A stretch of DNA of 64,000 bases from a virus (taxonomy: Duplodnaviria > Caudoviricetes), in IMG/VR virus record IMGVR_UViG_3300025066_000007; one strand, given 5' to 3'. Below are positions 1 to 64,000 of this stretch, piece after piece; within the stretch, counting starts at the first letter, position 1; every line of letters begins with the position of its first letter. The position numbers and the translations under genes were made by a program. The notes under the pieces are model-generated. The model was not told the DNA's origin and searched no databases. It saw nothing but the letters and a program-made list of their open reading frames with translations.

Positions 1-663
1 TTTCTTCGAATGCTCTTCTTTGACCTTTTTATTCAATTTATTCAGGTGGTCTTTTAGCACAAGGGTGTCTCGCATTATGCTGACACGAATAGCCTCAAGA
101 GCCTGTATGTCTAAGACATTATCGTGATCATCCCTGATGGCCCTAGAGATCTCATGGTTTTTTCTGTCCAAGAAGCTTAAAGCTCGTTCACAGCCGACCG
201 TAGTCCGGCCATCATGCTGAGGGATCCTAGAAGGATACTGGTCATTTATATAGGCCATAAACTTTTCTAAGTCACCATCATTCACATAGTCAGTCTCTTT
301 TTCCTCAGCCTCTTCTTCAAGCTCTTCCGCTCTTACATCCGCGCCAGGAAGGAGGTCCCCAAGAGTTGTATCTCCATGCTCCTCTAGAAGTTCGGTAACC
401 TCTTCGTCCATCTTTGCCAGCTCTTCTGATAGCTCTCCGAAGCTTTCCTCTCCCTCCACCATTGGCTCTAAGACTTCTTTGAGAGTTTTGTCAGAGAGCT
501 CTGGGTCCAAATCTTCGTCCATACCAATGATGGCTCCGACTAGACCTTCGGGACTTCCCTGTAGCTCTTCGGCAAAAAATACATCATCAGATTCGTCATA
601 AACATATGACTCTTCTGGCTGTGTTGCTTCTTTGTAAATTATCTGCTCAAATTCTTTAGACAT
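1..663 (-). CDS. Acidic hypothetical protein, truncated by window edge (not in ORF track)
   Basis: ATG at 663 and an open frame to position 1 (MSKEFEQIIYKEATQPEESY...KKVKEEHSKK), translated by hand; codirectional with neighbours. Confidence 0.8.
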   Translation of the reverse strand, partial: MSKEFEQIIYKEATQPEESYVYDESDDVFFAEELQGSPEGLVGAIIGMDEDLDPELSDKTLKEVLEPMVEGEESFGELSEELAKMDEEVTELLEEHGDTTLGDLLPGADVRAEELEEEAEEKETDYVNDGDLEKFMAYINDQYPSRIPQHDGRTTVGCERALSFLDRKNHEISRAIRDDHDNVLDIQALEAIRVSIMRDTLVLKDHLNKLNKKVKEEHSKK

Positions 664-671
664 ATTATCTC

Positions 672-1112
672 CTATCCTACAAGGCTATATATACCGTAGT
701 ATACGCTTCTGCTCTCATTATTATCAGAATACTGATCCAAGGGGTATCCATATTGTGCTTCCGGCATATTGCCAATCATCATGCGCGGATATAGGGGGCT
801 TCCAGTTAGTCCAACGTTTCCAGCAGGGAGTCTGCTTTGATCTTCGTCATACTTACAATCTACAGAGCCTTTATCTTCAAAGACTCTATCCGCAAATGGG
901 CACTTTATTTTTTCTTCAGCCAAAAACATTAGATCCATATTTTTTTCAGCAAGCTCTTTGCGCTCTTCTTCATGCTCAGCCAAATCCAATGGAGTCATAT
1001 CTCTTGCGATCGCCCTATTCTTTTCTCCATCTTTTCTAACCGCACCAATGCTAATGCACCCCTCTGCAACAGGGAGGCCGAATGGACATTGATGAAGCTT
1101 TCCTCTAATCAC
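672..1112 (-). CDS. Hypothetical protein
   Basis: 146-aa ORF, GTG start preceded by AGGA, packed in operon. Confidence 0.75.
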   Translation of the reverse strand: MIRGKLHQCPFGLPVAEGCISIGAVRKDGEKNRAIARDMTPLDLAEHEEERKELAEKNMDLMFLAEEKIKCPFADRVFEDKGSVDCKYDEDQSRLPAGNVGLTGSPLYPRMMIGNMPEAQYGYPLDQYSDNNESRSVYYGIYSLVG

Positions 1113-1153
1113 TTTTATTCCTATTGTTTTATATAATATTAGTAATTCTAAGA

Positions 1154-1930
1154 CTAGATATTATCCAGATAGTATTTAATAAGCCTTCTTTTGATGAGCT
1201 CATCCTTAAATCGTCCAACTAAAGGAACAGAGGTAAGGAGGTCCATATCCATAAGGTGCTTTAGCGTAACCTCGGGAGAGGCCTTAAGCGCTCTGGCGAT
1301 TACCTTTGAGATAGACGTCGGCTTAACAAAGAGTGGCCCATCCGTTTTGAAATTATTTCTGTTCTCCTTAATAAAGGATACTAGCTCGGGATCTAAATCG
1401 AATCCAAAGCGTGCAGCAAAACTTATAGCTCTAAATGCACGCTTTGGATCATCGCTTATTGTAATCTCTGGAGGAACACAGGTTTTTATTATTTTTTTGT
1501 CTAGGTCTTCTAAGGCGCGACCAGTAGGATCTGTAATCTCTTTTGTTTCAATGTCCATATGCAGAGTGTTCATTGTAAAATCTCGGCTATAGACTTCGTG
1601 ATAAAATTCGTCTTTAATCCCAAGTTCTTTATCAATATACTCAATTGCTCCTTCGGAAAGAAAGTTGCTTGAAAAATCTAATGTGTATTTATCAAAATAT
1701 ACGGCTACATGGCCATCTGGAAATAGTTTGAATAACTCATCAAAAGTGTAGGCGATTGTAATCGCAAGACGAGCAACATCAGGATGATTCGTTGTAAGGT
1801 CTATATCCTCAAACTCCCTTGCCATGCCAAGGGTAATATCCCTGGGAACCCCGCCTACCACATAAGGCTTAGAAATGAAGTTTTCTTTGCAGATATCTAA
1901 AATCTGCCCATATAGTCCCTCTGTCTTCAT
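1154..1930 (-). CDS. tRNA nucleotidyltransferase (CCA-adding)/poly(A) polymerase family
   Basis: YVVGGVPRD..DIDLTT, SRDFTMN and DDPKRAFRA motifs of class II nucleotidyltransferases. Confidence 0.88.
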   Translation of the reverse strand: MKTEGLYGQILDICKENFISKPYVVGGVPRDITLGMAREFEDIDLTTNHPDVARLAITIAYTFDELFKLFPDGHVAVYFDKYTLDFSSNFLSEGAIEYIDKELGIKDEFYHEVYSRDFTMNTLHMDIETKEITDPTGRALEDLDKKIIKTCVPPEITISDDPKRAFRAISFAARFGFDLDPELVSFIKENRNNFKTDGPLFVKPTSISKVIARALKASPEVTLKHLMDMDLLTSVPLVGRFKDELIKRRLIKYYLDNI

Positions 1931-1934
1931 GTGC

Positions 1935-3446
1935 TTACTCTAAAGGTTGCTCGACCGGCTGCTCAGCGCTTAAGTCGTCTGGAGATAACTGCTCCTCAGA
2001 TTCTTCGGCTGTCTCAGGGGAACCGGGCACTCCCTCACTTGTGCTTACGAGCACTCTTGCATTTGCGAGCTGACCCATCATTTTGGTTACTCTAGTTAGA
2101 GAGTATGAGAATGCGTCAATTAATTTACTCTGAGATTCTGCAAGCTCCGGAAATAGGGATGCGATCCCGATTTTGTCTAGCATAATATCAAACTCAGCCA
2201 ATTGCCTGATGACTCTTCTATCTGCAAGCATTCCCGCGACCTCATCTAGCTTTGCTGAGGCAATTTCGAGACTAACATCTCCGGCCAATTCTTCATACTC
2301 TCCTGGCCTTGCCCCAGGCATTGGCATGATCTCCTTGAGATCCTTCGGCTCTACTTCATCTGCAGATGGAACCTTAAAGCCTGACTTGCTATCTGCGGCC
2401 TCTTCCGGCTCATCTGAGGTTGGGATTGCCAGCTCTGCTTCCGGTGGCTGTGCTGCTGGCACAGACTCTTGCGTTGGTTCTACCTGAGGCGCATGAGAGA
2501 TTGGCTCATCTGAAGGTACTTCTTGTGCAATTTTCTTCAGAATGCCCGCAGCCTCATTGGCCCCAGCCCTTTCAAAAGTTGATGCCGTCTTATATGTGAC
2601 ATCGGATAAGGTCCTGGCAAGTTTTACTTTTTTCGCCAAAATACTAAGACTGTTGAGAGCTTCCGACAAGTCCCTATACTCTTCATGATCGACATATCGA
2701 TCGGACCTAATTAGTTTGTCCACTCTTCTGATCGCTCCATAGAGCTGTTGTTTCCAAGTGGAAAATGCATTTTTTTCCTCTGAGTTTCTTGCAGGCCGCT
2801 GAGAAACCTCCTGAAAAGTTCCTCCATCAAAGCTATTCCCAGGCATATTGTTCGTAGCGCTATAGGCACCGCCGCTTTGTCCTAGTCCAGATTGGTAAAC
2901 CGCTTTTTTCTTCATGTCTAGCTCCTCTTCAAGGCTATACTTCAAGTGTTCTCCTGCGCTATAATAGTCGAACCACTTAAGAAATCCGACTTTTTCCTTT
3001 TCATCTAAGGAATTGCTGTAGTATTCCAGGGCGTTCTCTTTTGACATCTCTCCTGTTTCTACTGAGTTATATATTTTATATACAAGTTCTAGCCACGCGT
3101 TAACATTATATTCTTCTGTTATTGCCTCTGGAGAGAGCCCGTAATTTGGATAGGCAAGTTTTGTTATTCCCTTCGAAGTCATCCTTGCCTTTACAATCAT
3201 ATAGTAAGCATCATTTTTGCTTTTAATATCAGATTCTAATATCTTTCTTATATTACTGTCGGTAAGCGCAGCGCCTATCTCTGAAGCCGCACTCTTTACT
3301 GTAAGATATTGGGATAATTTTTCATCAGAGCTAATCGACAACGAAGAAAGATAACGAGCACGCTTGGTTAGCCCCACAAATTCGTCGCTACCAACTCCGG
3401 AAGAAAGCTTTACTAGCTTTTCATAAAAATACTTATTGATCTTCAT
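1935..3446 (-). CDS. Hypothetical protein, K/R-x-A rich, acidic low-complexity segments (putative virion/head protein)
   Basis: 503-aa ORF; recurring KSA, KLA, KKA, KTA, KIA motifs; function is inference. Confidence 0.6.
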   Translation of the reverse strand: MKINKYFYEKLVKLSSGVGSDEFVGLTKRARYLSSLSISSDEKLSQYLTVKSAASEIGAALTDSNIRKILESDIKSKNDAYYMIVKARMTSKGITKLAYPNYGLSPEAITEEYNVNAWLELVYKIYNSVETGEMSKENALEYYSNSLDEKEKVGFLKWFDYYSAGEHLKYSLEEELDMKKKAVYQSGLGQSGGAYSATNNMPGNSFDGGTFQEVSQRPARNSEEKNAFSTWKQQLYGAIRRVDKLIRSDRYVDHEEYRDLSEALNSLSILAKKVKLARTLSDVTYKTASTFERAGANEAAGILKKIAQEVPSDEPISHAPQVEPTQESVPAAQPPEAELAIPTSDEPEEAADSKSGFKVPSADEVEPKDLKEIMPMPGARPGEYEELAGDVSLEIASAKLDEVAGMLADRRVIRQLAEFDIMLDKIGIASLFPELAESQSKLIDAFSYSLTRVTKMMGQLANARVLVSTSEGVPGSPETAEESEEQLSPDDLSAEQPVEQPLE

Positions 3447-3687
3447 CGTCCTTTTCTAGTCGCTCCAAAAGAACTCCAAATTGACTAAGCCACTCTTTCT
3501 TGTCTAGTAGCCTAACTTTATTCATTTCATTTTTCAAGTATTCAATAAAGATTCTAAAGTGATCTGAATCTATGACCTGATCTTCTTTGTATAGCTTCGT
3601 GTTATCTCGGATCCACTTCTCAAAAGATATCAGGCTATTGATATCTTCTAGGCGAAAAGTTTTACGAAGCTTGCCATCAGTAAACAT
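3433..3687 (-). CDS. Hypothetical protein
   Basis: 84-aa ORF overlapping neighbours in operon fashion. Confidence 0.65.
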   Translation of the reverse strand: MFTDGKLRKTFRLEDINSLISFEKWIRDNTKLYKEDQVIDSDHFRIFIEYLKNEMNKVRLLDKKEWLSQFGVLLERLEKDDEDQ

Positions 3688-4369
3688 CTATGACCTCTCC
3701 TTCTATAAGAGCCCTATTATTAGCATCTAACATATTTAATTTGTTATCTAATCTCGTTACAAATACTGTGACTAGACTTGGGTCTATCTCCTGCAGAACG
3801 CTAAGAACGGCTTCCTTCAGAACTCTTGCCTGCTCGTTAACTACATTGATATTGACATTATGATCAATTCTCTTATCAGCAACACCCTCAATATACTTTT
3901 TCCAATCTTGCATCAAAGTCTTCATTGTATTTATATATTCGATAAAAACTTTGTCATCTCTAATGGTAGTTGTTGCACCGCTTTCCAGAAGATTATAATA
4001 ATACTCTATCCTTGATCCGATCAGCTTATCCATCTCCAGAAGTCTTCGAGAAACGTCAAGCTCTGCTCCGGCTATTTCATCTATTTTTCTTTGATAGGCA
4101 GAAGATGAGTTTATAACCATCTTAGTCTCTGCCTCTAAAGCTTTTTTATCTATCTCTGTTCTTCTGTTTTTTACGTCATCAAGAAGGTTGCCTTTCAGGT
4201 TTAGGTTCTCTCCTCTAAACTTTTGAAGCGTCATATATGACACATGGAGCCTTCTTGTTCTTGGATACTTCTTTTTCAGCCAAGCCTCAACTGACTTTAC
4301 TGAGTCGCCTTCCAGTAACTTTGAGATAATATCTTCCTTATCTGGATGATTTAAAACTTTCTTACTCAT
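3677..4369 (-). CDS. Hypothetical protein (helical; possible N-terminal HTH)
   Basis: 230-aa ORF with GGGG-type RBS. Confidence 0.75.
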   Translation of the reverse strand: MSKKVLNHPDKEDIISKLLEGDSVKSVEAWLKKKYPRTRRLHVSYMTLQKFRGENLNLKGNLLDDVKNRRTEIDKKALEAETKMVINSSSAYQRKIDEIAGAELDVSRRLLEMDKLIGSRIEYYYNLLESGATTTIRDDKVFIEYINTMKTLMQDWKKYIEGVADKRIDHNVNINVVNEQARVLKEAVLSVLQEIDPSLVTVFVTRLDNKLNMLDANNRALIEGEVIDVY

Positions 4370-4397
4370 ATTTCCCCTGGTAACCTCTTGAAAGAAA

Positions 4398-4431
4398 AAG
4401 GCTCTGACTTATTTTACCAAGTCAGAGCCTT
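4398..4431 (-). terminator. Intrinsic terminator
   Basis: 13-bp inverted repeat AAGGCTCTGACTT/AAGTCAGAGCCTT followed by a U-rich tract on the minus strand, downstream of ORF 4494-5015. Confidence 0.75.
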
Positions 4432-4493
4432 AAGCGTCTACGAGAATTAATATTGCTATAATTTTCAATACAGCACTTAGCTCCCAACCCTCT

Positions 4494-5015
4494 TTAGAAG
4501 GCTTTCTTGATAACCCAGTCTAACATGTCCGCTTCTTTTATCAGGCCTTTTTCGTCCAATTGGCTTGCAAGATTCATAAGATCAGTTTGCAGTCCAACAC
4601 TGCCGCCTGCGATTTCTCTTCCATCTTCAGTTTTGAATCCTTCGTTATAATCGTAGATCTTATTTGTATATGGATCCTGCATTATACCGTCACCAATGCG
4701 CCTAGCCTGAACCCCCACTCTATCAGGAGAGTATCTGGTTGACAGAGAGGGACTTACCTCTCGTACTTCCGCCTTTGAGTCTTCATGATCTGAGCCGAGA
4801 TCATAAAGAGCCTCTGTCTCTCTGGACGGAACTTCTCCGCCTCTTTGGGAGAGGTACTTTTGTCTAGTCACATAATCTTCAACATTTGATTGGAAAGATT
4901 GAAAAATACCATGCTGATCAGCTGCAGCGACTTTGTGAAGATCCTCAAGCTTAGAGAGGTTCTTCGCAGAGGTTCCGGCCATAATGTTTAGGAGTTTAGA
5001 TTTTCGATCTTTCAT
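4494..5015 (-). CDS. Hypothetical protein (K-x-A motifs)
   Basis: 173-aa ORF ending ...IKKAF. Confidence 0.7.
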   Translation of the reverse strand: MKDRKSKLLNIMAGTSAKNLSKLEDLHKVAAADQHGIFQSFQSNVEDYVTRQKYLSQRGGEVPSRETEALYDLGSDHEDSKAEVREVSPSLSTRYSPDRVGVQARRIGDGIMQDPYTNKIYDYNEGFKTEDGREIAGGSVGLQTDLMNLASQLDEKGLIKEADMLDWVIKKAF

Positions 5016-5019
5016 AATA

Positions 5020-6576
5020 TTATGTCAATGATACTTTAGATGTAGAGATCAGAACCCCTGTAGCGTCTGAATCTTTTGTCTGTGTTTTTCTGGTCATCGG
5101 CACAACTCGGCCCTTCGCATCAAAGGCAACCTTGCTTACAGGCAGGCCAAGACGAGGGCAGTAAAGCTGTACGGAAGTTGGAACATTAATCAGATCGCCT
5201 CTGTCAAATGCAGCCTTTATAAGCTCATCTCTTTCCGTGCTTCCCGATGCATGCTTGAGAAGTTTTGAAAAACGATCCAAAGAGGCAATGTATTTTTGGC
5301 CTCCAAATTTTTCCTCAATTACTTTGAGTGCAGCCTCTGCCTGCTTCAGGTTTGACTCAGCTACTCCACCATCAATCTGGTTAACAAGCTGAGAGTAGGT
5401 CATTCTGCCCATCTCTTCTGCTTCCCTAGAGACCTTGTTAATAGATTCGGTCTTTGCCGCATGCGAAAGCACGCTCTTTAGCCCAGCTGTATTCAGGCGA
5501 TACTTCTGTCCGGCAACAGAAAAATGAGAGGGAATAACCGGATTTCCGTTTGGCATATCGACAGGAATAGAGACTTCTACTTGGCCTAGAGAAGAGGGGA
5601 TTGAAGCCCTAAGCTCCAGAGTCTTCTTATTAGCAGATGCAAGCTTAATCTGAGCTCTATTTAGGCCCAAGCTAGAAAGTTCTGCAGAAACGATATTGAT
5701 TGCAGCACTTACCTGATCTCTACTAAATATAGTTGCCGCAGCGACTAGATCATTATCCAGATTTGCGTACTTCTCTAAAGCAGATGGAATAGCCGGGCTC
5801 TCTATCTTCAGTTCTCCGTAGGCTCTTTGCGCCTCATATTTCTTTTGAGAAGACTTTTTGGTAAAGTTGCTTGCGTCTTTAACAAAGATAAAAAGATTTT
5901 CCCTATTAAGACTGACCAGTTCGTCCTGCTGAATGAATGAAGTAGGAAGTGTCGGCAGACCGTTAGATACCTGAACCGGAATCGGAACATTTACCTGCAT
6001 AAAGTCTGTTGTACTTATGGAGGCATTGCATAAAACGAAATGCTCGTTTGACTTGACTGCAGTAACCTCAGACGGCTGATATCCGAGTGCGCTTAACTGT
6101 AGTTTTGCAAACTTCTCTGCCTTTCTGAGGGTATTGTCAGAGGCTGCAGTAAATGCCGCCTTCTTGTTTAGGGAAAATGCTCCAGAGAGCTCATCAGAAA
6201 GCTTGGAAGAAGCGTAAAGCGGCTCAAGCTTATTCTCGTAAGGAATTCTAGAAGAAACTTCGCTTCTCTTTGCCGGCTCAGTTGCTTGCTTGGAAACAAG
6301 CAAATCTTCTAGCTCGGTTCTAAATGCGGATCGTCCACCTGACATCCCATAAAGATGATCGTAAGTTTCAGAAATTTCTTTTTGAGAAACGAATGTTTGG
6401 CTAGATGCTTTCTTGACAAAAACATCTCTCATATGTCCAATTAGGGCATCGCCAGGGTTGTTCGCCGCAGAAGCCTCAAGCCTTCCCGCCACATAGCTAG
6501 TGGGATAAGTTTTGCCATTGTTGAGCTTATCCAGGGCCTTCTTGGCCTGCTCTACAATTTTCTTTAGTTGATCCAT
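5020..6576 (-). CDS. Hypothetical protein with internally repeated domain (K-x-A motifs; putative virion protein)
   Basis: 518-aa ORF with two similar segments (AKLQLSALG...VPIPVQVSNGLPTLPTSF and VSAELSSLG...VSIPVDMPNGNPVIPSHF). Confidence 0.7.
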   Translation of the reverse strand: MDQLKKIVEQAKKALDKLNNGKTYPTSYVAGRLEASAANNPGDALIGHMRDVFVKKASSQTFVSQKEISETYDHLYGMSGGRSAFRTELEDLLVSKQATEPAKRSEVSSRIPYENKLEPLYASSKLSDELSGAFSLNKKAAFTAASDNTLRKAEKFAKLQLSALGYQPSEVTAVKSNEHFVLCNASISTTDFMQVNVPIPVQVSNGLPTLPTSFIQQDELVSLNRENLFIFVKDASNFTKKSSQKKYEAQRAYGELKIESPAIPSALEKYANLDNDLVAAATIFSRDQVSAAINIVSAELSSLGLNRAQIKLASANKKTLELRASIPSSLGQVEVSIPVDMPNGNPVIPSHFSVAGQKYRLNTAGLKSVLSHAAKTESINKVSREAEEMGRMTYSQLVNQIDGGVAESNLKQAEAALKVIEEKFGGQKYIASLDRFSKLLKHASGSTERDELIKAAFDRGDLINVPTSVQLYCPRLGLPVSKVAFDAKGRVVPMTRKTQTKDSDATGVLISTSKVSLT

Positions 6577-6586
6577 TACATTCCCT

Positions 6587-7108
6587 CTAGTTTGTCTTAA
6601 AGATTTCGGGGAAAAGACCCCTTATTGCGGAGGCCTTTGCCTGTGTTTGGGAGTCTAAAACTTTACTTACAAAAGAACTATCGTCTGTGGCCATATCCAG
6701 TAGTGCTGATTTGAATATAAAAATATCCTCTGATGAATATCCGTATTCATCAGAGGAAAAAGCGCAAATAGGAACATTTTTATAGGATAAAGTTACACTA
6801 TTATGATCGTAATTGCTGGAAGCGCTCCAGTCTCCACCCTCTTTTGTTTGATATTTAGGATCAGAACTTCTTACTAAAAAGCTTTCTCCATTAATATCTT
6901 CGGACCTCCAGAGGTCATCATATTGATCGCCAAATACCTTGTACATATCAAACGCAACCTTTTTTATCGGCAGATCATCAGTTAGTTGAATTCGATCTTT
7001 TTCCGATAAATCGGTTACCTTATCCTTAGCTAACTTTAAGAGCACCTCATCTAGGTCTGACATCAATTTATTCCTCGCTGTAAAATTTATCTTTATTAAT
7101 AGAAACAA
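6587..7108 (-). CDS. Hypothetical protein (true start probably MSDLDEV)
   Basis: 173-aa ORF. Confidence 0.7.
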   Translation of the reverse strand: MFLLIKINFTARNKLMSDLDEVLLKLAKDKVTDLSEKDRIQLTDDLPIKKVAFDMYKVFGDQYDDLWRSEDINGESFLVRSSDPKYQTKEGGDWSASSNYDHNSVTLSYKNVPICAFSSDEYGYSSEDIFIFKSALLDMATDDSSFVSKVLDSQTQAKASAIRGLFPEIFKTN

Positions 7109-7163
7109 ACAAGTTCGACTAACAGGGCTGTTTCGCTATTATATATCTAAATATAATTAGTAG

Positions 7164-7604
7164 CTAATCAGCTTCCTCTCTGTTTATCTCTTGAATTTTT
7201 TCCAGTATGTCCTTGATTCTATTGTTATTTTTGCAGATCTTCTGAAGCTTCTTGACTATCCCGCCATATCTTTTTTTATGGTTCTTATAATCAATGTTTC
7301 CATGCATTGCCTTATGGACTGCAGACTGAGTGATTCCTAGGTGTTCTGCTATATCATTTTGCGTTTTGCCCATTAGCCTCATAAACAATATCTTCTTCTG
7401 ATGATCAGTCAGGTGAGGTCCGTTTACTATTTCGTAAATTTCGTCAAGAAGCTCCTGCTTAAGATCTAGAATCCTCTCGTCCGATGTATTTGCCATCATA
7501 ACTTGGCCCATGCCACGATCAGATGAAAAATTATTTAATTTTGCAGACTCAAACGATATTTCGACAATTTTATACTGATATGATTTGCCCTTTTTCTTTT
7601 TCAT
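7164..7604 (-). CDS. HTH DNA-binding protein (sigma-70 region 4-like)
   Basis: LTDHQKKILFMRLMGKTQNDIAEHLGITQSAVHKAM fits the sigma r4/HTH pattern. Confidence 0.7.
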   Translation of the reverse strand: MKKKKGKSYQYKIVEISFESAKLNNFSSDRGMGQVMMANTSDERILDLKQELLDEIYEIVNGPHLTDHQKKILFMRLMGKTQNDIAEHLGITQSAVHKAMHGNIDYKNHKKRYGGIVKKLQKICKNNNRIKDILEKIQEINREEAD

Positions 7605-7607
7605 CGT

Positions 7608-8369
7608 TTACCAAATCTCCGGAATACTTTGCTTGAAGTCTGAAAAGAAAGACTCCTTAGTTTTATTGGGAGCAGAGAAGTATTCATCTACATCCTTGGC
7701 TCCAGCGGGAAGAGTCAGAAATCTAAGCCTCATGCCTTTGTTGATATACTTTTCATATATTCTTTCGGCAGAAGCTTTTCCTGCTGCATCACTATCCATA
7801 ATAAACGTAATCTTATCTGTATATCTGGCTAGTTTTATGAAATGTTTTTGCGAAAATGCAGTTCCACATATCGCTACAGTATTTTTAATAGAGTTCTGGG
7901 CCATAGAGAGGTAATCAAAAAACCCTTCTACAACATATACATTATTCTTTTTTAAAATTGAGCTTTTTGAATGATTCAGCCCATATAGTATATCGCCCTT
8001 TTTATAAGAGGAGTTTTTATACTTAGGGATTCCAATACTCTTCCTCTCTATGTCGGCAAGAAGTGATCTGCCACTAATTCCAACTGGATCATTATGCTCT
8101 GAGAAAATAGGAAAGACTAGATAGAAGTAACTCGCAAAGTCACTGCCTCCAGTAAAATTTGTGATGTTCAATCTCGCCAAAGCTTCTTCTGACACATGTT
8201 TCTTTAGCATATCTATGCTTTGCGGAAAGTATCCCAGCCTATTACTTCTGATAAGTTCTTTGGACAAACCTCGCTCCTTAAGAAGATACCTCAAGCAATC
8301 TTGAGAGGATCTTAGATTGGAGTGACAGATGCTAACTAGCTTAGAGAGATTTTCAAGATCTGTAACCAC
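7608..8369 (-). CDS. dnaG: DNA primase catalytic core (DnaG Toprim_N + Toprim), lacking Zn-binding domain
   Basis: YLLKERGLS..LGYFP, LVFPI, ISGR, PKYKNS, YVVEGFFD, DSDAAG, KDVDE; the protein starts directly at the catalytic core. Confidence 0.88.
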   Translation of the reverse strand: MVTDLENLSKLVSICHSNLRSSQDCLRYLLKERGLSKELIRSNRLGYFPQSIDMLKKHVSEEALARLNITNFTGGSDFASYFYLVFPIFSEHNDPVGISGRSLLADIERKSIGIPKYKNSSYKKGDILYGLNHSKSSILKKNNVYVVEGFFDYLSMAQNSIKNTVAICGTAFSQKHFIKLARYTDKITFIMDSDAAGKASAERIYEKYINKGMRLRFLTLPAGAKDVDEYFSAPNKTKESFFSDFKQSIPEIW

Positions 8370-8379
8370 TTAATAGTCC

Positions 8380-8718
8380 CTATTTCTCTTCTAAGGTTTC
8401 TAGCGTATTAAGCATGTAGCTAGTAATGTCTATCTTGCAGCCATCTCCATTATTGGGACAGCCCTTTCCGGTTAGAGTTCCCGTAGAAGTTGTGGCTTCA
8501 ACTGATTTATCGCATGTTTTGCACGGAAACATGAATGCCTTTCTTTTGCTATTTCGAACAATATCTCCAGCGGCCTTCATTGAAAGCTTTGCATAAGAAG
8601 AGATTCCTTCTAGTGTATCTCCACAATTATTGCAAACAACAGAATCTGCTTCCACATCAAGAGATGCATCTGTCATCCCATCACTTTTTTTACACCCAGG
8701 CGTACAACGAACTAGCAT
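8380..8718 (-). CDS. Cys-rich Zn-finger protein
   Basis: CTPGC, CNNC, CKTC, CPNNGDGC. Confidence 0.7.
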   Translation of the reverse strand: MLVRCTPGCKKSDGMTDASLDVEADSVVCNNCGDTLEGISSYAKLSMKAAGDIVRNSKRKAFMFPCKTCDKSVEATTSTGTLTGKGCPNNGDGCKIDITSYMLNTLETLEEK

Positions 8719-8719
8719 A

Positions 8720-9880
8720 TTATTTTAACCTCGCTATTAACGGATTTTCCTCTTCCACGTTTTCTATTCCATTTTCTACTGATGTCTCTGAGTCGCCCTC
8801 TCCAAGGTAAGCCTCTCGAATTGAGGAGGCGTACTCTTCGATAAGGTCAGGATGCTCCTTCGTTAGGAACTCGAAAGCAGCGTCTGCACCTCTAACTTTT
8901 TTTCCTCCAATTTCATAAGACTGAGAAGATGGCCTCGTTATAAGGCCATACTTGATTGCTAAGTCAAAAACCTCTCTGTCCTTCTGAACAACTCCTTTTT
9001 GATACTCTATTTTATACTCAGCTTTTGAAAATGGTGTTCCAACCTTATTTTTTTCAACTTTAGCCCGAACGGTATGCCCTATTCTCTCTCCATCCTCATT
9101 GGCGATAACAGAGTCAGAGGAAAAGTTTGGAGCCATATTAATCATGAGGCTGCATGCGTGCTTTAGGGCTCTTCCTCCGGGAGATGAGGTCGGGTCTCCA
9201 AACATCTTCCCCAAGTCTACTCGCACCTGATTGATTCCTATAAACGCAATATTTGCATGAGCAATTACAGGAGTTAGCTTTTTCAGTTCTGTCGACAAAA
9301 ATCTTGGGATAGGAGCCATGTTGGCTTTTCCGACTTCGGCTCTAATTTCAAGAGGGGTGTTCAAAACTGCAATAGAGTCCAAAACTATAATGCCAAGGTT
9401 CTTAAATCTTGGATCAGTGCCTTCAATTACATGATCCAAGATTCCTCTCATACCCTTTGAGACTTTCTTTGTAGCCTTATTTACTTTCACCTTTCCCAGC
9501 AAACCTTCAAATATCATCTTTGCATCATTCGTTTTGATGACCATTACGCGAGACGTATCAACACCCTGCTTTGCGGCCCACGCTGGATCGTAAGTATACT
9601 CTGCATCGATAAATAATGCCGTATTATCAGGATTTTCATTCAGATATTCTCTTATACATGAAAGAGAAAGCATGGTCTTGCCAGAGCTCTCTTGGCCTGC
9701 AAGCTGGGTGATTCTTCCTCGCGGAATACCTCCGATTCCAATTGCTTCATCCAAAGAGGGGCTTCCGGTGCTTATAGCCTCGTATTTTGTAGATATATTT
9801 CCATCAAAAAAGATCGCGTCTTCTCCGAAGAACTTCGTAATTTCCTTCTGCGCCTCAGAAGGACTCAATAACTTTGACAT
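8720..9880 (-). CDS. recA: RecA recombinase
   Basis: ISTGSPSLDEAIGIGGIPRGRITQLAGQESSGKT, DSIA, INQVR, GGRALKH, KNKVG. Confidence 0.95.
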   Translation of the reverse strand: MSKLLSPSEAQKEITKFFGEDAIFFDGNISTKYEAISTGSPSLDEAIGIGGIPRGRITQLAGQESSGKTMLSLSCIREYLNENPDNTALFIDAEYTYDPAWAAKQGVDTSRVMVIKTNDAKMIFEGLLGKVKVNKATKKVSKGMRGILDHVIEGTDPRFKNLGIIVLDSIAVLNTPLEIRAEVGKANMAPIPRFLSTELKKLTPVIAHANIAFIGINQVRVDLGKMFGDPTSSPGGRALKHACSLMINMAPNFSSDSVIANEDGERIGHTVRAKVEKNKVGTPFSKAEYKIEYQKGVVQKDREVFDLAIKYGLITRPSSQSYEIGGKKVRGADAAFEFLTKEHPDLIEEYASSIREAYLGEGDSETSVENGIENVEEENPLIARLK

Positions 9881-9898
9881 TTATTCTCCAATCGTTAT

Positions 9899-11545
9899 CT
9901 AGTATTTGTGTGCTAAGGTTCCCTCTTGAGGGGGCCTCCAGCCGGCAGGAGCCTGCCAGCTTGATGGATTTTCTGGCTGCTCGGAAACTACAGCGTCAGT
10001 ATTTATGAGTAAAAGAGATATGCTTGTTGCGTTTTCTAGAGCAGTCTTTGTAACTTTTTTCGGGTCAATAACGCCTGATTTAACTAAGTCTTCAAATGAA
10101 TTTGTAGCAGCATTATATCCATAGTTATTATTAAGCTTCTTCAATACTTTGTCCACAATTTTATCGCCATCAGCATAAGCATTTGCAGCAATTTGTCGCA
10201 TAGGCCTTTCACACGCGTCTATGAGTACGCGTGCGGCTGGAACAAGCTCTTCATCCAGAAGGCTTAGATCTACTTGACTTGCCGCACGAAGAAGAGCCGT
10301 ACCTCCGCCAGGAACGTACCCCTCTTCTATTGCAGCTCTTGTTGCGCAAATAGAGTCGTCAACCCTGTCGCCCTTCTCCCTAAGCTCTAACTCCGTAGAA
10401 TATCCGACAGCAACAACTGCCGCTTTATTCTGGATAAAAGCTATCCTCTTTTTTGTATCGAGCCTTTCATTGTCTCCAATAAGCGTCAACAAGTCTTTTT
10501 TGTAAAGCTCAAGCTTTTCTTCGAATCTGGCCTGATCCCTATTTCCTTCTAATATTTTTGTGGAATATCTATCAACCGTCACTCTCTTGGCAGATCCTAG
10601 GTCAGAAACCTTGGCCTCCTTAAGGGGAACGCCTCCTTCTCCTGAGAATACTTTTGTGCCGACGAGAACAGAGAGGGCTTCTAGCCATTCATTTTGAGCG
10701 GATCCAAATATCGGAAGGCTTACAGCGACAGCCCTCAACCTACCAAGCTTATTGTTCGCAACAAGAGTAGCGAGAACCTCCTGCTTTACGGATTTGGCGA
10801 GGATTAAGACGGGAATATTGTCTTCAGATAATTGATTAAATAACCCCAGGCAAGATGTCAGATTTGAAATATCATCATTGCAAATGAGAATTTTGCAATT
10901 ATTAAGCCTAACATCTGTTTGGCCTTCTTCGGTTAGGAAGGCAGGAGTTACAAATCCAGATTTTATTTCAACTCCATCTGCAAATCTAACAGAATTTCCT
11001 GCGCCAGGAAATGCCTCTGCAACAACTGTTCCGTCCATACCTACTGCATGAAATGCTTCTGCTATTTTGCTGCCAAGCTCCGGATCATTATTTGCAGATA
11101 TTGACGCAATATTCACAAGATCCTCCAAGGAGGATACATCGATAGCCATTGTGTTTAGATTCTTGGTAATCTGTTTTAGAGCCCACTCTATTCCAATCCT
11201 AAAGTTCAAGGGACTATAGTTTTCATCAATAAGCTTACATCCCCGCTTCAAAATTTCATGAGTCAAAACTGTAGCTGTAGTGGTTCCGTCACCTGCTACG
11301 GCAGCCGTCCTTCCCGCTACCTCTTTTATGAGTTGACACGCAAGCTCTTCTACGGGCTCTTCTAAAGTAATCTCCCTTGCAACAGTGACTCCGTCTTTAG
11401 TGAGAACTGGAGCTCCAACATATTTGCCCAGAATTACATTCTTTCCTTGAGGGCCCATCGTTACTGCCACAACTTTGGCTAACTTTTCAGCGCCGGAAAG
11501 AATCTTCTTTCTTGCTTCACTCTTAAAGGTTAAATCTTTGGCCAT
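9899..11545 (-). CDS. groEL: GroEL chaperonin
   Basis: TMGPQGKNV, TKDGVTVA, AGDGTTTATVL, EEGYVPGGG. Confidence 0.96.
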   Translation of the reverse strand: MAKDLTFKSEARKKILSGAEKLAKVVAVTMGPQGKNVILGKYVGAPVLTKDGVTVAREITLEEPVEELACQLIKEVAGRTAAVAGDGTTTATVLTHEILKRGCKLIDENYSPLNFRIGIEWALKQITKNLNTMAIDVSSLEDLVNIASISANNDPELGSKIAEAFHAVGMDGTVVAEAFPGAGNSVRFADGVEIKSGFVTPAFLTEEGQTDVRLNNCKILICNDDISNLTSCLGLFNQLSEDNIPVLILAKSVKQEVLATLVANNKLGRLRAVAVSLPIFGSAQNEWLEALSVLVGTKVFSGEGGVPLKEAKVSDLGSAKRVTVDRYSTKILEGNRDQARFEEKLELYKKDLLTLIGDNERLDTKKRIAFIQNKAAVVAVGYSTELELREKGDRVDDSICATRAAIEEGYVPGGGTALLRAASQVDLSLLDEELVPAARVLIDACERPMRQIAANAYADGDKIVDKVLKKLNNNYGYNAATNSFEDLVKSGVIDPKKVTKTALENATSISLLLINTDAVVSEQPENPSSWQAPAGWRPPQEGTLAHKY

Positions 11546-12084
11546 TATTTGTTCCTATGTTTATAGATATAAGTCAGACAAACCGCAATAGCGTCTGCCT
11601 CGTCAAGACATTCTTTTGCAAGATTCCCTGCTCGATTATCTCTAACTTTAAAGTTAGAAAAATAAGTCTTAACATATTCAAAAGCTTCTTCTTTTGAAGA
11701 TATTTTTGTTTTTGCAAGCTTGCTGAGGCAAGACCTAATCGTAACTACAGCATAGCTTTCTGGCTCCACATTTAATGCTTTCAGGCAAGCTACAGAGGTT
11801 ATCTCGTTAAAAAACGAAAGTGTAATTATTGTCCTTGCTGTACTTCTGCCCTTCGGAAATCTACTTGCGTAAGCCTCAATTGCCACGAAATCTGGATCCT
11901 TTTTCTTCAAGAAGTCCTTGATCGTATCGAAATAATCTGCAGCACGAAAGGCCAGAGAGCCTTTCTTCGATTTAGGCGGCTTGATGTGGCCGTACTCCAA
12001 AAGAATTTCCGACTTATCATCATACTCTACTAAGCTCCAACCGACAGTTGAAGAGGATATGTCTAAACCTAATATTTTCTTCAT
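11545..12084 (-). CDS. ruvC: RuvC-like Holliday junction resolvase
   Basis: ILGLDISSSTVGWS, VAIE, DEADAIAV. Confidence 0.8.
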   Translation of the reverse strand: MKKILGLDISSSTVGWSLVEYDDKSEILLEYGHIKPPKSKKGSLAFRAADYFDTIKDFLKKKDPDFVAIEAYASRFPKGRSTARTIITLSFFNEITSVACLKALNVEPESYAVVTIRSCLSKLAKTKISSKEEAFEYVKTYFSNFKVRDNRAGNLAKECLDEADAIAVCLTYIYKHRNK

Positions 12085-12085
12085 A

Positions 12086-12123
12086 AAAAGGGCGTATAGA
12101 GATTATACTCTATACGCCCTTTT
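12086..12123. terminator. Intrinsic terminator (symmetrical A/T flanks)
   Basis: 16-bp inverted repeat AAAAGGGCGTATAGAG/CTCTATACGCCCTTTT. Confidence 0.8.
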
Positions 12124-12145
12124 AAATTAATCATGCAAAAGGATC

Positions 12146-12769
12146 TTAGTCCTCGAAGTCGAAGTCGAAATCCTCGCTGTTAGCAGTAGCTGTATCTGCG
12201 CCCTGAGTTGCAGAAGAAGTATCCCAACCCATCTTGGTTGCTACCGCCTCTGGCGTGGAAGGGGAGATTAGCTTCTCTAGGTTGACCCTGTCATTGAAGT
12301 CAACGAATTTACTCTTGAAATCGCTAGATAGCGGCTCCTTCGGATTCGGAGTTACGCTATAAAGCGGCTGCTGACCCTTGGGACCTCTATTGATAGAGAT
12401 GTCATATCCAGTAACCTTGCCCCATTTTGAATTGTTATAAAGCGATTTAATCGAATTATAAATCTGAGGTCCAATCTCCAGAAGCTTGAAGGTATCGTCA
12501 TTTCGATCAAGGATCTTGACGAGCCATCGAGCCTGTCGCTTAAAGCCTGAATCTTCTAGGCGACGAACCAGCTCCGGGTGATTCGCGGGAGAGTTGATCT
12601 TGCTCTTCGCGCCAGCGGGAGTGGTTACCCAATGGATGTAAAACTGAACGGGGTTTCCCATCACTCGTACAACGTTCTCTCCCTCAACTAGCCTTGCAAA
12701 GTCAGACTTCTGACCTGAATCAGAATCTGCAGCGTTCCAATCAACTTCTCCAAAAACCATATTTGACAT
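12146..12769 (-). CDS. Single-stranded DNA-binding protein (gp32-like)
   Basis: FARLVEGENVVRV, KLLEIGPQIYNSI, GYDISI and acidic aromatic tail EDFDFDFED, in a replication cluster. Confidence 0.7.
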   Translation of the reverse strand: MSNMVFGEVDWNAADSDSGQKSDFARLVEGENVVRVMGNPVQFYIHWVTTPAGAKSKINSPANHPELVRRLEDSGFKRQARWLVKILDRNDDTFKLLEIGPQIYNSIKSLYNNSKWGKVTGYDISINRGPKGQQPLYSVTPNPKEPLSSDFKSKFVDFNDRVNLEKLISPSTPEAVATKMGWDTSSATQGADTATANSEDFDFDFED

Positions 12770-12862
12770 ATAAATACTCCTTGTGGTGTTATATTAACAC
12801 TCTTGGCCTTTTGTTTTATTACGCGGTATTGCGTGTTATTTTTTGGCCTTATTATTGTGGAT

Positions 12863-13462
12863 TTATTTTCCCCACTCTATTTCTTCGGATTCTGCTCCAA
12901 AATCATTTGGCCGAGAACTTCCGGGGAAGGTAGAAGTGTCAGCCGCAGAAGCTCCGTAGCCTGCGCTACTTGCAACTTCAATTGAATAATCTCTTTTTAG
13001 GAATGTCTTGAGAGCGTAATGCCAGCCCAAAAAATATCCTGCCTTATTTTCTAGCCACTTTTTTGAAGCCTTAGCTAGAATTAAATTATTGCAAGCTTCT
13101 ATATAATCGTCATCTGCTTGCGCAAACCACTCTTTGTCCTTTGCAGTCTTCAGTCCAGACTTAATTGCCTTGCTTAGGGCGGCATCAGACCAAGCTTTGT
13201 TCTTCAATGACTCAAGATGACCAATCCATCTATCAATCTGGACGATCCTCTCTTGACAAAGATTCTGTCCCTCTAGGGTTCTGAGGAGGCCAACCTCAGC
13301 GATATTAAGGTCAACTACTCCATTTGTAGGAAGCGATGCAGCAACCTCTTCTATGGATTTAATATCTATATTCTGTATAGAGAAATTATCTATTGATAAT
13401 TTATTATGCAGTTTCATCGTCAGCTCCAAAAATCGTCGCCTCCAGGCGCTCGATCCGTGCAT
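12863..13462 (-). CDS. Hypothetical coiled-coil protein (true start probably MKLHNK)
   Basis: ORF track; operon packing. Confidence 0.65.
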   Translation of the reverse strand: MHGSSAWRRRFLELTMKLHNKLSIDNFSIQNIDIKSIEEVAASLPTNGVVDLNIAEVGLLRTLEGQNLCQERIVQIDRWIGHLESLKNKAWSDAALSKAIKSGLKTAKDKEWFAQADDDYIEACNNLILAKASKKWLENKAGYFLGWHYALKTFLKRDYSIEVASSAGYGASAADTSTFPGSSRPNDFGAESEEIEWGK

Positions 13463-13748
13463 TTAGCTTAGCCACGGATCCCTGAGCGGCAATATTTTCG
13501 CTGACTTTTTTCAGTTCATCGTCTAACATTCTAACTCGTTGGTTCATCATCACATTCAAAATATAGTAAATAATACCAACATTCACCGTGTTATTTACAG
13601 GCGGAGTTACTGATGTTATTATACCATTTTTATCAGTCGTAAACAAGCCTAAAAAGCCTTTGTCTCCAAACTCTTTTACCAAAGATTTATAGTAAAGAAA
13701 CTCAGATTCGCTCAAATCCAATCGCTTATTCCCAACCGCTCTAATCAC
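13404..13748 (-). CDS. Hypothetical protein
   Basis: 114-aa ORF. Confidence 0.65.
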   Translation of the reverse strand: MIRAVGNKRLDLSESEFLYYKSLVKEFGDKGFLGLFTTDKNGIITSVTPPVNNTVNVGIIYYILNVMMNQRVRMLDDELKKVSENIAAQGSVAKLNARIERLEATIFGADDETA

Positions 13749-14238
13749 TTGAAAGTCTCCTTACAAATGTTCCGGGGCTCCTAATCTTGCTTTCTTTGGC
13801 AATTCTCTTTAGCCTTTGAACCTTTAGTTCTGCGTCTAAAAGATCCGGGGATAAAGCCTCATTGGAGAGGGCCTCGACGCGCACCTGATCCCGTATGGCC
13901 TCGTAGGATTCTTCTTCGGTTGGCACGTCGGCCACCGCCTCCGAAGCCTCCTCCGCTGCCTCCGAGCCCTCTGGCGCGGCCTCCTCGTCGTTGGGGACGG
14001 GGGGCTCGATATCAGGCGGAAAGAACTCTACGAGCATAAAAAGAGCTATATCGAAAATATCATCGCTCTCTAGCTTTTCCGAAAATGGCTGATTAACAAG
14101 CCTTTGCCTAAAGAGAGACAGCCTTCTGCTGTGAAGCTCCCCCAGGAGCGCGCCGCCGCAAGCTGGGCAGCAATTCTTTACTAGAGAGTGTCTCATTGAG
14201 GCCTTTACCTCAAATTTGCAGTTTCTGCATTTTATCAT
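13741..14238 (-). CDS. Zn-ribbon protein
   Basis: CRNC and CCPACG at the N-terminus; ATGA overlap with dnaE. Confidence 0.7.
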   Translation of the reverse strand: MIKCRNCKFEVKASMRHSLVKNCCPACGGALLGELHSRRLSLFRQRLVNQPFSEKLESDDIFDIALFMLVEFFPPDIEPPVPNDEEAAPEGSEAAEEASEAVADVPTEEESYEAIRDQVRVEALSNEALSPDLLDAELKVQRLKRIAKESKIRSPGTFVRRLSSD

Positions 14239-17200
14239 AGTGATTTTCCATAAACTCTCTCAAGACTAGAGAGAGCAAGATCTTTTTGATCCAAATAATT
14301 ATTTACTTTGCATATTGCCTTAATAGGAGTTCCATCTTTTAGAATGGTACGATATAAGGCATAGTCATCAGCCCAAATAGTCAAACCACAAGTATCTCCG
14401 TTAACATCTTCTACTAAGTATTTTGCGAATTTCTTTCCTATATTTTTACCATTTTTAATTTTAAATTCTTTGATCTTTGTCTTGATAATTGCCTCGATTT
14501 TTAATCGAGCACCATCTCCTTGAGCCGCAACACCTGATAAAGGCGTTACCATTGGACCTCCTGTGAAAAAGTCCTTAAAAACTTCATGCAGACTTCCCGA
14601 CAAAGATCTCCCCATTACTTCTCTCTCTTTTAAAAGAGTCTCCTTTCTATCCCACTCCTCTTCGGAAGTAGTAAATGTAAGTGAGTCCATTATCTCTAAA
14701 AACCGCTTTGAGCCAAGAGGTATGTCAAATTTTGCCGTTAGCTCGGGAATGTTTTCTTTCGGAATTTTTTTCCATGTTGGATTCGCAGCAAGAATATCCT
14801 TTGTAATAGCCTTCTTCAGGGCTGCCTTCATTTTGGTTCTGTATTTTTGGTAATTATCGTGCATATCCATTCTGGTCAGCCCGAAGTCATCAAGAGCGCC
14901 GGCCTTTGCCAAGGATTGAATTACGGTCTTTCCAACTGTGCGGCTATTGTTTCTGGAGACAAAATCAGCAAAGCTCTTATAAGGACGATTTTCCGTGATG
15001 CTCTCTATGGCCTTTTCTCCGAGCCCTTTTACGGCGGAAAGCCCAATTGCTATCGATTTAGCGTTTAGAACGCGATACTCTCCTGCCGACTTATTAACGT
15101 TGGGATGAGTTACGTCAATTTTCATGTTTTTGCATTCAGAGACATACTCCTGCGCCTTGTCGCTATTTGGGTCTTCAGAGTTGATTAGCGCGCACATAAA
15201 CTGCACAGGATAATGACATCTTAGCCAAGCTGTCTGAAAAGATATCTTCGAATAGGATATTGAGTGAGATTTGTTAAAGCTGTACAGGCCAAGAGGCTCA
15301 ATATAATGCTTCCATATTAAGGAGCCTGTTTTGTAATCCATCCCAGAAAAAGACATGCAATCCTTTACGAAATTCGCTTCAGTCCTAAGAACCAGATCTT
15401 CATCCTTGCCCTTTAGCTTGCTGATCTTTCTAAGGGCATCCGCTTGGTTCAGGTCCCATCCGGCACAATCTTGGGCAATAAACATTGCCTGCTCCTCATA
15501 AATTAGGACTCCAAAGGTCTTCTTTAAAGCCCTCTTGAGTTTGGGATGCTCATAAGTCGCCTCTTCCAGCCCAAGCCGACGCTTTGCGTACTTCTTTCTT
15601 TCTGCCGGCAGACAAGATGGTCTTCCAATTGCGTTAATAACAGAGATATCCTCAATGGTTTTTGGCTTTAGCTTTATACAGAATGGGGTCAGAGAAGACT
15701 CAAGCTGAAAAACTCCAAGAGTTTCTCCTCGCCCTAACATCGCATAGACTTTTTGATCGGCAAAGTCTATGTCTTCTGTTGTCAGCTTTTTCCCCGTAGA
15801 GCTCTCGATTAGCTTGAAGGTATTGTCGATAACAGTCAGCGTTTTTAGGCCCAGAAGATCCATCTTAATAAGACCATTGTCTTCACACCTAGTCTTCTCC
15901 CACTGAGTTACGACGTTGTTGTCTCCATCAATTCTCAGAGGGACTGTTTCGTAAAGCGGATTCTCACCGATAACCAAACCTGCGGCGTGAATGGACCAGT
16001 TTCTTGTGAGATTCTGTAGCTTATTTCCATATTGATAAAGCTCGGGGTACTTGCTCATATACGCAGAAAACTGAGGGCTATCCGCCATAGCCTTGTCTAA
16101 GGTTTTTGAATCAGGCATGATAGATGTAATGTTATTTGATATCTTAAATGCCGCCGACTTATCTCCTCCCAGACGAAGGCTTCTGGCTACGTCTTTTATA
16201 ACAACTTTTGGAGACAAAGTACTCCAGTTTGAGATGGAGGCGACCTTATCTTCTCCGTACTTTTCTTTTACGTATTCCTTGACTGCGCCTGGATCCGAAA
16301 AATCTGTATCAATGTCTGGAAAAGATGTCTTCTGATTATTATGAAATCTCTCAAAAATTAAATCGTATTTAATTGGGTCTACGTCTGTAATTCCGGCCAA
16401 ATATGCGACCAAAGAACCGGATGCTGATCCCCTTCCGGCGCCAACGGGCATCTTCTTTTTCGCCCAATTTATGTAGTCTGCAACGATAAGCATGTAGGAA
16501 GAAAAGTTCTTATCCTCCAGAACAGAGAGCTCGACTTTGACACGATCCCAATAGCGCTCTTTTTCCTCTTTTTCTAAGCCGCCAAGCTTATCTTTAAACC
16601 CTTGGATGCACCGATATCTCAGAAGAGCCTTATCCTCAGATAAGGTTGATCTAGTTTTCTTGTACCATGCCGAAAACTCTTTATAGTCCGGCTCTCCATG
16701 CACAGGAAAAGAGGGCAGCCTTGCTCCCTTTGGCTTTATGTAGTGAGGCTCCTCACAAGCCTCCATAATTTTAATTGTATTCTCCATGCCTTTTGACGCT
16801 ACTTTTTGGCCAAAAAAGTCAACTATTTCAGAAGGCTCCTTCAGGTACATATCCTGAACTCCATAGCGGAATCTATCAGGATCGTCAACAGCCTTCTTGT
16901 CCTTGATGGCCAACATGAAGTCGTGATATTTTGCGTGCTCTTTATCTCGATAATGAGCGTCGCATGTTATGACGTATGGAATTCCTAATTCGCTGGATAT
17001 CTTGAGCAAAGATTCGTTTAGCCTAACTTGATTAACCTCTTTTCCATTTTTATTAACAGCGTGTAAAGCGTGCGGCTGCAACTCCAAAAAGAATCTATCA
17101 TTAAAAATAGAGTGAAATCTCTTGACGTATTGCGTGGCAAGCTCTTCGTCTTCTTCTGTTACAAGAGTTTTTCCGATTAGACCATTGCTGCAGGCGGTAA

Positions 17201-17606
17201 GGGCAAAAACGCCCTCATTGTACTTTTCGATATGCTCCCAGGAAATTCTGGGCGTCTTCTTTCCCATGTAGCCAGCAACTTGATTTTGAAATGCCAGATA
17301 ATTTAAAGTTAAGATATTTTTATACCCAACTGCATTTTGAGCAAGAAGAACAAGGTGGTGACTCTTTCTCTCTGAAAGATCATTCGCGAAATAAGCTTCA
17401 ATTCCAGGAATATATTTCACTCCGGTCTTTTGAGACGCAAGATATGCGTCATAACTGGCAGTTAATGTTCCGTGATCTGTTACAGCTACAGCTGGGTGCC
17501 CCACCTCCTTCGCCCTCTTAAAGAGATCGAGTGTATCGTTCATTCCGTCTAGAGGGCTTCCTAGTTCTGTGTGATTGTGAAGCGATACAAATGGTCCTTT
17601 TGACAT
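14235..17606 (-). CDS. dnaE: DNA polymerase III alpha subunit (family C), no intein
   Basis: PHP domain (LHNHTELGS, TDHG), GAGRGSASGSLVAY, PDIDTDF, KMDLLGL, GVFQLES, YSFNKSH, C-terminal OB fold. Confidence 0.97.
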   Translation of the reverse strand: MSKGPFVSLHNHTELGSPLDGMNDTLDLFKRAKEVGHPAVAVTDHGTLTASYDAYLASQKTGVKYIPGIEAYFANDLSERKSHHLVLLAQNAVGYKNILTLNYLAFQNQVAGYMGKKTPRISWEHIEKYNEGVFALTACSNGLIGKTLVTEEDEELATQYVKRFHSIFNDRFFLELQPHALHAVNKNGKEVNQVRLNESLLKISSELGIPYVITCDAHYRDKEHAKYHDFMLAIKDKKAVDDPDRFRYGVQDMYLKEPSEIVDFFGQKVASKGMENTIKIMEACEEPHYIKPKGARLPSFPVHGEPDYKEFSAWYKKTRSTLSEDKALLRYRCIQGFKDKLGGLEKEEKERYWDRVKVELSVLEDKNFSSYMLIVADYINWAKKKMPVGAGRGSASGSLVAYLAGITDVDPIKYDLIFERFHNNQKTSFPDIDTDFSDPGAVKEYVKEKYGEDKVASISNWSTLSPKVVIKDVARSLRLGGDKSAAFKISNNITSIMPDSKTLDKAMADSPQFSAYMSKYPELYQYGNKLQNLTRNWSIHAAGLVIGENPLYETVPLRIDGDNNVVTQWEKTRCEDNGLIKMDLLGLKTLTVIDNTFKLIESSTGKKLTTEDIDFADQKVYAMLGRGETLGVFQLESSLTPFCIKLKPKTIEDISVINAIGRPSCLPAERKKYAKRRLGLEEATYEHPKLKRALKKTFGVLIYEEQAMFIAQDCAGWDLNQADALRKISKLKGKDEDLVLRTEANFVKDCMSFSGMDYKTGSLIWKHYIEPLGLYSFNKSHSISYSKISFQTAWLRCHYPVQFMCALINSEDPNSDKAQEYVSECKNMKIDVTHPNVNKSAGEYRVLNAKSIAIGLSAVKGLGEKAIESITENRPYKSFADFVSRNNSRTVGKTVIQSLAKAGALDDFGLTRMDMHDNYQKYRTKMKAALKKAITKDILAANPTWKKIPKENIPELTAKFDIPLGSKRFLEIMDSLTFTTSEEEWDRKETLLKEREVMGRSLSGSLHEVFKDFFTGGPMVTPLSGVAAQGDGARLKIEAIIKTKIKEFKIKNGKNIGKKFAKYLVEDVNGDTCGLTIWADDYALYRTILKDGTPIKAICKVNNYLDQKDLALSSLERVYGKSL

Positions 17607-17623
17607 TTTTCTCCTTAAAAAAG

Positions 17624-17663
17624 ATATAGGCGTGGGAGCCGATATGGCCCTCCACGCCTATAT
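17624..17663 (-). terminator. Hairpin/terminator
   Basis: 12-bp inverted repeat ATATAGGCGTGG/CCACGCCTATAT in the intergenic space. Confidence 0.55.
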
Positions 17664-17691
17664 TAGGCACGTTTTTTACTTTGTCCTAAGA

Positions 17692-17988
17692 TTATTCAGA
17701 CACCAAGCTGTGAATATGGTCATAAATTTCATTTACGATATCCATATCAATATCTTGCTTTGCACTACGAAGGGCCTGCGATAGCTCTTTTTTCGGAAGG
17801 CTTTTTGACTTTATATAGTCTGCGGACCACTCTCTTCGGGCTTCTTGCAGATCCTTGATCGAAACCTCATAAACCATATATTGCTTTACATATTCTTTTA
17901 CGTCATCCATTGACCACGTAGTTGAGCCTCCCTCTGATTCGTTGAAAATTCTAACCATACCAGTCGACTCTGTTTCTTCTTCGTTCAT
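17692..17988 (-). CDS. Small helical protein, possibly dsDNA-binding (T4 DsbA/GapR-like)
   Basis: 98 aa; size, helical pattern and position suggest this, but resemblance is weak. Confidence 0.45.
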   Translation of the reverse strand: MNEEETESTGMVRIFNESEGGSTTWSMDDVKEYVKQYMVYEVSIKDLQEARREWSADYIKSKSLPKKELSQALRSAKQDIDMDIVNEIYDHIHSLVSE

Positions 17989-17997
17989 ATAAGCTCC

Positions 17998-20900
17998 TTA
18001 TTGTACTTCTGTTCCGATGATCAGCTCCCAGGTTCTCCGGAGGCCTTCGCTTACAATAATAGCCTCAGAATACTTGCTCGCCTTTAAAACTTCAGGTTTT
18101 TTGCCAACAGGCCATTGATCGCTAATTTTCGCGTCCTTTCTCAAGGTGTTCTCGACATTTTGAGAGCTATTTTTTTCGAGCTCCCTCTTCTTCTGGTAGG
18201 CTGTAAACTCACTGTAAGCGTCCTCGATTCTATCAGTATAGTACTTGGCGAGGGCCTTCTCTACATTTTTAACACCCATAACTTTCTTCCCCTTTTTTGC
18301 AGCAGAAGGGAGGGTGGGATAAACAGGACCAATAGGCTCTTGATAAACTCCGTATCCAGCAAGGGTTTCTGAATGAAGGGAATAGATCTCTTGCATAGTC
18401 AGGGTTCTATCTGAATCCTTGTCTTGGATCTCAGATAGAACATCTTCAGTAGAATGGGTTGTAGATTTATAGTCATACAGTAAGTTCCTTATCTGCATGT
18501 AAGATCTTTCATCTTCATTACTGCCGCTAACAAAATAGAAATTACCACCAGAAGTGTCTCTCAGCTTATTCCTCATATTCTTGACTTCTGAAGTCTTACC
18601 CTTAATTCTTAGGCCAAGGCTGTTGTAGTCGCCCTCTTCAACTTTCCCCTTTAGATCGGGCTCGTGCCTATTCCCATAAGGATCAAGCAAGATTTCTGGA
18701 TTTTTAACTCCAATCTTATTTGCAATATGGTCAAGTCCGTGACTCTTAATTAAGAAGTCTTTTACGAGAGTCTTAACGTCTGAGTCATATATGTCATCTC
18801 CAAGCAAAATTTGCTGTCCCGCCCACTCTTCAGAGAAGCATTCTAGAGTTAGCATCTTATTTAGCAAAACATAGTTATTCAACGGAATATATATTCCAGA
18901 CGCAACCTCGTATCCTCCGGCCTTTTCTCCGAACCCTATAGGCCCCGTTTCTACTATATCTTTTTTCTTTCTCTGGAAACTCGTTAGACCTGACCCCATA
19001 CTAACATTAAATGGCAACCCACGATACTCGCTAAACAAACTCTTCGTTCTAGCCTTAGCATAGGCCTCCGCTTTCTCTCGACTCTTGACCCCCAACTTGT
19101 CCTTTCTGTCTTGGAAGTCATTATAAACCCTCATTATATTCATCAAAAGGCCATTAGCATACTGCAGAGGTCTTCTCTGCAGCATGTCAGAGATCTCAAT
19201 GACATTTCCCTCAGATATTGCAACCTCTATATTTGCGGTTATAATTGAGAGATCATTGGCTTTGAAATTTTTTGGATCAACTTCTATCGGAATAGAAATT
19301 CCAGTAAAACTAGGGGCGCCGATAGTAGGCGGAACTAAGTTGGCCTCTCCATGCCTGACCTCCTGAGGGCCTATTGCAAATCCACTTGAACTGTTAAATC
19401 CAAATTTATCATTTATAACAGCAGAACCTTCGCTCCCAGACACGACTCTTGTCATTGGGTGATCCAGAAGGCTCAGAAGGCTTTTTGAGGCAATCTTGAG
19501 GCCGACCGTTCGACTAGGAACTCTATACAAAGAGTACTCCGGGCCAATTCCGGCATCTGTCAGCAGCTTGCGATAAACGCCCTCTTCCAAAAGAACCGGA
19601 GCCTCTCCTATGGCACTTCTTAGCTCGTCCTGGCTTGTTGCCGTCATAATTATAATAAAGCCAGCTGCCAAAAACCCATCAAAAGAAGGGTCTATTATTC
19701 CAAACGGATTCTCCTTTCCTTTCTGATCGCAAATTCTAAAAACAGGATGAGTAAACTTATTCTTTTTAAACTCGTAATGCATGGCGCTCCATGTTGGGAC
19801 TGCCATGACCCCCTCCTGTCTGAGGGACTCATGTTCAGCAGAAAGAAAGCCACTTGGAGAAAGCTTTCTTGCATACTTAGAATCTTTCCCCATAAGAATT
19901 TTAGTAACAGGTCGCACACTAAGAATCTTATTTAAGACCAAAGAGGCTTTTGCAGGAAGCAGAGAGAACTCTCGTATTAACGCGTCTTCATCTTCACCTG
20001 CTGCAGATACACCAAGACTTACGACAGGGCCTCCTTCTCTTCTGGGAGTTATCCTGTATATAGTCTCCGTATCTCCTGGCTGAACTACGTATACGGAGCC
20101 ATCCCTTCCCTTCCAGAAAGACCCTAACTCTGGAGCTAGCTTGGAAAGATGAGGGGTGGCCTTACCTCTTACCGGAGGCGTATGTGAGTATCCAAAATCC
20201 TTCAGGAGGCCTGTTATGGAGTCTGCGTTTAAGCCCGCTCCCTCATTCTCTAGTCCATGCGGAAAGCTGACCCTCTGGGTGTCTAGTTCGGCAGAAAGTT
20301 GAGTTCGAATATATTTTATCGCCAAGTCTTGGTGATACTCGTTTAAAGAAGCAGAATTAAGTCCAATTGGAATTTGTTTTATATCAATTTTCAATAAACC
20401 AATATTCGTCATAATTGTGTCAAAAATATCATCCAATGAATCTTCGTCTTCTGGCACTTCGAGAATAACCGGCTCAACGATTGGAGATACAGAGCAATAT
20501 TCGATTATAGACTCGGGCGTCAAAAAGACATCCTCTTCTACTCCTACGAATTCATAATATACATATCTTGGAGATATGTCCCTAAAGTATAGATTATAAA
20601 TTATAGAAAGCTTTTCTGCAATATAATGAGCAGAGGCAGCAGCAGCCACTCTTCCGTAATACTCTCTTCCATATTGCTTAGACAACTTTAAGGTAGTATC
20701 TGCCGATATCAACCCCTTTGTGAGATGTGCAAGATCCTTGTTTTCCGGCCCAATCAACTTGTATAATGCAATCGCTCCAGGGGATTCGAAAACTGAGCTT
20801 TCGAATTTACCATGCTTTCGTCTGCCTGAAATCAAATAGCTTCCAATTGCTCCAATTCCCCGTGCAACTTCACCTTTTGATAGAGTTTTGTCATTATTTA

Positions 20901-23900
20901 TTAAGGAGGATATTTCTTTTAGCAAAGCTTCGAAAACCTTTTCTGTAACCGTTCTTAGAAAATCTTGATCCAAAAAGAATAAAAATCTTTTTTCAGACTC
21001 AAAGCTCTCAAGGAAGCTTGAGAAGTCATATTTGTCAAAAACTGCCCTCCCTGATACTCTGCCTAATAGAGGCTCTAGATATTGATGAGTTGAGCTTATT
21101 TCTTCAAATAAATGATTTCTAGAAAAGTCAATCAGCTGAATGATGGCCTTTTCGAACTCACTCTTATTACCTTTGTATGAGTCTGAAAACGAAACGAGCT
21201 TATCTCCAAGCAATGGCGCTCGAATAACAGAGGATGAAGAAAGCCTTAAAAAATTAGAGCATGAACTAAGCATTTCTGACATAACGCGTGCAATAAATTT
21301 ATTCATTAGATCAAAAATTTGCTCGGAGGCTATACTTTTGGAATCAAGAACTGAGCCATCATCAGCTGAAGCTCTAAAATCAATTCCACCTGTGTCTGCA
21401 TACTTCTTGGCTCTATCAGATGCCTCAAAGCGTATGCCTTTTCCAGTACCTATTCCCATATCTTCAGAGGCTTCGTAGTATTCTTCAAGAATATGTCTTT
21501 TTAAAACTGTTCCGTGGGTCATAGTAACAGTTCCTGCCTCTGAGCTATTCGGGGCACCCCAAGCAAGCTTTACATCTCGCGCTCCCTTCCGAGGAAAGCT
21601 GTACTCTTCTCCGTTATATTCAAACTTTACGTCCTTAGGTCTAAGCCCACGCTTAGACCGTACTTCCGCATATGAGCGACGGGCATCTCTTCTGGTCGTT
21701 TCAGGGACGCCCTTAACAAGGAGGCCTTGATCAACTGCTGCTTTCACAGAAGCCTCGCCAGAGGCTTGGAGAAGCTTGTATAGAGAGTTCTTTGCTAAGA
21801 TGTCTTCTGTAGATGTGCTTCCAGTGCTAGTCCTATGATAGAGTTTGGTTATATCATGTAGGTAATGCTTCGCTCCAAAATGCACAGAGTTGTTTATAGT
21901 AAATTTGTGTCCATGCCTGCACCTCAATACTACCCCGCCGATAATACTTAGATCTTCTGCAGAAAACTTTACGGAAGTAACTCTTTTTGCCGCTCCAGTA
22001 AGACCAAATCTTTTACTGCTTGCTGCCATACGAAGAATAGATGCAAGCTTTTCTGTTCGCTCTGCAGCTTCGACGGATTCTAGGCTGCCGCCTCCGCCTT
22101 CTTCTCCAAGCAAATCTATAAAGAATGCCATATCTGACACATCTACTCCAAGCTTTAGCATGAAATCAATAACGGCCATTCTTCCTTCTGCACTAAGATT
22201 TCCGATAAGAGCACTGAACCCAGCGGGATCGATTGAAGACGCGCTAACCCCCGCCCCGCATACGGGGAATACGGACGTCCCTTCTGGAAGGTTCTTAAAC
22301 CCACCCATACCATCAGACGGAGGAGGGATAATGCCGCTTTCAAAGTCAAATTCATCTATCGCTAATGGGGCCTCGCTAATTGGGCCGGCCAGCGGAGTTA
22401 CCAGATAGAGACCCTCTGCGGCCATTCTATACTTTCTTATAAGAGATTCAAATTCTTCTTTATTTGAAAAAGAAAGATGGGTTGGACATCTAAAATAATT
22501 TTTGGAAAACTTCCATCCGCCACTGCTTTTCGACTTATAGTATCTCCTTATCTTTTCTGCAGTAGCCTCATCTACCTTCTCTTCCTTTACGGCCCGCTCC
22601 AATGCACCATCTAAGCTTGCCTTGCTCCGGTAGACGTTCTTGTCGGAAAAGGAGCTGGCAGCTAGTATTGGGAGGGAGGTCTTATCGGAAGGTGCCGAAC
22701 CATCTATAACTCCGGAGAGATCTACAGAAAATCCACATTGACCAAAGGATTCGCGAGATAGAGAGGAAGCCACCTCTTCATAAGGAAAGGCGCTATTTCT
22801 TCCATCACCTTCTGGGTAAGGGCAGAAGAAGCGTTGGCCCTTTATCGAAATACCTCTTGTAGTCAAAGGTATGCACCCAAGAAATCTCATAGCTTCTGCT
22901 CGCCTCAAAAGCCCCTCTGCCGATTTCTCAAACCTATCCGAAGAAATTAGGTCTTCGATTTCATCCCAAGTCATGCTTTCGTTTGACCTCTTATATATGG
23001 AGCTCCAGGCCTCTTTGATTCTCTTTCCGCCTACTACGGAAATGTAGCTTTTGGGAGGCGCAAATCTAGCCCCTGACGCTCTAATCTTCTCGATAGGGAG
23101 AGGTTCAACTTTTCCAACAACAAGCCTGCCGTCCTTATCCTTTTTAGTCTCCTTCTTAAAGAGAGAGTAAGTTTGCACCTGAATGTCAATCTTGCTCATC
23201 TTGGCTTCAATCGTTTTTCTTTTTCTCTGTTCTTCAGTGCCAGGCTGTTTCTCGAACCCATTGACAATAGTCTTTCCACATACAGTACAGCTTATAAGCT
23301 CAGCCTTAATCTGAGGGACAGACTCCTTTTTTATTGTATAATAAATTCTCTCTTTTCCAATATTAGAGGTTATAAAGCCGCACATTCCTCTTGAGCTAGA
23401 AAAAGATTCTCCTGCCAAATACTCTTTGGCCTTACTCTCTATACTCTTGCGAAAAGCATTATAGATTTTATCGTGAAAAGTTGATGAGAAGCCATACTCA
23501 TACATTTTCTTAATACTCTCTGAGTATTTCTTGCTATACTTAAACTCATCAATTTTCTTCTGGAGAAAGGTGCCTAGGCTAAGATCTGGAAGCGCTATAT
23601 GATATAAAATTGAATATATTGAGGAGAGATAAGGATCCTCTATTAAATGATTCGTCAAGTAGATCTTATCGTCTAGTTTTTCTCCTTGATTTTTTACAAA
23701 AAGATCTCTCATTTTAATAGATGATACAAATCTATCAAAGTTATCTGCTAGATTCTGACGATGAGCCTCTACTCTTTCAACTGTATCACGATCCCCATGC
23801 TTCTCATTGTTACGAGTATAGTCCGACCATTCTTTCGCTTTTTCTTCGAAACTTTTTAACTCTACTTTTATGCCAGATAGCAACTCATTTGTATATTCAG

Positions 23901-24840
23901 TTGAATATACAAAAACTCCATCTGGACCAGTCTTTCCTCCTAAAGCCTTTTCGTTATACTTCTTGAAAAATGCAGAAAATGTAATCGGAGTAACTTCTGC
24001 ACCTTCCTGTATGGCCTTGTCAAACAAGGACTTATAGGAGTAGGGCGACGTATCTGAGATAAATGCCCGAGAAGATGTTACCAGTGATCGCTGCAATCTA
24101 CCATAGGTCTTTCTCTTAAATAGGGCAGGCTTACGAACAAGCTCTTTGTCGAAGACCGAAATCTCTACCATGCCTTTCGGAGGATGCTCTCTAGGCTCTA
24201 GCTCTTCTAGCAAGGCTGAGGGCAGATCTTTCTCACCTGATTCTTCTTCGAAAATATTAATCGCGTCAGGTATAGGCTCCTTTTCTGCTTCTTTTTTTTC
24301 GCTTAAGAAGTAAGACCTAACTTCTTCAAAGGGCGTCTCTATAAAGCCTCTTATTCCGGCTATCCGGAATAAGAGTAATACTGGGGCCTCAAGATGATCG
24401 GGAAGCGAATAGCCCTGAAACCGAATAACAAAATCGTCATAAGCTGCCGAAAGAGCCTCCGTAATACCGCTTGAGCCAGAAGAGAGAAACGCCTTTTCGG
24501 CAGCTTCTATAAGAATATCTTTTTGTTGCTCGTAATCATATTCTACCTCAGCCTCACTCAGACCCTCCTCGTAAGACCCTTCTTCATAAGACTCTTCTCC
24601 GTAAGACCCTTCTTCATAAGACTCTTCTCCGTAAAAGCCTATCTCCTCCTCGCCTCTTTCTTCATAAGAATCTTCCTCTTCAGACATCAGCATTGGAAGA
24701 ATATTAAATACTTGGTTTAAGTATTTATGGTATTCTTCGAGGGTGGAGAGAGAGTCGTCTAAGCGGGCCTCTTCAAAAGTTTCGGGAAAATGCTCTTTGC
24801 TCGCCTCTACTGCAGTCTCTAGTTTTGATTTACTGTTCAT
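17998..24840 (-). CDS. Very large hypothetical protein (2280 aa) with scattered Cys/His clusters
   Basis: Continuous ORF; no motif I can assign. Confidence 0.85.
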   Translation of the reverse strand: MNSKSKLETAVEASKEHFPETFEEARLDDSLSTLEEYHKYLNQVFNILPMLMSEEEDSYEERGEEEIGFYGEESYEEGSYGEESYEEGSYEEGLSEAEVEYDYEQQKDILIEAAEKAFLSSGSSGITEALSAAYDDFVIRFQGYSLPDHLEAPVLLLFRIAGIRGFIETPFEEVRSYFLSEKKEAEKEPIPDAINIFEEESGEKDLPSALLEELEPREHPPKGMVEISVFDKELVRKPALFKRKTYGRLQRSLVTSSRAFISDTSPYSYKSLFDKAIQEGAEVTPITFSAFFKKYNEKALGGKTGPDGVFVYSTEYTNELLSGIKVELKSFEEKAKEWSDYTRNNEKHGDRDTVERVEAHRQNLADNFDRFVSSIKMRDLFVKNQGEKLDDKIYLTNHLIEDPYLSSIYSILYHIALPDLSLGTFLQKKIDEFKYSKKYSESIKKMYEYGFSSTFHDKIYNAFRKSIESKAKEYLAGESFSSSRGMCGFITSNIGKERIYYTIKKESVPQIKAELISCTVCGKTIVNGFEKQPGTEEQRKRKTIEAKMSKIDIQVQTYSLFKKETKKDKDGRLVVGKVEPLPIEKIRASGARFAPPKSYISVVGGKRIKEAWSSIYKRSNESMTWDEIEDLISSDRFEKSAEGLLRRAEAMRFLGCIPLTTRGISIKGQRFFCPYPEGDGRNSAFPYEEVASSLSRESFGQCGFSVDLSGVIDGSAPSDKTSLPILAASSFSDKNVYRSKASLDGALERAVKEEKVDEATAEKIRRYYKSKSSGGWKFSKNYFRCPTHLSFSNKEEFESLIRKYRMAAEGLYLVTPLAGPISEAPLAIDEFDFESGIIPPPSDGMGGFKNLPEGTSVFPVCGAGVSASSIDPAGFSALIGNLSAEGRMAVIDFMLKLGVDVSDMAFFIDLLGEEGGGGSLESVEAAERTEKLASILRMAASSKRFGLTGAAKRVTSVKFSAEDLSIIGGVVLRCRHGHKFTINNSVHFGAKHYLHDITKLYHRTSTGSTSTEDILAKNSLYKLLQASGEASVKAAVDQGLLVKGVPETTRRDARRSYAEVRSKRGLRPKDVKFEYNGEEYSFPRKGARDVKLAWGAPNSSEAGTVTMTHGTVLKRHILEEYYEASEDMGIGTGKGIRFEASDRAKKYADTGGIDFRASADDGSVLDSKSIASEQIFDLMNKFIARVMSEMLSSCSNFLRLSSSSVIRAPLLGDKLVSFSDSYKGNKSEFEKAIIQLIDFSRNHLFEEISSTHQYLEPLLGRVSGRAVFDKYDFSSFLESFESEKRFLFFLDQDFLRTVTEKVFEALLKEISSLINNDKTLSKGEVARGIGAIGSYLISGRRKHGKFESSVFESPGAIALYKLIGPENKDLAHLTKGLISADTTLKLSKQYGREYYGRVAAAASAHYIAEKLSIIYNLYFRDISPRYVYYEFVGVEEDVFLTPESIIEYCSVSPIVEPVILEVPEDEDSLDDIFDTIMTNIGLLKIDIKQIPIGLNSASLNEYHQDLAIKYIRTQLSAELDTQRVSFPHGLENEGAGLNADSITGLLKDFGYSHTPPVRGKATPHLSKLAPELGSFWKGRDGSVYVVQPGDTETIYRITPRREGGPVVSLGVSAAGEDEDALIREFSLLPAKASLVLNKILSVRPVTKILMGKDSKYARKLSPSGFLSAEHESLRQEGVMAVPTWSAMHYEFKKNKFTHPVFRICDQKGKENPFGIIDPSFDGFLAAGFIIIMTATSQDELRSAIGEAPVLLEEGVYRKLLTDAGIGPEYSLYRVPSRTVGLKIASKSLLSLLDHPMTRVVSGSEGSAVINDKFGFNSSSGFAIGPQEVRHGEANLVPPTIGAPSFTGISIPIEVDPKNFKANDLSIITANIEVAISEGNVIEISDMLQRRPLQYANGLLMNIMRVYNDFQDRKDKLGVKSREKAEAYAKARTKSLFSEYRGLPFNVSMGSGLTSFQRKKKDIVETGPIGFGEKAGGYEVASGIYIPLNNYVLLNKMLTLECFSEEWAGQQILLGDDIYDSDVKTLVKDFLIKSHGLDHIANKIGVKNPEILLDPYGNRHEPDLKGKVEEGDYNSLGLRIKGKTSEVKNMRNKLRDTSGGNFYFVSGSNEDERSYMQIRNLLYDYKSTTHSTEDVLSEIQDKDSDRTLTMQEIYSLHSETLAGYGVYQEPIGPVYPTLPSAAKKGKKVMGVKNVEKALAKYYTDRIEDAYSEFTAYQKKRELEKNSSQNVENTLRKDAKISDQWPVGKKPEVLKASKYSEAIIVSEGLRRTWELIIGTEVQ
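24571..24630. repeat. Perfect 30-bp tandem duplication within a CDS
   Basis: GTAAGACCCTTCTTCATAAGACTCTTCTCC x2, encoding GEESYEEGSY. Confidence 0.9.
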
Positions 24841-26182
24841 ATTCTTTATTTTCCAAAAACTTTTGATATTTAGCCAATCTATTCTCTGAGGATTCTACGG
24901 CTTCCTTACGAAGAAAGCTTTCTTCGTAATCATCTTTTATTTCTTTTATTAGTAATTTAATCCACGAATAAGCTTGATTTATATGAGAATCTTCAGACCT
25001 TGTTGCGGCAACTAAGATTCTGCTTTCAACAGGATCTATTTCAATTTTCCCCTTAGAGCTTTTATTTGCAGCTATACAGAACTGATCGTCAGCAAAATCT
25101 ACCGTTCCAATAAGAGAGGCCTCCTCTAGTTCAAGAAGCCTCAAGATCTCTCTGTTCAGATATGGGCCAACCACTTTTTTGGGGAATTCCCAAACTGGAA
25201 TCGTAGATATTGCCTTGTAGTAATCTCCTCTAATTTTAATATTATAAAAGTCTTTTTCCATCAGCGGGGTTACGCACGTTCTCTGGGTGCTAAAAAGATC
25301 TAGATATAAGAGCTTCATCGTCTCATTTCCAACTCTAGCAATCGGAAGCTTTATTGAGAACCCTCTTTTTACAAACTTCTTATTTATAGGAGCTCCCGCT
25401 TTGGAGAAGAAGCCTCTTTCTAACGGTAAAGTTCTCTCTATGCAGATCGACCGCTCAAGAGAATCTGTAATGTCTGAAAGAGGATATATACAAGATATAT
25501 AATTATTGTGCCCCATAGTGCCGTTCGTCAGAAGTGGAGTCTCCATAATTCCTGCGTTGTAATATCTGAATATATTTATAACGCCAAAATCGAATAAACC
25601 ATCCAGTCTAGCCTCCAGTTCAATAGAGGCCTCTCCGTTCTCTTTCTCAAGAAGATCGAGCGTAGCTTCTATGTCTAAAGCCTCTCTTCTGATAATTCTA
25701 GCAAAAGAGTACAACAGAATTTGTATTCTGGCTCTTTTCTTTGCAGAAAGCGCTCCTTCGACAGCTCTCACAGAACTTGGCCTCTTTGGGCTTAACGCTC
25801 TCTTGCTAATCGAAGTTTTTCCCTCTAGTGGATCAATCTTTCTTATCTTATCTTCCAGAAGATACTTATATAAACTCTTAAAAAAAGCAATTCGCCTTCT
25901 CAAGGATGAGATATGCCTCGGAGAAGATGCGCGCTCTCTTAATAAGCCGCTGCTGTATTTGGAATCAAACAAGGCCCTGTCTGCTTTGAACGCTGATACA
26001 GCGGACCTAAGCTCGCTCAGGCTGTCTAGCCCAAGCGAGTCAAAGGGGAACTTCAAAAAGTCTCTTTCAATAGAAAGGAGTCGAGCCTTATAGGGCTTAG
26101 GCCTTCCTCTTTCTAAAGTTAGAATCTTATATTCTGATATAGACCTCTCCTCTCTTAGAAAGGCCAGCATTTCTTTTTTCAT
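24830..26182 (-). CDS. Hypothetical protein
   Basis: 450-aa ORF. Confidence 0.8.
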   Translation of the reverse strand: MKKEMLAFLREERSISEYKILTLERGRPKPYKARLLSIERDFLKFPFDSLGLDSLSELRSAVSAFKADRALFDSKYSSGLLRERASSPRHISSLRRRIAFFKSLYKYLLEDKIRKIDPLEGKTSISKRALSPKRPSSVRAVEGALSAKKRARIQILLYSFARIIRREALDIEATLDLLEKENGEASIELEARLDGLFDFGVINIFRYYNAGIMETPLLTNGTMGHNNYISCIYPLSDITDSLERSICIERTLPLERGFFSKAGAPINKKFVKRGFSIKLPIARVGNETMKLLYLDLFSTQRTCVTPLMEKDFYNIKIRGDYYKAISTIPVWEFPKKVVGPYLNREILRLLELEEASLIGTVDFADDQFCIAANKSSKGKIEIDPVESRILVAATRSEDSHINQAYSWIKLLIKEIKDDYEESFLRKEAVESSENRLAKYQKFLENKEYEQ

Positions 26183-26190
26183 TTTTAGTC

Positions 26191-27009
26191 TTAGACGAAG
26201 TCTTCCAGAAAATCTACTACAGCCTTATTGGTCTTAATTCTCTTTAACCGCATACTTGCTGCCCAGCCAGTTATCCCAACTTGTTTGGCAGCATCTTTTA
26301 TAGAGTGCCCCTCAAGGCAGACCATTTTTAAGATGGCCAGAGTTTTCTCATCAACTTGTCTTTCGAGTCGATCCATCATCATAGATAGGTCGACCTCTTC
26401 TTGAGCTGTTCTCTCTATGGAATAAATTCCATCAGATGATGATAGGCTGGATTCGAAATTATCATACTCCTCTCCGTTCATCGGATTTTTCTTGGGCATC
26501 GCACTAAAGATAAGCTCATCTCTTGAGACTCTATACGCAGAGCCATGCTCTGCGCCGCACTCCACACACACCTTAAGGCTTTTTTTCTTCTGAATGACAC
26601 CGCCACAAGAGCAAAGGCTTGCCTCCTTTTGATGAAGATACCCGTAGGCATCATTTGACAATTTATTTGCGCTCTTTAGTTTTGAAATTATTTTATTTTT
26701 CAAGTGGTTGTGGAGGAACGTACTTAGCTTAACTTTCTTTTCAGGGTTAAATGCGTTAATTCCCTCAATTATCATCACCGAGAACTCTTGCCTCAAGTCT
26801 TCGGTGTGATATCCGGAAATATATATTTTAGACGCCCATTTGCATACCAAGGGGTATATCTTTTTGAGAACCCTATCATATCCTTCCTTAGTTTTTGTAT
26901 TAATAAGAAACTCTTCTTCGTACATCCTAACAAGGTGTTCGTGCTCGCTCTTCATATATCTTCCTATTCCGCCCAAGCATCTTGGCATATTGGCATATAG
27001 TCGCACCAC
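26191..27009 (-). CDS. RNA polymerase sigma factor (sigma-70 family, regions 2 and 4) with Cys4 insert; true start probably MKSEHEH
   Basis: Region 2: EDLRQEFSVMIIEGINAFNPEKKVKLSTFLHNHLKNKI; region 4: LEGHSIKDAAKQVGITGWAASMRLKR; insert CSCG..CVECG. Confidence 0.8.
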   Translation of the reverse strand: MVRLYANMPRCLGGIGRYMKSEHEHLVRMYEEEFLINTKTKEGYDRVLKKIYPLVCKWASKIYISGYHTEDLRQEFSVMIIEGINAFNPEKKVKLSTFLHNHLKNKIISKLKSANKLSNDAYGYLHQKEASLCSCGGVIQKKKSLKVCVECGAEHGSAYRVSRDELIFSAMPKKNPMNGEEYDNFESSLSSSDGIYSIERTAQEEVDLSMMMDRLERQVDEKTLAILKMVCLEGHSIKDAAKQVGITGWAASMRLKRIKTNKAVVDFLEDFV

Positions 27010-27728
27010 CTACACAACATAGACGGCTTCTTGACCCAATTCTTGTCACTTTCAATTGCTGAAGCTCGTTTTGTTACGGTGTCTACACATCTGCTTAAAT
27101 CACTGCGATTAAAACGATACTCTTTGGTAGAGCTCTTGTGCTTTAACATAAGATAAGACCCATGTACCTCCTTGACATCTTTAAATTTCCGATTTAAAGC
27201 CTCAGCGTATACTAGAAGCTGAAATTCATTTAAGTATTTCGGATTTTTACTTGTCTTGTAATCTAGAACTCCATACACGCCTGGACTTATTCTGTCGACT
27301 CTATCTATAAAGCCTCGCACTATTGTCGTTGGGTTTATATTAAACTCATACTTCATTTCTGTGGCAATTACATCAGGGGTTCCTTCTGCTCTGATCTTAT
27401 TGAGATAATCTTGCATCATTATCCTGAGAGCAAGCATTCCAGACATATCTCCGTCTGGCATCCAAGTAGATTCCTGCAGCAAGTTTATGTTAAACTCTTT
27501 TACTCCGGCTACAAAGCACTGCTTCATTAAAATCGAGTAATCTTTCGAGGGAATGCTTTCCGCTATAATTCTTTCATGAAAGATTTCCAAAATTCTGTGA
27601 GCACAAGAGCCTAGCTCTGTGAAGTTCCATTCTTGCTTTGGAATGTCTGGCTTTTCAATATACCTATAATGATATTTTTTGGGACACTTTTTGTGAGTGT
27701 CCATAGACGAAACAGATAACTTTAACAA
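26964..27728 (-). CDS. PD-(D/E)XK nuclease (RecB/AddB-like) with 4-Cys motif
   Basis: CPKKY...GFIDRVD..LDYKTS..QLLVY...CRWCDYMPIC. Confidence 0.85.
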   Translation of the reverse strand: MLKLSVSSMDTHKKCPKKYHYRYIEKPDIPKQEWNFTELGSCAHRILEIFHERIIAESIPSKDYSILMKQCFVAGVKEFNINLLQESTWMPDGDMSGMLALRIMMQDYLNKIRAEGTPDVIATEMKYEFNINPTTIVRGFIDRVDRISPGVYGVLDYKTSKNPKYLNEFQLLVYAEALNRKFKDVKEVHGSYLMLKHKSSTKEYRFNRSDLSRCVDTVTKRASAIESDKNWVKKPSMLCRWCDYMPICQDAWAE

Positions 27729-27743
27729 ATTAAACTCCTAATT

Positions 27744-28619
27744 TTAAAACGCTCGACTAACAGACCTATCCTGTATCCAGCGATATACAAAACGATTTTT
27801 GCTACCAACCCCGTTTTTTGAGGTCTTTCTCTCGACTCTCTGAACAGACTTTATCCATCTAGATTCTAGACTCTCCCAATAGTAAGATATATAGAGCTGT
27901 TTCTCTGCGTCATAAAAGCTTCTAACATAATTTCCAGTAACTATAGGCTCGGGCTCCCCTAATCTTTCCTCATAGAATTTGGCAGTTGGACCGAAAGTAC
28001 TATAAGTGCGATTAATAATCTTAACGACTTGGTTGTCCATCATTTCTTGGGTTGATCCGTCTATAGTTATGTACTTTGCCTTTGGATCAAATTCTGAATT
28101 ATTATTTACAGAAGAAATAGAAAAACGATCATCTGCAGAGTTGATTTCAGGAAAGTTTATAAATGAAACAGAAGTCTTGTTTCCTGAAAGCTTTACTCCG
28201 CTTGAGTTAACCAGGGACGCCTTTATATCTAAGTCCTCAAACGCTATCGAAGTCTCTTGAGCTGGCTCTCCAACGGAGTTTACGGATAAATTATCTAGCA
28301 CAACCGCCGAAGAAGATAGAATCGAAATTCCCTCCTCACCGATTCTCCTTGGGCCATTTAGATCTGTAGAGCTTGTAGCGTAAGACTCAGTCAGAACAGC
28401 AGAGCTATCTGTAGGTGAGATTGCTATTGCCTTCAAAGTAACTGCCCCAGGGGACGTTGGTAGGTGGACATTTCCAACTGCAATTAAATCTGCTGAAGTT
28501 GGGGTTTCTCCGTCAAGAGTATAATACACTGTCGCAGGAACGTCCGTAGAAAAAGTTACGAAAGATGGAATTTCCGAAATAAACTCTATTTCACTTTCGA
28601 CTAATGTTAGCGTTATCAT
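27744..28619 (-). CDS. Protein with N-terminal FN3-associated/chitobiase C-terminal-like Ig domain
   Basis: VTFSTDVPATVYYTLDGETPT..VTLKAIAI. Confidence 0.6.
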   Translation of the reverse strand: MITLTLVESEIEFISEIPSFVTFSTDVPATVYYTLDGETPTSADLIAVGNVHLPTSPGAVTLKAIAISPTDSSAVLTESYATSSTDLNGPRRIGEEGISILSSSAVVLDNLSVNSVGEPAQETSIAFEDLDIKASLVNSSGVKLSGNKTSVSFINFPEINSADDRFSISSVNNNSEFDPKAKYITIDGSTQEMMDNQVVKIINRTYSTFGPTAKFYEERLGEPEPIVTGNYVRSFYDAEKQLYISYYWESLESRWIKSVQRVERKTSKNGVGSKNRFVYRWIQDRSVSRAF

Positions 28620-28654
28620 ATTTTCCTCGCAATATGCTCAATATAATTAGCATG

Positions 28655-31600
28655 TCACCTAGTCGTAAATTTTATAGAACTTTCTCCATTGACTTTCGTT
28701 ATATCAATTATGTTATCAAACTTCTCTTTCAAAGATTCGTCATGGGTTATTACCAGTATCTTGTACTTATCTTCTAGAGCCTTAATTACGTTAACAAAAA
28801 GAGTCTCAACTCCATAACGATCAAGAGGAGAATTAACCTCATCAAGGAGCAAGAACTCAAGCGAAGAGCCTCCGTATCTAGAGGACATATCACTTAAGCC
28901 TATTCTGAGCGCAAGTGATATCCGGAACTTCTCCCCTCCGCTTAGAGACTTAAAGCTTTGTAGGTGTCCATCCTTCTGTACCTTTAAGTCCAAGGTTTCT
29001 ATGGTAGAAACTCCGTCTGAACCGACCCGCTGTGTCTCTAAGACTATAGATGCTGGCTCGTTGCAAATTGAGGACAAAATTACGTTTGAAGTCTTCTCTA
29101 AATCTTCAATAATTGTATCTAAAAGAACTGCTTGTATCCCATTTTTTCCAAACATCTTGGCAAGCTTATCAAAGGTTGATACTGCGGCCATCTTCTTAGC
29201 TATGCTCTTTTTGTCCTCTGACATCTTCTTAAGCTTAGCAGACAGAGTGCTTTCTCTTTCGAGTAATCGTCCAATACTCACATTCTCTTTGGAAATATTC
29301 TCTAGCAACACAGACAACTCTGCTCTAAAGATTTTTAGGTTTTTTCTGATAGCCTGAAAGTCTTCATTCTTGATTGATTCTAGTTGAGATTTATTTCTTT
29401 TTAGACGATCAGCCGCCTCCACTGCGGCAATCTCCGCAGCGCTCAACTCTTGTTTGTACTGCGCTATATTCTTTTTCAAAATTGACAGCTTATGGTTTTC
29501 TATCTCTAATTTTTCTCTCGCCTTTAGGATCTTGACATTTTCAGCCTTTGTTTTGAGCAAAGCATTTAGGGCATCTTCTGTGTTTCGCAATTCTCTTATA
29601 GCCACACTATTTCTCTCGGAGTACGTCCCTCTCTTGCAGAGGATATCTTTCTTTAGAGAATCATACAGCTCTTGGTCAATATCTTGACTGCAAACATAGC
29701 AACGATCTTGAGCTATCTCTATATCGTCTAAGCTTCTAATCAGCTCCTGTGAAGAGGCTTTCTCAACTTTATAAAAGGATAGTTCGCTAGTTAGATCCTC
29801 TACTTTTAGCTCGTCAACTTCCTCAAGGACCTTTTCCTTGAGGTATAGCTCCAGCTTTCCGGCTAAGACCAGAATTGGAGCTTCTTCTGTCTCTAGATCA
29901 AAAATTCTCTTCTTACAATCTGTCACCTGTCCTAGCAGCCTTCCTCTCTTTTCATTGAGGATTAAAATTTCCTCAGTTGCCTTATCATAGGCGTCCGTAT
30001 CAAGGCTGCTCTTTAGTTTTGAGTACTTGACCTCCAATGAAGAGATATCTTTGGAGTAGGCGCTCCTCTTAGACTGAAGCTCTCCTACCCTTTCCTTTGA
30101 CTGGCTGACATTAAGGCGTACGTCTTCCAGCTCTTCGAATGTTACATCATAATCTTCTACGGATTTCTTTAGAATCTTGCATTCCATAGAAAGCTCTTTG
30201 GCCTTCTTCTTGGCCTCCTTTTCGTAAGAGTCCCATCTTGATACATCAACTATTGATTTTAAAATCTCTTTTTTCCTAGAGGCCTCTACTTCTGCAAACT
30301 CAGAGATATCATTCTGCCGAAAGTAAATAGAGTTCACAAAGGTCTTGTGATCAAGCCTAATAGTCTCTTCTATTTTCTTGTTGGTACTGCCAGATGTTGA
30401 GCCAGACTTATCGATCCAATCGCCAGCCTTATCTAGGCAATGTAGCTCAACTTCTGACGTTGAGTTTACTCTATTTCTAGTTCTCTTTACCCTGTAAACT
30501 TTGTCTTCATGCTTGAATTCCATAGCAACAGAACAGATCGACTCTCCCCATCGAATAATGTCATCCATCATAGCTGATCTGGACTTATTAAATAGGCACC
30601 ACAGTATACCCTCAAAGATAACCGAGTTATGGGTTATGAATCCATTTAACGCATACAGTTTTGTATGATTGTCTATCTGTATATCATATGTTTGCTCATC
30701 AGGAATCTCTTTTATTGCCTTGACCTTGTCCCAATATATATCGGCATTTGATAGGGCAGTTAGTCTATCGCTCTTCATGAAGGCGGCATATTTGCCAAGC
30801 TTGCTTCTTGACATGTTTTTGTTACGAATTTGACTTCTCGACAAATTAAACCTATCCCTATTCCCATAAAAAGCACCAGACTTAATGCTCTCCTGTATTT
30901 CATCCCGGAATAAGCTCGAAGGGACTACGTCCTTATTCGGATTTCCACGAATAGATTGAATTTTCTTTCTCATAGCCAATAGCCTAGCCTTCTTTGGACC
31001 GTAAACGTGTCCCTCTACTAAGTCGAAAAACCTATCGAAGTTGCCGGCCTCGGTGTGCAAAGACAGGGTCCAAGAATTATGTTTTTTAGCAATTAGCTTG
31101 CGCCTAACCGTACCTGTCACCCCAAATCTCAGCAACAGACTCTGTATATCATATGCTAGTTGCCGAGATTCAAGTCTAAAAGATACCTCTCGACTCTTTT
31201 CGGTGTTCGCAATGTATCCATCGCCAGAAAAAAACATTCCCAAAAAAGCGCCAACATTTTCTTTGCTTTCAGAAAAGAATATTGTGGGTAAAGTTTTGTC
31301 AATCGCCTTCTTCCCCATAAGATTATATTTTTTGAAGAAATCTCTAGAGGCCCTAGCTGAAGACAAAGACTTTGCGGCTCTCGTTATAATGGGATCATTA
31401 AACGATAGCAGCTTATCATAATTTAGCGCATGTTGAAGCGCCTTTATTCTACTCCAGTTATTTGGAGACATTTCTTCTAAAGAGATTCCGAGCTCTTGCA
31501 TTCTCTTCAAAATAGCCGCCCCATTTCCCCTTCTGTCATTGGCTGATGTTATCGTATACGTTAGCTCCTGCTTGCTAAGCGCTCCTCCAAAGATGTCCTT

Positions 31601-32179
31601 TACGTCTTTCCTTGCTACTTCAACGATCTCTTCATCTGCATTTGTAAACTTCGGAGACATGCCCGTCAGGCCGCCTTCTGCGGCGAACAAACCAAGCAGT
31701 CTAGCCTCAGGAGCCTCAAGGGTTGTCTTCGGACAGATAACTCCAAGGCTTCTTGGTGTTGCAACAAAGTCTCCTTCCGTAAGAAGTGAGGCCTTCTTAC
31801 AGTTTAGGTCATCAGATAAAATTGGATGTGTTTTAGAAACACGCTCAGAAATGCCAGAGACCATAGTCACTTCTAGCATACTCTTTACTCCAGATACCTG
31901 AGTCGCAACAACTTTGGCTGGCCTCAGCTTGAGATCTTCGTCAAGGCCCCATACATAAAAATCCCGAAAATTTTCATGCAGTTCTTTTACAGAAGTTTTT
32001 TCTCCGGTATATGCGTCTGTCAATATGGTGTTGCCAGACAAGCACTTCCCTGAGCCATTACTTTTCGTATAATCACCCTCTGTATTTCCAATTAAAAGAG
32101 CAGAATTAAATTTCGTGAAATCAATTTCGCTTTCTGAATGTGAAAAGAAATTTATCATCTTTATATTAAGAGGAATCAT
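28655..32179 (-). CDS. sbcC: SbcC/Rad50 (gp46-like) ATPase with intein
   Basis: Walker A SNGSGK|S, long coiled coil with central CYVC, signature LSGGEKFR, Walker B LLLDE, ITHD. Confidence 0.93.
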   Translation of the reverse strand: MIPLNIKMINFFSHSESEIDFTKFNSALLIGNTEGDYTKSNGSGKCLSGNTILTDAYTGEKTSVKELHENFRDFYVWGLDEDLKLRPAKVVATQVSGVKSMLEVTMVSGISERVSKTHPILSDDLNCKKASLLTEGDFVATPRSLGVICPKTTLEAPEARLLGLFAAEGGLTGMSPKFTNADEEIVEVARKDVKDIFGGALSKQELTYTITSANDRRGNGAAILKRMQELGISLEEMSPNNWSRIKALQHALNYDKLLSFNDPIITRAAKSLSSARASRDFFKKYNLMGKKAIDKTLPTIFFSESKENVGAFLGMFFSGDGYIANTEKSREVSFRLESRQLAYDIQSLLLRFGVTGTVRRKLIAKKHNSWTLSLHTEAGNFDRFFDLVEGHVYGPKKARLLAMRKKIQSIRGNPNKDVVPSSLFRDEIQESIKSGAFYGNRDRFNLSRSQIRNKNMSRSKLGKYAAFMKSDRLTALSNADIYWDKVKAIKEIPDEQTYDIQIDNHTKLYALNGFITHNSVIFEGILWCLFNKSRSAMMDDIIRWGESICSVAMEFKHEDKVYRVKRTRNRVNSTSEVELHCLDKAGDWIDKSGSTSGSTNKKIEETIRLDHKTFVNSIYFRQNDISEFAEVEASRKKEILKSIVDVSRWDSYEKEAKKKAKELSMECKILKKSVEDYDVTFEELEDVRLNVSQSKERVGELQSKRSAYSKDISSLEVKYSKLKSSLDTDAYDKATEEILILNEKRGRLLGQVTDCKKRIFDLETEEAPILVLAGKLELYLKEKVLEEVDELKVEDLTSELSFYKVEKASSQELIRSLDDIEIAQDRCYVCSQDIDQELYDSLKKDILCKRGTYSERNSVAIRELRNTEDALNALLKTKAENVKILKAREKLEIENHKLSILKKNIAQYKQELSAAEIAAVEAADRLKRNKSQLESIKNEDFQAIRKNLKIFRAELSVLLENISKENVSIGRLLERESTLSAKLKKMSEDKKSIAKKMAAVSTFDKLAKMFGKNGIQAVLLDTIIEDLEKTSNVILSSICNEPASIVLETQRVGSDGVSTIETLDLKVQKDGHLQSFKSLSGGEKFRISLALRIGLSDMSSRYGGSSLEFLLLDEVNSPLDRYGVETLFVNVIKALEDKYKILVITHDESLKEKFDNIIDITKVNGESSIKFTTR
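30626..32044 (-). mobile_element. Intein (473 aa) with LAGLIDADG homing endonuclease
   Basis: Starts CLSGNT after GSGK, block B SKTHP, LLGLFAAEG and FLGMFFSGDG motifs, ends ITHN followed by Ser. Confidence 0.93.
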
Positions 32180-33345
32180 GCGTCTCCCATAATTATCTTA
32201 GCCTCTTTTAATAAGAGTTTTTGATATGCATCCTCAATTCCTTGTGACTTTGCAAAGGCCTCAAACATAGAGAAATCATCTTTGTGATTGAGTATTCCGA
32301 TATCCCGAACTGTTCTCTTGGTTATAATTTCGACCAAAACCTTTGAAACATAAAAGGCTCCGTTGTCATAAAGCTTCGACTGAATAGCCTTCCGATCAAC
32401 TGCAGGGGCAACCTTTTCGTCTATAGTAACCTTGAATCTTACGATTCTATCTTCTACGTCATACGCTTCTACTGCGTCGTCAAGAGCTTTTGTAATTCCC
32501 GAAAAATCATGCCCAGTTAGATCATAGGAAATATCCAGCAGATTGCGTACCGGTATTTTGCAAAATTTTGCTCTCTTTTTCTCAACGTTATAATCTATGA
32601 AATATTTCTCAATATTGGAATCTCCGAAATTAGACTTTTCCATAGAACCTGTATATATACAGACCGGAGAGCTTTTTCTTAAGACTCTAAACTGATGCAC
32701 ATGACCCATCATAGCGACATCGCACCCAGCAAAGGCCAAGGGTTTTGCCATAATCTCTGAGCCGCCGTAGTTATTATAACTTCCTTCGTAAAAGAAGTTG
32801 TGCCCCACAGCTATAATCGGTATATCCTGCTCACATGTTTCGATCAAAGATCGAACTTCTGCGTCATACCCCCCTGACTGCTCTGCAGTAGTCTTTCCGG
32901 GATACATCCTTTTGTCTCTATACGGAAGCAACAGTAGATTGACTCTTTTGTTGTCCTTATTGGAGACCTGAATTACATCTGGATTGAGAACCATGCGAAC
33001 ATTAGGGTACTCACAGGCTCCAAGAGAAGAGATAGAGCTTGTAAAGTTATCTCCGCTTCTCTTGTAGTCATGATTTCCCATTAAAATGAACGACGCAATA
33101 TTTGCGTTTGAAAGCTTCTTCAGGGCCCGATCTACAATTCCCATGTGCTCCGGTTCCGGATCCCTAAACTCAAACATATCTCCTGTTTGAATGAAGATTT
33201 CAGCCTTTGTTTCGATTGCATGGTCAACTACATAGTTGAGGCTTCTCTCATAGTCGTCCACTCTTGTGTTACCGCCCTTTCCATTCGACCTTCCTAGGCC
33301 AAATACTGCGCCGATATGCACATCTCCACATACTATAGCTCTCAT
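32176..33345 (-). CDS. sbcD: SbcD/Mre11 (gp47-like) metallophosphoesterase nuclease
   Basis: GDVHIG, TGDMF, MGNHD, GHN, MGHVH; adjacent to sbcC. Confidence 0.92.
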   Translation of the reverse strand: MRAIVCGDVHIGAVFGLGRSNGKGGNTRVDDYERSLNYVVDHAIETKAEIFIQTGDMFEFRDPEPEHMGIVDRALKKLSNANIASFILMGNHDYKRSGDNFTSSISSLGACEYPNVRMVLNPDVIQVSNKDNKRVNLLLLPYRDKRMYPGKTTAEQSGGYDAEVRSLIETCEQDIPIIAVGHNFFYEGSYNNYGGSEIMAKPLAFAGCDVAMMGHVHQFRVLRKSSPVCIYTGSMEKSNFGDSNIEKYFIDYNVEKKRAKFCKIPVRNLLDISYDLTGHDFSGITKALDDAVEAYDVEDRIVRFKVTIDEKVAPAVDRKAIQSKLYDNGAFYVSKVLVEIITKRTVRDIGILNHKDDFSMFEAFAKSQGIEDAYQKLLLKEAKIIMGDA

Positions 33346-33896
33346 AGTTTGAAATACCTCCTGTGCAAGATCTTCTTCAGTTTTTCCTGAATTCTTTTCG
33401 CTCCAGCAACGTCATACCTATCCAACAAGCTTATCTTTGAATCCATTTTTTTAATCAAAGATTCTATCCAAGCCGCATCATCCGAGTGCTTTCTTTGGAG
33501 ATTGCGAAGAATTTCTGATATCTCCAAAAGCACAAACAAAGTACTTTGCTTCTTTTCATGCACGCCGACTCGGGCCTTATTGGGATCTACACATACAGAG
33601 AGGTCTTCTATTGCCTCTGTAAAAGTTCGATCAGTACAGAGCATATAGAAGTCTATAGCATTATTTGAGGCTCCACATCCAAAACAATAAAAATTATTGT
33701 TTTGATTATCGATGTATAATGATCCGGTTCTTTCTAGTCCAGATTTATGCTCTGTTCCTGGACATTTGCACTTATGTGTAAAGTTTCCGCTATTTGCCTC
33801 AGAAAGGGCAATCCCCTGACTTTCTGCTATTTCAGAAATTTTAACAGAAGCCAATATATCCTGCTTTGAATAACGCCTCAAAAGAATTTGCTCCAA
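33342..33896 (-). CDS. Stand-alone CHC2 (primase-type) zinc-finger protein
   Basis: KCPGTEH..ERTGSLYI..FYCFGCGASNNAIDF. Confidence 0.82.
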   Translation of the reverse strand: MEQILLRRYSKQDILASVKISEIAESQGIALSEANSGNFTHKCKCPGTEHKSGLERTGSLYIDNQNNNFYCFGCGASNNAIDFYMLCTDRTFTEAIEDLSVCVDPNKARVGVHEKKQSTLFVLLEISEILRNLQRKHSDDAAWIESLIKKMDSKISLLDRYDVAGAKRIQEKLKKILHRRYFKL

Positions 33897-34966
33897 AAAG
33901 ATGGCTTACGCCTCTTAACCCCTAGCCTACTCAGCTCTTCCTCGATGTCAGTAATCTTCGGCGCACGAAAAAGTCTCGGAGTAGAGAGTGATGCGTCTAT
34001 ATAGAGGCCTGTTCCAATGTCCGTTATCTTCTCTGCCCCATTAGAATCCAGAATGACACGACTATCTACAGCGGAAGCAACCTTTAGTGCTATCCTGGCC
34101 GGAAAATTTGCCTTAATAAGGCCGGAAACTACATTTGAAGAAGGCCTCTGCGTTGCTAGGATTATGGAGATTCCAGCGGCCCTGCCTTTCTGAGCAAGGA
34201 GGCATAGCTTTTTTTGAATTGCCTTATTTTGCAAAGTTAAATCTGCCCATTCATCAATAACCAGAATAATCGGGTTCATTCTTGGCTTCTTTGGGAAGCT
34301 TAAATTAAACTCCCTTGCATCCCTTGCTCTCGCCTTCTGAAGTATCGCAAAACGCTCCTCCATAATAACTGTAATTTCGCCAATCACATCTATTGAGTCT
34401 TCTACGGAATGTACTATTTTCGCGACAGATGGTACATCTTTATATATAGAGAACTCAACCATCTTCGGATCTACCAAGTAGACTGCAGACTTCTTTCCTA
34501 TGAGAGAAAGAATGAAGTTATGCAGCAAAACACTCTTTCCAGACCCGGTCGTCCCTCCTATCAAAACGTTTGGCATCTTGTTCATATCTAAGCTTAGCAT
34601 TTTGCTGTGAGAGTCTGCCCCAAGAGTTATGGGAATATAGTGATTCTCGTCAAGAGAGCTGTATGCCTGCTCAAAAGAGGGCGGCGAAATTTGCTTGGTC
34701 TGAACGTGAACCCTATATATTCCCCGATCCATCATCATAGATCCAGTGGGGTAAGCGTGAGCCATAAGAGAAAGCCCTAAGTCTCCAAGGGCTCGATCCA
34801 CTTTGGAGGCCTTCTCTCCGTGCCTTAGCCTTATGTCATAAATATCGAAATATTCTTGCTCTTTTAAAGAAACAGAGTCTGCCTTGATCTTAAATGCACT
34901 AAGTAATTCTGAAAATACTTTTTCTTTTGTTTTTTCAAAAATCTGAACTCGACCCTCTTCCGGCAT
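33878..34966 (-). CDS. FtsK/SpoIIIE-family ATPase (no membrane anchor)
   Basis: PNVLIGGTTGSGKS, LVDPKMVEF, LVIDEWADL, KGRAAGISIILATQRP. Confidence 0.88.
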   Translation of the reverse strand: MPEEGRVQIFEKTKEKVFSELLSAFKIKADSVSLKEQEYFDIYDIRLRHGEKASKVDRALGDLGLSLMAHAYPTGSMMMDRGIYRVHVQTKQISPPSFEQAYSSLDENHYIPITLGADSHSKMLSLDMNKMPNVLIGGTTGSGKSVLLHNFILSLIGKKSAVYLVDPKMVEFSIYKDVPSVAKIVHSVEDSIDVIGEITVIMEERFAILQKARARDAREFNLSFPKKPRMNPIILVIDEWADLTLQNKAIQKKLCLLAQKGRAAGISIILATQRPSSNVVSGLIKANFPARIALKVASAVDSRVILDSNGAEKITDIGTGLYIDASLSTPRLFRAPKITDIEEELSRLGVKRRKPSFWSKFF

Positions 34967-35153
34967 TAGAACTCCTTATTTCTTCCAAAATATCCTGCAG
35001 CGCCTCGCGGTACCCTATACGAGCAATATAGGCACCGTCCTTTGTTGGGTCAAGAGAAAACTTGCGAGCCTCGTCTTCCAGCCCTCTAATAAGGGTATTG
35101 TTTTTTGATATTTTGCCTAGAATTAGGGAGATTGTCTCTTCCTTGAAGCTCAC
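34935..35153 (-). CDS. Hypothetical protein
   Basis: 72-aa ORF, coupled overlap. Confidence 0.6.
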   Translation of the reverse strand: MSFKEETISLILGKISKNNTLIRGLEDEARKFSLDPTKDGAYIARIGYREALQDILEEIRSSNAGRGSSSDF

Positions 35154-35503
35154 TTGGATCCCTGGTTCTTCTTAACTCGGCCGAGCTCTCTTTTTAGATC
35201 TCGGAGCTCTGCCTCAAGCTTGATGTTATCATCCCTAAGCTTAAGAGAGGATCTTAGAGATAAAACTATAAGGCCAAAAATTCCTTCCCCAGGATTGATT
35301 CCATCAAGGTCGTCGGCCGCAACCAGCAATCTATTGAGGATAGATACTACATTTTTGTGGTAGCCCGGAGTCTGGTTGTCGGGATGAGTTTTGTCGGACA
35401 AGAGTCTCTTGAAGTCGTCAAAGGCACTCTCTACTCCGCTTTGTGCCTTGCTCTTCTTTGAGTCCATATACTTGCTATTCGCAGGCATCTTTACGTTAGA
35501 CAT
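35150..35503 (-). CDS. Hypothetical coiled-coil protein
   Basis: 117-aa ORF. Confidence 0.65.
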   Translation of the reverse strand: MSNVKMPANSKYMDSKKSKAQSGVESAFDDFKRLLSDKTHPDNQTPGYHKNVVSILNRLLVAADDLDGINPGEGIFGLIVLSLRSSLKLRDDNIKLEAELRDLKRELGRVKKNQGSK

Positions 35504-35825
35504 GAAAATCTTCCTCCAGCATTAACATTATGTATATACCGCATCTTTTATGCATTTTTAAAAATGCCTGTATCTCGTGCAGCCTATCTTCTCCTATGAT
35601 ACCAAACTGTCTATATAAAAAGTTGATTATGTTAATGCACTTGTTATGGTCGTTACAGGGCGCGTCAAATAAGCCGCAAGCATTTTCTAAAAAAGGCATC
35701 AACTTATCTTTCGTCTCTCTGTTTAATTTGGACAAGTCTGCAATTGGATTAACAATAGAATTGCAGCAAATAAATCCAGAGCTTTCAACATGTCCATTGC
35801 ATCCAAATAATATCAAAATCTTCAC
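35496..35825 (-). CDS. Cys/His-rich hypothetical protein
   Basis: 109-aa ORF. Confidence 0.6.
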   Translation of the reverse strand: MKILILFGCNGHVESSGFICCNSIVNPIADLSKLNRETKDKLMPFLENACGLFDAPCNDHNKCINIINFLYRQFGIIGEDRLHEIQAFLKMHKRCGIYIMLMLEEDFHV

Positions 35826-35887
35826 CTACATCTTCTCTGTATTTTACATGTTTAATAAATCGAAACAATCGTTAGGAAGTGCCTCTC

Positions 35888-36206
35888 TTAGATATCTATA
35901 TATCCTCCGAAAGAGACGCTCATTACATCTGTTGAATTTGGATCTGCAGTAATTACAAACATATCTCCAGTTGTGCCGTCTAGTTGAAGCTCTGCAATAT
36001 TAGGGGAAATTCCACTGTCCTTCGGAAGAGCCCAGGCTGCCAATAATCGCCCCTTATCAGAAGTCATGATCCCTGTGGAAGAAGTATCGTATTCTATATA
36101 ATCTCCAAAGTCAGTCCACGATGCAGCTCCGACCAAGTCTGGATTCAGATATAGCCTAAAGGATGAGAATTTCCTGCATCAATCGTTACCTCACTTGATA
36201 TGCCAT
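35888..36206 (-). pseudogene. Interrupted or recoded structural-protein fragment
   Basis: A coupled ATG (TAATG, GGAG RBS) at 36206 stops after 6 codons; a protein-like frame (RLYLNPDLVGAASW...) continues in another frame to 35888. Confidence 0.4.
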
Positions 36207-38014
36207 TATACTATACTCCACTCTGTGCCAGAAAAAGCCAGCATAACACTTGCATAATCTGCGTCAAGAACAAGAGAGGCTGCACCATCAATTGTCTCTG
36301 CGCCATCTGTATTAATCGTTATATTGCTAGCGAAAGCTGACCCAGCTTTATCTTTTATTGTTAAAACTCCAGTATTATGATCAGCTCCAGCCAAAAGAGT
36401 TATAACTTGCGCCGTGCCTGTTGCTAACACGTAGTCATCTGTTGCCAAGACCACATAAGGATCTGCGGCAGTCTCCGTAATAGTTGGAGTGGCAATAGAC
36501 GGAGTCTTCCAGGCCGGTTGCCGATTCGCGTCTGCCGTAACAACCTGCCCTGGAGTCCCTGTCTCTAAGTAATAAATATCTCCACTATCAGGAAACGCGG
36601 TTGATTCACTTGGATTCGAATTCCAAAGGGTAATATGCCCTTTCCCCTTCTTCAAATCATTAATTCTAATCGGAGAATGGTCGGCAGGAGCAGATTCTCC
36701 TCCCGTAGCTCTTTCAACAATATGAATCCTTCTTGCCGGAGCAGTTAAGAGATCTGGACCTATAACCTCGCCAGGAGTGATGGGGCCGATCCCTACATAT
36801 CCCGCCTTATCCAGAGAATCTTTGCCTCCATCTATAATGATCGCAGTCTTGAGGGCCGCATCAGTATCATGGTACGTCTGTAAATATAGATTTCCATAAT
36901 CATTTGCGCTTCCCCCATAAGTATGATGAAAGCCGGCGATCCTAGCTATAGGGCCGGATGATAAGGTTCCGGAATTTCCGATGAAATTAAATGCAGAATA
37001 TTTATCAAAATCTCCTGGGCCATTAGTTGTGTTTTCCAGAGAAATAATCGGCCCAGTGCCTTCTCCCGTTCCTCCTGCAACTTTGTTATAAAGAAAAGAG
37101 CTGTTTCCTCCAAATGATCCAGAGTCATTATACTGAATATTTGTATCTGCTCCGCCAGGAGTAGACGGCGTTGTACTAGACTCAATCTTAACGGTATCTG
37201 TGTCAGCGGTTGCAGTTAGGGTAATTCCAGTTCCGGCAGAAAAGGTAACCGTATCCGTAACGCTATCAGCGACTACAGGGCCGCCTGACGCCGAACCGCC
37301 GTCCGCAACTACAGCAATATTTTCAAATAAATTTTGAACGCCTACAGAAGAACTTGTGTAAAAATCTCCGCTCGCATCGACAACAACAGCCGTTCCACTT
37401 CCTGCTGACAGCCCGACCACTCTTAATGGAGGATTTACCAAGTCCTTTATGTGCAATCTTCTGTCTGGAGAAGAAATTCCTATTCCAACTCGCGTATTCG
37501 TATAGTCGTATACAAATCCGTTGTTTCCGCCAAACGCTCCTGCGTTATTGAACTGTATGTTGGTGTTGTCTCCGCCTGCAGAGCCTGATAAATCTAAGAA
37601 ATACTTCTTTTCCCCAGTTGTAGTATTCTCTATATATTCTGGTATCGCGAGATTTTCAAGATCTTCTCCAGCAGCAATTGCAGCAGCCCTTCTTGCTGCT
37701 GGCGTTCCATAAACTAAGTCAGAATAGCTTTGCAAATTAATATATTGTACTGCCGGAGTTGAGCCTCCGTATCCACCGAGGTTTGCATGAGCCAGCTGAC
37801 CTCTTACATGAGCCCCCTCTGTCAGAAGTATCTTGGAGGCTCTTCCATTCGCATGGGTCCCATCATGAACGTGTCCTGCCACAAGAGGATGAAATTCATC
37901 AACCGAAGTATTAGATCCATACTCTCCTCCGAAAATGCGATTCATTACGTCTGCAGTAACAACCGTTACGGCCGACGTATACTTTGTCAAATTAGTATCG
38001 CTGCTATCTGCCAT
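36206..38014 (-). CDS. Tail fibre/spike-like structural protein
   Basis: Gly/Thr/Ser-rich; repeated GGxxTNIQ[FY]NxxGxFGG; fibre-like C-terminus; N-terminus paralogous to next gene. Confidence 0.6.
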   Translation of the reverse strand: MADSSDTNLTKYTSAVTVVTADVMNRIFGGEYGSNTSVDEFHPLVAGHVHDGTHANGRASKILLTEGAHVRGQLAHANLGGYGGSTPAVQYINLQSYSDLVYGTPAARRAAAIAAGEDLENLAIPEYIENTTTGEKKYFLDLSGSAGGDNTNIQFNNAGAFGGNNGFVYDYTNTRVGIGISSPDRRLHIKDLVNPPLRVVGLSAGSGTAVVVDASGDFYTSSSVGVQNLFENIAVVADGGSASGGPVVADSVTDTVTFSAGTGITLTATADTDTVKIESSTTPSTPGGADTNIQYNDSGSFGGNSSFLYNKVAGGTGEGTGPIISLENTTNGPGDFDKYSAFNFIGNSGTLSSGPIARIAGFHHTYGGSANDYGNLYLQTYHDTDAALKTAIIIDGGKDSLDKAGYVGIGPITPGEVIGPDLLTAPARRIHIVERATGGESAPADHSPIRINDLKKGKGHITLWNSNPSESTAFPDSGDIYYLETGTPGQVVTADANRQPAWKTPSIATPTITETAADPYVVLATDDYVLATGTAQVITLLAGADHNTGVLTIKDKAGSAFASNITINTDGAETIDGAASLVLDADYASVMLAFSGTEWSIV

Positions 38015-38015
38015 C

Positions 38016-39686
38016 TTAAACCGTAGGCTCCCTAAATACGTTCAGCATATTTTCAACAACAGTGAGTTTGACAGCAACGCTTTCACCGACAAGCAGATTG
38101 GAGCCTACTTGGTCAGATTGATTTAGCATTACGAACTTAAGGCTACTCCCCTTTGCGATGCCGGTACCCGCATCGGTTGGAGCAGTCTCATCGTGACAGA
38201 AGAATACTTCAAAATCAGAAGCGCCGCCTCCGACAGGGGCTGCGGGACTTGTAACTCTAGAGCCGCTCGTTCCCATCGCCAATGGAATAAGGGCTCCAGA
38301 GTCAAATGTTTCCAAAAGAGAGGTCATCTTGTAATCGAATGATCCATCATTTTTGCAAACAACGCCTCCATTCATCAGGAAAGCTGTAGAGTTATGCTCA
38401 CTTACATTTAGCGTATTTTGATCCCAATATGTATATGATATTGTTGCTTCTATTCTTATGGAATAAGAGCAATTAGCCCTTGGAAAAAAGGCTCTCTTAG
38501 GGGACGCTGTGTCTTCTGCTCCATCCAAATATGCAACAGTTGTTGTTGGATACGGAACGGAAGATGTAGCAATATTTGCTCGACTATAGTTGAAGTGACC
38601 AAACATTGTTGCGCTAAAAACCTGAGCACTTCCGACATCCTTTGTAAACAAAGTCCAAAGACCTGCAGAGCTGGAATTTAATGGGAAATCTGATAAAACT
38701 GGATTTTCTGGATTATATGCTCCTGAGGCTTGCGTGTTTTGTCCCCACATGTGAGAGTGGCCTCGAAATCCAATTACAGAGGAACTATCAGGGGAGTCTG
38801 CAGCCTCTTCAGAGGCCTCTATAAGATTGCTGGCTCCACATACCATAGAAGCCTCACCCGCCTCTATGGTATTGCTCTTTCCGCCCAATACAACTGAGGT
38901 CTCAGCTCCTGACTTAATCGTATTTTTCGTTCCACTAACTACAGCAGAGAGGGCCGCCTCAACAAGATTTTCTTTTCCACCGGAAATAACAGAATAATCT
39001 CCAGACGCTTCCGTATCTGCCCCAAGAGCTACAGAGGCTATGCCGCGATTTGCTTCATCCCACTGTGTATGATCAACTGTTCCTGCTCTAAATGCGGAAT
39101 TGGATTTGTCAAAAAAGAATCGACTGTCTCCGTCACCGCCTAGATCAAGATCCTCAAGCGATGAGGAGCCAAATACAAAGTCAAACCCTTCTGCGCTAGA
39201 CCAAACATCCTCTATAGCCTCAAGGCTTGATCCATTCCATGTCTGATCCTTCTGCCTTATAATCTTATTCTCTGTTATAGCAGACGCGGCACTTGAGGGG
39301 TCAGAGTCTTCCTGAAAGGTCAGGTCTGCCCTAAGACCTCTCAGGTCCAGAAGGTACTTTGTAATAGATCCGTCTTCTGTATACTCTGGAATTGCCTCGC
39401 TAACAGTTATCGTATCAAAAACCGTTCTCTTTGTAACGGCTTTATCTCCAAGGTTTTGATTCTGTAACTGACCAGAAACATGGTCGATCAAATCGATCTT
39501 CCCTGCATGACCGTCTGCTCTGGCTCCGTCATGAACATGGCCGGCAACCCTGGGATCATCAGCTGCTAGCAAATCTCCAGATGATGTTCCGAATTCTCCT
39601 CCATATAATGAATTAGCAAAATCTGCTGTAACAATTGTTACCGCAGATTTAAACTTAGTTAGTACGCCTGAGGAATCGCTTGCCAT
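38016..39686 (-). CDS. Tail fibre/adhesin-like structural protein
   Basis: Repeats of trimeric beta-roll type (ASVALG..SVISGG.N..SAVVSG.KN..SVVLGG..N); shared N-terminus with 36206-38014. Confidence 0.6.
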   Translation of the reverse strand: MASDSSGVLTKFKSAVTIVTADFANSLYGGEFGTSSGDLLAADDPRVAGHVHDGARADGHAGKIDLIDHVSGQLQNQNLGDKAVTKRTVFDTITVSEAIPEYTEDGSITKYLLDLRGLRADLTFQEDSDPSSAASAITENKIIRQKDQTWNGSSLEAIEDVWSSAEGFDFVFGSSSLEDLDLGGDGDSRFFFDKSNSAFRAGTVDHTQWDEANRGIASVALGADTEASGDYSVISGGKENLVEAALSAVVSGTKNTIKSGAETSVVLGGKSNTIEAGEASMVCGASNLIEASEEAADSPDSSSVIGFRGHSHMWGQNTQASGAYNPENPVLSDFPLNSSSAGLWTLFTKDVGSAQVFSATMFGHFNYSRANIATSSVPYPTTTVAYLDGAEDTASPKRAFFPRANCSYSIRIEATISYTYWDQNTLNVSEHNSTAFLMNGGVVCKNDGSFDYKMTSLLETFDSGALIPLAMGTSGSRVTSPAAPVGGGASDFEVFFCHDETAPTDAGTGIAKGSSLKFVMLNQSDQVGSNLLVGESVAVKLTVVENMLNVFREPTV

Positions 39687-39973
39687 TACTTTTTACGACT
39701 TTTGAAATACTTTTTAATTTTGTCACTAACTTTAAATTTAACTGACTGATAGGCGTCAAGGACCATTTTCTCTTGAGTCTTCGGATTCCTAACTGGCCTA
39801 GGAGCATGTGTATATAGGTAGTATTTTCCAAACCCTACAATAGAGACCTCTCCATCTTCCTCTAGGCCTTCTATTATTGATTCGATTGTAGCCTCTAGAA
39901 CTTGGTAGGACTCCTTTTGGGTCAGCAGAGTTTTTGATGCTATTCTTTTTGCTAATTTCTTTTTGTTCATCAT
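39686..39973 (-). CDS. hup: HU/IHF-family DNA-binding protein
   Basis: VSIVGFGKY..PRPVRNPKTQEKM..VKFKVS. Confidence 0.93.
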   Translation of the reverse strand: MMNKKKLAKRIASKTLLTQKESYQVLEATIESIIEGLEEDGEVSIVGFGKYYLYTHAPRPVRNPKTQEKMVLDAYQSVKFKVSDKIKKYFKSRKK

Positions 39974-39996
39974 AAGTTTGGTCTACCATTTTTGCA

Positions 39997-40018
39997 CATG
40001 CACGCATATGCGTGCATG
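39997..40018. repeat. Perfect 22-bp palindrome of alternating purine/pyrimidine
   Basis: CATGCACGCAT|ATGCGTGCATG upstream of the HU gene. Confidence 0.9.
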
Positions 40019-40054
40019 CCTTGTACCTATAAATCTTTAATTATTAATAGTAAA

Positions 40055-40276
40055 TTAAAGGATATCATCATCAAACTTACCGGCATGCTTTCTGGACCTC
40101 GCAAGATCCTCTTCCAGTTCGTTCAACTTACGTAGGTAATAGTCATAAATCACTACTAAATCTGCTTCATCCATACTTCTTGGGTCTATCCCATAATTTT
40201 CATATATTTCACCTACTTTTTCAACAACCTTTAACAATGCACCTTCTTTATCTAACGTAGCCCATGAACCTATCAT
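40055..40276 (-). CDS. Hypothetical protein
   Basis: 73-aa ORF. Confidence 0.6.
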   Translation of the reverse strand: MIGSWATLDKEGALLKVVEKVGEIYENYGIDPRSMDEADLVVIYDYYLRKLNELEEDLARSRKHAGKFDDDIL

Positions 40277-40644
40277 TTTTCATCTGCTCTTTTTATTATT
40301 TGCCTGCAGATATCTAGCATGTTTTCTACTGGCATTTTTAATTTAAAAGAATTGATACAATAGGCACACCATACAAGGTTTCCCCTTACATACCCCTTCT
40401 TCGGATCCACGCAGTCTAGAGACATCTTCAGCGGATCATGAACTCCATACTCATCTGATTTAATCACATTAAGCTTAATACCGGAGTAATGGCATCTTCC
40501 TTCTTGCTTTTCAAACAAATCGACAATATACTCTCGGTTAATACCAAAGGGAAGATCTCTCTTTAGAGCTCTTTTCCTCGCAGATCTGAGAGAGCTACCG
40601 AACATCAGATTCGGATGCTCCATGCACTTCTGTCTCCAGTTCAC
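40273..40644 (-). CDS. HNH-like endonuclease family protein
   Basis: CHYSG..SLDCVDPKKGYVRGNLVWCAYCIN.FK. Confidence 0.65.
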   Translation of the reverse strand: MNWRQKCMEHPNLMFGSSLRSARKRALKRDLPFGINREYIVDLFEKQEGRCHYSGIKLNVIKSDEYGVHDPLKMSLDCVDPKKGYVRGNLVWCAYCINSFKLKMPVENMLDICRQIIKRADEK

Positions 40645-40650
40645 CTCGGA

Positions 40651-40908
40651 TTACTCCTCGCCTACTGGCTTGTTAAATACATTCACCATAATGCGCTGGC
40701 CGGCCTTAGCTCCCGCTGCCTTAATCACAGTTCTTAGGGCCGCCGCTATACGCCCTTGCTTTCCAATTACCTTGCCGACATCTTCTTTTCCAACTCTAAC
40801 TTCTAATAAAAGTCCCTTCTCTGATTCGGTCTTGAGAACCTGAACAGATTCTTCGTCGTCAACAATATTCTTTACCATCTCAACTAGTAGCGCTTGTACA
40901 TTTTCCAT
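40651..40908 (-). CDS. khpA: KH-domain RNA-binding protein (KhpA/UPF0109)
   Basis: LVEMVKNIVDDEESV..EDVGKVIGKQGRIAAALRTV. Confidence 0.88.
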   Translation of the reverse strand: MENVQALLVEMVKNIVDDEESVQVLKTESEKGLLLEVRVGKEDVGKVIGKQGRIAAALRTVIKAAGAKAGQRIMVNVFNKPVGEE

Positions 40909-40909
40909 T

Positions 40910-41410
40910 TTAAATCTCCTTTATAGTTATTGTTTTCGGCTCTTCTTCTGCTTTGCGCGGAATTACTAATTCTAAAAGTCCATTTTTCATCGAAGCAGAC
41001 ATACGTCCAACATTAAATGTTGGATTTATGTAAAACTTAGCCTTAAAGTTTCTTCTGGCAATTCCCCTTACGATCATCCCTCTTTGCACCACTATATTTG
41101 GAGCCTTTGCAGGGTATTCTTCTTGATCAGATAATGCCTCATGCATTTCCTCTGCGTCTATTTTGTTTCCAGATCCAGTTATAAAAACTTCATTGCCCTT
41201 TGCTTTGAGCACAATGTCATCAGGAGAATACCCTGCAAGCGCAAAGGCCATATGAAACCCCTCGACATCACACCACTGATCACACCTTGGAAACTTTCCT
41301 GATGAAGAAACCTTCTTATTAGAAGAAACCTCTCTGAAGAACTCATCATCTATCCACAGCAAATCTAGAACTCTAGCCGGAATTGAGACCCTGCTAATAA
41401 CATCTTTCAT
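40910..41410 (-). CDS. Small heat-shock protein (Hsp20)
   Basis: ALAGYSPDDI..RGIARRNF..ASMKNGLLELVIPR. Confidence 0.88.
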   Translation of the reverse strand: MKDVISRVSIPARVLDLLWIDDEFFREVSSNKKVSSSGKFPRCDQWCDVEGFHMAFALAGYSPDDIVLKAKGNEVFITGSGNKIDAEEMHEALSDQEEYPAKAPNIVVQRGMIVRGIARRNFKAKFYINPTFNVGRMSASMKNGLLELVIPRKAEEEPKTITIKEI

Positions 41411-41416
41411 ATCAAA

Positions 41417-41749
41417 CTATTCCTCTTCTTCATATAGGTTAACAGGCTCATCGAGATTGGCAGCAATTGAATCTGCCGCATCAACAATGTTGTGAATTGA
41501 CCAGCTTACAACGCTTGTAATAAATGCGCCGATTACTGGACTTATCTCAAAATATAAGGACAAGAAAGCGCCAACCCAAACCCCGGTACACATAGAGCAG
41601 TTTATTAACTTCTCAGCCCATAGGCTTCGAGATAAGAACCTTCTCAGTGGCTCCGCAATATCTGATACAACCAGTACCAGAGTCATCCCGGCAGAGCTTA
41701 AGCAGAACATTAAAAACTCGGTAAACTGCACCAACTCATCCTCACTCAT
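41417..41749 (-). CDS. Small membrane protein (DUF1360-like)
   Basis: Hydrophobic segments; LINCSMCTGVWVG. Confidence 0.55.
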   Translation of the reverse strand: MSEDELVQFTEFLMFCLSSAGMTLVLVVSDIAEPLRRFLSRSLWAEKLINCSMCTGVWVGAFLSLYFEISPVIGAFITSVVSWSIHNIVDAADSIAANLDEPVNLYEEEE

Positions 41750-41843
41750 AATATACTTTAACGTCTTTTAATTATCAACAATATTATGTCAACTTATTGA
41801 TATTCCTAAAATCTTCACGGATTCTGCAAAGCTTTTGCCCGAG

Positions 41844-41874
41844 GGGCCGGGGCGGTTGTTTGCCGCCCCGGCCC
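41844..41874. terminator. GC-rich hairpin
   Basis: 12-bp stem GGGCCGGGGCGG/CCGCCCCGGCCC directly after the DUF3310 stop; no clear U tract. Confidence 0.5.
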
Positions 41875-41877
41875 TAT

Positions 41878-42147
41878 TTATATTTTAGGCGCAGGTTTTG
41901 ACTCGTCAAGAGTCGCTGCAGACTCCTTTTCACAAAGGCCAATAAATCGATCCAGATACCACTTTGCCTTCTTTAAATCCTCTAGGACATTACCGTGCTT
42001 CCTTCCCGCTCTTGATATATATTTAACTGTGTTTCCAAGGTGAAACCCTAACCGCCAAGCCTCAATAACCTTGATCGTCTCATAAACCGTGGACTCTCCC
42101 TGAGGGTCACCACTCTGATAATGGCTAGGATGTTTTACATTGCTCAT
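41878..42147 (-). CDS. DUF3310-family phage protein
   Basis: NVKHPSHY..GFHLGNTVKYISRAGRK..EDLKKAKWYL. Confidence 0.85.
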   Translation of the reverse strand: MSNVKHPSHYQSGDPQGESTVYETIKVIEAWRLGFHLGNTVKYISRAGRKHGNVLEDLKKAKWYLDRFIGLCEKESAATLDESKPAPKI

Positions 42148-42162
42148 TTAATATCTCCTTTA

Positions 42163-42838
42163 TTATATTGTAATTTCACCTTTGACGAACCTACTTAGCT
42201 TTTGAGTTTTTCCGGTTCGATGATCGGTCACCTTGTCTCGCTGAACTTGATAAGTCCTTATCTTATCTCCTCTCATTCCAGAGCCAACCTGAGAGGCTCT
42301 CAGCTCAGACCTTCGTCTGCTGGCTGCGCTCCTTTCGATCTCATATAGCTTAGCTCGAAGAAGCCTTAGAGCATAGTCTTTGTTCAAGTGTTGTGAACGC
42401 TCTGATTCGCATCGAATGCTTATTTGTGTTGGAATATGTTTCAGCTGAACGGCAGAGTCAGTTACATTTCTATGCTGCCCGCCCGCTCCAGATCCACGGC
42501 AAGTCTTCCACTCAAGGTCTTTCTTGTCGATCTTTACTGATGCTCTTTTTGGCTCTGTTAGAATTGCAACCGTTATAGTCGAAGTGTGAACTCTGCCTCG
42601 TTTGTCAAGGGGAGAAACTCTTTGCCAGCGATGGCCTCCTGCTTCTTTCTCAAAGATCTTTAAAGCGTTCTTTCCTTCGATCAAAGCTATGCTAATTCCT
42701 GGGCGTGATTCTATTATTTTCAGGCTAAAGATAATTTCGGCGGCAGACCTTGCCGTAAATGCCGAGTTGATCTTTAACAAGAAGTTTGCTTTCTTTTCCG
42801 CCTTCAGCGGCTCTAATCTCTAATATAATAGAATTCAT
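42163..42838 (-). CDS. Class I peptide chain release factor-like protein (domains 2-4), about 224 aa via predicted +1 frameshift
   Basis: Frame 0 from ATG 42838: MNSIILEIRAAEGG...RRNYL*; +1 frame: EAGGHRWQRVSPLD..GRVHTS, GSGAGGQHRNVTDSAV, ERSQHLNK, KIRTY. Confidence 0.88.
42724..42733 (-). other. Predicted programmed +1 frameshift site TAT-CTT-TAG-C
   Basis: Joins the two release-factor halves; same CUU-U slippage core as bacterial prfB. Confidence 0.75.
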
Positions 42839-42858
42839 CTTCCTTTTCTCCTTTATAT

Positions 42859-43443
42859 TTATTCTGGCTTAACTCCAGAGGCTAATGCTATTTTGCAAAT
42901 ATGCTCTAGCCTTTCTATGTGACAAAATGCTTCCCACGGGTTTTTCCCAATAGCACAAGCTCCATGCGCAGTTTGGCCAACAATATCATAATAGACCTCT
43001 CCATTACGTTGCATTTGAAAAAATGTATCATCTGCCAAGCCTTTACTTGTCGCCTCCCAAAGTCCTACATTCTTCCCAACTTTTGTATAGCGATATACTT
43101 CCGGAAACTTCTTTGCTAATGCCTGCAGATTCCACCCTGCCATCATCGCTGCAACAATATAGGTTGGATGCAGATGAAGCACGCATCTCGTTCCCTTGTG
43201 ACTCTTCTGCAAAAGCCAATGCATCTCTAGCTCTCCAGAGGCATTCTTATTCAGGCCAAGCTTTCCTCTGGAAATTGGAATTCTAAGAATAGATTCTGGA
43301 TAAATGATATTCTTTCTAACTCCAGACGGAGTTATGTAGAGAGTTTTTTTCTCTGACCTCTTTAAAGAGCAGTTCCCGTCCTTGGTAGTTATCCAGTTTC
43401 TATCGTATGCCTCTCGCATAACATCGCCAATAGCAGTTAACAT
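42859..43443 (-). CDS. Class II aldolase/adducin-family metalloenzyme
   Basis: DGNCS..ITPSG..ASGELEMH..HLHPTY..HGACAIG. Confidence 0.85.
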   Translation of the reverse strand: MLTAIGDVMREAYDRNWITTKDGNCSLKRSEKKTLYITPSGVRKNIIYPESILRIPISRGKLGLNKNASGELEMHWLLQKSHKGTRCVLHLHPTYIVAAMMAGWNLQALAKKFPEVYRYTKVGKNVGLWEATSKGLADDTFFQMQRNGEVYYDIVGQTAHGACAIGKNPWEAFCHIERLEHICKIALASGVKPE

Positions 43444-43608
43444 CTACAGAAGCTCCTCATCTACAGACCACTCTTCTACGCAAAGAGTGGTCTCGCCGTC
43501 GCCTTCGTTTTCGAATAAGAATTCCTCTGCTGCCTCTTCGCTGGAGAAGACCGCAACGATTCTTGCTTCATTTCTAAAAGATTCTTCTGTTATAATATAA
43601 ACAATCAC
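43444..43608 (-). CDS. Small acidic hypothetical protein (54 aa, not in track)
   Basis: GTG start, MIVYIITEESF...VDEELL*, fills the gap between coupled genes. Confidence 0.65.
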   Translation of the reverse strand: MIVYIITEESFRNEARIVAVFSSEEAAEEFLFENEGDGETTLCVEEWSVDEELL

Positions 43609-43881
43609 CTATAACTCCTGTAAATAAAAACTCTGCTTAAGCTTATAGGCCGGAAACTCAGTTTCGTGAAACCAAGAAACCACAGTCTTGCTTACAGTAG
43701 GATCTCCATCCAAGAAAGCCTCTCCTTCCGAGAATGCCTCTCCAACTTTGCTCTTATCAAATCCGGCCGGAACATGAAGCTCTACTATCTCAAAATAACT
43801 TCTGGGCATAATCTTGCAGCTATTCTCGATGATTAAATAGTAGATATCTTCCTTCCATGGCTTTTTCGACTTCTTTCCCAT
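43609..43881 (-). CDS. Hypothetical protein
   Basis: 90-aa ORF. Confidence 0.65.
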   Translation of the reverse strand: MGKKSKKPWKEDIYYLIIENSCKIMPRSYFEIVELHVPAGFDKSKVGEAFSEGEAFLDGDPTVSKTVVSWFHETEFPAYKLKQSFYLQEL

Positions 43882-44345
43882 TACTCATTATCCTCTGGGT
43901 ATATATAAACGAAAGTTTCATTTTCAAAATGCCTAACTTCTCCGGTCGGAAGATCGTTTAGGCCCGAAACTCTTATGCAGATATTATATCCGATAAGAGG
44001 CTCTAGGTGGCTGTACGAAGCCTTTCCAACCATCCACTTGGCACCGTCTTCAGACCAAAAGTTTTCCTGGCCTTCTCCTAGGTCTACAAACCTGACTTGC
44101 CTTTCTCCTCCAAATACTGTCTCCACACTCTCTTTCGAAAGACTCTTCTCAAATGCTTTAAGGGATTTTATGATTTCGCTATCATCTACTAGGTGAGGAC
44201 AGCTAAGCTCCCAAGACTCCTCTCTGGGGTCCCAAGCAATTTCTAACTCAATTCCAAAAAAATTAAAGGTTCCGCCCGAATATTCTCCATTCCCAGAATC
44301 AGAATATGAGCGCGTAGTCAGTTGTGGATGCAATCTCTTCTTCAT
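43881..44345 (-). CDS. Hypothetical protein
   Basis: 154-aa ORF with AGGAGG RBS. Confidence 0.7.
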   Translation of the reverse strand: MKKRLHPQLTTRSYSDSGNGEYSGGTFNFFGIELEIAWDPREESWELSCPHLVDDSEIIKSLKAFEKSLSKESVETVFGGERQVRFVDLGEGQENFWSEDGAKWMVGKASYSHLEPLIGYNICIRVSGLNDLPTGEVRHFENETFVYIYPEDNE

Positions 44346-44368
44346 AATTATCCTCCTTTGAAATTATG

Positions 44369-44608
44369 CTAAAATTTATCTTCACTTTCAAGAAATAGCT
44401 TTAAAGCTTCTCTGTAAGAGAACTGTTTGCGTTTATCAGCGTAATAGTTCCGTTTTGTTTTGGAATAACAAGTTATCGTAAGGATTCCATATTCTGCATC
44501 TTTAAAATGCACATAATATTCCTCTCCAACTTCTTCTCTAACCACATCTACAAGATGATCTATAATTGCGTCCTGAAGCCATGTGTCTATTTTTATATCA
44601 ACTCCCAT
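44369..44608 (-). CDS. Hypothetical protein
   Basis: 79-aa ORF. Confidence 0.6.
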   Translation of the reverse strand: MGVDIKIDTWLQDAIIDHLVDVVREEVGEEYYVHFKDAEYGILTITCYSKTKRNYYADKRKQFSYREALKLFLESEDKF

Positions 44609-45210
44609 TATTGGACCATCTTCATTATATTAAACTTAAATAAGTCCAACTGTTGGGGCTCATACTCTACCTTCTTTGGTTTATGTCCCACTTTCCTTGA
44701 TTCGTCAAAAACCTTTCTCTCCTCATAATGACTATCGCATAGAGTCGATATCCAACTTGTGTCTCTGCGCTCTCCTCGCTCGCCGCAAACCTCGCAGGCC
44801 TGAAGAGACATCGCCTCAGTTAGACTGACTACTCCTTCAATAAACTCATCACCTCCATAGTAATAAGCTCTAAGTCCTCCGAATTTTTCTTTTATTTGGC
44901 AGAAGGAAAACGAATGCATATAGTATCCATTCAAAGGCGGCTCTGCACCGTCCTCTATGATGGCCTTTCCCGTATACTTAAGGTAGTGCTCAATATGCGC
45001 GCACATTGCCTCAAGAAGATTCGACCACCCCTCTCCAACGCAGGGGTAGCAATTGCTCAAGAGATCTGAATATTTCACAGTCAATCGAGCCTCCCAGGTC
45101 ATGCAATCTTCGCACAAGGTAACACGCCTTGAGCCGCGCGACCCAACTTCACTTAGGCTATCGCACTCTTTCTTACAACTTGTACAAGTCCCCGTTTCTT
45201 TTTCACTCAC
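44608..45210 (-). CDS. Hypothetical Zn-binding phage protein (start re-assigned to GTG 45210)
   Basis: GGAG RBS before GTG; QIKEKFGGLRAYY..ACEVCG motif common in phage hypotheticals. Confidence 0.65.
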   Translation of the reverse strand: MSEKETGTCTSCKKECDSLSEVGSRGSRRVTLCEDCMTWEARLTVKYSDLLSNCYPCVGEGWSNLLEAMCAHIEHYLKYTGKAIIEDGAEPPLNGYYMHSFSFCQIKEKFGGLRAYYYGGDEFIEGVVSLTEAMSLQACEVCGERGERRDTSWISTLCDSHYEERKVFDESRKVGHKPKKVEYEPQQLDLFKFNIMKMVQ

Positions 45211-45403
45211 TTTCTTTCTCCGGTAAATCAAAGGCTCCGCAATTACATGTGTGCCAGCCTTGGGGCCAAGGACACTCTTCTGCGTGCTCCTTGTGAGCCT
45301 CTGCAGACTGGCATCCAATAGAGCAAAACTGGCTATATGACAGCGGAAAATATGTTTTATATTCTTTGCCGCACTCATTACATTTTCGAATTATAATTGC
45401 CAT
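45203..45403 (-). CDS. Small Cys-rich protein
   Basis: CNECG..FCSIGC..CNCG; stop overlaps next GTG. Confidence 0.6.
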   Translation of the reverse strand: MAIIIRKCNECGKEYKTYFPLSYSQFCSIGCQSAEAHKEHAEECPWPQGWHTCNCGAFDLPEKESE

Positions 45404-45428
45404 TATTCAATTCCGCTTTACTCTGCGC

Positions 45429-45818
45429 TTATTCTCGAATATAGCCCTGCTCAATTAATCCATCCATAACCGCCGCAGTCATATAATGATCTCTATCATA
45501 TTCGATAAGATCAAGCCCATATGACTGAACCAAAGCTTGGCGAATGGCCTCATATGTCTTACTGCCAACAAAATGTTCTCTTACCTCAAACTCTAGCTTA
45601 GTAACTCCATTTTTTTGGAACTCAACAGAAGCCACCCGAATGACATCTTCTGCGTCGTTTAGAGTGTTAAATATAGCTCTATCATCAATCCAGACTCGCT
45701 CTGTCGCCCATGCCCAGCCTTTAGCTATAGAGTGGCTTTCATATTTTATCAAATATTCATTAGTTATATTATCATAAACAACAAACTTGGGTTTCGTGTA
45801 CTTATTTTTCACGACCAC
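45429..45818 (-). CDS. Hypothetical protein
   Basis: 129-aa ORF. Confidence 0.65.
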   Translation of the reverse strand: MVVKNKYTKPKFVVYDNITNEYLIKYESHSIAKGWAWATERVWIDDRAIFNTLNDAEDVIRVASVEFQKNGVTKLEFEVREHFVGSKTYEAIRQALVQSYGLDLIEYDRDHYMTAAVMDGLIEQGYIRE

Positions 45819-45963
45819 CCCTCTCTTTCTTCGCCAGAGCCTTATGAATCTTAATCCAAGTCTTGGCGCGGGCCCTTAAGATCTTCTGCGCACTAGAGCT
45901 GAAATGTTCCTCTTCTTTCTTCATAGATTGGATGGCTTTCTCCAAAGCGTCAGATGAAGTCAT
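45802..45963 (-). CDS. Small basic hypothetical protein (53 aa, not in track)
   Basis: ATGA overlap with the IMPDH stop; [11 protein letters not shown]...GGREK*. Confidence 0.55.
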   Translation of the reverse strand: MTSSDALEKAIQSMKKEEEHFSSSAQKILRARAKTWIKIHKALAKKERGGREK

Positions 45964-47006
45964 CGGCGCTCTCCTTCTGCATTAAAGATATGCGTTGAGC
46001 TCTCTATCTGACCGGCATTCGTTTGCCTCATAAAGACCGCCTTATCTTGAAGCTCGTGGATGGTTCTTGCTCCAGAGTAAGAAAGGCCAGAGCGAATTCC
46101 TCTTTCCAAATCTCCAAGAACATCTGCAACTGACCCCTTAAGCCTTACTCTTGTTGCGATGCCCTCTAGAGAAGCAGCGCGGCCCCTCCAGGCTATCTGA
46201 GCGTCTTTTGACGCCATCCCACGATAGGCTTTGAACTTACCCTCTGAAGTCTCCAGAACGTCCCCTGGGGTCTCGTCTGTTCCTGACAGAAGGGAGCCGC
46301 ACATAACAAAGTTTGCTCCAGCAGCTAATGCCTTAACTATATCTCCAGAATTTCTGATTCCACCATCTGCAATGATAGGGGCGTCATAACTTGATTCGGC
46401 ACAATCAAAGATTGTCTGCAACCCAGGAACTCCATGCCCTGTTTGAATTTTTGTAGAACAGATTGAGCCTGAACCAATATTCGCACGAACACTATTCGCG
46501 CCCCAATCAACCAGAGCTTCATATCCATCTTTCGTCGCAATATTTCCCGCAATAATATGAATATGGTCTCCGAAGTCTTTTCGCAGATTTCTTAGAGCAT
46601 TCCGCATTAAAACATGATGCCCATGTGCAACATCAACACATAGAATTCGGATACCAGCGTCTACGAGCGTCCGTGCGCGCGCTAACTCGTCTGAAGAAGT
46701 TCCTATTGCAGCGGCAGTATGTGCTGTCGCATCGATATCAAGGCCAGACTCAAGAACGCGCCTTACGATTAGGGCCTGCTGCTCTGGTGAATTATATCTG
46801 TGAATCACAGATACTCCTCCGGCTTTTGCCATAGCCAAAGCCATCCTATCTTCTGTAACAGTGTCCATTGGGCTCGATATAATCGGGAGACTGCATACGG
46901 TGCTTCCGAGGCTTGACCTTAGATCAACTTCCTTTCTGCTGCGTATATCAGAAAACTGTGGAACAATTAAAACGTCTTGGTAACTCAAACCTTCTTTTAG
47001 CTTCAT
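45960..47006 (-). CDS. IMP dehydrogenase/GMP reductase family (no CBS domains)
   Basis: [47 protein letters not shown]; GuaB versus GuaC not resolved. Confidence 0.92.
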
Positions 47007-47094
47007 ACTTAACCCCTATTCTTGGTTCGCTCAATCTGCTCAGCCCAATTTGGCTAGCCTAAAAATCTTAAACCCTGCACGGGCAGCCGCAACT

Positions 47095-47331
47095 CTAATT
47101 CGCTTTTAGCCAAGAATGAGGACTCCCAGCCCTAACGCAATCTAGTAGAGTCTTAAGTTCAATGATTCTATTATGTGCCTCTTTCATATCTTCAAATTCC
47201 CCTAGAGTCCAAGAGCAATCTTCGCACAAAAAGCTTTGTCGCTTCTGATAGGTTACAACCGTGCAGTCCTCATCTCTATATTTGCATCCGTGAATGACAC
47301 AACAATGCTCTGTATGTACACCCTCACACAT
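47095..47331 (-). CDS. Small Cys/His-rich protein
   Basis: HTEHCCVIHGCKY..CEDC. Confidence 0.6.
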   Translation of the reverse strand: MCEGVHTEHCCVIHGCKYRDEDCTVVTYQKRQSFLCEDCSWTLGEFEDMKEAHNRIIELKTLLDCVRAGSPHSWLKAN

Positions 47332-47334
47332 GAG

Positions 47335-48018
47335 CTAACAAGCCGCCCAACCGCCGACTACCCAAGATAGCTTTTTGCTTGGCTTTTGGGTTGCGGCCTG
47401 CTCCACCTTCTCCAAGGCCTTGGCCTCCCTCTCTGTCCAGGCAGCAATCCTTTTGATAGCTGTATCGCTAAGCAAATCAGAGCTACAAAGCGGACACTTT
47501 GGAAGCTGCGGATAAGATATATAGCCAGAAGATATCTCGCTTCTATACGGAAAGATATGTTTTGCCTTAAGCCTATCTAGACTAAGGCGAGAAGAACATT
47601 CCGAACATCCTACGAGCGTTGACTTTCTTCCAAAGAATGATTCACATATGGCCACCATTCCATGATATTTCTTTTCCATGACCCTTCTCAAGTCTAACCT
47701 TGCATCTTCGACTTTCTTTCTCTGCTTTTCAGTTACCGCCTGAGGGGCATAAAAAGAGCACGCAATAGGCGCCATTCGTTTGCTATGGTGATCCAAAACA
47801 TACTCTTCAGCCTTTACCTCAGAATCAAAACCGCGATGAATAAACTCTATTCCTGAAGAAAAAGTTGTTGCGTTACCAGCATAAGCTCCTCTTCCAGATT
47901 CACGAGCATCCTCTTCAACACGTCTGCTCCATGCTTTTCTGACAGCCTCTTTATCTGATGCATTTACCGTAATAGTGTAATCATGAGCTCCCATATCATT
48001 TTCCCTCCCCATCTTCAT
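47335..48018 (-). CDS. Hypothetical Zn-ribbon protein
   Basis: CSECSS..CPLCS. Confidence 0.65.
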   Translation of the reverse strand: MKMGRENDMGAHDYTITVNASDKEAVRKAWSRRVEEDARESGRGAYAGNATTFSSGIEFIHRGFDSEVKAEEYVLDHHSKRMAPIACSFYAPQAVTEKQRKKVEDARLDLRRVMEKKYHGMVAICESFFGRKSTLVGCSECSSRLSLDRLKAKHIFPYRSEISSGYISYPQLPKCPLCSSDLLSDTAIKRIAAWTEREAKALEKVEQAATQKPSKKLSWVVGGWAAC

Positions 48019-48229
48019 TAATCCACTTTCTCAAGTCGACAATCTCGTACCAATCATAATGACAGCCGCGAATCAAATGCTTTCCATAGTACCACTCATT
48101 TGTAGAAGGAGACATTTCGATCTTAATTTCGTCCTCCGCCTCTTCCTTGGTTTCAAAAGTGGCAATCCAATCTTCAGTTCCGATATCTGGATAATAATTT
48201 TCGCCAGCAATTAAAAGAAAATATTTCAT
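47996..48229 (-). CDS. Hypothetical protein
   Basis: 77-aa ORF. Confidence 0.6.
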   Translation of the reverse strand: MKYFLLIAGENYYPDIGTEDWIATFETKEEAEDEIKIEMSPSTNEWYYGKHLIRGCHYDWYEIVDLRKWINEDGEGK

Positions 48230-48235
48230 AACTTC

Positions 48236-48682
48236 TTACCCAAAGATAATGTCAGAATCAAACTCAATATATTCCTCCTCAAAAGCTTTGAGCTTTTCGC
48301 AAAAGCCTTTGATCCTCTTGGAATATGCTACAAACGGAATATCTTGAGTAATTACAAATCCAAAAATGTCTGGAATGTCTGACGTGTAACTAGGATAATC
48401 ACACTCTTCCCATTGGGCCGTGTAACCAAACTCAATTCCCCGAATAGTCACAGTACCTTCAATTCCCTCGTTGATTTTTCGATACTCTTGAGTTAACCCA
48501 AAAAGCTCTGCATCTGGAATCTGCCTCTCTGCAATTTGAGGCATTGAAGTTTGATCGTCAGGGCTTGCTTCGGCTATAGCCCTCACTCGACCTATAACCT
48601 TTTCATCCTCTATTCCATAAACCGGCACAAGACCTTCTGCTAACCAAAACAAAAACTGTTTATCATTCATTTTTCTCTCCAA
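48236..48682 (-). CDS. Hypothetical protein
   Basis: 148-aa ORF. Confidence 0.65.
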   Translation of the reverse strand: MERKMNDKQFLFWLAEGLVPVYGIEDEKVIGRVRAIAEASPDDQTSMPQIAERQIPDAELFGLTQEYRKINEGIEGTVTIRGIEFGYTAQWEECDYPSYTSDIPDIFGFVITQDIPFVAYSKRIKGFCEKLKAFEEEYIEFDSDIIFG

Positions 48683-48685
48683 AGC

Positions 48686-49126
48686 TCAACTCCAGCACTG
48701 AACTACGTCTGTTTCTTCGATCGGAATATCTGTCGTCATAAGATGCGAAAAATCCTTAGAAAACTCCACTACAGAGGTTCTGTCATTCGCCATAATTGCC
48801 ATATCAAATTCTCCAACATTAGAGTACTGAGAAGAATTTACAATCCAAACTTTTTGGCTATCATCCTTAGTCCAAAGCGAAGCATAAATATAGCCTCTCT
48901 TCCCGAAATTAACATAACCCATATGAGTCCAATCATTAACAACTAATTTCTGATTCGTTATATTGCTGATATCTTCATCAGAAAAATCCCACTGCCAGTC
49001 ACACTCTCCTTCGAGATAACAATCCGTGTTGAAAAGCTTTGATGCCTGCCTATCCTTGTTCGGATCTCCCTCGAAAAAGCAATGCTTTACAAATGGGACA
49101 ATATCGCTATAACAGTTATGACTCAC
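48686..49126 (-). CDS. Hypothetical protein (start re-assigned to GTG 49126)
   Basis: ORF track plus overlap with the upstream small gene. Confidence 0.6.
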   Translation of the reverse strand: MSHNCYSDIVPFVKHCFFEGDPNKDRQASKLFNTDCYLEGECDWQWDFSDEDISNITNQKLVVNDWTHMGYVNFGKRGYIYASLWTKDDSQKVWIVNSSQYSNVGEFDMAIMANDRTSVVEFSKDFSHLMTTDIPIEETDVVQCWS

Positions 49127-49295
49127 TTTCGTTCTTCCTTTCAAATTTCTCAAGATCTCTGACTGCAAACCTCAAGTGCTCTTCTGCGTTGTTTAATTCA
49201 TCATAGGTCGCAAAGGCTCCGCAAGCTCGCTTTGCCGCCTCAATAACTCGCCTCTCTAAACGCCTCAACCTTACTCTTTTGATATAATATTTCAT
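49116..49295 (-). CDS. Small hypothetical protein (59 aa, not in track)
   Basis: MKYYIKRVRLRRLERR...NESES*. Confidence 0.55.
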   Translation of the reverse strand: MKYYIKRVRLRRLERRVIEAAKRACGAFATYDELNNAEEHLRFAVRDLEKFERKNESES

Positions 49296-49305
49296 CTATA
49301 AAATC

Positions 49306-50271
49306 TCAATTTAATTCTTGCAGAAAATGATATCGATAAGTGTCATATATTATCTGCTCAATCACTTTCCTATCTGATTCTTCCGGAAGAGAGCTTGTTG
49401 CGACTGCGGCAGTTACGCTCTTAAGCCTGCTTTCGATTTCTTCAGAAATTTCCTCAACAGAAACTTCTCCTTTGCGAACTCTCAGAAGATAATCAGCTTC
49501 CTTTAAGGGAAGGGTAATAGAGCCTGTCTCTAATAGCTCGATTGCTTCGCCGGAGATTCTAAGCGCGTGCATCATAGCTTTATAGTCTGCTCCACTAGCT
49601 TCTGCCGCCGCCTGTGAACGACGACCATACCTCTCACATAAAGGAGTTAGGGTGCTATCAATGCAATATCCAAAAGTAGTGGTTACGGGCATATATCTGC
49701 CGCAAACCATTAGGGCAGGAGCTTTCTTTCCAGACTTCTTATTAAGAATCACGTCAGTAAGCTCAACGTGCTTTCTCTCAGCAAGATGTGCGAGGTCGTC
49801 TAAGTGTTCCGATAGCCTTGCATCAGAGGGCATAGACCGGAACAAACCAAGCACAGCCTTTGCATCGTTCATTCGGTCGCCCTTCAAAGAATATTTGGAA
49901 GCTTGAGATTTACAATATCCAACCATAGCGTGAACCTTTTTGTTCAAGATATGCGGCCGAAGCTCCAAGACTCTCTCCCAAACAGGAGAGGATTCTAGCC
50001 AAAATTCCTTTGGAGTAAAAAGCATATCTAAAGCATTTGTTTGCCCGGCCATACAAAGCTCTAAGAATCTACCAAACTCTATTGACTCTACATCAATATC
50101 TTCAGAAGAATTCTTCCCTGAGCTAGTGGCTGAAGACATAATCCTTTTAGTTTTAAAGAGAAATATGTCACGAGGATCTGGCAGGAAAACTTCTTTATAG
50201 TCCGTGTCGGAAGATGGAAGATTCGTTCCATAGACCTTGCTTCCAAAGAGCATCTTAACTATCGTCTTCAT
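49306..50271 (-). CDS. Nucleotidyltransferase, DNA pol-beta superfamily (RlaP-like)
   Basis: LFGSKVYGTNLPSSDTDYK, DYKAMMHALR, LLRVRKG. Confidence 0.8.
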   Translation of the reverse strand: MKTIVKMLFGSKVYGTNLPSSDTDYKEVFLPDPRDIFLFKTKRIMSSATSSGKNSSEDIDVESIEFGRFLELCMAGQTNALDMLFTPKEFWLESSPVWERVLELRPHILNKKVHAMVGYCKSQASKYSLKGDRMNDAKAVLGLFRSMPSDARLSEHLDDLAHLAERKHVELTDVILNKKSGKKAPALMVCGRYMPVTTTFGYCIDSTLTPLCERYGRRSQAAAEASGADYKAMMHALRISGEAIELLETGSITLPLKEADYLLRVRKGEVSVEEISEEIESRLKSVTAAVATSSLPEESDRKVIEQIIYDTYRYHFLQELN

Positions 50272-50280
50272 TTTAGTCCC

Positions 50281-50406
50281 CTATCCGTAAATGAGATCCA
50301 TAAACTTAATAAGTTTTGGAACAATTTCATTGGTGTGATAAATGCAATAGCCAGCTCCATAGAGAATCATTGCTACCAGCGCAGTCTTTTTAACAAAATT
50401 GATCAT
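50281..50406 (-). CDS. Small membrane peptide (41 aa, not in track)
   Basis: MINFVKKTALVAMILYGAGYCIY...; AGAGG RBS. Confidence 0.5.
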   Translation of the reverse strand: MINFVKKTALVAMILYGAGYCIYHTNEIVPKLIKFMDLIYG

Positions 50407-50437
50407 CTTTCTCTACCTCTTTCTGGCTCAGCTAACC

Positions 50438-50914
50438 TCATTTTAAGTCTTCAATTTTCTTTTCAAGCTTTTTTAATTCAGACTGAAGCTTATCACGCTT
50501 TTTCTCGGCATCGCTTAACAGTTGCGGAGCAACTGCCAGCTTCCACTTCTGCATTTTAACCTCATAATCCTTTAACTTTTCTTCATAAGAAGACATATTC
50601 TTCAAATACTCTTTCAGTTTGGCTTCATAAATTTGATTATCTTTTTCAAGATTAGGATTTTGAATGTCATAGACTATGAACATTGAAGCTCCGGAACATC
50701 CTTCATAATCATATGAAGCCTCATGATCAATCACTAGAAATATTTGCGACAAAGGAACCCCATCTGGAAGAACATCTTCTAGGGAATAGCTCTCTCGATC
50801 CTGAACCCACTCAGTTATCATAATGTGCTTTTCAAGCACTTCCTTTGGCCTGGGCGGAGCACTTGGCTTTCTCGGTTTTTTTGGCTTCTTGGGATTCATC
50901 TTACAGAATCTCAT
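50438..50914 (-). CDS. Hypothetical coiled-coil protein
   Basis: 158-aa ORF. Confidence 0.65.
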   Translation of the reverse strand: MRFCKMNPKKPKKPRKPSAPPRPKEVLEKHIMITEWVQDRESYSLEDVLPDGVPLSQIFLVIDHEASYDYEGCSGASMFIVYDIQNPNLEKDNQIYEAKLKEYLKNMSSYEEKLKDYEVKMQKWKLAVAPQLLSDAEKKRDKLQSELKKLEKKIEDLK

Positions 50915-51467
50915 CTATGACGCCAAGAAGCAAAGCCTCTTCCGCAGTCATAAACCAATCGAATTTATTCTTCATAACCTTCTTTAGCTTCTTCTTGGTA
51001 ATCTTTGTTCTATTTAAAGTTATTTCTTCAATCTTATGCTGAAGTCGCTTGCTTTCCTTGACTTTTTCTTCCATGCCTTTTATCGTTCCGTAAAAGCCTG
51101 TAGAAACCTGATGATATAGCGGAGTTGATTGAGAATAGCCAAAGCGCTTATGTCCAGATATCAAAATCATAAAGCCACAAGACATAGCTGCGCCGGTCAC
51201 AATCGTATGAATCGGGGTCCTACTTTTCTCCATGACACCCAAGAGGCCAAGACACTGATAGACTGCCCCGCCATAAGAGTCAATGTAAATCTTAATAGGA
51301 TTTAGCTTATATTTGATATTATGAATCTTATATGTCTTCTTGAGAAAAACATCATGCTCATTAATCATGACAATATTTTTCGTAAGATCATTCATCGTTT
51401 TTTGAGTAACCTGATCTGGAAGATAAAGATTTCTCTGCTTTGGGGCCGGAATTACCGTGTTGTCCAT
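50901..51467 (-). CDS. clpP: ClpP-like serine protease
   Basis: IYIDSYGG, AAMSCG (Ser), LYHQ (His), DWFMTAEEALLLGVIDEI. Confidence 0.88.
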   Translation of the reverse strand: MDNTVIPAPKQRNLYLPDQVTQKTMNDLTKNIVMINEHDVFLKKTYKIHNIKYKLNPIKIYIDSYGGAVYQCLGLLGVMEKSRTPIHTIVTGAAMSCGFMILISGHKRFGYSQSTPLYHQVSTGFYGTIKGMEEKVKESKRLQHKIEEITLNRTKITKKKLKKVMKNKFDWFMTAEEALLLGVIDEIL

Positions 51468-51495
51468 TTAATTTTTCCTAAAATTTATCAATATT

Positions 51496-51819
51496 TTAAT
51501 CACGCTCACAAACTTCTGCAAGCCGCACTTCCTCTGGAGTAAGAATCTTCTCCTTTAGAATAAAATGTTTGACCCACTTTACACGGCCTACATAAAAGGG
51601 CGTAATTTCGCTTATATATTTCATATAAGCTTCTACCGCCTGAAACATCGGGAACACACCAACGTGTCCGCTCTCACATGAGGCCACAATAGCCGGCGTC
51701 TTCCGCAACCCATTCGGACCCTCCTGATAGGCAATCTCCCTGCTGTTAGTCATAACTGATGGATTTATAGGAATTCCACACGTTTTACACAAAAAACTTT
51801 TATAGCTTAATCGTGACAT
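51496..51819 (-). CDS. Hypothetical Zn-ribbon protein
   Basis: CKTCG..CESGH. Confidence 0.6.
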   Translation of the reverse strand: MSRLSYKSFLCKTCGIPINPSVMTNSREIAYQEGPNGLRKTPAIVASCESGHVGVFPMFQAVEAYMKYISEITPFYVGRVKWVKHFILKEKILTPEEVRLAEVCERD

Positions 51820-52510
51820 CTTTTGTCCTTATAATCCTGGGCTCCGCATAAGCTCTTTTAGAAGGGGTGATTATAAGCCCTTCACCAAGGCCGCCTAATA
51901 CAACCGGCCCCATAGCCTCCGGAGGGTGATCACACCCATTAGGAGTCTCAATTCCAAGAAAGAAATAAATATTCTTTTTAAGCCCAATGTATTTCTTGAA
52001 GAAATTCGTCCAGACGTCTTTTCTCGAAATCAACTCCTCAATTATAGGAGCAGTCCCGACTTTGTCTGGAAGATCATCGGTCAGAATATAGTATTCTTTT
52101 CCATTAATCACTTTGTTCTTCCCTGGATAAGAGCGGTATGTTATTGGATGCCTCTCATACCGGCCTCTCTTAAAGCGGACAAGGACTCTTCCATGCTCTT
52201 TCGAGTCAAGCAGAAATGACTCAAGCTTATTTTTCATCATATACTTCTCGACTTCATCAGAAACTCTCTTCCCCTCTTGCGTTATCAGGTCTTTCTCGTC
52301 AAGCATTTGTTTTAAAGTTAAAATAACTCGCTCTATAGAGAAACCAAGGAGACTCTTCATATCTTTTTTCTTCCATTTTTTAAGATATGGTTTTTTAATA
52401 TATGAATTAGCAAGAAGCCTCTGCTTCTTATCAAGTAGTATGGGAGTCTCCGCTAACTTCGAAACAAAGTCTAACTCATCATAGTCAATTCTGTATTCTG
52501 TAGACGCCAT
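51800..52510 (-). CDS. Hypothetical protein
   Basis: 236-aa ORF. Confidence 0.7.
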   Translation of the reverse strand: MASTEYRIDYDELDFVSKLAETPILLDKKQRLLANSYIKKPYLKKWKKKDMKSLLGFSIERVILTLKQMLDEKDLITQEGKRVSDEVEKYMMKNKLESFLLDSKEHGRVLVRFKRGRYERHPITYRSYPGKNKVINGKEYYILTDDLPDKVGTAPIIEELISRKDVWTNFFKKYIGLKKNIYFFLGIETPNGCDHPPEAMGPVVLGGLGEGLIITPSKRAYAEPRIIRTKDVTIKL

Positions 52511-52794
52511 TATTTCCCTGCTTTCTTATCTCCGTAACTATCTTTGAGCCACTCTTGAACAGTCGGGCCTGCCTCATACTCCCTGACTCCATCTTCATTC
52601 TTTCTTCCGCTGCCGATGCGAACAAAGCCACACTCTTTGCACGCGGACGCGAGTGAGTCTGGAATATGAAACCACTTTACAGTCTTGCTGCAACGATTGC
52701 AGTGATCGCCCAAGACCTTTTGGCCGTCAAATTCGTGCCTGCTGCTCACTGCTCTAAGCCTTTTCTGGCAGCATTCCAGCCGCCCGCATAGCAT
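52510..52794 (-). CDS. Small Cys-rich protein
   Basis: CNRC, CKECG. Confidence 0.55.
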   Translation of the reverse strand: MLCGRLECCQKRLRAVSSRHEFDGQKVLGDHCNRCSKTVKWFHIPDSLASACKECGFVRIGSGRKNEDGVREYEAGPTVQEWLKDSYGDKKAGK

Positions 52795-53401
52795 CTATAG
52801 TAAGCGGAAAGCTTCCTTCCTCCTCAACTAACGCAAGCATTTTCTCTGCAATTTCCCTTATCTCTACTTGTGCGTGCTCATCATTTCTTAGATTTTGAAA
52901 GTGAGCGAACGACCTCCAATTAAACATAACATCAGAAGTTATCTGAATTCCATATGGGAGATAAAATCTGGCACTTTCTTTAGCTCTCTTTCTTGAGATT
53001 CCAGCCTTTTCCAGCCGTTTAATGCAAGAATGGTATCTTAAATATGACTCTTCCACATGAGCTCTCAAGGCGCACTGCTGACTTATCGGCCAATCGCTTG
53101 GAACGTAATATTTGTCCTCTGTAAACTCCTTATATCGGGAAGATTCTGCATTCAGCGAAACGCCAGAGCGATGCTTTAGAAGGTGGATGTGCGATGCAAT
53201 ATCCGTTGTAATCAAGAAGTGTAAACTAGACTTCTCGAAAGGAGTATGATGAAATTCTGTTGCAAGCATACGTAGTAGCTTATCAACCCTTCCTAGTTTC
53301 TTGGGCGTTAGCTCTCTGTTTGTACTTGTCCAAGCGGAGCAAGCATGGGTCAGGTCGTTTCCATAAACGCCAATTAATTCTACGCTATTTTCATGAGTCA
53401 T
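52754..53401 (-). CDS. thyX: FAD-dependent thymidylate synthase (start re-assigned to ATG 53401)
   Basis: HHTPFEK, HLLKHR..SLNAESSRY, ARFYLP, LRNDEHAQVEIR. Confidence 0.93.
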   Translation of the reverse strand: MTHENSVELIGVYGNDLTHACSAWTSTNRELTPKKLGRVDKLLRMLATEFHHTPFEKSSLHFLITTDIASHIHLLKHRSGVSLNAESSRYKEFTEDKYYVPSDWPISQQCALRAHVEESYLRYHSCIKRLEKAGISRKRAKESARFYLPYGIQITSDVMFNWRSFAHFQNLRNDEHAQVEIREIAEKMLALVEEEGSFPLTIDAMRAAGMLPEKA

Positions 53402-53534
53402 ACTAAACTTCCTTCCCCCGCGGGCGCCGGGCAAAATCTTCACATTAATTTATTCTAAATATTTGGCTAGGCAACCACCCACCTAACCGCGCCTTTCGGC
53501 CCGCCCGCTACAAGCGGGGTAACTTCATTTTTTA

Positions 53535-53741
53535 TCAAACCTCTAATGTCTCTGAGTAACTCGGCAGAGGGCCAAGTCTCCAGGGGGCCTTTCTAAGCGT
53601 CCTATATCCTGATGCTTTGTCTCTATATTCGATGGCTTCCTCTAACATTTCTGGAGGGAAAACTGCCATAATAACTACGGGATAATCTGGCGCTGTCGCA
53701 AAAACAAATAGCCAACAGTCCTTCATCACGTTCCCCGACAA
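53535..53741 (-). CDS. Hypothetical protein
   Basis: 68-aa ORF. Confidence 0.55.
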   Translation of the reverse strand: MSGNVMKDCWLFVFATAPDYPVVIMAVFPPEMLEEAIEYRDKASGYRTLRKAPWRLGPLPSYSETLEV

Positions 53742-54931
53742 ATAACAGTGAACTGCTTTTCTTGATCAAAGATTTCTACAGCCGCCTCAGAAACATCGGC
53801 CGGAGTAACCGCCTCTACTCCAGAGATATAGTCTTCAATAGAAGGAAGTCCGCTAAGCCTACGCTTAACCGCCCAATATGCCAGACTATAACTATCTTCC
53901 ATCGCAGAATAGAATGAAGACCTAATCTTGTTCTTGGCCCTCTGAACCTCTTCTGCACTTGGCATGTTCGCCTTAACTCTAGAAAGCTCTTTTCCGACAA
54001 TTTCTATTGCCGGAGTTATGTTCTCTTCCCTTGTTGAGAACTCTACCATAGAAGCTCCGCCTCCCTGAAAATCTGTTGTTCCAGCAGAAATAGAATACAC
54101 AAGACCACTCTTTTCCCTTACTTCTTCGAACAGCCTAGAGTCCATTCCTCGTCCTAAAATGGTTGTCAATACCATCATAGAACTGCGAAGTTCAGATCCA
54201 GTAGGCTTTGACGGCATTCCAAGCCAAACATATGCATGTTCAATGCCGCCCTTCTCTAGCTCTCCATATCGCTTGCCCATATAACCAGACTCTTTAAATT
54301 TATAGGGATTTCTCGTCTTGCCAGTGGCCCTTCCGAAGTATCGATTCAACAAGTTCTTCATATCCTTCTTCTTTAGATTGCTGCAGATAGAGACAATCGC
54401 GTCTTTTCTATTACAGAACTGAGAGTGAAAGCGCTTAATCTCATCTACAGAAAACTTAGAGATAGACTCCTGAGTTCCAATAACAGGAGTTGTTAGATAA
54501 TTGTCGAAAAAGCTTTCCGAAAACATATTCCACATATATGAGGATACACTATCCAGAGAAGAAATCTCCTCCTCTTTAACAACCTCAATCTCCCTCAGAA
54601 TCTCTTCCTCTGGAAAAATCGGATTAAAAACCATATCCGACAAAATCTCTACGCAAGGCTCTAGGTTCTCATAAGGGACCGTGATAAAATATACTACTGC
54701 CTCATGCGAGGTAAATGCGTTAGATGATCCTCCCAAAAACCCTATCTTCCTCTGAATCTCCGATGCCGTTCTTGTTGCCGTCCCCTTAAATAAAGAGTGC
54801 TCAAGCATATGGGCCATTCCAGAACTATACTTTCCTCTAGACTCAACTCGTGACCCTGCATTAAACGCAACCATAACAGTGGCTATGCGACTATGGGTTT
54901 TTGAAATCTCATGAATCATTAAATTCTCCAA
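53726..54931 (-). CDS. M16-family zinc metallopeptidase
   Basis: GMAHMLEHSLFKG (HxxEH), NAFTS, SRLFEEVREKSGLVYS. Confidence 0.92.
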   Translation of the reverse strand: MENLMIHEISKTHSRIATVMVAFNAGSRVESRGKYSSGMAHMLEHSLFKGTATRTASEIQRKIGFLGGSSNAFTSHEAVVYFITVPYENLEPCVEILSDMVFNPIFPEEEILREIEVVKEEEISSLDSVSSYMWNMFSESFFDNYLTTPVIGTQESISKFSVDEIKRFHSQFCNRKDAIVSICSNLKKKDMKNLLNRYFGRATGKTRNPYKFKESGYMGKRYGELEKGGIEHAYVWLGMPSKPTGSELRSSMMVLTTILGRGMDSRLFEEVREKSGLVYSISAGTTDFQGGGASMVEFSTREENITPAIEIVGKELSRVKANMPSAEEVQRAKNKIRSSFYSAMEDSYSLAYWAVKRRLSGLPSIEDYISGVEAVTPADVSEAAVEIFDQEKQFTVICRGT

Positions 54932-54935
54932 AAAA

Positions 54936-54967
54936 AAGAGGACAAAGAGATACCCCTTTGCCCTCTT
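54936..54967 (-). terminator. Intrinsic terminator
   Basis: AAGAGGACAAAG/CTTTGCCCTCTT stem with a poly-U tract on the minus strand. Confidence 0.65.
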
Positions 54968-55004
54968 CCTGAGCCAGAAGCTTGTTTCCGGCTTATTGTT
55001 TTCG

Positions 55005-56141
55005 CTACTTTTGTTCGATTACGACCTTTTTGCCGTAAGGAAAGTTTACACCCTCGTCCTGCTTACATACGGCCCATAGAACACGAGCCTTCGGCTTGTC
55101 TGGAAATGGAGCATAACCGTCTGTAAACACAGCAAGACCATCGTACTTCAGCTCATCAACCATCTGGATAACTGGAGCGAAGCAAGTTCCTCCACGTCCC
55201 TTGATAGCAATTGAGGACTTCTTCTTAGAAAAAGGCTGAGGCTTTCCGTATACCTGCGTATCAAACTGAATAAAATCAACCTCAACGTGATCAATCATTC
55301 CGTTTAATTCTGTCGCAAAGTATTCTAGCTGCTTATCAGAAACAGAGCCCGAAGTATCAAACGCTACGAGCAGACGGCTCGTATAGTTCCTCTTTGAGCC
55401 AGGAGAAGTAAAGCCATAACGTCGGTTAGGACGCATACGAGTGTTCCTTCGTCCCATCATTACAAGCTTGTTGATAAACCAGCGAACTTCCTTCTTCCAG
55501 TTAACTACAGGCTTATTGGCCGCGATAATTTGCGCGGCAATACCACCCGCAATATTCCCCCAGCCCTTCTTCTCCTGAGCCTTAATCGCCTTTTCGGCAA
55601 TACCCCTAATCTTTTCCTCGACAATATCATCATCGAAGTCTTCCCACATAGAGTGGTCGTCTAGAGTCTCGCCGTACTTTTCGCCAAGCCCTCCAAATCC
55701 ATCCTCATTTTCTTCAGCCTCTTTCTTCAGCTTTTCATAGTACCACTCTGCCGACTGATTTTCTTCAAGGCCGAAAGTCGCGGGATAAATCGCCCCGTCA
55801 GGAAGTCCTTCAATGTGACAGTTGATTGCCGCATCGGCAGCAAGGTTATATCCCTTCATGTTATACGCAAAATGTTTTGAGCGCGTCAGGTGATGAAGAA
55901 GAATGTGTAGCGCCTCATGCTTCAGCACTCCTCGAAGCTCCGTTGCAGAAAGCTTCGCAACGAAATCCGGGTTATAGTACAAAGCTAGGTCTACACGGCG
56001 AATTACTCCAACCGCCATAGTTGGCAGGTCCTTTCGTTCCTTCTTGTTCAAAAAGAGAAAGACCTCTCCATAAAGAGGCCGAAAAGCTACTAGCTTTGAA
56101 ATAGCTGAGTTTAGCTTATTTTTTACGTCTACGTTTGCCAT
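55005..56141 (-). CDS. Metallopeptidase-like + vWA domain protein (DUF2201 type)
   Basis: LKHEALH (HExxH), AADAAIN, AFDTSGSV (MIDAS), GRGGT. Confidence 0.85.
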   Translation of the reverse strand: MANVDVKNKLNSAISKLVAFRPLYGEVFLFLNKKERKDLPTMAVGVIRRVDLALYYNPDFVAKLSATELRGVLKHEALHILLHHLTRSKHFAYNMKGYNLAADAAINCHIEGLPDGAIYPATFGLEENQSAEWYYEKLKKEAEENEDGFGGLGEKYGETLDDHSMWEDFDDDIVEEKIRGIAEKAIKAQEKKGWGNIAGGIAAQIIAANKPVVNWKKEVRWFINKLVMMGRRNTRMRPNRRYGFTSPGSKRNYTSRLLVAFDTSGSVSDKQLEYFATELNGMIDHVEVDFIQFDTQVYGKPQPFSKKKSSIAIKGRGGTCFAPVIQMVDELKYDGLAVFTDGYAPFPDKPKARVLWAVCKQDEGVNFPYGKKVVIEQK

Positions 56142-56208
56142 ATGTTCTCCATTAAGTAGATGTTTCAGGCACCAGATAACCCCGTGCCTGCCTGCGGGCT
56201 AAAGCAAA

Positions 56209-57285
56209 TTAGTTTGAGAGATAAATCTGCTTTAGATGCTCGCGGAAGTCCTCGTCGGACTGCCATTCCATTACGATCTTCTTAGTCTTCTTTCCACCCA
56301 GCATAGAAACCCATGCCTGTGAAGCTACATCATTTGGTAGCATCAGGAAGAAAGAGCGCAGATTAGACCGCTGCTTTTCCTTCATCTTAGTGAGGCTTCG
56401 GCTGTTAACCTCCGCAACAACGGACCTTGACAGAGCGGCGATAACCTCAATGTCATTGCAGGCAGACTCAACCTTCGACTTGACCTTCTCGAAGGTATCA
56501 ATGACTTCTTCCGGTCGAAGATGCGAAAACTCATTCGTTAGAAACTTCTGGAACATAACGGCGATTTCTCGACCGAGCCATCCCTTCGTAACCTGAGTGA
56601 GCATTCCGTCCTCAGCCCTAGAGTCAAGCCCCATATGAGTTAGCGTGTCACTGAACGCAACCCAACTTCGACGTGAAGGATAAATTCGGCCAGCCTCCAG
56701 GTTTCCAACCGGAGGGTCAAGAAGGTTCTGGTTACGGTTAACGAACTCTACTACAGCCTTATGAACCCCGTTGTCCCGTGCCCAATCCATCCACTCTACA
56801 GCAGAGGGATCAAAGTCAATGTGGAACCAGCGGTCATTGAGCGCCGGGTCAAGTTCCACAACGTCGTAATCATCGTCCGAGTTGACAGCCGAAACTACTC
56901 GCCAACCATCGGGCAGCTTTTCACCATCAAGGCGGCGGTCGAGACAAATCTCGAAAACAGCTTGAAGAACATCTTTTGATGCGCGGTTAAGCTCGTCAAA
57001 GAAAAGAATTCCCTTTGAAGTCTGAGCACGCGGCCACCACTCTTGCTTTAGAAAGCGAATGATATCCTTATCGATATCCTTATGAGGCATTCCCTTGATA
57101 TCACCAACTTCGCACTGAGAAAGCCTTACGTCCCAAAAGCCGTACTCCTCTCCTGACTCTGCCGATAGTTCTTCGGCAACTTGTCGTACTACAGAAGACT
57201 TGCCTACTCCATGCTTCGCGTGAAGCATGATAGACTTATCATTGGGCATGTTCTTAAGAATCTCTTTGGTCTGACTAATGTTCAC
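56209..57285 (-). CDS. AAA+ ATPase (MoxR/dynein-related), partner of the vWA protein; start re-assigned to GTG 57285
   Basis: AKHGVGKS, LFFDELNR, DPALNDRW, PSRRSW; AAGGAG RBS before GTG. Confidence 0.87.
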   Translation of the reverse strand: MNISQTKEILKNMPNDKSIMLHAKHGVGKSSVVRQVAEELSAESGEEYGFWDVRLSQCEVGDIKGMPHKDIDKDIIRFLKQEWWPRAQTSKGILFFDELNRASKDVLQAVFEICLDRRLDGEKLPDGWRVVSAVNSDDDYDVVELDPALNDRWFHIDFDPSAVEWMDWARDNGVHKAVVEFVNRNQNLLDPPVGNLEAGRIYPSRRSWVAFSDTLTHMGLDSRAEDGMLTQVTKGWLGREIAVMFQKFLTNEFSHLRPEEVIDTFEKVKSKVESACNDIEVIAALSRSVVAEVNSRSLTKMKEKQRSNLRSFFLMLPNDVASQAWVSMLGGKKTKKIVMEWQSDEDFREHLKQIYLSN

Positions 57286-57435
57286 AGTATATCTCCTTAC
57301 AGCTTGTACAAATTCGCGGAGGATTCCACGCCCCAATATAGTGAGGACAGAGCGATATTTCCAATATCTTTTGCTGCGTATTTTCAATCTTTAAACAAAT
57401 TTTTGAAGCACCCGAGGGCTCATCCCTCACGCCCT

Positions 57436-57464
57436 GATATAGTGCAGGGCAGATTTATATTACG
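57436..57464 (-). promoter_or_regulatory. Conserved 29-bp motif (copy 1), putative phage promoter
   Basis: CGTAATATAAATCTGCCCTGCACTATATC; 25/29 identical to the copy at 62803-62831. Confidence 0.6.
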
Positions 57465-57873
57465 TTTTTTGCAAGCCCTCCTTTGTTGGAGCACTATCCT
57501 CAGATACATCTAGGATTGCCTGCTTGGCAACCTCTAGTCTGTCCCGAAAGCCTTGTAGAACTCCGGAAAGCTCACTCAAAGAGTGAGCAGCAGAGCCCTC
57601 ATTAGAAGGCTCAATTTGAGCCCCTGAGCCAAGAAGAGAGGATACTAAACCTCCCAAATCAAACGACTCCAATACTCCGTCCTTCTCTCCCATTATATCA
57701 GACGCAAAGCTTGTAGCTTCTTCAAATCGCTCTTCTATAGAGGAAAGTCTTTGCTCTATCCCCTCAAGCCTCTCAACAACTAATTCTTCAAATTCTGTCA
57801 TGTCTCTCTCCAATCTACTCTGTCTTCTTCTTGATATAAGCCTCAAATCTCTTCGCAAAAGCCTCTGAGTCAT
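57460..57873 (-). CDS. Hypothetical coiled-coil protein (true start probably MTEFEE)
   Basis: ORF track. Confidence 0.65.
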   Translation of the reverse strand: MTQRLLRRDLRLISRRRQSRLERDMTEFEELVVERLEGIEQRLSSIEERFEEATSFASDIMGEKDGVLESFDLGGLVSSLLGSGAQIEPSNEGSAAHSLSELSGVLQGFRDRLEVAKQAILDVSEDSAPTKEGLQKT

Positions 57874-58441
57874 TTCCGTAATGATGGGATAAGCATTGCC
57901 TATCCCACATATAATGGGCCATTTCGTGTGCTAAAGATAAGTAGTTCTGCCTAGGAGACAAGTCAGTTAACAATATAGATGAATTAGCCTTAATCTCTGG
58001 AGTCGTATCATAAAAGGCATATACAATACCTCCGCCCCATCCTATTGAACGAAAGTATGCCGCAAACCTATCTTCAGATAGCATCTTATCTTTATCTATA
58101 ATAAAGATATTTAAATTAAATCCATATCTGCAATCAGCCGTGCTTCCTACTGTTTCTGTTACAAACATCCTATAGAAAAAGACTATTCCCTCCATGGCCT
58201 CGTGAATGTCTCCCGGAGGATATGCCACAAGGAGCCTGCTTTTTGAGGAGTGCGGATAAGCCTGATATGAAACGGTATACGGCAAAGCCTCTCCGGCTAC
58301 AGAAACAGACTTAGACACAATATGTTCTGTCGCTATATCTCCTATAAACTTTGATTTATAGGGCTCTGCGCTAGCCGGAGAAACACTTAGAGCAAGAAGT
58401 ATACTAGCGCCTATTAAAGTTCTTATCACTTCTCTTTCCAC
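57815..58441 (-). CDS. Secreted/periplasmic putative zinc metallopeptidase
   Basis: Signal-peptide-like N-terminus (LIGASILLALSVSPASA) and LAHEMAH (HExxH). Confidence 0.6.
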   Translation of the reverse strand: MEREVIRTLIGASILLALSVSPASAEPYKSKFIGDIATEHIVSKSVSVAGEALPYTVSYQAYPHSSKSRLLVAYPPGDIHEAMEGIVFFYRMFVTETVGSTADCRYGFNLNIFIIDKDKMLSEDRFAAYFRSIGWGGGIVYAFYDTTPEIKANSSILLTDLSPRQNYLSLAHEMAHYMWDRQCLSHHYGNDSEAFAKRFEAYIKKKTE

Positions 58442-58619
58442 TTCTTGCTCTTCCGATAACTTCCACTCTAAGGTTAGGATTCAGCTTTAGATTTTCCACA
58501 TGGTCCAGGGGAACTCCAGAATGTTCAAAAACTGCGTTTGTATCCTTGTTAGTAACCTTAATATTTAGAAAAACTTCTCTTTCGGACCTCATACACATCC
58601 TCCTATTCGAGAGCCTCAA
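58404..58619 (-). CDS. Hypothetical protein
   Basis: 71-aa ORF. Confidence 0.55.
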   Translation of the reverse strand: MRLSNRRMCMRSEREVFLNIKVTNKDTNAVFEHSGVPLDHVENLKLNPNLRVEVIGRARSGKRSDKNFNRR

Positions 58620-59571
58620 GCGCTCTCTCCACCCTTCTTGTCAGCCAGGGACTATTAATTATCGATATAGCAGGCATAATCCATGGAAAGTTGTCCTTAG
58701 ATATACACTCTGCTAACCGGGAGATAACCTGTTCGTCAGGCGTATCTGCAAAGAGCATAATCATTCGCTCGGCATGAGCAATTTTATTTTCAAATTCTTC
58801 AGCACTATCCTCTTCCCTATCGCGAATAATTGCGTACCTCCAAGACCTAATACTCTGAGACAAGTGCTCTGCAACCAGCCTCTTGAGACTGACAGGAGAA
58901 GACTTTGCAATTGCCCTAATCAGATTGTCTGACAGAAGGTTTTTCTGTGCCGCCTTGAAAAGAATCTGTCGCTTAATATCGATAGCACCCGGGGCTCTCT
59001 TTACTTTAAAAAAGCAATAATCAAAAAACTTTGGATCTTCTGAGTTTTCCAGGCCAAGACTTCTAATGCTTATCGCCTCTGGGCTATCTCCTCCGAGATC
59101 TGCCCGCGAAAGTGCATCTAAATAATCATACCCCTTATCCACCAGAGGAATTAACGCAGCCTTTGCATCTAATTCCTCTTCTGTGAGGGAGGCTTTTTGC
59201 TTCAGATAAGAGTACATCTTTTCTAGCCAAGCGTAACAGCTCTCTGAGCTTAATAGATCACACCTGTGCCCTATGTTAAGAGATTGATTGACAATTAGAT
59301 GAAATAATCTCACTCTTTCATTAGGACAATTATCCCAAATATGCTGAATAGATTCATCTTTAATGATAGGATTGTTACTGTAATAGTATTGCGATTCATT
59401 AATTGCACATTTTACAGCATACTTATAAATCTCGTCATACGGCAATGGCATATCCTGGTTAGAACTGCCTTCATATTCATAACGAGCACTAAACCCTTCA
59501 AACATCTTATATCCTTTCTTGAGGAAAGCCCGGACAATAGCCCTAAGAAGCTTCCATTCTCTGTTGTACAA
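58603..59571 (-). CDS. Hypothetical helical protein
   Basis: 322-aa ORF. Confidence 0.7.
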   Translation of the reverse strand: MYNREWKLLRAIVRAFLKKGYKMFEGFSARYEYEGSSNQDMPLPYDEIYKYAVKCAINESQYYYSNNPIIKDESIQHIWDNCPNERVRLFHLIVNQSLNIGHRCDLLSSESCYAWLEKMYSYLKQKASLTEEELDAKAALIPLVDKGYDYLDALSRADLGGDSPEAISIRSLGLENSEDPKFFDYCFFKVKRAPGAIDIKRQILFKAAQKNLLSDNLIRAIAKSSPVSLKRLVAEHLSQSIRSWRYAIIRDREEDSAEEFENKIAHAERMIMLFADTPDEQVISRLAECISKDNFPWIMPAISIINSPWLTRRVERALEALE

Positions 59572-60262
59572 GCTTGGCGACCCACTTTGACTTTAGATTT
59601 CTATTTGCCAATACAAGTGGAAGAAAATCAAGAGGAACCTTCGTTACCATTATGGAAAACGGACGTTTAGCAATCTCCTTCATTATAATCTCACTTAGTT
59701 TCTCGTAACCAAATGGTGCAGCCTCTGCTCCCATGGCTCGAATCTCTGCCATCTTATCGGCAAGCATATCATCCAAACACTCTGCCGGCCCTAGCCTTTC
59801 AAAAACTGTTTTTCGAACAACTTTGTCCTTATCTTTCTTCAAAGATCGCAATACTTTTATAGAGCAGCCTTTAGCCGCAATTCTTCGCTCATTAATTGTC
59901 CCGGACTTTGCTAGCTTGTCAAGGACTTTTATATCCGAGTAAAAGCCATTAGACAAGCAGATCAGCCTAACAGGCTCTGGGCCTGTTAAGAGAGCGCTAT
60001 CTCCGATAGTAGGATACTTTTTTAGTAAGCTAAAAACGAAATCTTTAGCATAGTAGGAGCTCCACCTATGAGAGCCTAAGAGAGCATCATTATAATTCTT
60101 TTTAGAAGCCAGAAGATATCTCGCCTGCTCCTCCGAAGCTCCGCTCTTTAAGGAGTCTACCCTTGAGCGAAAGCTCTGCCAGTTGCCATAGGTGCTAAAT
60201 ACACTTTTTATCTCCTTTACAAATTCGCTATTACTATTACTATTGCTCACAGCATCTATCAC
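59543..60262 (-). CDS. Hypothetical helical-repeat protein
   Basis: 239-aa ORF with HEAT/LRV-like stretches (DKDKVVRKTV..DKMAEIRAM). Confidence 0.65.
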   Translation of the reverse strand: MIDAVSNSNSNSEFVKEIKSVFSTYGNWQSFRSRVDSLKSGASEEQARYLLASKKNYNDALLGSHRWSSYYAKDFVFSLLKKYPTIGDSALLTGPEPVRLICLSNGFYSDIKVLDKLAKSGTINERRIAAKGCSIKVLRSLKKDKDKVVRKTVFERLGPAECLDDMLADKMAEIRAMGAEAAPFGYEKLSEIIMKEIAKRPFSIMVTKVPLDFLPLVLANRNLKSKWVAKLVQQRMEAS

Positions 60263-61127
60263 CTTCCGTTTCTAGTTCATTCATATTTTTTACAAAAAAA
60301 CCCGCAGCATTCTTGTGACCTCCGCCACCAAACTCCAGAGCTATAGTAGACACATCCATCCTATTCTCCTTTGACCTTAATGAAAACCTAAATTTTTCTC
60401 CGTCGAAGTAGTACACCGCAGCAAATTCTTCATCTTCACATAGAATGTTTCCTATTTCCGATTGAAAAGACGAAGAGTTTACTGCAGGAACATTTTCCCC
60501 TGCAATATTTAGACGATGAACATTTGAGAGCATCATCTTCACCAGAGTTTCTTTGTACCTGAGAATATCCCCTCCAGCAGAAACAACCTTGCTCCACGCT
60601 GGAGAGCACGGCTCCCCAAGCTCCAGGCTCAAGCGGTTCCATTCGGAAAAGCTTTTTTTATGCGAATCAACTACAGACAATACCTCTTCGGCCTTATCTA
60701 GCTCCCAAGTCCACAAGTCTCTGTCTTGAATATACCTAAGAAGAGGTGGGACAGGCTTTCTTTTAAAGAGAAACTTCCATGCCAAAACTGCTCCAGATTG
60801 GCTCATATCGAAATGGCAATACTCCAAATCTCCGCAGCTTTCTTGGGAAGTCTTATGGTGGTCAATGACCGTTAGCGTGTTCGCTTCCTCTTCTAACTCT
60901 TCCAATATAGCCCTAGGATAACAAAAGTCAACAATAAATACATCGCGTCCAGTGACCACCGGAGGCTCGTCGCTATGACGAACCGGAACATATTTAGCTT
61001 TCGCTCCATACTTCTGATAAAAAGCCCACGCTGCGCCGAAGCCATCTGGACAGCCGGCATGATAAAGAACCGTTACTCTTGACACTCTACACTTCCTTCG
61101 GGGAATAAGAATACACAATATCCTCAA
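60240..61127 (-). CDS. DHH/DHHA1 phosphoesterase (nanoRNase-like)
   Basis: YHAGCPDG, DFCY, IDHHKT, DRDLW, GGGHKNAAGF. Confidence 0.9.
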   Translation of the reverse strand: MRILCILIPRRKCRVSRVTVLYHAGCPDGFGAAWAFYQKYGAKAKYVPVRHSDEPPVVTGRDVFIVDFCYPRAILEELEEEANTLTVIDHHKTSQESCGDLEYCHFDMSQSGAVLAWKFLFKRKPVPPLLRYIQDRDLWTWELDKAEEVLSVVDSHKKSFSEWNRLSLELGEPCSPAWSKVVSAGGDILRYKETLVKMMLSNVHRLNIAGENVPAVNSSSFQSEIGNILCEDEEFAAVYYFDGEKFRFSLRSKENRMDVSTIALEFGGGGHKNAAGFFVKNMNELETEGDRCCEQ

Positions 61128-62117
61128 TTAAAATACAATTAGCGTTTATCACTTCTGTTATAAAATCACACATAATGTTTAAGCTTGAGAAGGATCGAAT
61201 TAGACCTTCATGAATAAGCTTAAACTTTCCAAACTCTTTTAAGATATCACACTTGCTAATAACTAAATTAGTTGTTCCCGTAAGATTAACTGCCTTAACC
61301 AGATAGTCGAGATTCAGCCAATTAACCTTTCTTGGCCTTCCTGTCGTTACTCCAAACTCTTCTCCCATTTTAGCGATTACAGACAAGTCCTTATCTTCAA
61401 GCAAACTGCTTGGAAATCTCGGATCTTCCCCAGACTTCGTATCATATATCTTTGCAGCGCCCCAAATCGCATTAACCCTCTGAGGCGGAAACCCCAGAGA
61501 GCAAGCGCCATAAGGCAGGGTGATAGAAGAAGTTACATAAGGATAAAGGCCATGATCAATATCAAGCCAAACGCCCTGCGCTCCTTCACACAAAAGCCTT
61601 CCCTCTAACTTCTCATCCCAAATATATTTCGGATCCAATACATCTTTTGCCAAGATTCCAATTCTAGCCGCTTTATCCGCATAGCAAGGGGCTATTCCCC
61701 TGCCCGTAGTTCCAAGCCTTGGAGCCAAATGCTCCTTATCATAGGCTATTTGAGAATCAGTTACGATATGACATTTTGGAGAAACCTTGATCAGCGTAGT
61801 ATCAAATCCATTTTTATCCAAGTAAGAAACCTCTTCTTCAAAGGAGCTTGGATGCAAGATGCACCCAGGGCCAATAACAGAAGTTACTCCATAAAATACA
61901 CCAGATGGAATTAAGTGAGTTTTATACTTTTCTCCATCGACCCATACGGTGTGTCCTGCGTTATTACCCCCTGCCCATCTTGCCACAACATCATAGTTGC
62001 CACTACTCGCCAGATGTGCAGTAATCTTTCCTTTTGCTTCGTCACCTTTTTATGTTGAGATTGACCCGAAGGTCAACCCCAGCATAAACCGACGACAATA
62101 TCTGCCTTATCGATCAT
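61087..62117 (-). CDS. purA: Adenylosuccinate synthetase (short form), about 332 aa via predicted 32-nt translational bypass
   Basis: AGGAG RBS; ATG 62117 gives MIDKADIVVGLCWG, and after the gap DEAKGKITAHL..RWAGGNNAGHT; EGAQG, YPYVTSS, EFGVTTGRPR. Confidence 0.9.
62044..62078 (-). other. Predicted translational bypass (ribosome hopping) element
   Basis: Take-off GGT 62078-76, TGA, 10-bp stem with C(UUCG)G loop, landing GGT 62046-44; 32-nt coding gap. Confidence 0.75.
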
Positions 62118-62143
62118 GCTGAATTCTCCTTTTTGATTTTGGT

Positions 62144-62776
62144 TTAAAAAATATCGACCTTACTCGCATCGAACGAGCTAGCTTCAGCATAACCCTCGGT
62201 GGAGGGCTCGCAATTATCAATCGAAATAACTTTTTCGATTTTAGTTGGACGCTTAAAAAAGGAGATTCCCTCTCCGTGACCAGACAGTTTGCCGGAGAAA
62301 GAGATATATTCTCCAGGCTCAAAGTCGTATGCCTTTCCCGTCTTAAAGAAATACTTCCAACCAGCTTTATCGGAACACATGATTCCAGGTGTTGGAAACT
62401 GAGCGTCAGCCTTTGACGCTACAATCTTCTTGACCAGAAGCGGGCCAATCGCGCGTCTCTCTCCGACCACTAGATATGTCGGAGGCTCTAACATGGCGGC
62501 ATTTGCCTGCTCATCAGCCCAGCGATTCAAGGATGCAATCCAATTATCGGTAAGCCTATGTGGAGTCTCGATAATAACGTCTCTGCTTGAGATAAAGAAC
62601 TTATTTTTTGGTTGGTTTTGTAGAGCTACAGCAAGCAGAGGAACAACCATAGGGTTGAGCTTATCAAGCTGCTTCTTGGCCTTTTCCTCCAGCTCTTTAG
62701 CGCAAGGCTTCTTTCTTCTCTTTCTTTTCGTTTGTTGAGGTTTTGAGGGGCTGCTTTGTCCGAAAATCTTGACCAT
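62144..62776 (-). CDS. Hypothetical protein (possible C-terminal OB-like fold)
   Basis: 210-aa ORF. Confidence 0.7.
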   Translation of the reverse strand: MVKIFGQSSPSKPQQTKRKRRKKPCAKELEEKAKKQLDKLNPMVVPLLAVALQNQPKNKFFISSRDVIIETPHRLTDNWIASLNRWADEQANAAMLEPPTYLVVGERRAIGPLLVKKIVASKADAQFPTPGIMCSDKAGWKYFFKTGKAYDFEPGEYISFSGKLSGHGEGISFFKRPTKIEKVISIDNCEPSTEGYAEASSFDASKVDIF

Positions 62777-62802
62777 TAAAAATCACCATGCCTATCCGGC
62801 TA

Positions 62803-62831
62803 GATATAGTGCAGGGGAGGTCTACATTACG
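62803..62831 (-). promoter_or_regulatory. Conserved 29-bp motif (copy 2), putative phage promoter
   Basis: CGTAATGTAGACCTCCCCTGCACTATATC upstream of ORF 62144-62776. Confidence 0.6.
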
Positions 62832-62848
62832 ATTTTAATGGCAAGCGA

Positions 62849-64000
62849 TTACTTCTTGCCAGTCAGCCCCTCCATTCCTCTTTGCTCTCTGCGCGTTCCC
62901 ACTCCACGCTCGACGGCTGATAGACCCCTCTTTCGCTTTCTTTGACCGGAAATCTTCTGGCGGTAAAGCCTTCGTTTGGCTGGAGACTTTTCTTCGCGCC
63001 TTATCTCTGCCATCATTCTCCTCTGCTCTCTTAGATTTAAGAATTCCGGATCTCTTTGAGAAAGCGGAGAAATAGTGTTTTGATCATTAGGGTTCGCAAC
63101 GTAGAATAACGCTCCGTCTGATTTTCTCATTCGTATGTTATCTACGGCAAAAAATTCAGAAGAATTAAAAGTAGGTTTTGCCGACTTTGCCTCAGCGGGC
63201 ATGCCCAATATAAGTTCCATTTCAGGATTTACTGCCTCATCTTTCTTGTAAAGATCTCCGATCCTTTTCTTCCAAGTTGAAGAAAGGGCTGCATACTCAG
63301 GCATAGTCTCTGGAGTTCTTTTCGCTACGTTTTTGTAAAGAGAGTCTCTGTGAGACAAGTTAAGGCGACCATCACCTGTTGGAAACTTGACATAAGCACT
63401 GAGTAGTGCGTCAGAAGTTGCAGTTGCAGTTTCTGTCTGCTCTGCTTGAGGGACAGTTTTTGCGGCAGGAGAAAGTTTCTGCAGCTTAGCCAATGCCTCT
63501 GTTGGCTTCATATCAGCTGGTACGGCAGAAGTCGTGTTTTCTTTGGTAAGCTTATTCCATGCCGCAGAAGTTAACGGACCCCACCATCCATCAGTTTTCA
63601 GGCTCGCTCCTAGTTCGTTCAACTTCTTTTGAACTGCAACCCAGGGACCCAGACGCTTCTGCTTGGGAGCTTCTTTTTTCTCAGACTCTTCTTTGGATCC
63701 TACTGCCTGCCTTCTCCACAGCTTTACCTTTTCGTCTAATATTTGAAGATACTCCTTATCCTTAGGTCGCTGAGCTCCACTTGCATCTGAAACGCTTTTC
63801 CATTCATTATTTCGCGCCTTCCTCCATAACACATCTGATTGGCGAAGATTATTATCATGCCTCCACATGACATAGAGAACAATTTCATCTCCATCTAAGG
63901 CCTTCTCTGCTATCCCATATTCTTCGCTGTTTTTGCCATTTTTACGATTGTCCAAAAACCCTGCCCAGGCAAGCTCTGCGCCAAAGAAAGCTCTAGCCGG
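62849..64000 (-). CDS. Protein with peptidoglycan-binding-like domain; N-terminus lies beyond the window
   Basis: Frame stays open to 64000; VAVQKKLNELG..DGWWGPLTSAAW. Confidence 0.65.
   Translation of the reverse strand, partial: PARAFFGAELAWAGFLDNRKNGKNSEEYGIAEKALDGDEIVLYVMWRHDNNLRQSDVLWRKARNNEWKSVSDASGAQRPKDKEYLQILDEKVKLWRRQAVGSKEESEKKEAPKQKRLGPWVAVQKKLNELGASLKTDGWWGPLTSAAWNKLTKENTTSAVPADMKPTEALAKLQKLSPAAKTVPQAEQTETATATSDALLSAYVKFPTGDGRLNLSHRDSLYKNVAKRTPETMPEYAALSSTWKKRIGDLYKKDEAVNPEMELILGMPAEAKSAKPTFNSSEFFAVDNIRMRKSDGALFYVANPNDQNTISPLSQRDPEFLNLREQRRMMAEIRREEKSPAKRRLYRQKISGQRKRKRGLSAVERGVGTRREQRGMEGLTGKK

Follow-up and report, generated by a model that had tools for sequence, protein, structure and literature searches.

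A phage gene for an RF1-like release factor probably expressed through +1 frameshifting at a UAG codon

The window analyzed here, a stretch of 64,000 nucleotides, belongs to a 106-kb IMG/VR virus record with a CheckV completeness of about 32%, and encodes a release factor on its minus strand in two reading frames. The phage is of marine origin. A ribosome-binding region (AAAGGAG...AAGGAAG; 42839..42854, minus strand; GGAG at 42851-42848) comes after the TAA (42861-42859) of an upstream Aldolase_II gene and adjoins an ATG start codon at 42838-42836. From there ORF1 extends in frame 0 for 37 codons (MNSIILEIRAAEGG...CRRNYL; 42728..42838, minus strand) and encodes the first strand and helix alpha-5 of release factor domain 2, including the conserved GG-x-E tip. 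Its 3' end reads CGC CGA AAT TAT CTT and is followed by TAG (42727-42725) and C (42724). The resulting shift cassette TAT CTT TAG C (42724..42733, minus strand) would place UAU in the E site, CUU in the P site, UAG in the A site, and C in the +4 position. The +1 frame is open from the AGC at 42726-42724 onward, and ORF2 (42166..42726, minus strand) comprises 187 codons beginning with this AGC (Ser38), encodes the rest of domain 2/4 and domain 3, and ends with a TAA stop at 42165-42163. When CTT-T is read as one step, the two ORFs are joined into a product of 224 aa. The gene thus has the arrangement that defines prfB-type shift sites, namely a CUU directly before an in-frame stop, with the homologous protein going on in the +1 frame. 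A preliminary description of this locus had given the ribosome-binding site, the ATG at 42838, and the end of ORF1 at TAT CTT TAG C, all of which are exact to the base. It had also proposed that a +1 slip (CUU to UUU) at the UAG is needed for a full product of about 224 aa carrying HRWQR and GGQ, in agreement with the course of the +1 frame down to the TAA and with the alignment to RF1 described below.

The phage uses the standard genetic code, with 93.5% of the sequence coding, ORF ends distributed over TAA (66), TAG (29), and TGA (25; n = 120), and no tRNA genes in the contig. With 29 of 120 ORF ends, TAG is a genuine stop codon in this phage. The same ORF2 protein was found on 13 contigs, and two contigs from other JGI samples (L087, L088) are identical to the window through the junction.

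The joined product matches the Pfam RF-1 domain (PF00472, E 4.9e-33) over residues 99-207 and the C-terminal half of the PCRF domain (PF03462, model positions 100-194 of 194, E 2e-18). The GGQ motif for peptidyl-tRNA hydrolysis, read from the sequence within PF00472, occupies residues 119-121 (42475..42483, minus strand), and its column is invariant in the family alignment A1. An alignment to Thermotoga RF1 (1rq0/2fvo; phmmer E 5e-49) covers residues 4-221 with no gap at the junction, and the shift site corresponds to the end of helix alpha-5 in domain 2, approximately 125 residues downstream of the prfB site. Among the NCBIfam models the prfA family scored highest (228 bits), followed by prfB (165) and prfH (97), and ArfB was matched as well, but none of these models was passed. 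The scores for the RF1 equivalogs were 218 bits against a cut-off of 423 (TIGR00019) and 228 against 400 (NF001859), those for RF2 165 against 370 (TIGR00020), and those for PrfH 97 against 167 (TIGR03072). Since all NCBIfam alignments begin at about model position 105-116, domain 1 is absent, and the factor starts at about RF1 residue 88-110.

The codon-reading loop of the window factor is HRWQRVSPLDKRGRVHTS. According to the alignment, the tripeptide "anticodon" position (TCT CCC CTT; 42607..42615, minus strand) is occupied by Ser-Pro-Leu at residues 75-77 instead of the PxT of RF1. This SPL agrees with the SPF of RF2 in the first two residues only, and it is preceded by a Gln of the RF1 type (HRWQR), which is retained, as is the His-Thr after the tripeptide. 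Within the 115 frameshifted loci of the family described below, the SPL loop is found in the window alone, and most relatives have PPT or PPN. Judged by its sequence, the window factor is RF1-like overall despite SPL in place of PxT. According to the rules derived from RF1/RF2 swaps, a Ser in the first tripeptide position should make either purine (A or G) acceptable at the second base of the stop codon, and the retained Gln and Thr of the RF1 type should do likewise for the third base. The hybrid reading head may broaden or change the set of stops that are read.

A profile scan of IMG/VR recovered 80 loci, 71 of them distinct. In 54 of these 71, CTT plus a stop codon is located at the same codon and followed by a continuation in the +1 frame (CTT TGA, 40; CTT TAG, 12; CTT TAA, 2), and one further CTT TAG locus has an extra downstream indel. 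Fourteen loci are in frame with a sense codon at the shift position, and two are in frame with a stop at the shift codon (TAG in L009 and TGA in L011). These two sister members without a frameshift (L009:1501-2184, L011:1501-2184) read TAT TAG ATG and CTA TGA CTG, respectively, around the stop at codon 38, a layout for readthrough regulation of a release factor that was said to be unknown in bacteria in a 2016 review (PMC5009743). A scan of genomes, represented by one per species, added 80 loci, mostly from Myxococcota MAGs but also from Nannocystis isolates, with a complete chromosome among them. The site is present in 47 of these loci (35 CTT TGA, 12 CTT TAG), including Nannocystis isolates; N. 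exedens and N. punicea have CTT TGA C. After de-duplication the combined set contains 115 frameshifted loci (82 TGA, 30 TAG, and 3 TAA), all with uninterrupted joined products of about 216-235 aa that have no further lesion. The occurrence of CTT, a stop, and a +1 continuation at one codon in 115 distinct homologous loci is far beyond chance. The concern raised in the preliminary description that the homologues might all be single-frame genes lacking a shift site proved unfounded, and the conserved CTT-TAG that it proposed to look for is indeed present at this codon, in 30 of the 115 loci.

Homologues in the databases number roughly 8,000. The best 120 matches in a collection of 5.8 billion proteins comprise 78 ORF2-only calls and 42 single-frame proteins. 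The out-of-frame N-termini of the former lead into F-D/E at TGA sites, F-S at TAG sites, and F-N at TAA sites. Frameshifted release factor genes are systematically mis-annotated as N-terminally truncated ORFs. In INPHARED, no cultured phage with a close frameshifted member was found, and matches of the Pseudomonas phiPsa type span the GGQ domain only. The family is not restricted to phages, since a syntenic chromosomal locus exists in Nannocystis, where the frameshifted gene is present at the same place in 5-6 species (L146, L150, L153, L160, L164, L165). Myxococcota dominate the genome matches.

Approximately 80% of the sites carry a GGAGG-like motif 3 nt 5' of CTT, with similar proportions in each stop class; none is found upstream of CTT in the window (CGC CGA AAT TAT). 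A C occupies the +4 position at 29 of the 30 TAG sites, even though AGT would encode the same amino acid as AGC, and at 61 of the 82 TGA sites. Stop type and loop type are unlinked across the 115 loci, with PPT loops making up 63% of both the UGA and the UAG class. The closest relatives of the window gene (L003/L007, 69-77% identity) have TCT CTT TAG C and an SPT loop, the close relatives L005/L006 combine GGAGG TCT CTT TGA G with a PPT loop, and a closely related huge phage (LR745208.1) has GGAGG GGT CTT TGA C. Contigs nearly identical to L003/L007 (L004/L008) contain one extra base within a G run close to GGHR, downstream of the shift site; this base moves the rest of the gene into a third frame and is probably an assembly error or the mark of a dead copy. 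In four lineages of the family (L001, L050/L058, L060, L081) the tripeptide loop is deleted (e.g., HRVQRTSNGRIHSS), with GGQ and the shift site kept, and these factors may have left canonical stop-codon reading. A separate clade without the shift site (L002, L057, L063, L071-L074, L078, L084, L085) contains in-frame TGA codons inside the release factor gene itself, as would be expected of phages with a recoded TGA in which an RF1-type factor is produced only once TGA suppression is on.

Both ORFs are under purifying selection. In the comparison of the window with L003, dN/dS of ORF1 (window 42728-42838, L003:3001-3111) is 0.14, and pN and pS of ORF2 are 0.18 and 0.79, respectively. In all 17 sister pairs, each of the two ORFs has a much lower pN than pS. 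The pS of ORF1 in the comparison with L003 is 0.37, about half that of ORF2, even though this pair lacks the Shine-Dalgarno (SD) cassette. A lower synonymous divergence in ORF1 was also observed in 13 of 17 other sister pairs, so the RNA of ORF1 may be subject to some additional constraint.

In the maximum-likelihood tree, from which the history of the family was read, the clade with the in-frame TGA codons, probably code-4 phages, branches apart with a support of 100/99. Within the main clade, the distribution of sites makes the frameshift look ancestral. UAG sites arose by at least five changes from UGA on well-supported branches. Several sister pairs differ in stop type (L067/L070, L064/L075, L062/L040, L036/L050), and TAA intermediates are present. 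The frameshift was lost several times with the gene kept (L026, L010, L016, L033, L048). With its UAG, its missing SD motif, and its SPL loop, the window copy is a derived member of the family.

The RF2 frameshift is the textbook example of recoding by which a gene gauges the level of its own product, and descriptions of it treat it as peculiar to prfB and as bound strictly to UGA. The window cassette shares with that of E. coli prfB (AGG GGG TAT CTT TGA C) the slippery CUU, the A-site stop, the C at +4, the +1 shift into a class-I release factor, and also the UAU codon in the E site. Most relatives additionally share the GGAGG motif and its 3-nt spacer with prfB, whereas the window has no internal SD; the sequence just upstream of the slip site bears out the preliminary description on this point. 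The stop in prfB is UGA, rarely UAA, and is read by the encoded factor, whereas the window has UAG. Furthermore, the prfB site is found at codon 25/26, in domain 1, whereas the window site aligns to about prfB model position 150, inside domain 2 as had been stated previously. The genes of the window family are RF1-like and lack domain 1, and their stop is labile and does not match the predicted specificity of the factor. In a survey from 2025, 98.6% of 8,164 prfB sites had TGA, the rest TAA, and none TAG (PMC12421855); the family analyzed here thus includes, besides UAA, a stop that was never seen in prfB surveys (0/8,164). The cassette had initially been taken for an independently evolved device. 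An origin separate from prfB is plausible, because the site lies in domain 2 and not at codon 25/26 of domain 1, but the device is not a one-off of this phage, since it is shared by the family and UAG arose repeatedly from UGA.

We consider it quite probable that the locus encodes a class-I release factor of 224 aa, of RF1 ancestry and without domain 1, which is made only via a programmed +1 frameshift tied to slow termination at UAG. Given that the cassette has the anatomy known from prfB, the best-supported mechanism is one in which re-pairing of tRNA-Leu from CUU to UUU competes with termination at UAG-C. A ribosome would translate the 37 codons of ORF1 and halt once UAG-C enters the A site, with the CUU in the P site occupied by peptidyl-tRNA-Leu. 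Prompt action of a release factor would then liberate a 37-aa peptide. If termination were slow, the tRNA could re-pair on UUU, Ser-tRNA would read AGC, and the full factor would be made, so that a lower capacity for termination at UAG would presumably result in more synthesis of the factor. The UAG could be read by host RF1, by the phage factor, or by both, and the phage factor would probably add termination capacity during infection. The family as a whole cannot rely on strict self-sensing, because most members combine an RF1-type PxT loop with a UGA site, and the type of stop is independent of the loop. This leaves three options: the input may be a host factor (RF2 at UGA, RF1 at UAG), the short factors may read a broader set of stops than their motif implies, or the shift may merely attenuate expression.

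The efficiency of shifting in the window may be low, as it lacks the GGAGG stimulator of most relatives. SD-like motifs do precede 53% of the ORFs of this phage, compared to a background of 21%, and the missing SD at the slip site is therefore a real difference. The AU-rich UAU in the E site may partly offset it. An RNA structure was also considered as a substitute stimulator. In the minimum free energy fold, the shift site pairs with the upstream sequence GUUAAAGAU, and a small hairpin ends 7 nt 5' of CUU, but the z-score of the fold (-1.12) is not significant. Together with the lack of real covariation in a two-sequence comparison, this led us to reject an RNA stimulator in place of the SD.

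A wider interpretation, which we put forward only tentatively, holds that the family constitutes a second class of recoding-controlled release factor genes, independent of prfB, in which either the reading heads are relaxed or omnipotent or one particular host release factor provides the input through its activity. In this class, codon 38 could serve as a +1 shift site at UGA, UAG, or UAA, or as an in-frame UGA or UAG. The two cases are considered because stops are exchanged freely and independently of the recognition loop. In the first case the factors would read all three stops, and SPL, SPT, and PPN heads would be naturally relaxed or omnipotent. In the second, the activity of the chosen host factor would switch on the phage's own factor. 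The window, with its SD-less UAG site and SPL loop, would then represent the most derived form.

It seems unlikely that the frameshift, although real, serves as a fixed attenuator or timer which keeps a potentially toxic release factor low, with no feedback or meaningful response to termination. Such a role would be consistent with the interchangeability of the stop within the family (TGA, TAG, and TAA, with at least five switches) and its lack of linkage to the recognition loop, with the repeated loss of the frameshift without gene loss in the five cases listed above, and with the toxicity reported for RF2 overexpression in B. subtilis (PMC12421855). However, a shift at any stop codon competes kinetically with release factors and hence has a built-in dependence on the rate of termination, and since TAG is almost always followed by C, a weak context for termination, selection seems to act on the balance between termination and slippage. 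For prfB, this kinetic competition between shifting at the stop codon and release factors is established.

Far less probable is the translation of ORF2 alone from an internal start codon (e.g., TTG at 42780), with ORF1 encoding a separate small peptide. The +1 frame is open upstream to this TTG and gene callers annotate ORF2 alone, but the starts they choose are scattered and unconserved, and many relatives lack one near the junction. Moreover, the best-conserved portion of domain 2 (EIRAAEGG and helix alpha-5 with the first-base reading tip) lies in ORF1, which is under purifying selection in frame 0 and is contiguous with the remainder of the gene in the in-frame relatives. Least credible of all is a pseudogene or a sequencing or assembly error behind the one-base offset: indels do occur in metagenome assemblies, as the extra base in L004/L008 compared to their near-twins L003/L007 illustrates, but the junction is identical on independent contigs, the same site recurs in 115 diverged loci including finished isolate genomes, and both ORFs are under purifying selection with no other lesions, so that the window gene is neither an error nor a pseudogene.

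Among known release factors, RF1 (prfA) provides the best HMM and PDB matches of the window factor and shares with it GGQ and the residues that flank the tripeptide, an RF1-type Gln on the N-terminal and a His-Thr on the C-terminal side. The window factor differs from RF1 by the absence of domain 1, the score below the cut-off, SPL for PxT, and its frameshift-dependent expression. PrfH (RFH), the RtcB-linked rescue factor, is likewise short, of class-I type, and devoid of domain 1, whereas the window family keeps a canonical-looking codon-reading head, the contig contains no RtcB, and no conserved partner gene was found. The release factors of recoded phages (Lak, Agate, Jade) are also phage-encoded and tied to stop decoding in the infected cell. 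In contrast to these phages, the window phage uses the standard code; a sister clade (L002 and others) has the in-frame TGA codons mentioned above.

The searchable literature contained no account of a frameshifted phage or RF1-like release factor. A counterpart of RF2 regulation for RF1 and UAG was called unknown in a review of recoding from 2016 (PMC5009743), the preprint of Borges et al. lists phage RF1 and RF2 genes without mention of a frameshift (10.1101/2021.08.26.457843), and a review of release factor evolution mentions neither phages nor frameshifts (PMC6514570). The family presents the RF2-type trick at a different place and in a different release factor lineage, distributed over large phages and myxobacteria, with a stop that is free to change, also to UAG. 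It offers a natural test bed for +1 shifting at stop codons, with or without an SD and at UAG versus UGA. In addition, it allows asking whether phages monitor the activity of host RF1 or RF2, and whether stop specificity is relaxed in factors that lack domain 1 and have non-canonical tripeptides.

The release factor gene is located downstream of the ORF at 42859-43443, which matches Aldolase_II (PF00596), and its other neighbours encode a DUF3310 protein, a DUF1360-like protein, HSP20, and a KH (KhpA/B) protein. Neither a match to RtcB (PF01139) nor a second release factor gene was found in the contig. An all-against-all comparison of flanking ORFs at approximately 150 loci revealed no conserved partner gene beyond close relatives, and the neighbouring genes in Nannocystis had no Pfam matches. 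Since the contig represents only about 32% of the estimated genome, the phage may be a jumbo phage. Elsewhere in the window, genes for GroEL, a UvsX-like recombinase, an FtsK-like ATPase, and baseplate proteins are present. The GroEL-type chaperonin is encoded at 9899-11545 and HSP20 at 40910-41410, and a single ORF of 2,280 aa, which has no assigned function, occupies positions 17998-24840.

Follow-up and report, generated by a model that had tools for sequence, protein, structure and literature searches.

Natural programmed translational bypassing (ribosome hopping) has been documented in few systems in the literature that was searched, namely the gene 60 family, the byps of yeast mitochondria and the terminase of a Streptomyces phage. 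In the gene 60 family, the take-off codon and its landing codon match or wobble-match, the take-off codon lies inside a stem-loop tipped CC-UUCG-GG, and it is followed either by a stop codon, which is mostly UAG and is UGA in three cases, or by a hungry codon (Manning and Atkins, bioRxiv 10.1101/2022.08.31.505936). Further marks of this family are a mini-Shine-Dalgarno sequence (GAG, GGG, GGA or AGG) 5-7 nt before the landing site, an A/U-rich 3' portion of the gap, a nascent-peptide signal with about 46 residues before take-off, and MobA element carriage, always in topoisomerase genes (Topo2L, Gly46 or Asp45) (bioRxiv 10.1101/2022.08.31.505936). As far as the cited account of them goes, the byps of Magnusiomyces capitatus have matched take-off/landing pairs, with some larger deviations tolerated (as cited in bioRxiv 10.1101/2022.08.31.505936). 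For the terminase of Streptomyces phage phiHau3, candidate UUA-mediated bypassing was described, together with a junction peptide detected by mass spectrometry (PMC10732093). No report of bypassing in purA was found in the full-text literature searched. Short hops over stop codons were reportedly obtained in E. coli reporters by Weiss, Dunn, Atkins and Gesteland in 1987, in artificial constructs and at low efficiency.

The window, that is, the whole stretch of 64,000 nucleotides analysed here, is part of a 106-kb IMG/VR record with an estimated completeness of 32%, and a record of this size at this completeness points to a jumbo phage. On the minus strand of the window, a purA gene is divided by a stop codon and a non-coding gap, and the features of this locus are collected in Table 1.

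Table 1. Features of the interrupted purA gene in the window
Feature	Position	Strand	Remarks
Shine-Dalgarno sequence AGGAG	62126..62130	(-)	8 nt 5' of the ATG; read from the sequence
5' coding segment	62076..62117	(-)	Start ATG at 62117-62115; 14 codons, MIDKADIVVGLCWG; first strand of PurA and start of the P-loop
Proposed take-off codon GGT	62076..62078	(-)	Gly, aligned to E. coli Gly12
In-frame stop TGA, then C	62073..62075	(-)	Adjoins the take-off codon on its 3' side
Non-coding gap, 32 nt	62044..62075	(-)	Stop, hairpin tip, A/U-rich tail, landing triplet
Tip stem-loop, 11 bp, UUCG loop	62056..62081	(-)	5' arm holds the take-off codon and the stop
Extended fold-back, 25 bp	62039..62098	(-)	From RNA folding; same architecture in all variants
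Proposed landing triplet GGT	62044..62046	(-)	First GGN past the tip hairpin
3' coding segment of purA	61087..62043	(-)	318 codons and stop (61089-61087); starts with DEAKGK at the catalytic Asp

A sequence-only reading of this stretch had proposed a T4 gene 60-like hop in purA, and the bases that it listed (AGGAG, ATG at 62117, 14 codons, GGT-TGA, a second GGT and GAC GAA GCA AAA GGA AAG) were confirmed base for base. The last of these runs begins at 62043, right after the second GGT; the gap, made up of 29 nt plus this GGT, measures 32 nt, or 2 mod 3, so the 5' and 3' parts of purA lie in different frames. The downstream frame matched Pfam Adenylsucc_synt (PF00709) at 4e-77, and its first residue was aligned to residue 13 of E. 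coli PurA (1ade), which means that the break separates the Gly12-aligned residue from the Asp13-aligned one and falls within the phosphate-binding loop. Joining the two GGT codons does restore the PurA P-loop, as had been claimed.

The joined protein would be a short PurA of about 332 aa. The window protein matched solved bacterial PurA structures at 2e-57 to 4e-51 and phage PurZ at 6e-13. PurZ carries Ser14 at the position of the PurA Asp (bioRxiv 10.1101/2025.10.22.683976). The window protein has Asp at the PurZ Ser14 position and, when joined, a G-D-E-x-K-G-K P-loop; PurZ of the diaminopurine pathway was considered as an identity for the protein and rejected because of this Asp and the far closer match to PurA structures. 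On the same two grounds, the product of the window gene is predicted to be a short PurA-type enzyme. In the genome, a DHH phosphoesterase gene lies directly 3' of purA. As for nomenclature, PHROGs names the family of the protein after PurZ.

The ORF finder returned a 299-aa frame from GTG 61986 at this locus. This frame starts past both the catalytic Asp and the P-loop Lys, so the earlier statement that the internal GTG frame loses these residues is correct. No start codon was found in the window sequence between the stop and the Asp codon, and re-initiation thus does not fit; the zero frame past the stop meets no purA sequence.

To place the locus among its relatives, viral contigs were scanned with the downstream protein, which yielded 17 loci; further loci came from pattern scans, run on viral as well as metagenome contigs, and an alignment-based scan produced 80 loci of the wider short viral PurA-like gene family. 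Most relatives are uninterrupted and encode GL(A/C)WG-DE(A/G)KGK continuously. The interrupted subset consists of the relatives closest to the window, and the break falls at exactly the same codon boundary. Eight distinct insert variants, including that of the window, were found in uncultured jumbo phages, with lengths of 12, 12, 13, 13, 29, 30, 32 and 32 nt. Among the long forms, the window (32 nt, stop TGA, last triplet GGT) and L002 (30 nt, TGA, AGC) share the same hairpin with a CC-UUCG-GG tip, and a CCC-UUCG-GGG tip is present in L011 and L101 (29 nt, TGA, AGC) and in L054 (32 nt, TAA, GGT). The short forms have TAA as their stop and comprise the L003 type (12 nt, last triplet AGT), which was seen in at least two IMG/VR datasets and in two metagenome contigs, L019 and L023 (12 nt, GGC), L008 and L018 (13 nt, GGC), and L100 (13 nt, GGA). 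That eight variants share one codon boundary and come from independent viral and metagenome contigs indicates that the interruption is neither a chance occurrence nor an assembly error. A search of viral contigs for inserts of 8-38 nt at the WG-DE boundary, in which a stop was not required, revealed no stop-less insert; a pattern scan of bacterial and archaeal genomes for the same interruption gave chance matches only, and a comparison of the window with deposited phages gave no match at the DNA level.

GGT is followed immediately by TGA or TAA in all eight variants, and the stop is followed by C in six of them. A C right after the stop makes for poor termination, as it does in prfB. The take-off codon is invariably GGT in interrupted variants, and the corresponding codon in uninterrupted relatives is GGC, GGT, GGG or GGA. 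In five of the eight variants, the landing triplet encodes Gly and is also the first GGN past the hairpin tip; AGC or AGT stands in this place in the other three (L002, L011 and the L003 type). Matched take-off and landing codons, which the sequence-only reading had described for the window (GGU/GGU), are found also in L054 and, as GGU/GGC, in L019 and L008; L100 has GGA, and the match does not extend to the three AGY variants. Alignment of the related purA genes thus gave a divided answer, with the stop present in eight of eight variants and the hairpin kept and covarying, but matched codons lacking in three of eight.

The distribution of gap lengths bears on standard recoding, in which ribosomes would pass the insert by readthrough, by frameshifting (+1 or -1) or under an alternative code and add a few residues to the P-loop. 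The variants of 12, 12 and 30 nt are in frame, and reading through their TAA or TGA would connect both coding segments, but the family also includes gaps of 32 nt (the window), 13 nt and 29 nt, and with gaps of 0, 1 and 2 mod 3 under the standard code, no single frameshift or readthrough event fits. In the window, moreover, the zero frame does not lead to any purA sequence, and TGA, TAA and TAG all terminate genes in its genome. Any residues added after the Gly12-aligned position and before the Asp13-aligned one would presumably sit inside the phosphate-binding loop of PurA, which also speaks against this explanation, and we consider it barely plausible. An alternative genetic code was rejected on its own account, as the record uses the standard code, with all three stops ending long frames and 87% coding under table 11.

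Selection was then assessed on both coding parts. The downstream frame is complete in every carrier (318-331 aa). Between pairs of carriers, dN was 0.18-0.38, and dS either exceeded 1 or was saturated beyond estimation. The pairs with an estimable dS had dN/dS values of 0.07-0.15, which is the same range as between uninterrupted relatives. The DEAKGK motif after the gap is invariant, with codons that differ synonymously among carriers, and many positions of the catalytic core are invariant as well. On the 5' side, AGGAG or GGAGG precedes the start codon in nine of nine carriers, and the start codon and the core (A/V)D(I/V)V.GL(A/C)WG are retained in all of them with synonymous differences; between the window and L002, the 5' segment shows five synonymous differences and one non-synonymous difference. 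The 14-17 residues made before take-off are an ordinary PurA N-terminus that is present in uninterrupted relatives too. A single purA was found in each of the four records checked, among them a 99%-complete relative with a 29-nt gap, and no second, intact copy was found in these four records, which include that of the window. These comparisons of sequences indicate that purifying selection acts on the interrupted purA genes both 5' and 3' of the gap.

Such selection is difficult to reconcile with a dead scar, left by a homing endonuclease or by fold-back repair, in a gene whose frame is decaying or yields a truncated protein, for example from GTG 61986. The insert does look like an inverted duplication of its flank, such as might be expected after fold-back repair, some carriers are adjoined by a homing-endonuclease gene or by what is left of one, and the 299-aa frame was called by the ORF finder; nevertheless, the downstream frames are intact in nine of nine carriers despite saturated dS, and their dN/dS does not exceed about 0.15. 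Across the 20 codons before the GTG, which include the invariant DEAKGK, the protein sequence is conserved while the codons change synonymously, although a protein started at the GTG would not contain this stretch, and the 5' exon has kept its Shine-Dalgarno sequence, start codon and conserved core. The truncated protein would be without the Asp13-aligned residue and the P-loop lysines in a genome that has only a single purA. Open frames together with low dN/dS do not fit pseudogene decay, which the sequence-only reading had named as a sign against its own proposal and which was not seen among the relatives. A dead scar is accordingly judged to be unlikely.

The gap also has a characteristic fold. 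The tip stem in the window consists of the arms UGGGGUUGACC and GGUCAAUCUCA with a UUCG cap, so the UUCG-capped stem with take-off codon and stop in its 5' arm is real, with 11 bp here in place of the 10 bp first given. The fold-back of the window reached -29.6 kcal/mol (z = -5.2), and none of 200 shuffled sequences folded as well. For the long forms, z was -5.2, -3.1, -3.0 and -3.7, for the short forms -2.2, -2.9, -0.5 and -1.7, and for uninterrupted relatives +0.9, +1.2 and -0.1; folding back onto the upstream codons was seen in all variants but not in the uninterrupted relatives. In every variant, the loop and the 3' arm come from the insert, and the 5' arm, with the take-off GGU, belongs to the coding sequence; the insert amounts to an inverted, if imperfect, copy of the codons immediately 5' of the gap. 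At base 2 of the stop, the pair is G-C in the window and in L002, G.U in L011 and A-U in L054, whose stop is UAA; one further C-G pair lengthens both arms in L011 and L054. These compensated changes in the tips of the long forms indicate that the stop and the pairing have both been kept. The short forms resemble the long form without its tip and retain the lower GGGGU/ACCCC stem. No Rfam match at E up to 1 was found in or near the element.

Within the 106-kb record, the purA site was the only hairpin of the CCTTCGGG kind, and a repeated mobile hairpin was rejected, since the record holds one copy. The purA site was also alone in this record in combining a clear stop inside a hairpin with a long startless frame downstream.

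A further possibility is that the gap is removed from the mRNA, either as a micro-intron or by cutting and ligation, and that the ribosome reads a continuous purA. Gap length varies freely over all frame classes, as would be expected if the gap were removed, and a deletion between TGG G and GN GAY would rebuild a Gly codon in eight of eight variants, which would explain, with no need for matched codons, why the last triplet always has G in the middle, the AGY variants included. To our knowledge, however, there is no splicing system for inserts of 12-32 nt in bacteria or their phages, and the Rfam result gives no indication of one. The 5' arm is needed coding sequence and must stay in the message, so excision of the hairpin from the RNA or the DNA would not restore the motif and a structure-guided cut would have to be asymmetric; the constant stop after GGT and the covariation that preserves it are likewise left unexplained by RNA removal. 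We regard removal of the gap as decidedly unlikely.

A programmed translational bypass in this phage's only purA is the best explanation for the locus and, on the comparative data, probably the correct one. Two frames and a non-coding gap appear to encode one conserved protein jointly, and no simpler decoding that was considered joins them in the sequences compared. The initial proposal of a gene 60-like hop element in purA, needed for active enzyme, is favoured by the selection on both parts, the frame classes, the stop and the covarying hairpin. The sequences establish the anatomy of the site, its conservation and covariation, the selection on both coding parts and the failure of simpler decoding, and from these the hop, its efficiency and the part played by the hairpin are inferred. 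In the proposed course, ribosomes would initiate at ATG 62117, make a 14-residue peptide and come to a halt, with GGU in the P site occupied by peptidyl-tRNA-Gly and the poorly read UGA-C in the A site. The tip hairpin UGACC-UUCG-GGUCA would form at the position of the A-site codon, the tRNA would unpair, and the mRNA would be reeled through while the fold-back zips up. The tRNA would then re-pair at the hairpin's 3' foot, on the GGU there, and translation would restart at GAC, the codon aligned to Asp13. The product, VVGLCWG-DEAKGK at the join, would carry a complete PurA P-loop and contain the junction peptide ADIVVGLCWGDEAK. The geometry would fit a ribosome that, after reading the 5' arm, skips the loop and the 3' arm.

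Several features count against a hop. The nascent chain has 14-17 residues and does not resemble the peptide signal of gene 60, and short peptidyl-tRNAs readily drop off. No mini-Shine-Dalgarno sequence is present 5-7 nt before the landing triplet; in the window, the 11 nt 5' of the landing GGU are CAACAUAAAAA, which is A/U-rich and lacks a G-rich triplet. The hairpins of the short forms are weak (z = -0.5 to -2.9). Furthermore, simple re-pairing of tRNA-Gly fails to explain the AGY variants, because they have no cognate Gly triplet before the Asp codon. Other take-off/landing pairs were tried for these variants and rejected, as none yields a PurA-like junction; in L002, landing on an in-frame GGU within the hairpin would add six residues to the P-loop. 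Phage tRNA genes were sought in the record as an explanation for landing, and none was found. The AGY variants would call either for near-cognate re-pairing, for a landing site set by the foot of the hairpin, or for removal of the gap from the RNA. Considerable P-site latitude has been noted (bioRxiv 10.1101/2022.08.31.505936).

A more specific form of the hop can be put forward tentatively, in which RNA geometry and not codon match would fix the landing at the foot of the zipped fold-back. It is possible, with similar reserve, that a homing-endonuclease cassette leaves behind the inverted copy of the just-translated codons on which such a hop would depend. If true, a hop set by structure would explain the variants ending in AGY as well as the 12-13 nt forms.

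When the purA element is compared with T4 gene 60, the window shares with it a Gly take-off codon, an immediate stop, a stem-loop with a CC-UUCG-GG tip whose 5' arm holds the take-off codon, an A/U-rich 3' part of the gap and a matched landing codon. As in gene 60, GGN triplets within the purA hairpin are left unused and the insertion lies inside an invariant motif, and in some purA relatives a homing-endonuclease cassette ends at the landing triplet, which recalls the MobA association of gene 60. The gene 60 family also has a short form, the 20-nt Aeromonas clade, just as the purA series has forms of 12-13 nt. Unlike T4 gene 60, however, the host gene is purA and not Topo2L, with no homology beyond the generic tetraloop tip; the purA gaps span 12-32 nt and not 50 nt; take-off follows 14-17 residues with no gene 60-like peptide signal; and the window purA has no mini-Shine-Dalgarno sequence. 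The purA gap is, in addition, almost wholly an inverted copy of upstream codons, a cognate landing codon is absent in three of eight variants, and the endonuclease linked to purA belongs to the DUF7487 family and is not found beside the window copy. The window element, which shares the stop, stem-loop, tail and codons but has neither mini-Shine-Dalgarno sequence, peptide signal, Topo2L nor MobA, would work in the manner of gene 60 but is not a member of its family.

The byps of Magnusiomyces capitatus, as far as their cited description reaches, resemble the purA gaps in being tens of nucleotides long, in interrupting conserved protein genes and in having a hairpin and an unreadable codon after take-off. 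They differ in that they occur in many copies per genome in a yeast organelle, whereas the purA element belongs to a phage, has one site in the 106-kb record and uses a true stop. As in the phiHau3 terminase, a phage gene is split at a highly conserved junction, and RNA structure would bring the landing site near the pause codon; in phiHau3, however, the pause is at a rare sense codon and depends on host tRNA supply, whereas in purA it would be at a stop in a hairpin, in a system known from sequence alone. The 12-13 nt purA forms resemble the stop-hops in E. coli reporters, in which peptidyl-tRNA would pass over a stop to a nearby similar codon, but the purA sites are natural, conserved and located in the active-site loop of an enzyme.

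The history of the gap can be traced in part from its distribution. On protein trees, carriers are scattered among uninterrupted relatives, such that about five state changes are needed, and at least two of these are forced by well-supported branches. L100, with a 13-nt gap, is sister to the uninterrupted L014 (support 100/100). From the first 90 nt 3' of the gap onward, L100 is 0.83 identical to L014 and 0.67-0.71 identical to L008, L018 and L003; its 5' exon, gap, intergenic region and divergent upstream gene resemble their counterparts in L008, L018 and L003. The upstream gene of L018 and L100 is a DUF7487 gene with a weak match to TnsA-like endonucleases, and it matched phrog_3339, annotated as 'homing endonuclease', at 1e-16 to 1e-18; in L008, a 28-residue C-terminal remnant of the DUF7487 endonuclease gene is left. 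These sequence relationships indicate that the 13-nt form travels as a cassette comprising the endonuclease gene, the intergenic region, the 5' exon and the gap, and ending at the landing triplet.

Searches with Pfam and PHROGs revealed no endonuclease gene beside purA in the window or in the other long forms, and it is from the relatives that we infer a cassette origin for the window gap. By this comparison, the window element probably started out as the 3' terminus of a homing-endonuclease cassette, which broke the endonuclease target in the P-loop codons. A candidate target of DUF7487 in uninterrupted purA, such as that of L014, may lie at or near TGGGGYGAYGARGC. No obvious split neighbour was seen at other DUF7487 genes in the relatives. 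A cassette that ends at the landing triplet supports the view that bypass gaps arise where an endonuclease target in an invariant motif is protected or scarred.

The window also has a release-factor-like gene with a prfB-like CTT TAG C site. Homologues of this gene were present in two complete relatives, one with an interrupted and the other with an uninterrupted purA; since the release factor accompanies both types of purA, a link to the bypass is not supported. The suggestion in the sequence-only reading that AMP synthesis is tied to termination efficiency found no support for the same reason.

If the bypass is as proposed, the purA family would add a metabolic enzyme to the host genes of bypassing, take-off after only 14 residues, and eight natural gaps of 12-32 nt, with or without a tetraloop tip and with or without a cognate landing codon. 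This gap series would constitute a ready-made mutational set for the requirements of take-off, directional movement and landing. Gene callers shorten such genes, here to a 299-aa frame from which the catalytic loop is missing, and sites of this kind would consequently be mis-annotated in a systematic manner.

Upstream of the short-form purA genes of four related contigs, a conserved intergenic module of approximately 60 nt was identified, flanked on one side by the divergent endonuclease gene and on the other by the SD of purA. The module holds a CTACTAA/TTAGTAG hairpin (TGCCTTGG), and a pseudoknot with CCAAGGCA, located further downstream, is possible because the hairpin loop is complementary to that element. 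A comparison of the module with Rfam returned no match. At the other end of the gene, the stop of purA in the window is separated by approximately 10 nt from the start of a DHH/DHHA1 phosphoesterase gene, and a similar-sized frame (273-295 aa) follows purA in most of the related loci listed, which suggests that purA and the downstream phosphoesterase-sized frame constitute a conserved two-gene nucleotide-metabolism unit.

A second gene of the window, which is release-factor-like, is split over two frames. The first frame comprises 37 codons (MNSIILEIRAAEGG...) and terminates in TAT CTT TAG C, after which the gene resumes in the +1 frame (GGHRWQRVSPL...GGQ). This shift site is similar to that of prfB, but the stop is UAG; moreover, the +1 frame carries an SPL motif at the position where RF2 has SPF. 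In two complete relatives the homologues are located within uninterrupted frames (227 and 236 aa), and neither contains an internal stop within the matched region. The genomes of the complete relatives also encode additional DUF7487-domain genes of approximately 500 aa each at other sites, and, as judged from ORF lists of the flanks, none of the neighbours of L243, L244 and L245 is obviously split.

Coordinates of the features described
Feature	Location	Strand	Basis or source
Release-factor-like gene split over two frames	42163-42838	minus	
DHH/DHHA1 phosphoesterase gene	60240-61073	minus	phrog_4771, 4e-78
Conserved intergenic module, ~60 nt	L003:1600-1690, L008:2870-2950, L018:2865-2950, L100:715-800 (approximate)
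Sister group with DTGKGK	L176-L183, L186-L190, L192, L195		viral contigs
DUF7487-domain gene L243	G001:C1:55843-59220
DUF7487-domain gene L245	G001:C1:40296-43568
DUF7487-domain gene L244	G003:C1:59539-62799

Within the short viral PurA-like genes, a sister group reads ...ADLSWG DTGKGK..., and this replacement of the P-loop Glu by Thr might indicate that these proteins act on another substrate or have another activity. Many close homologues of the short PurA-like gene, including L185, L191, L193, L196-L198 and others from the alignment-based scan, are found on contigs to which IMG/VR gives the giant-virus MAG label (GVMAG); therefore, either jumbo phages have this family in common with contigs assigned to bins of eukaryotic giant viruses, or phage DNA is present in the bins concerned.
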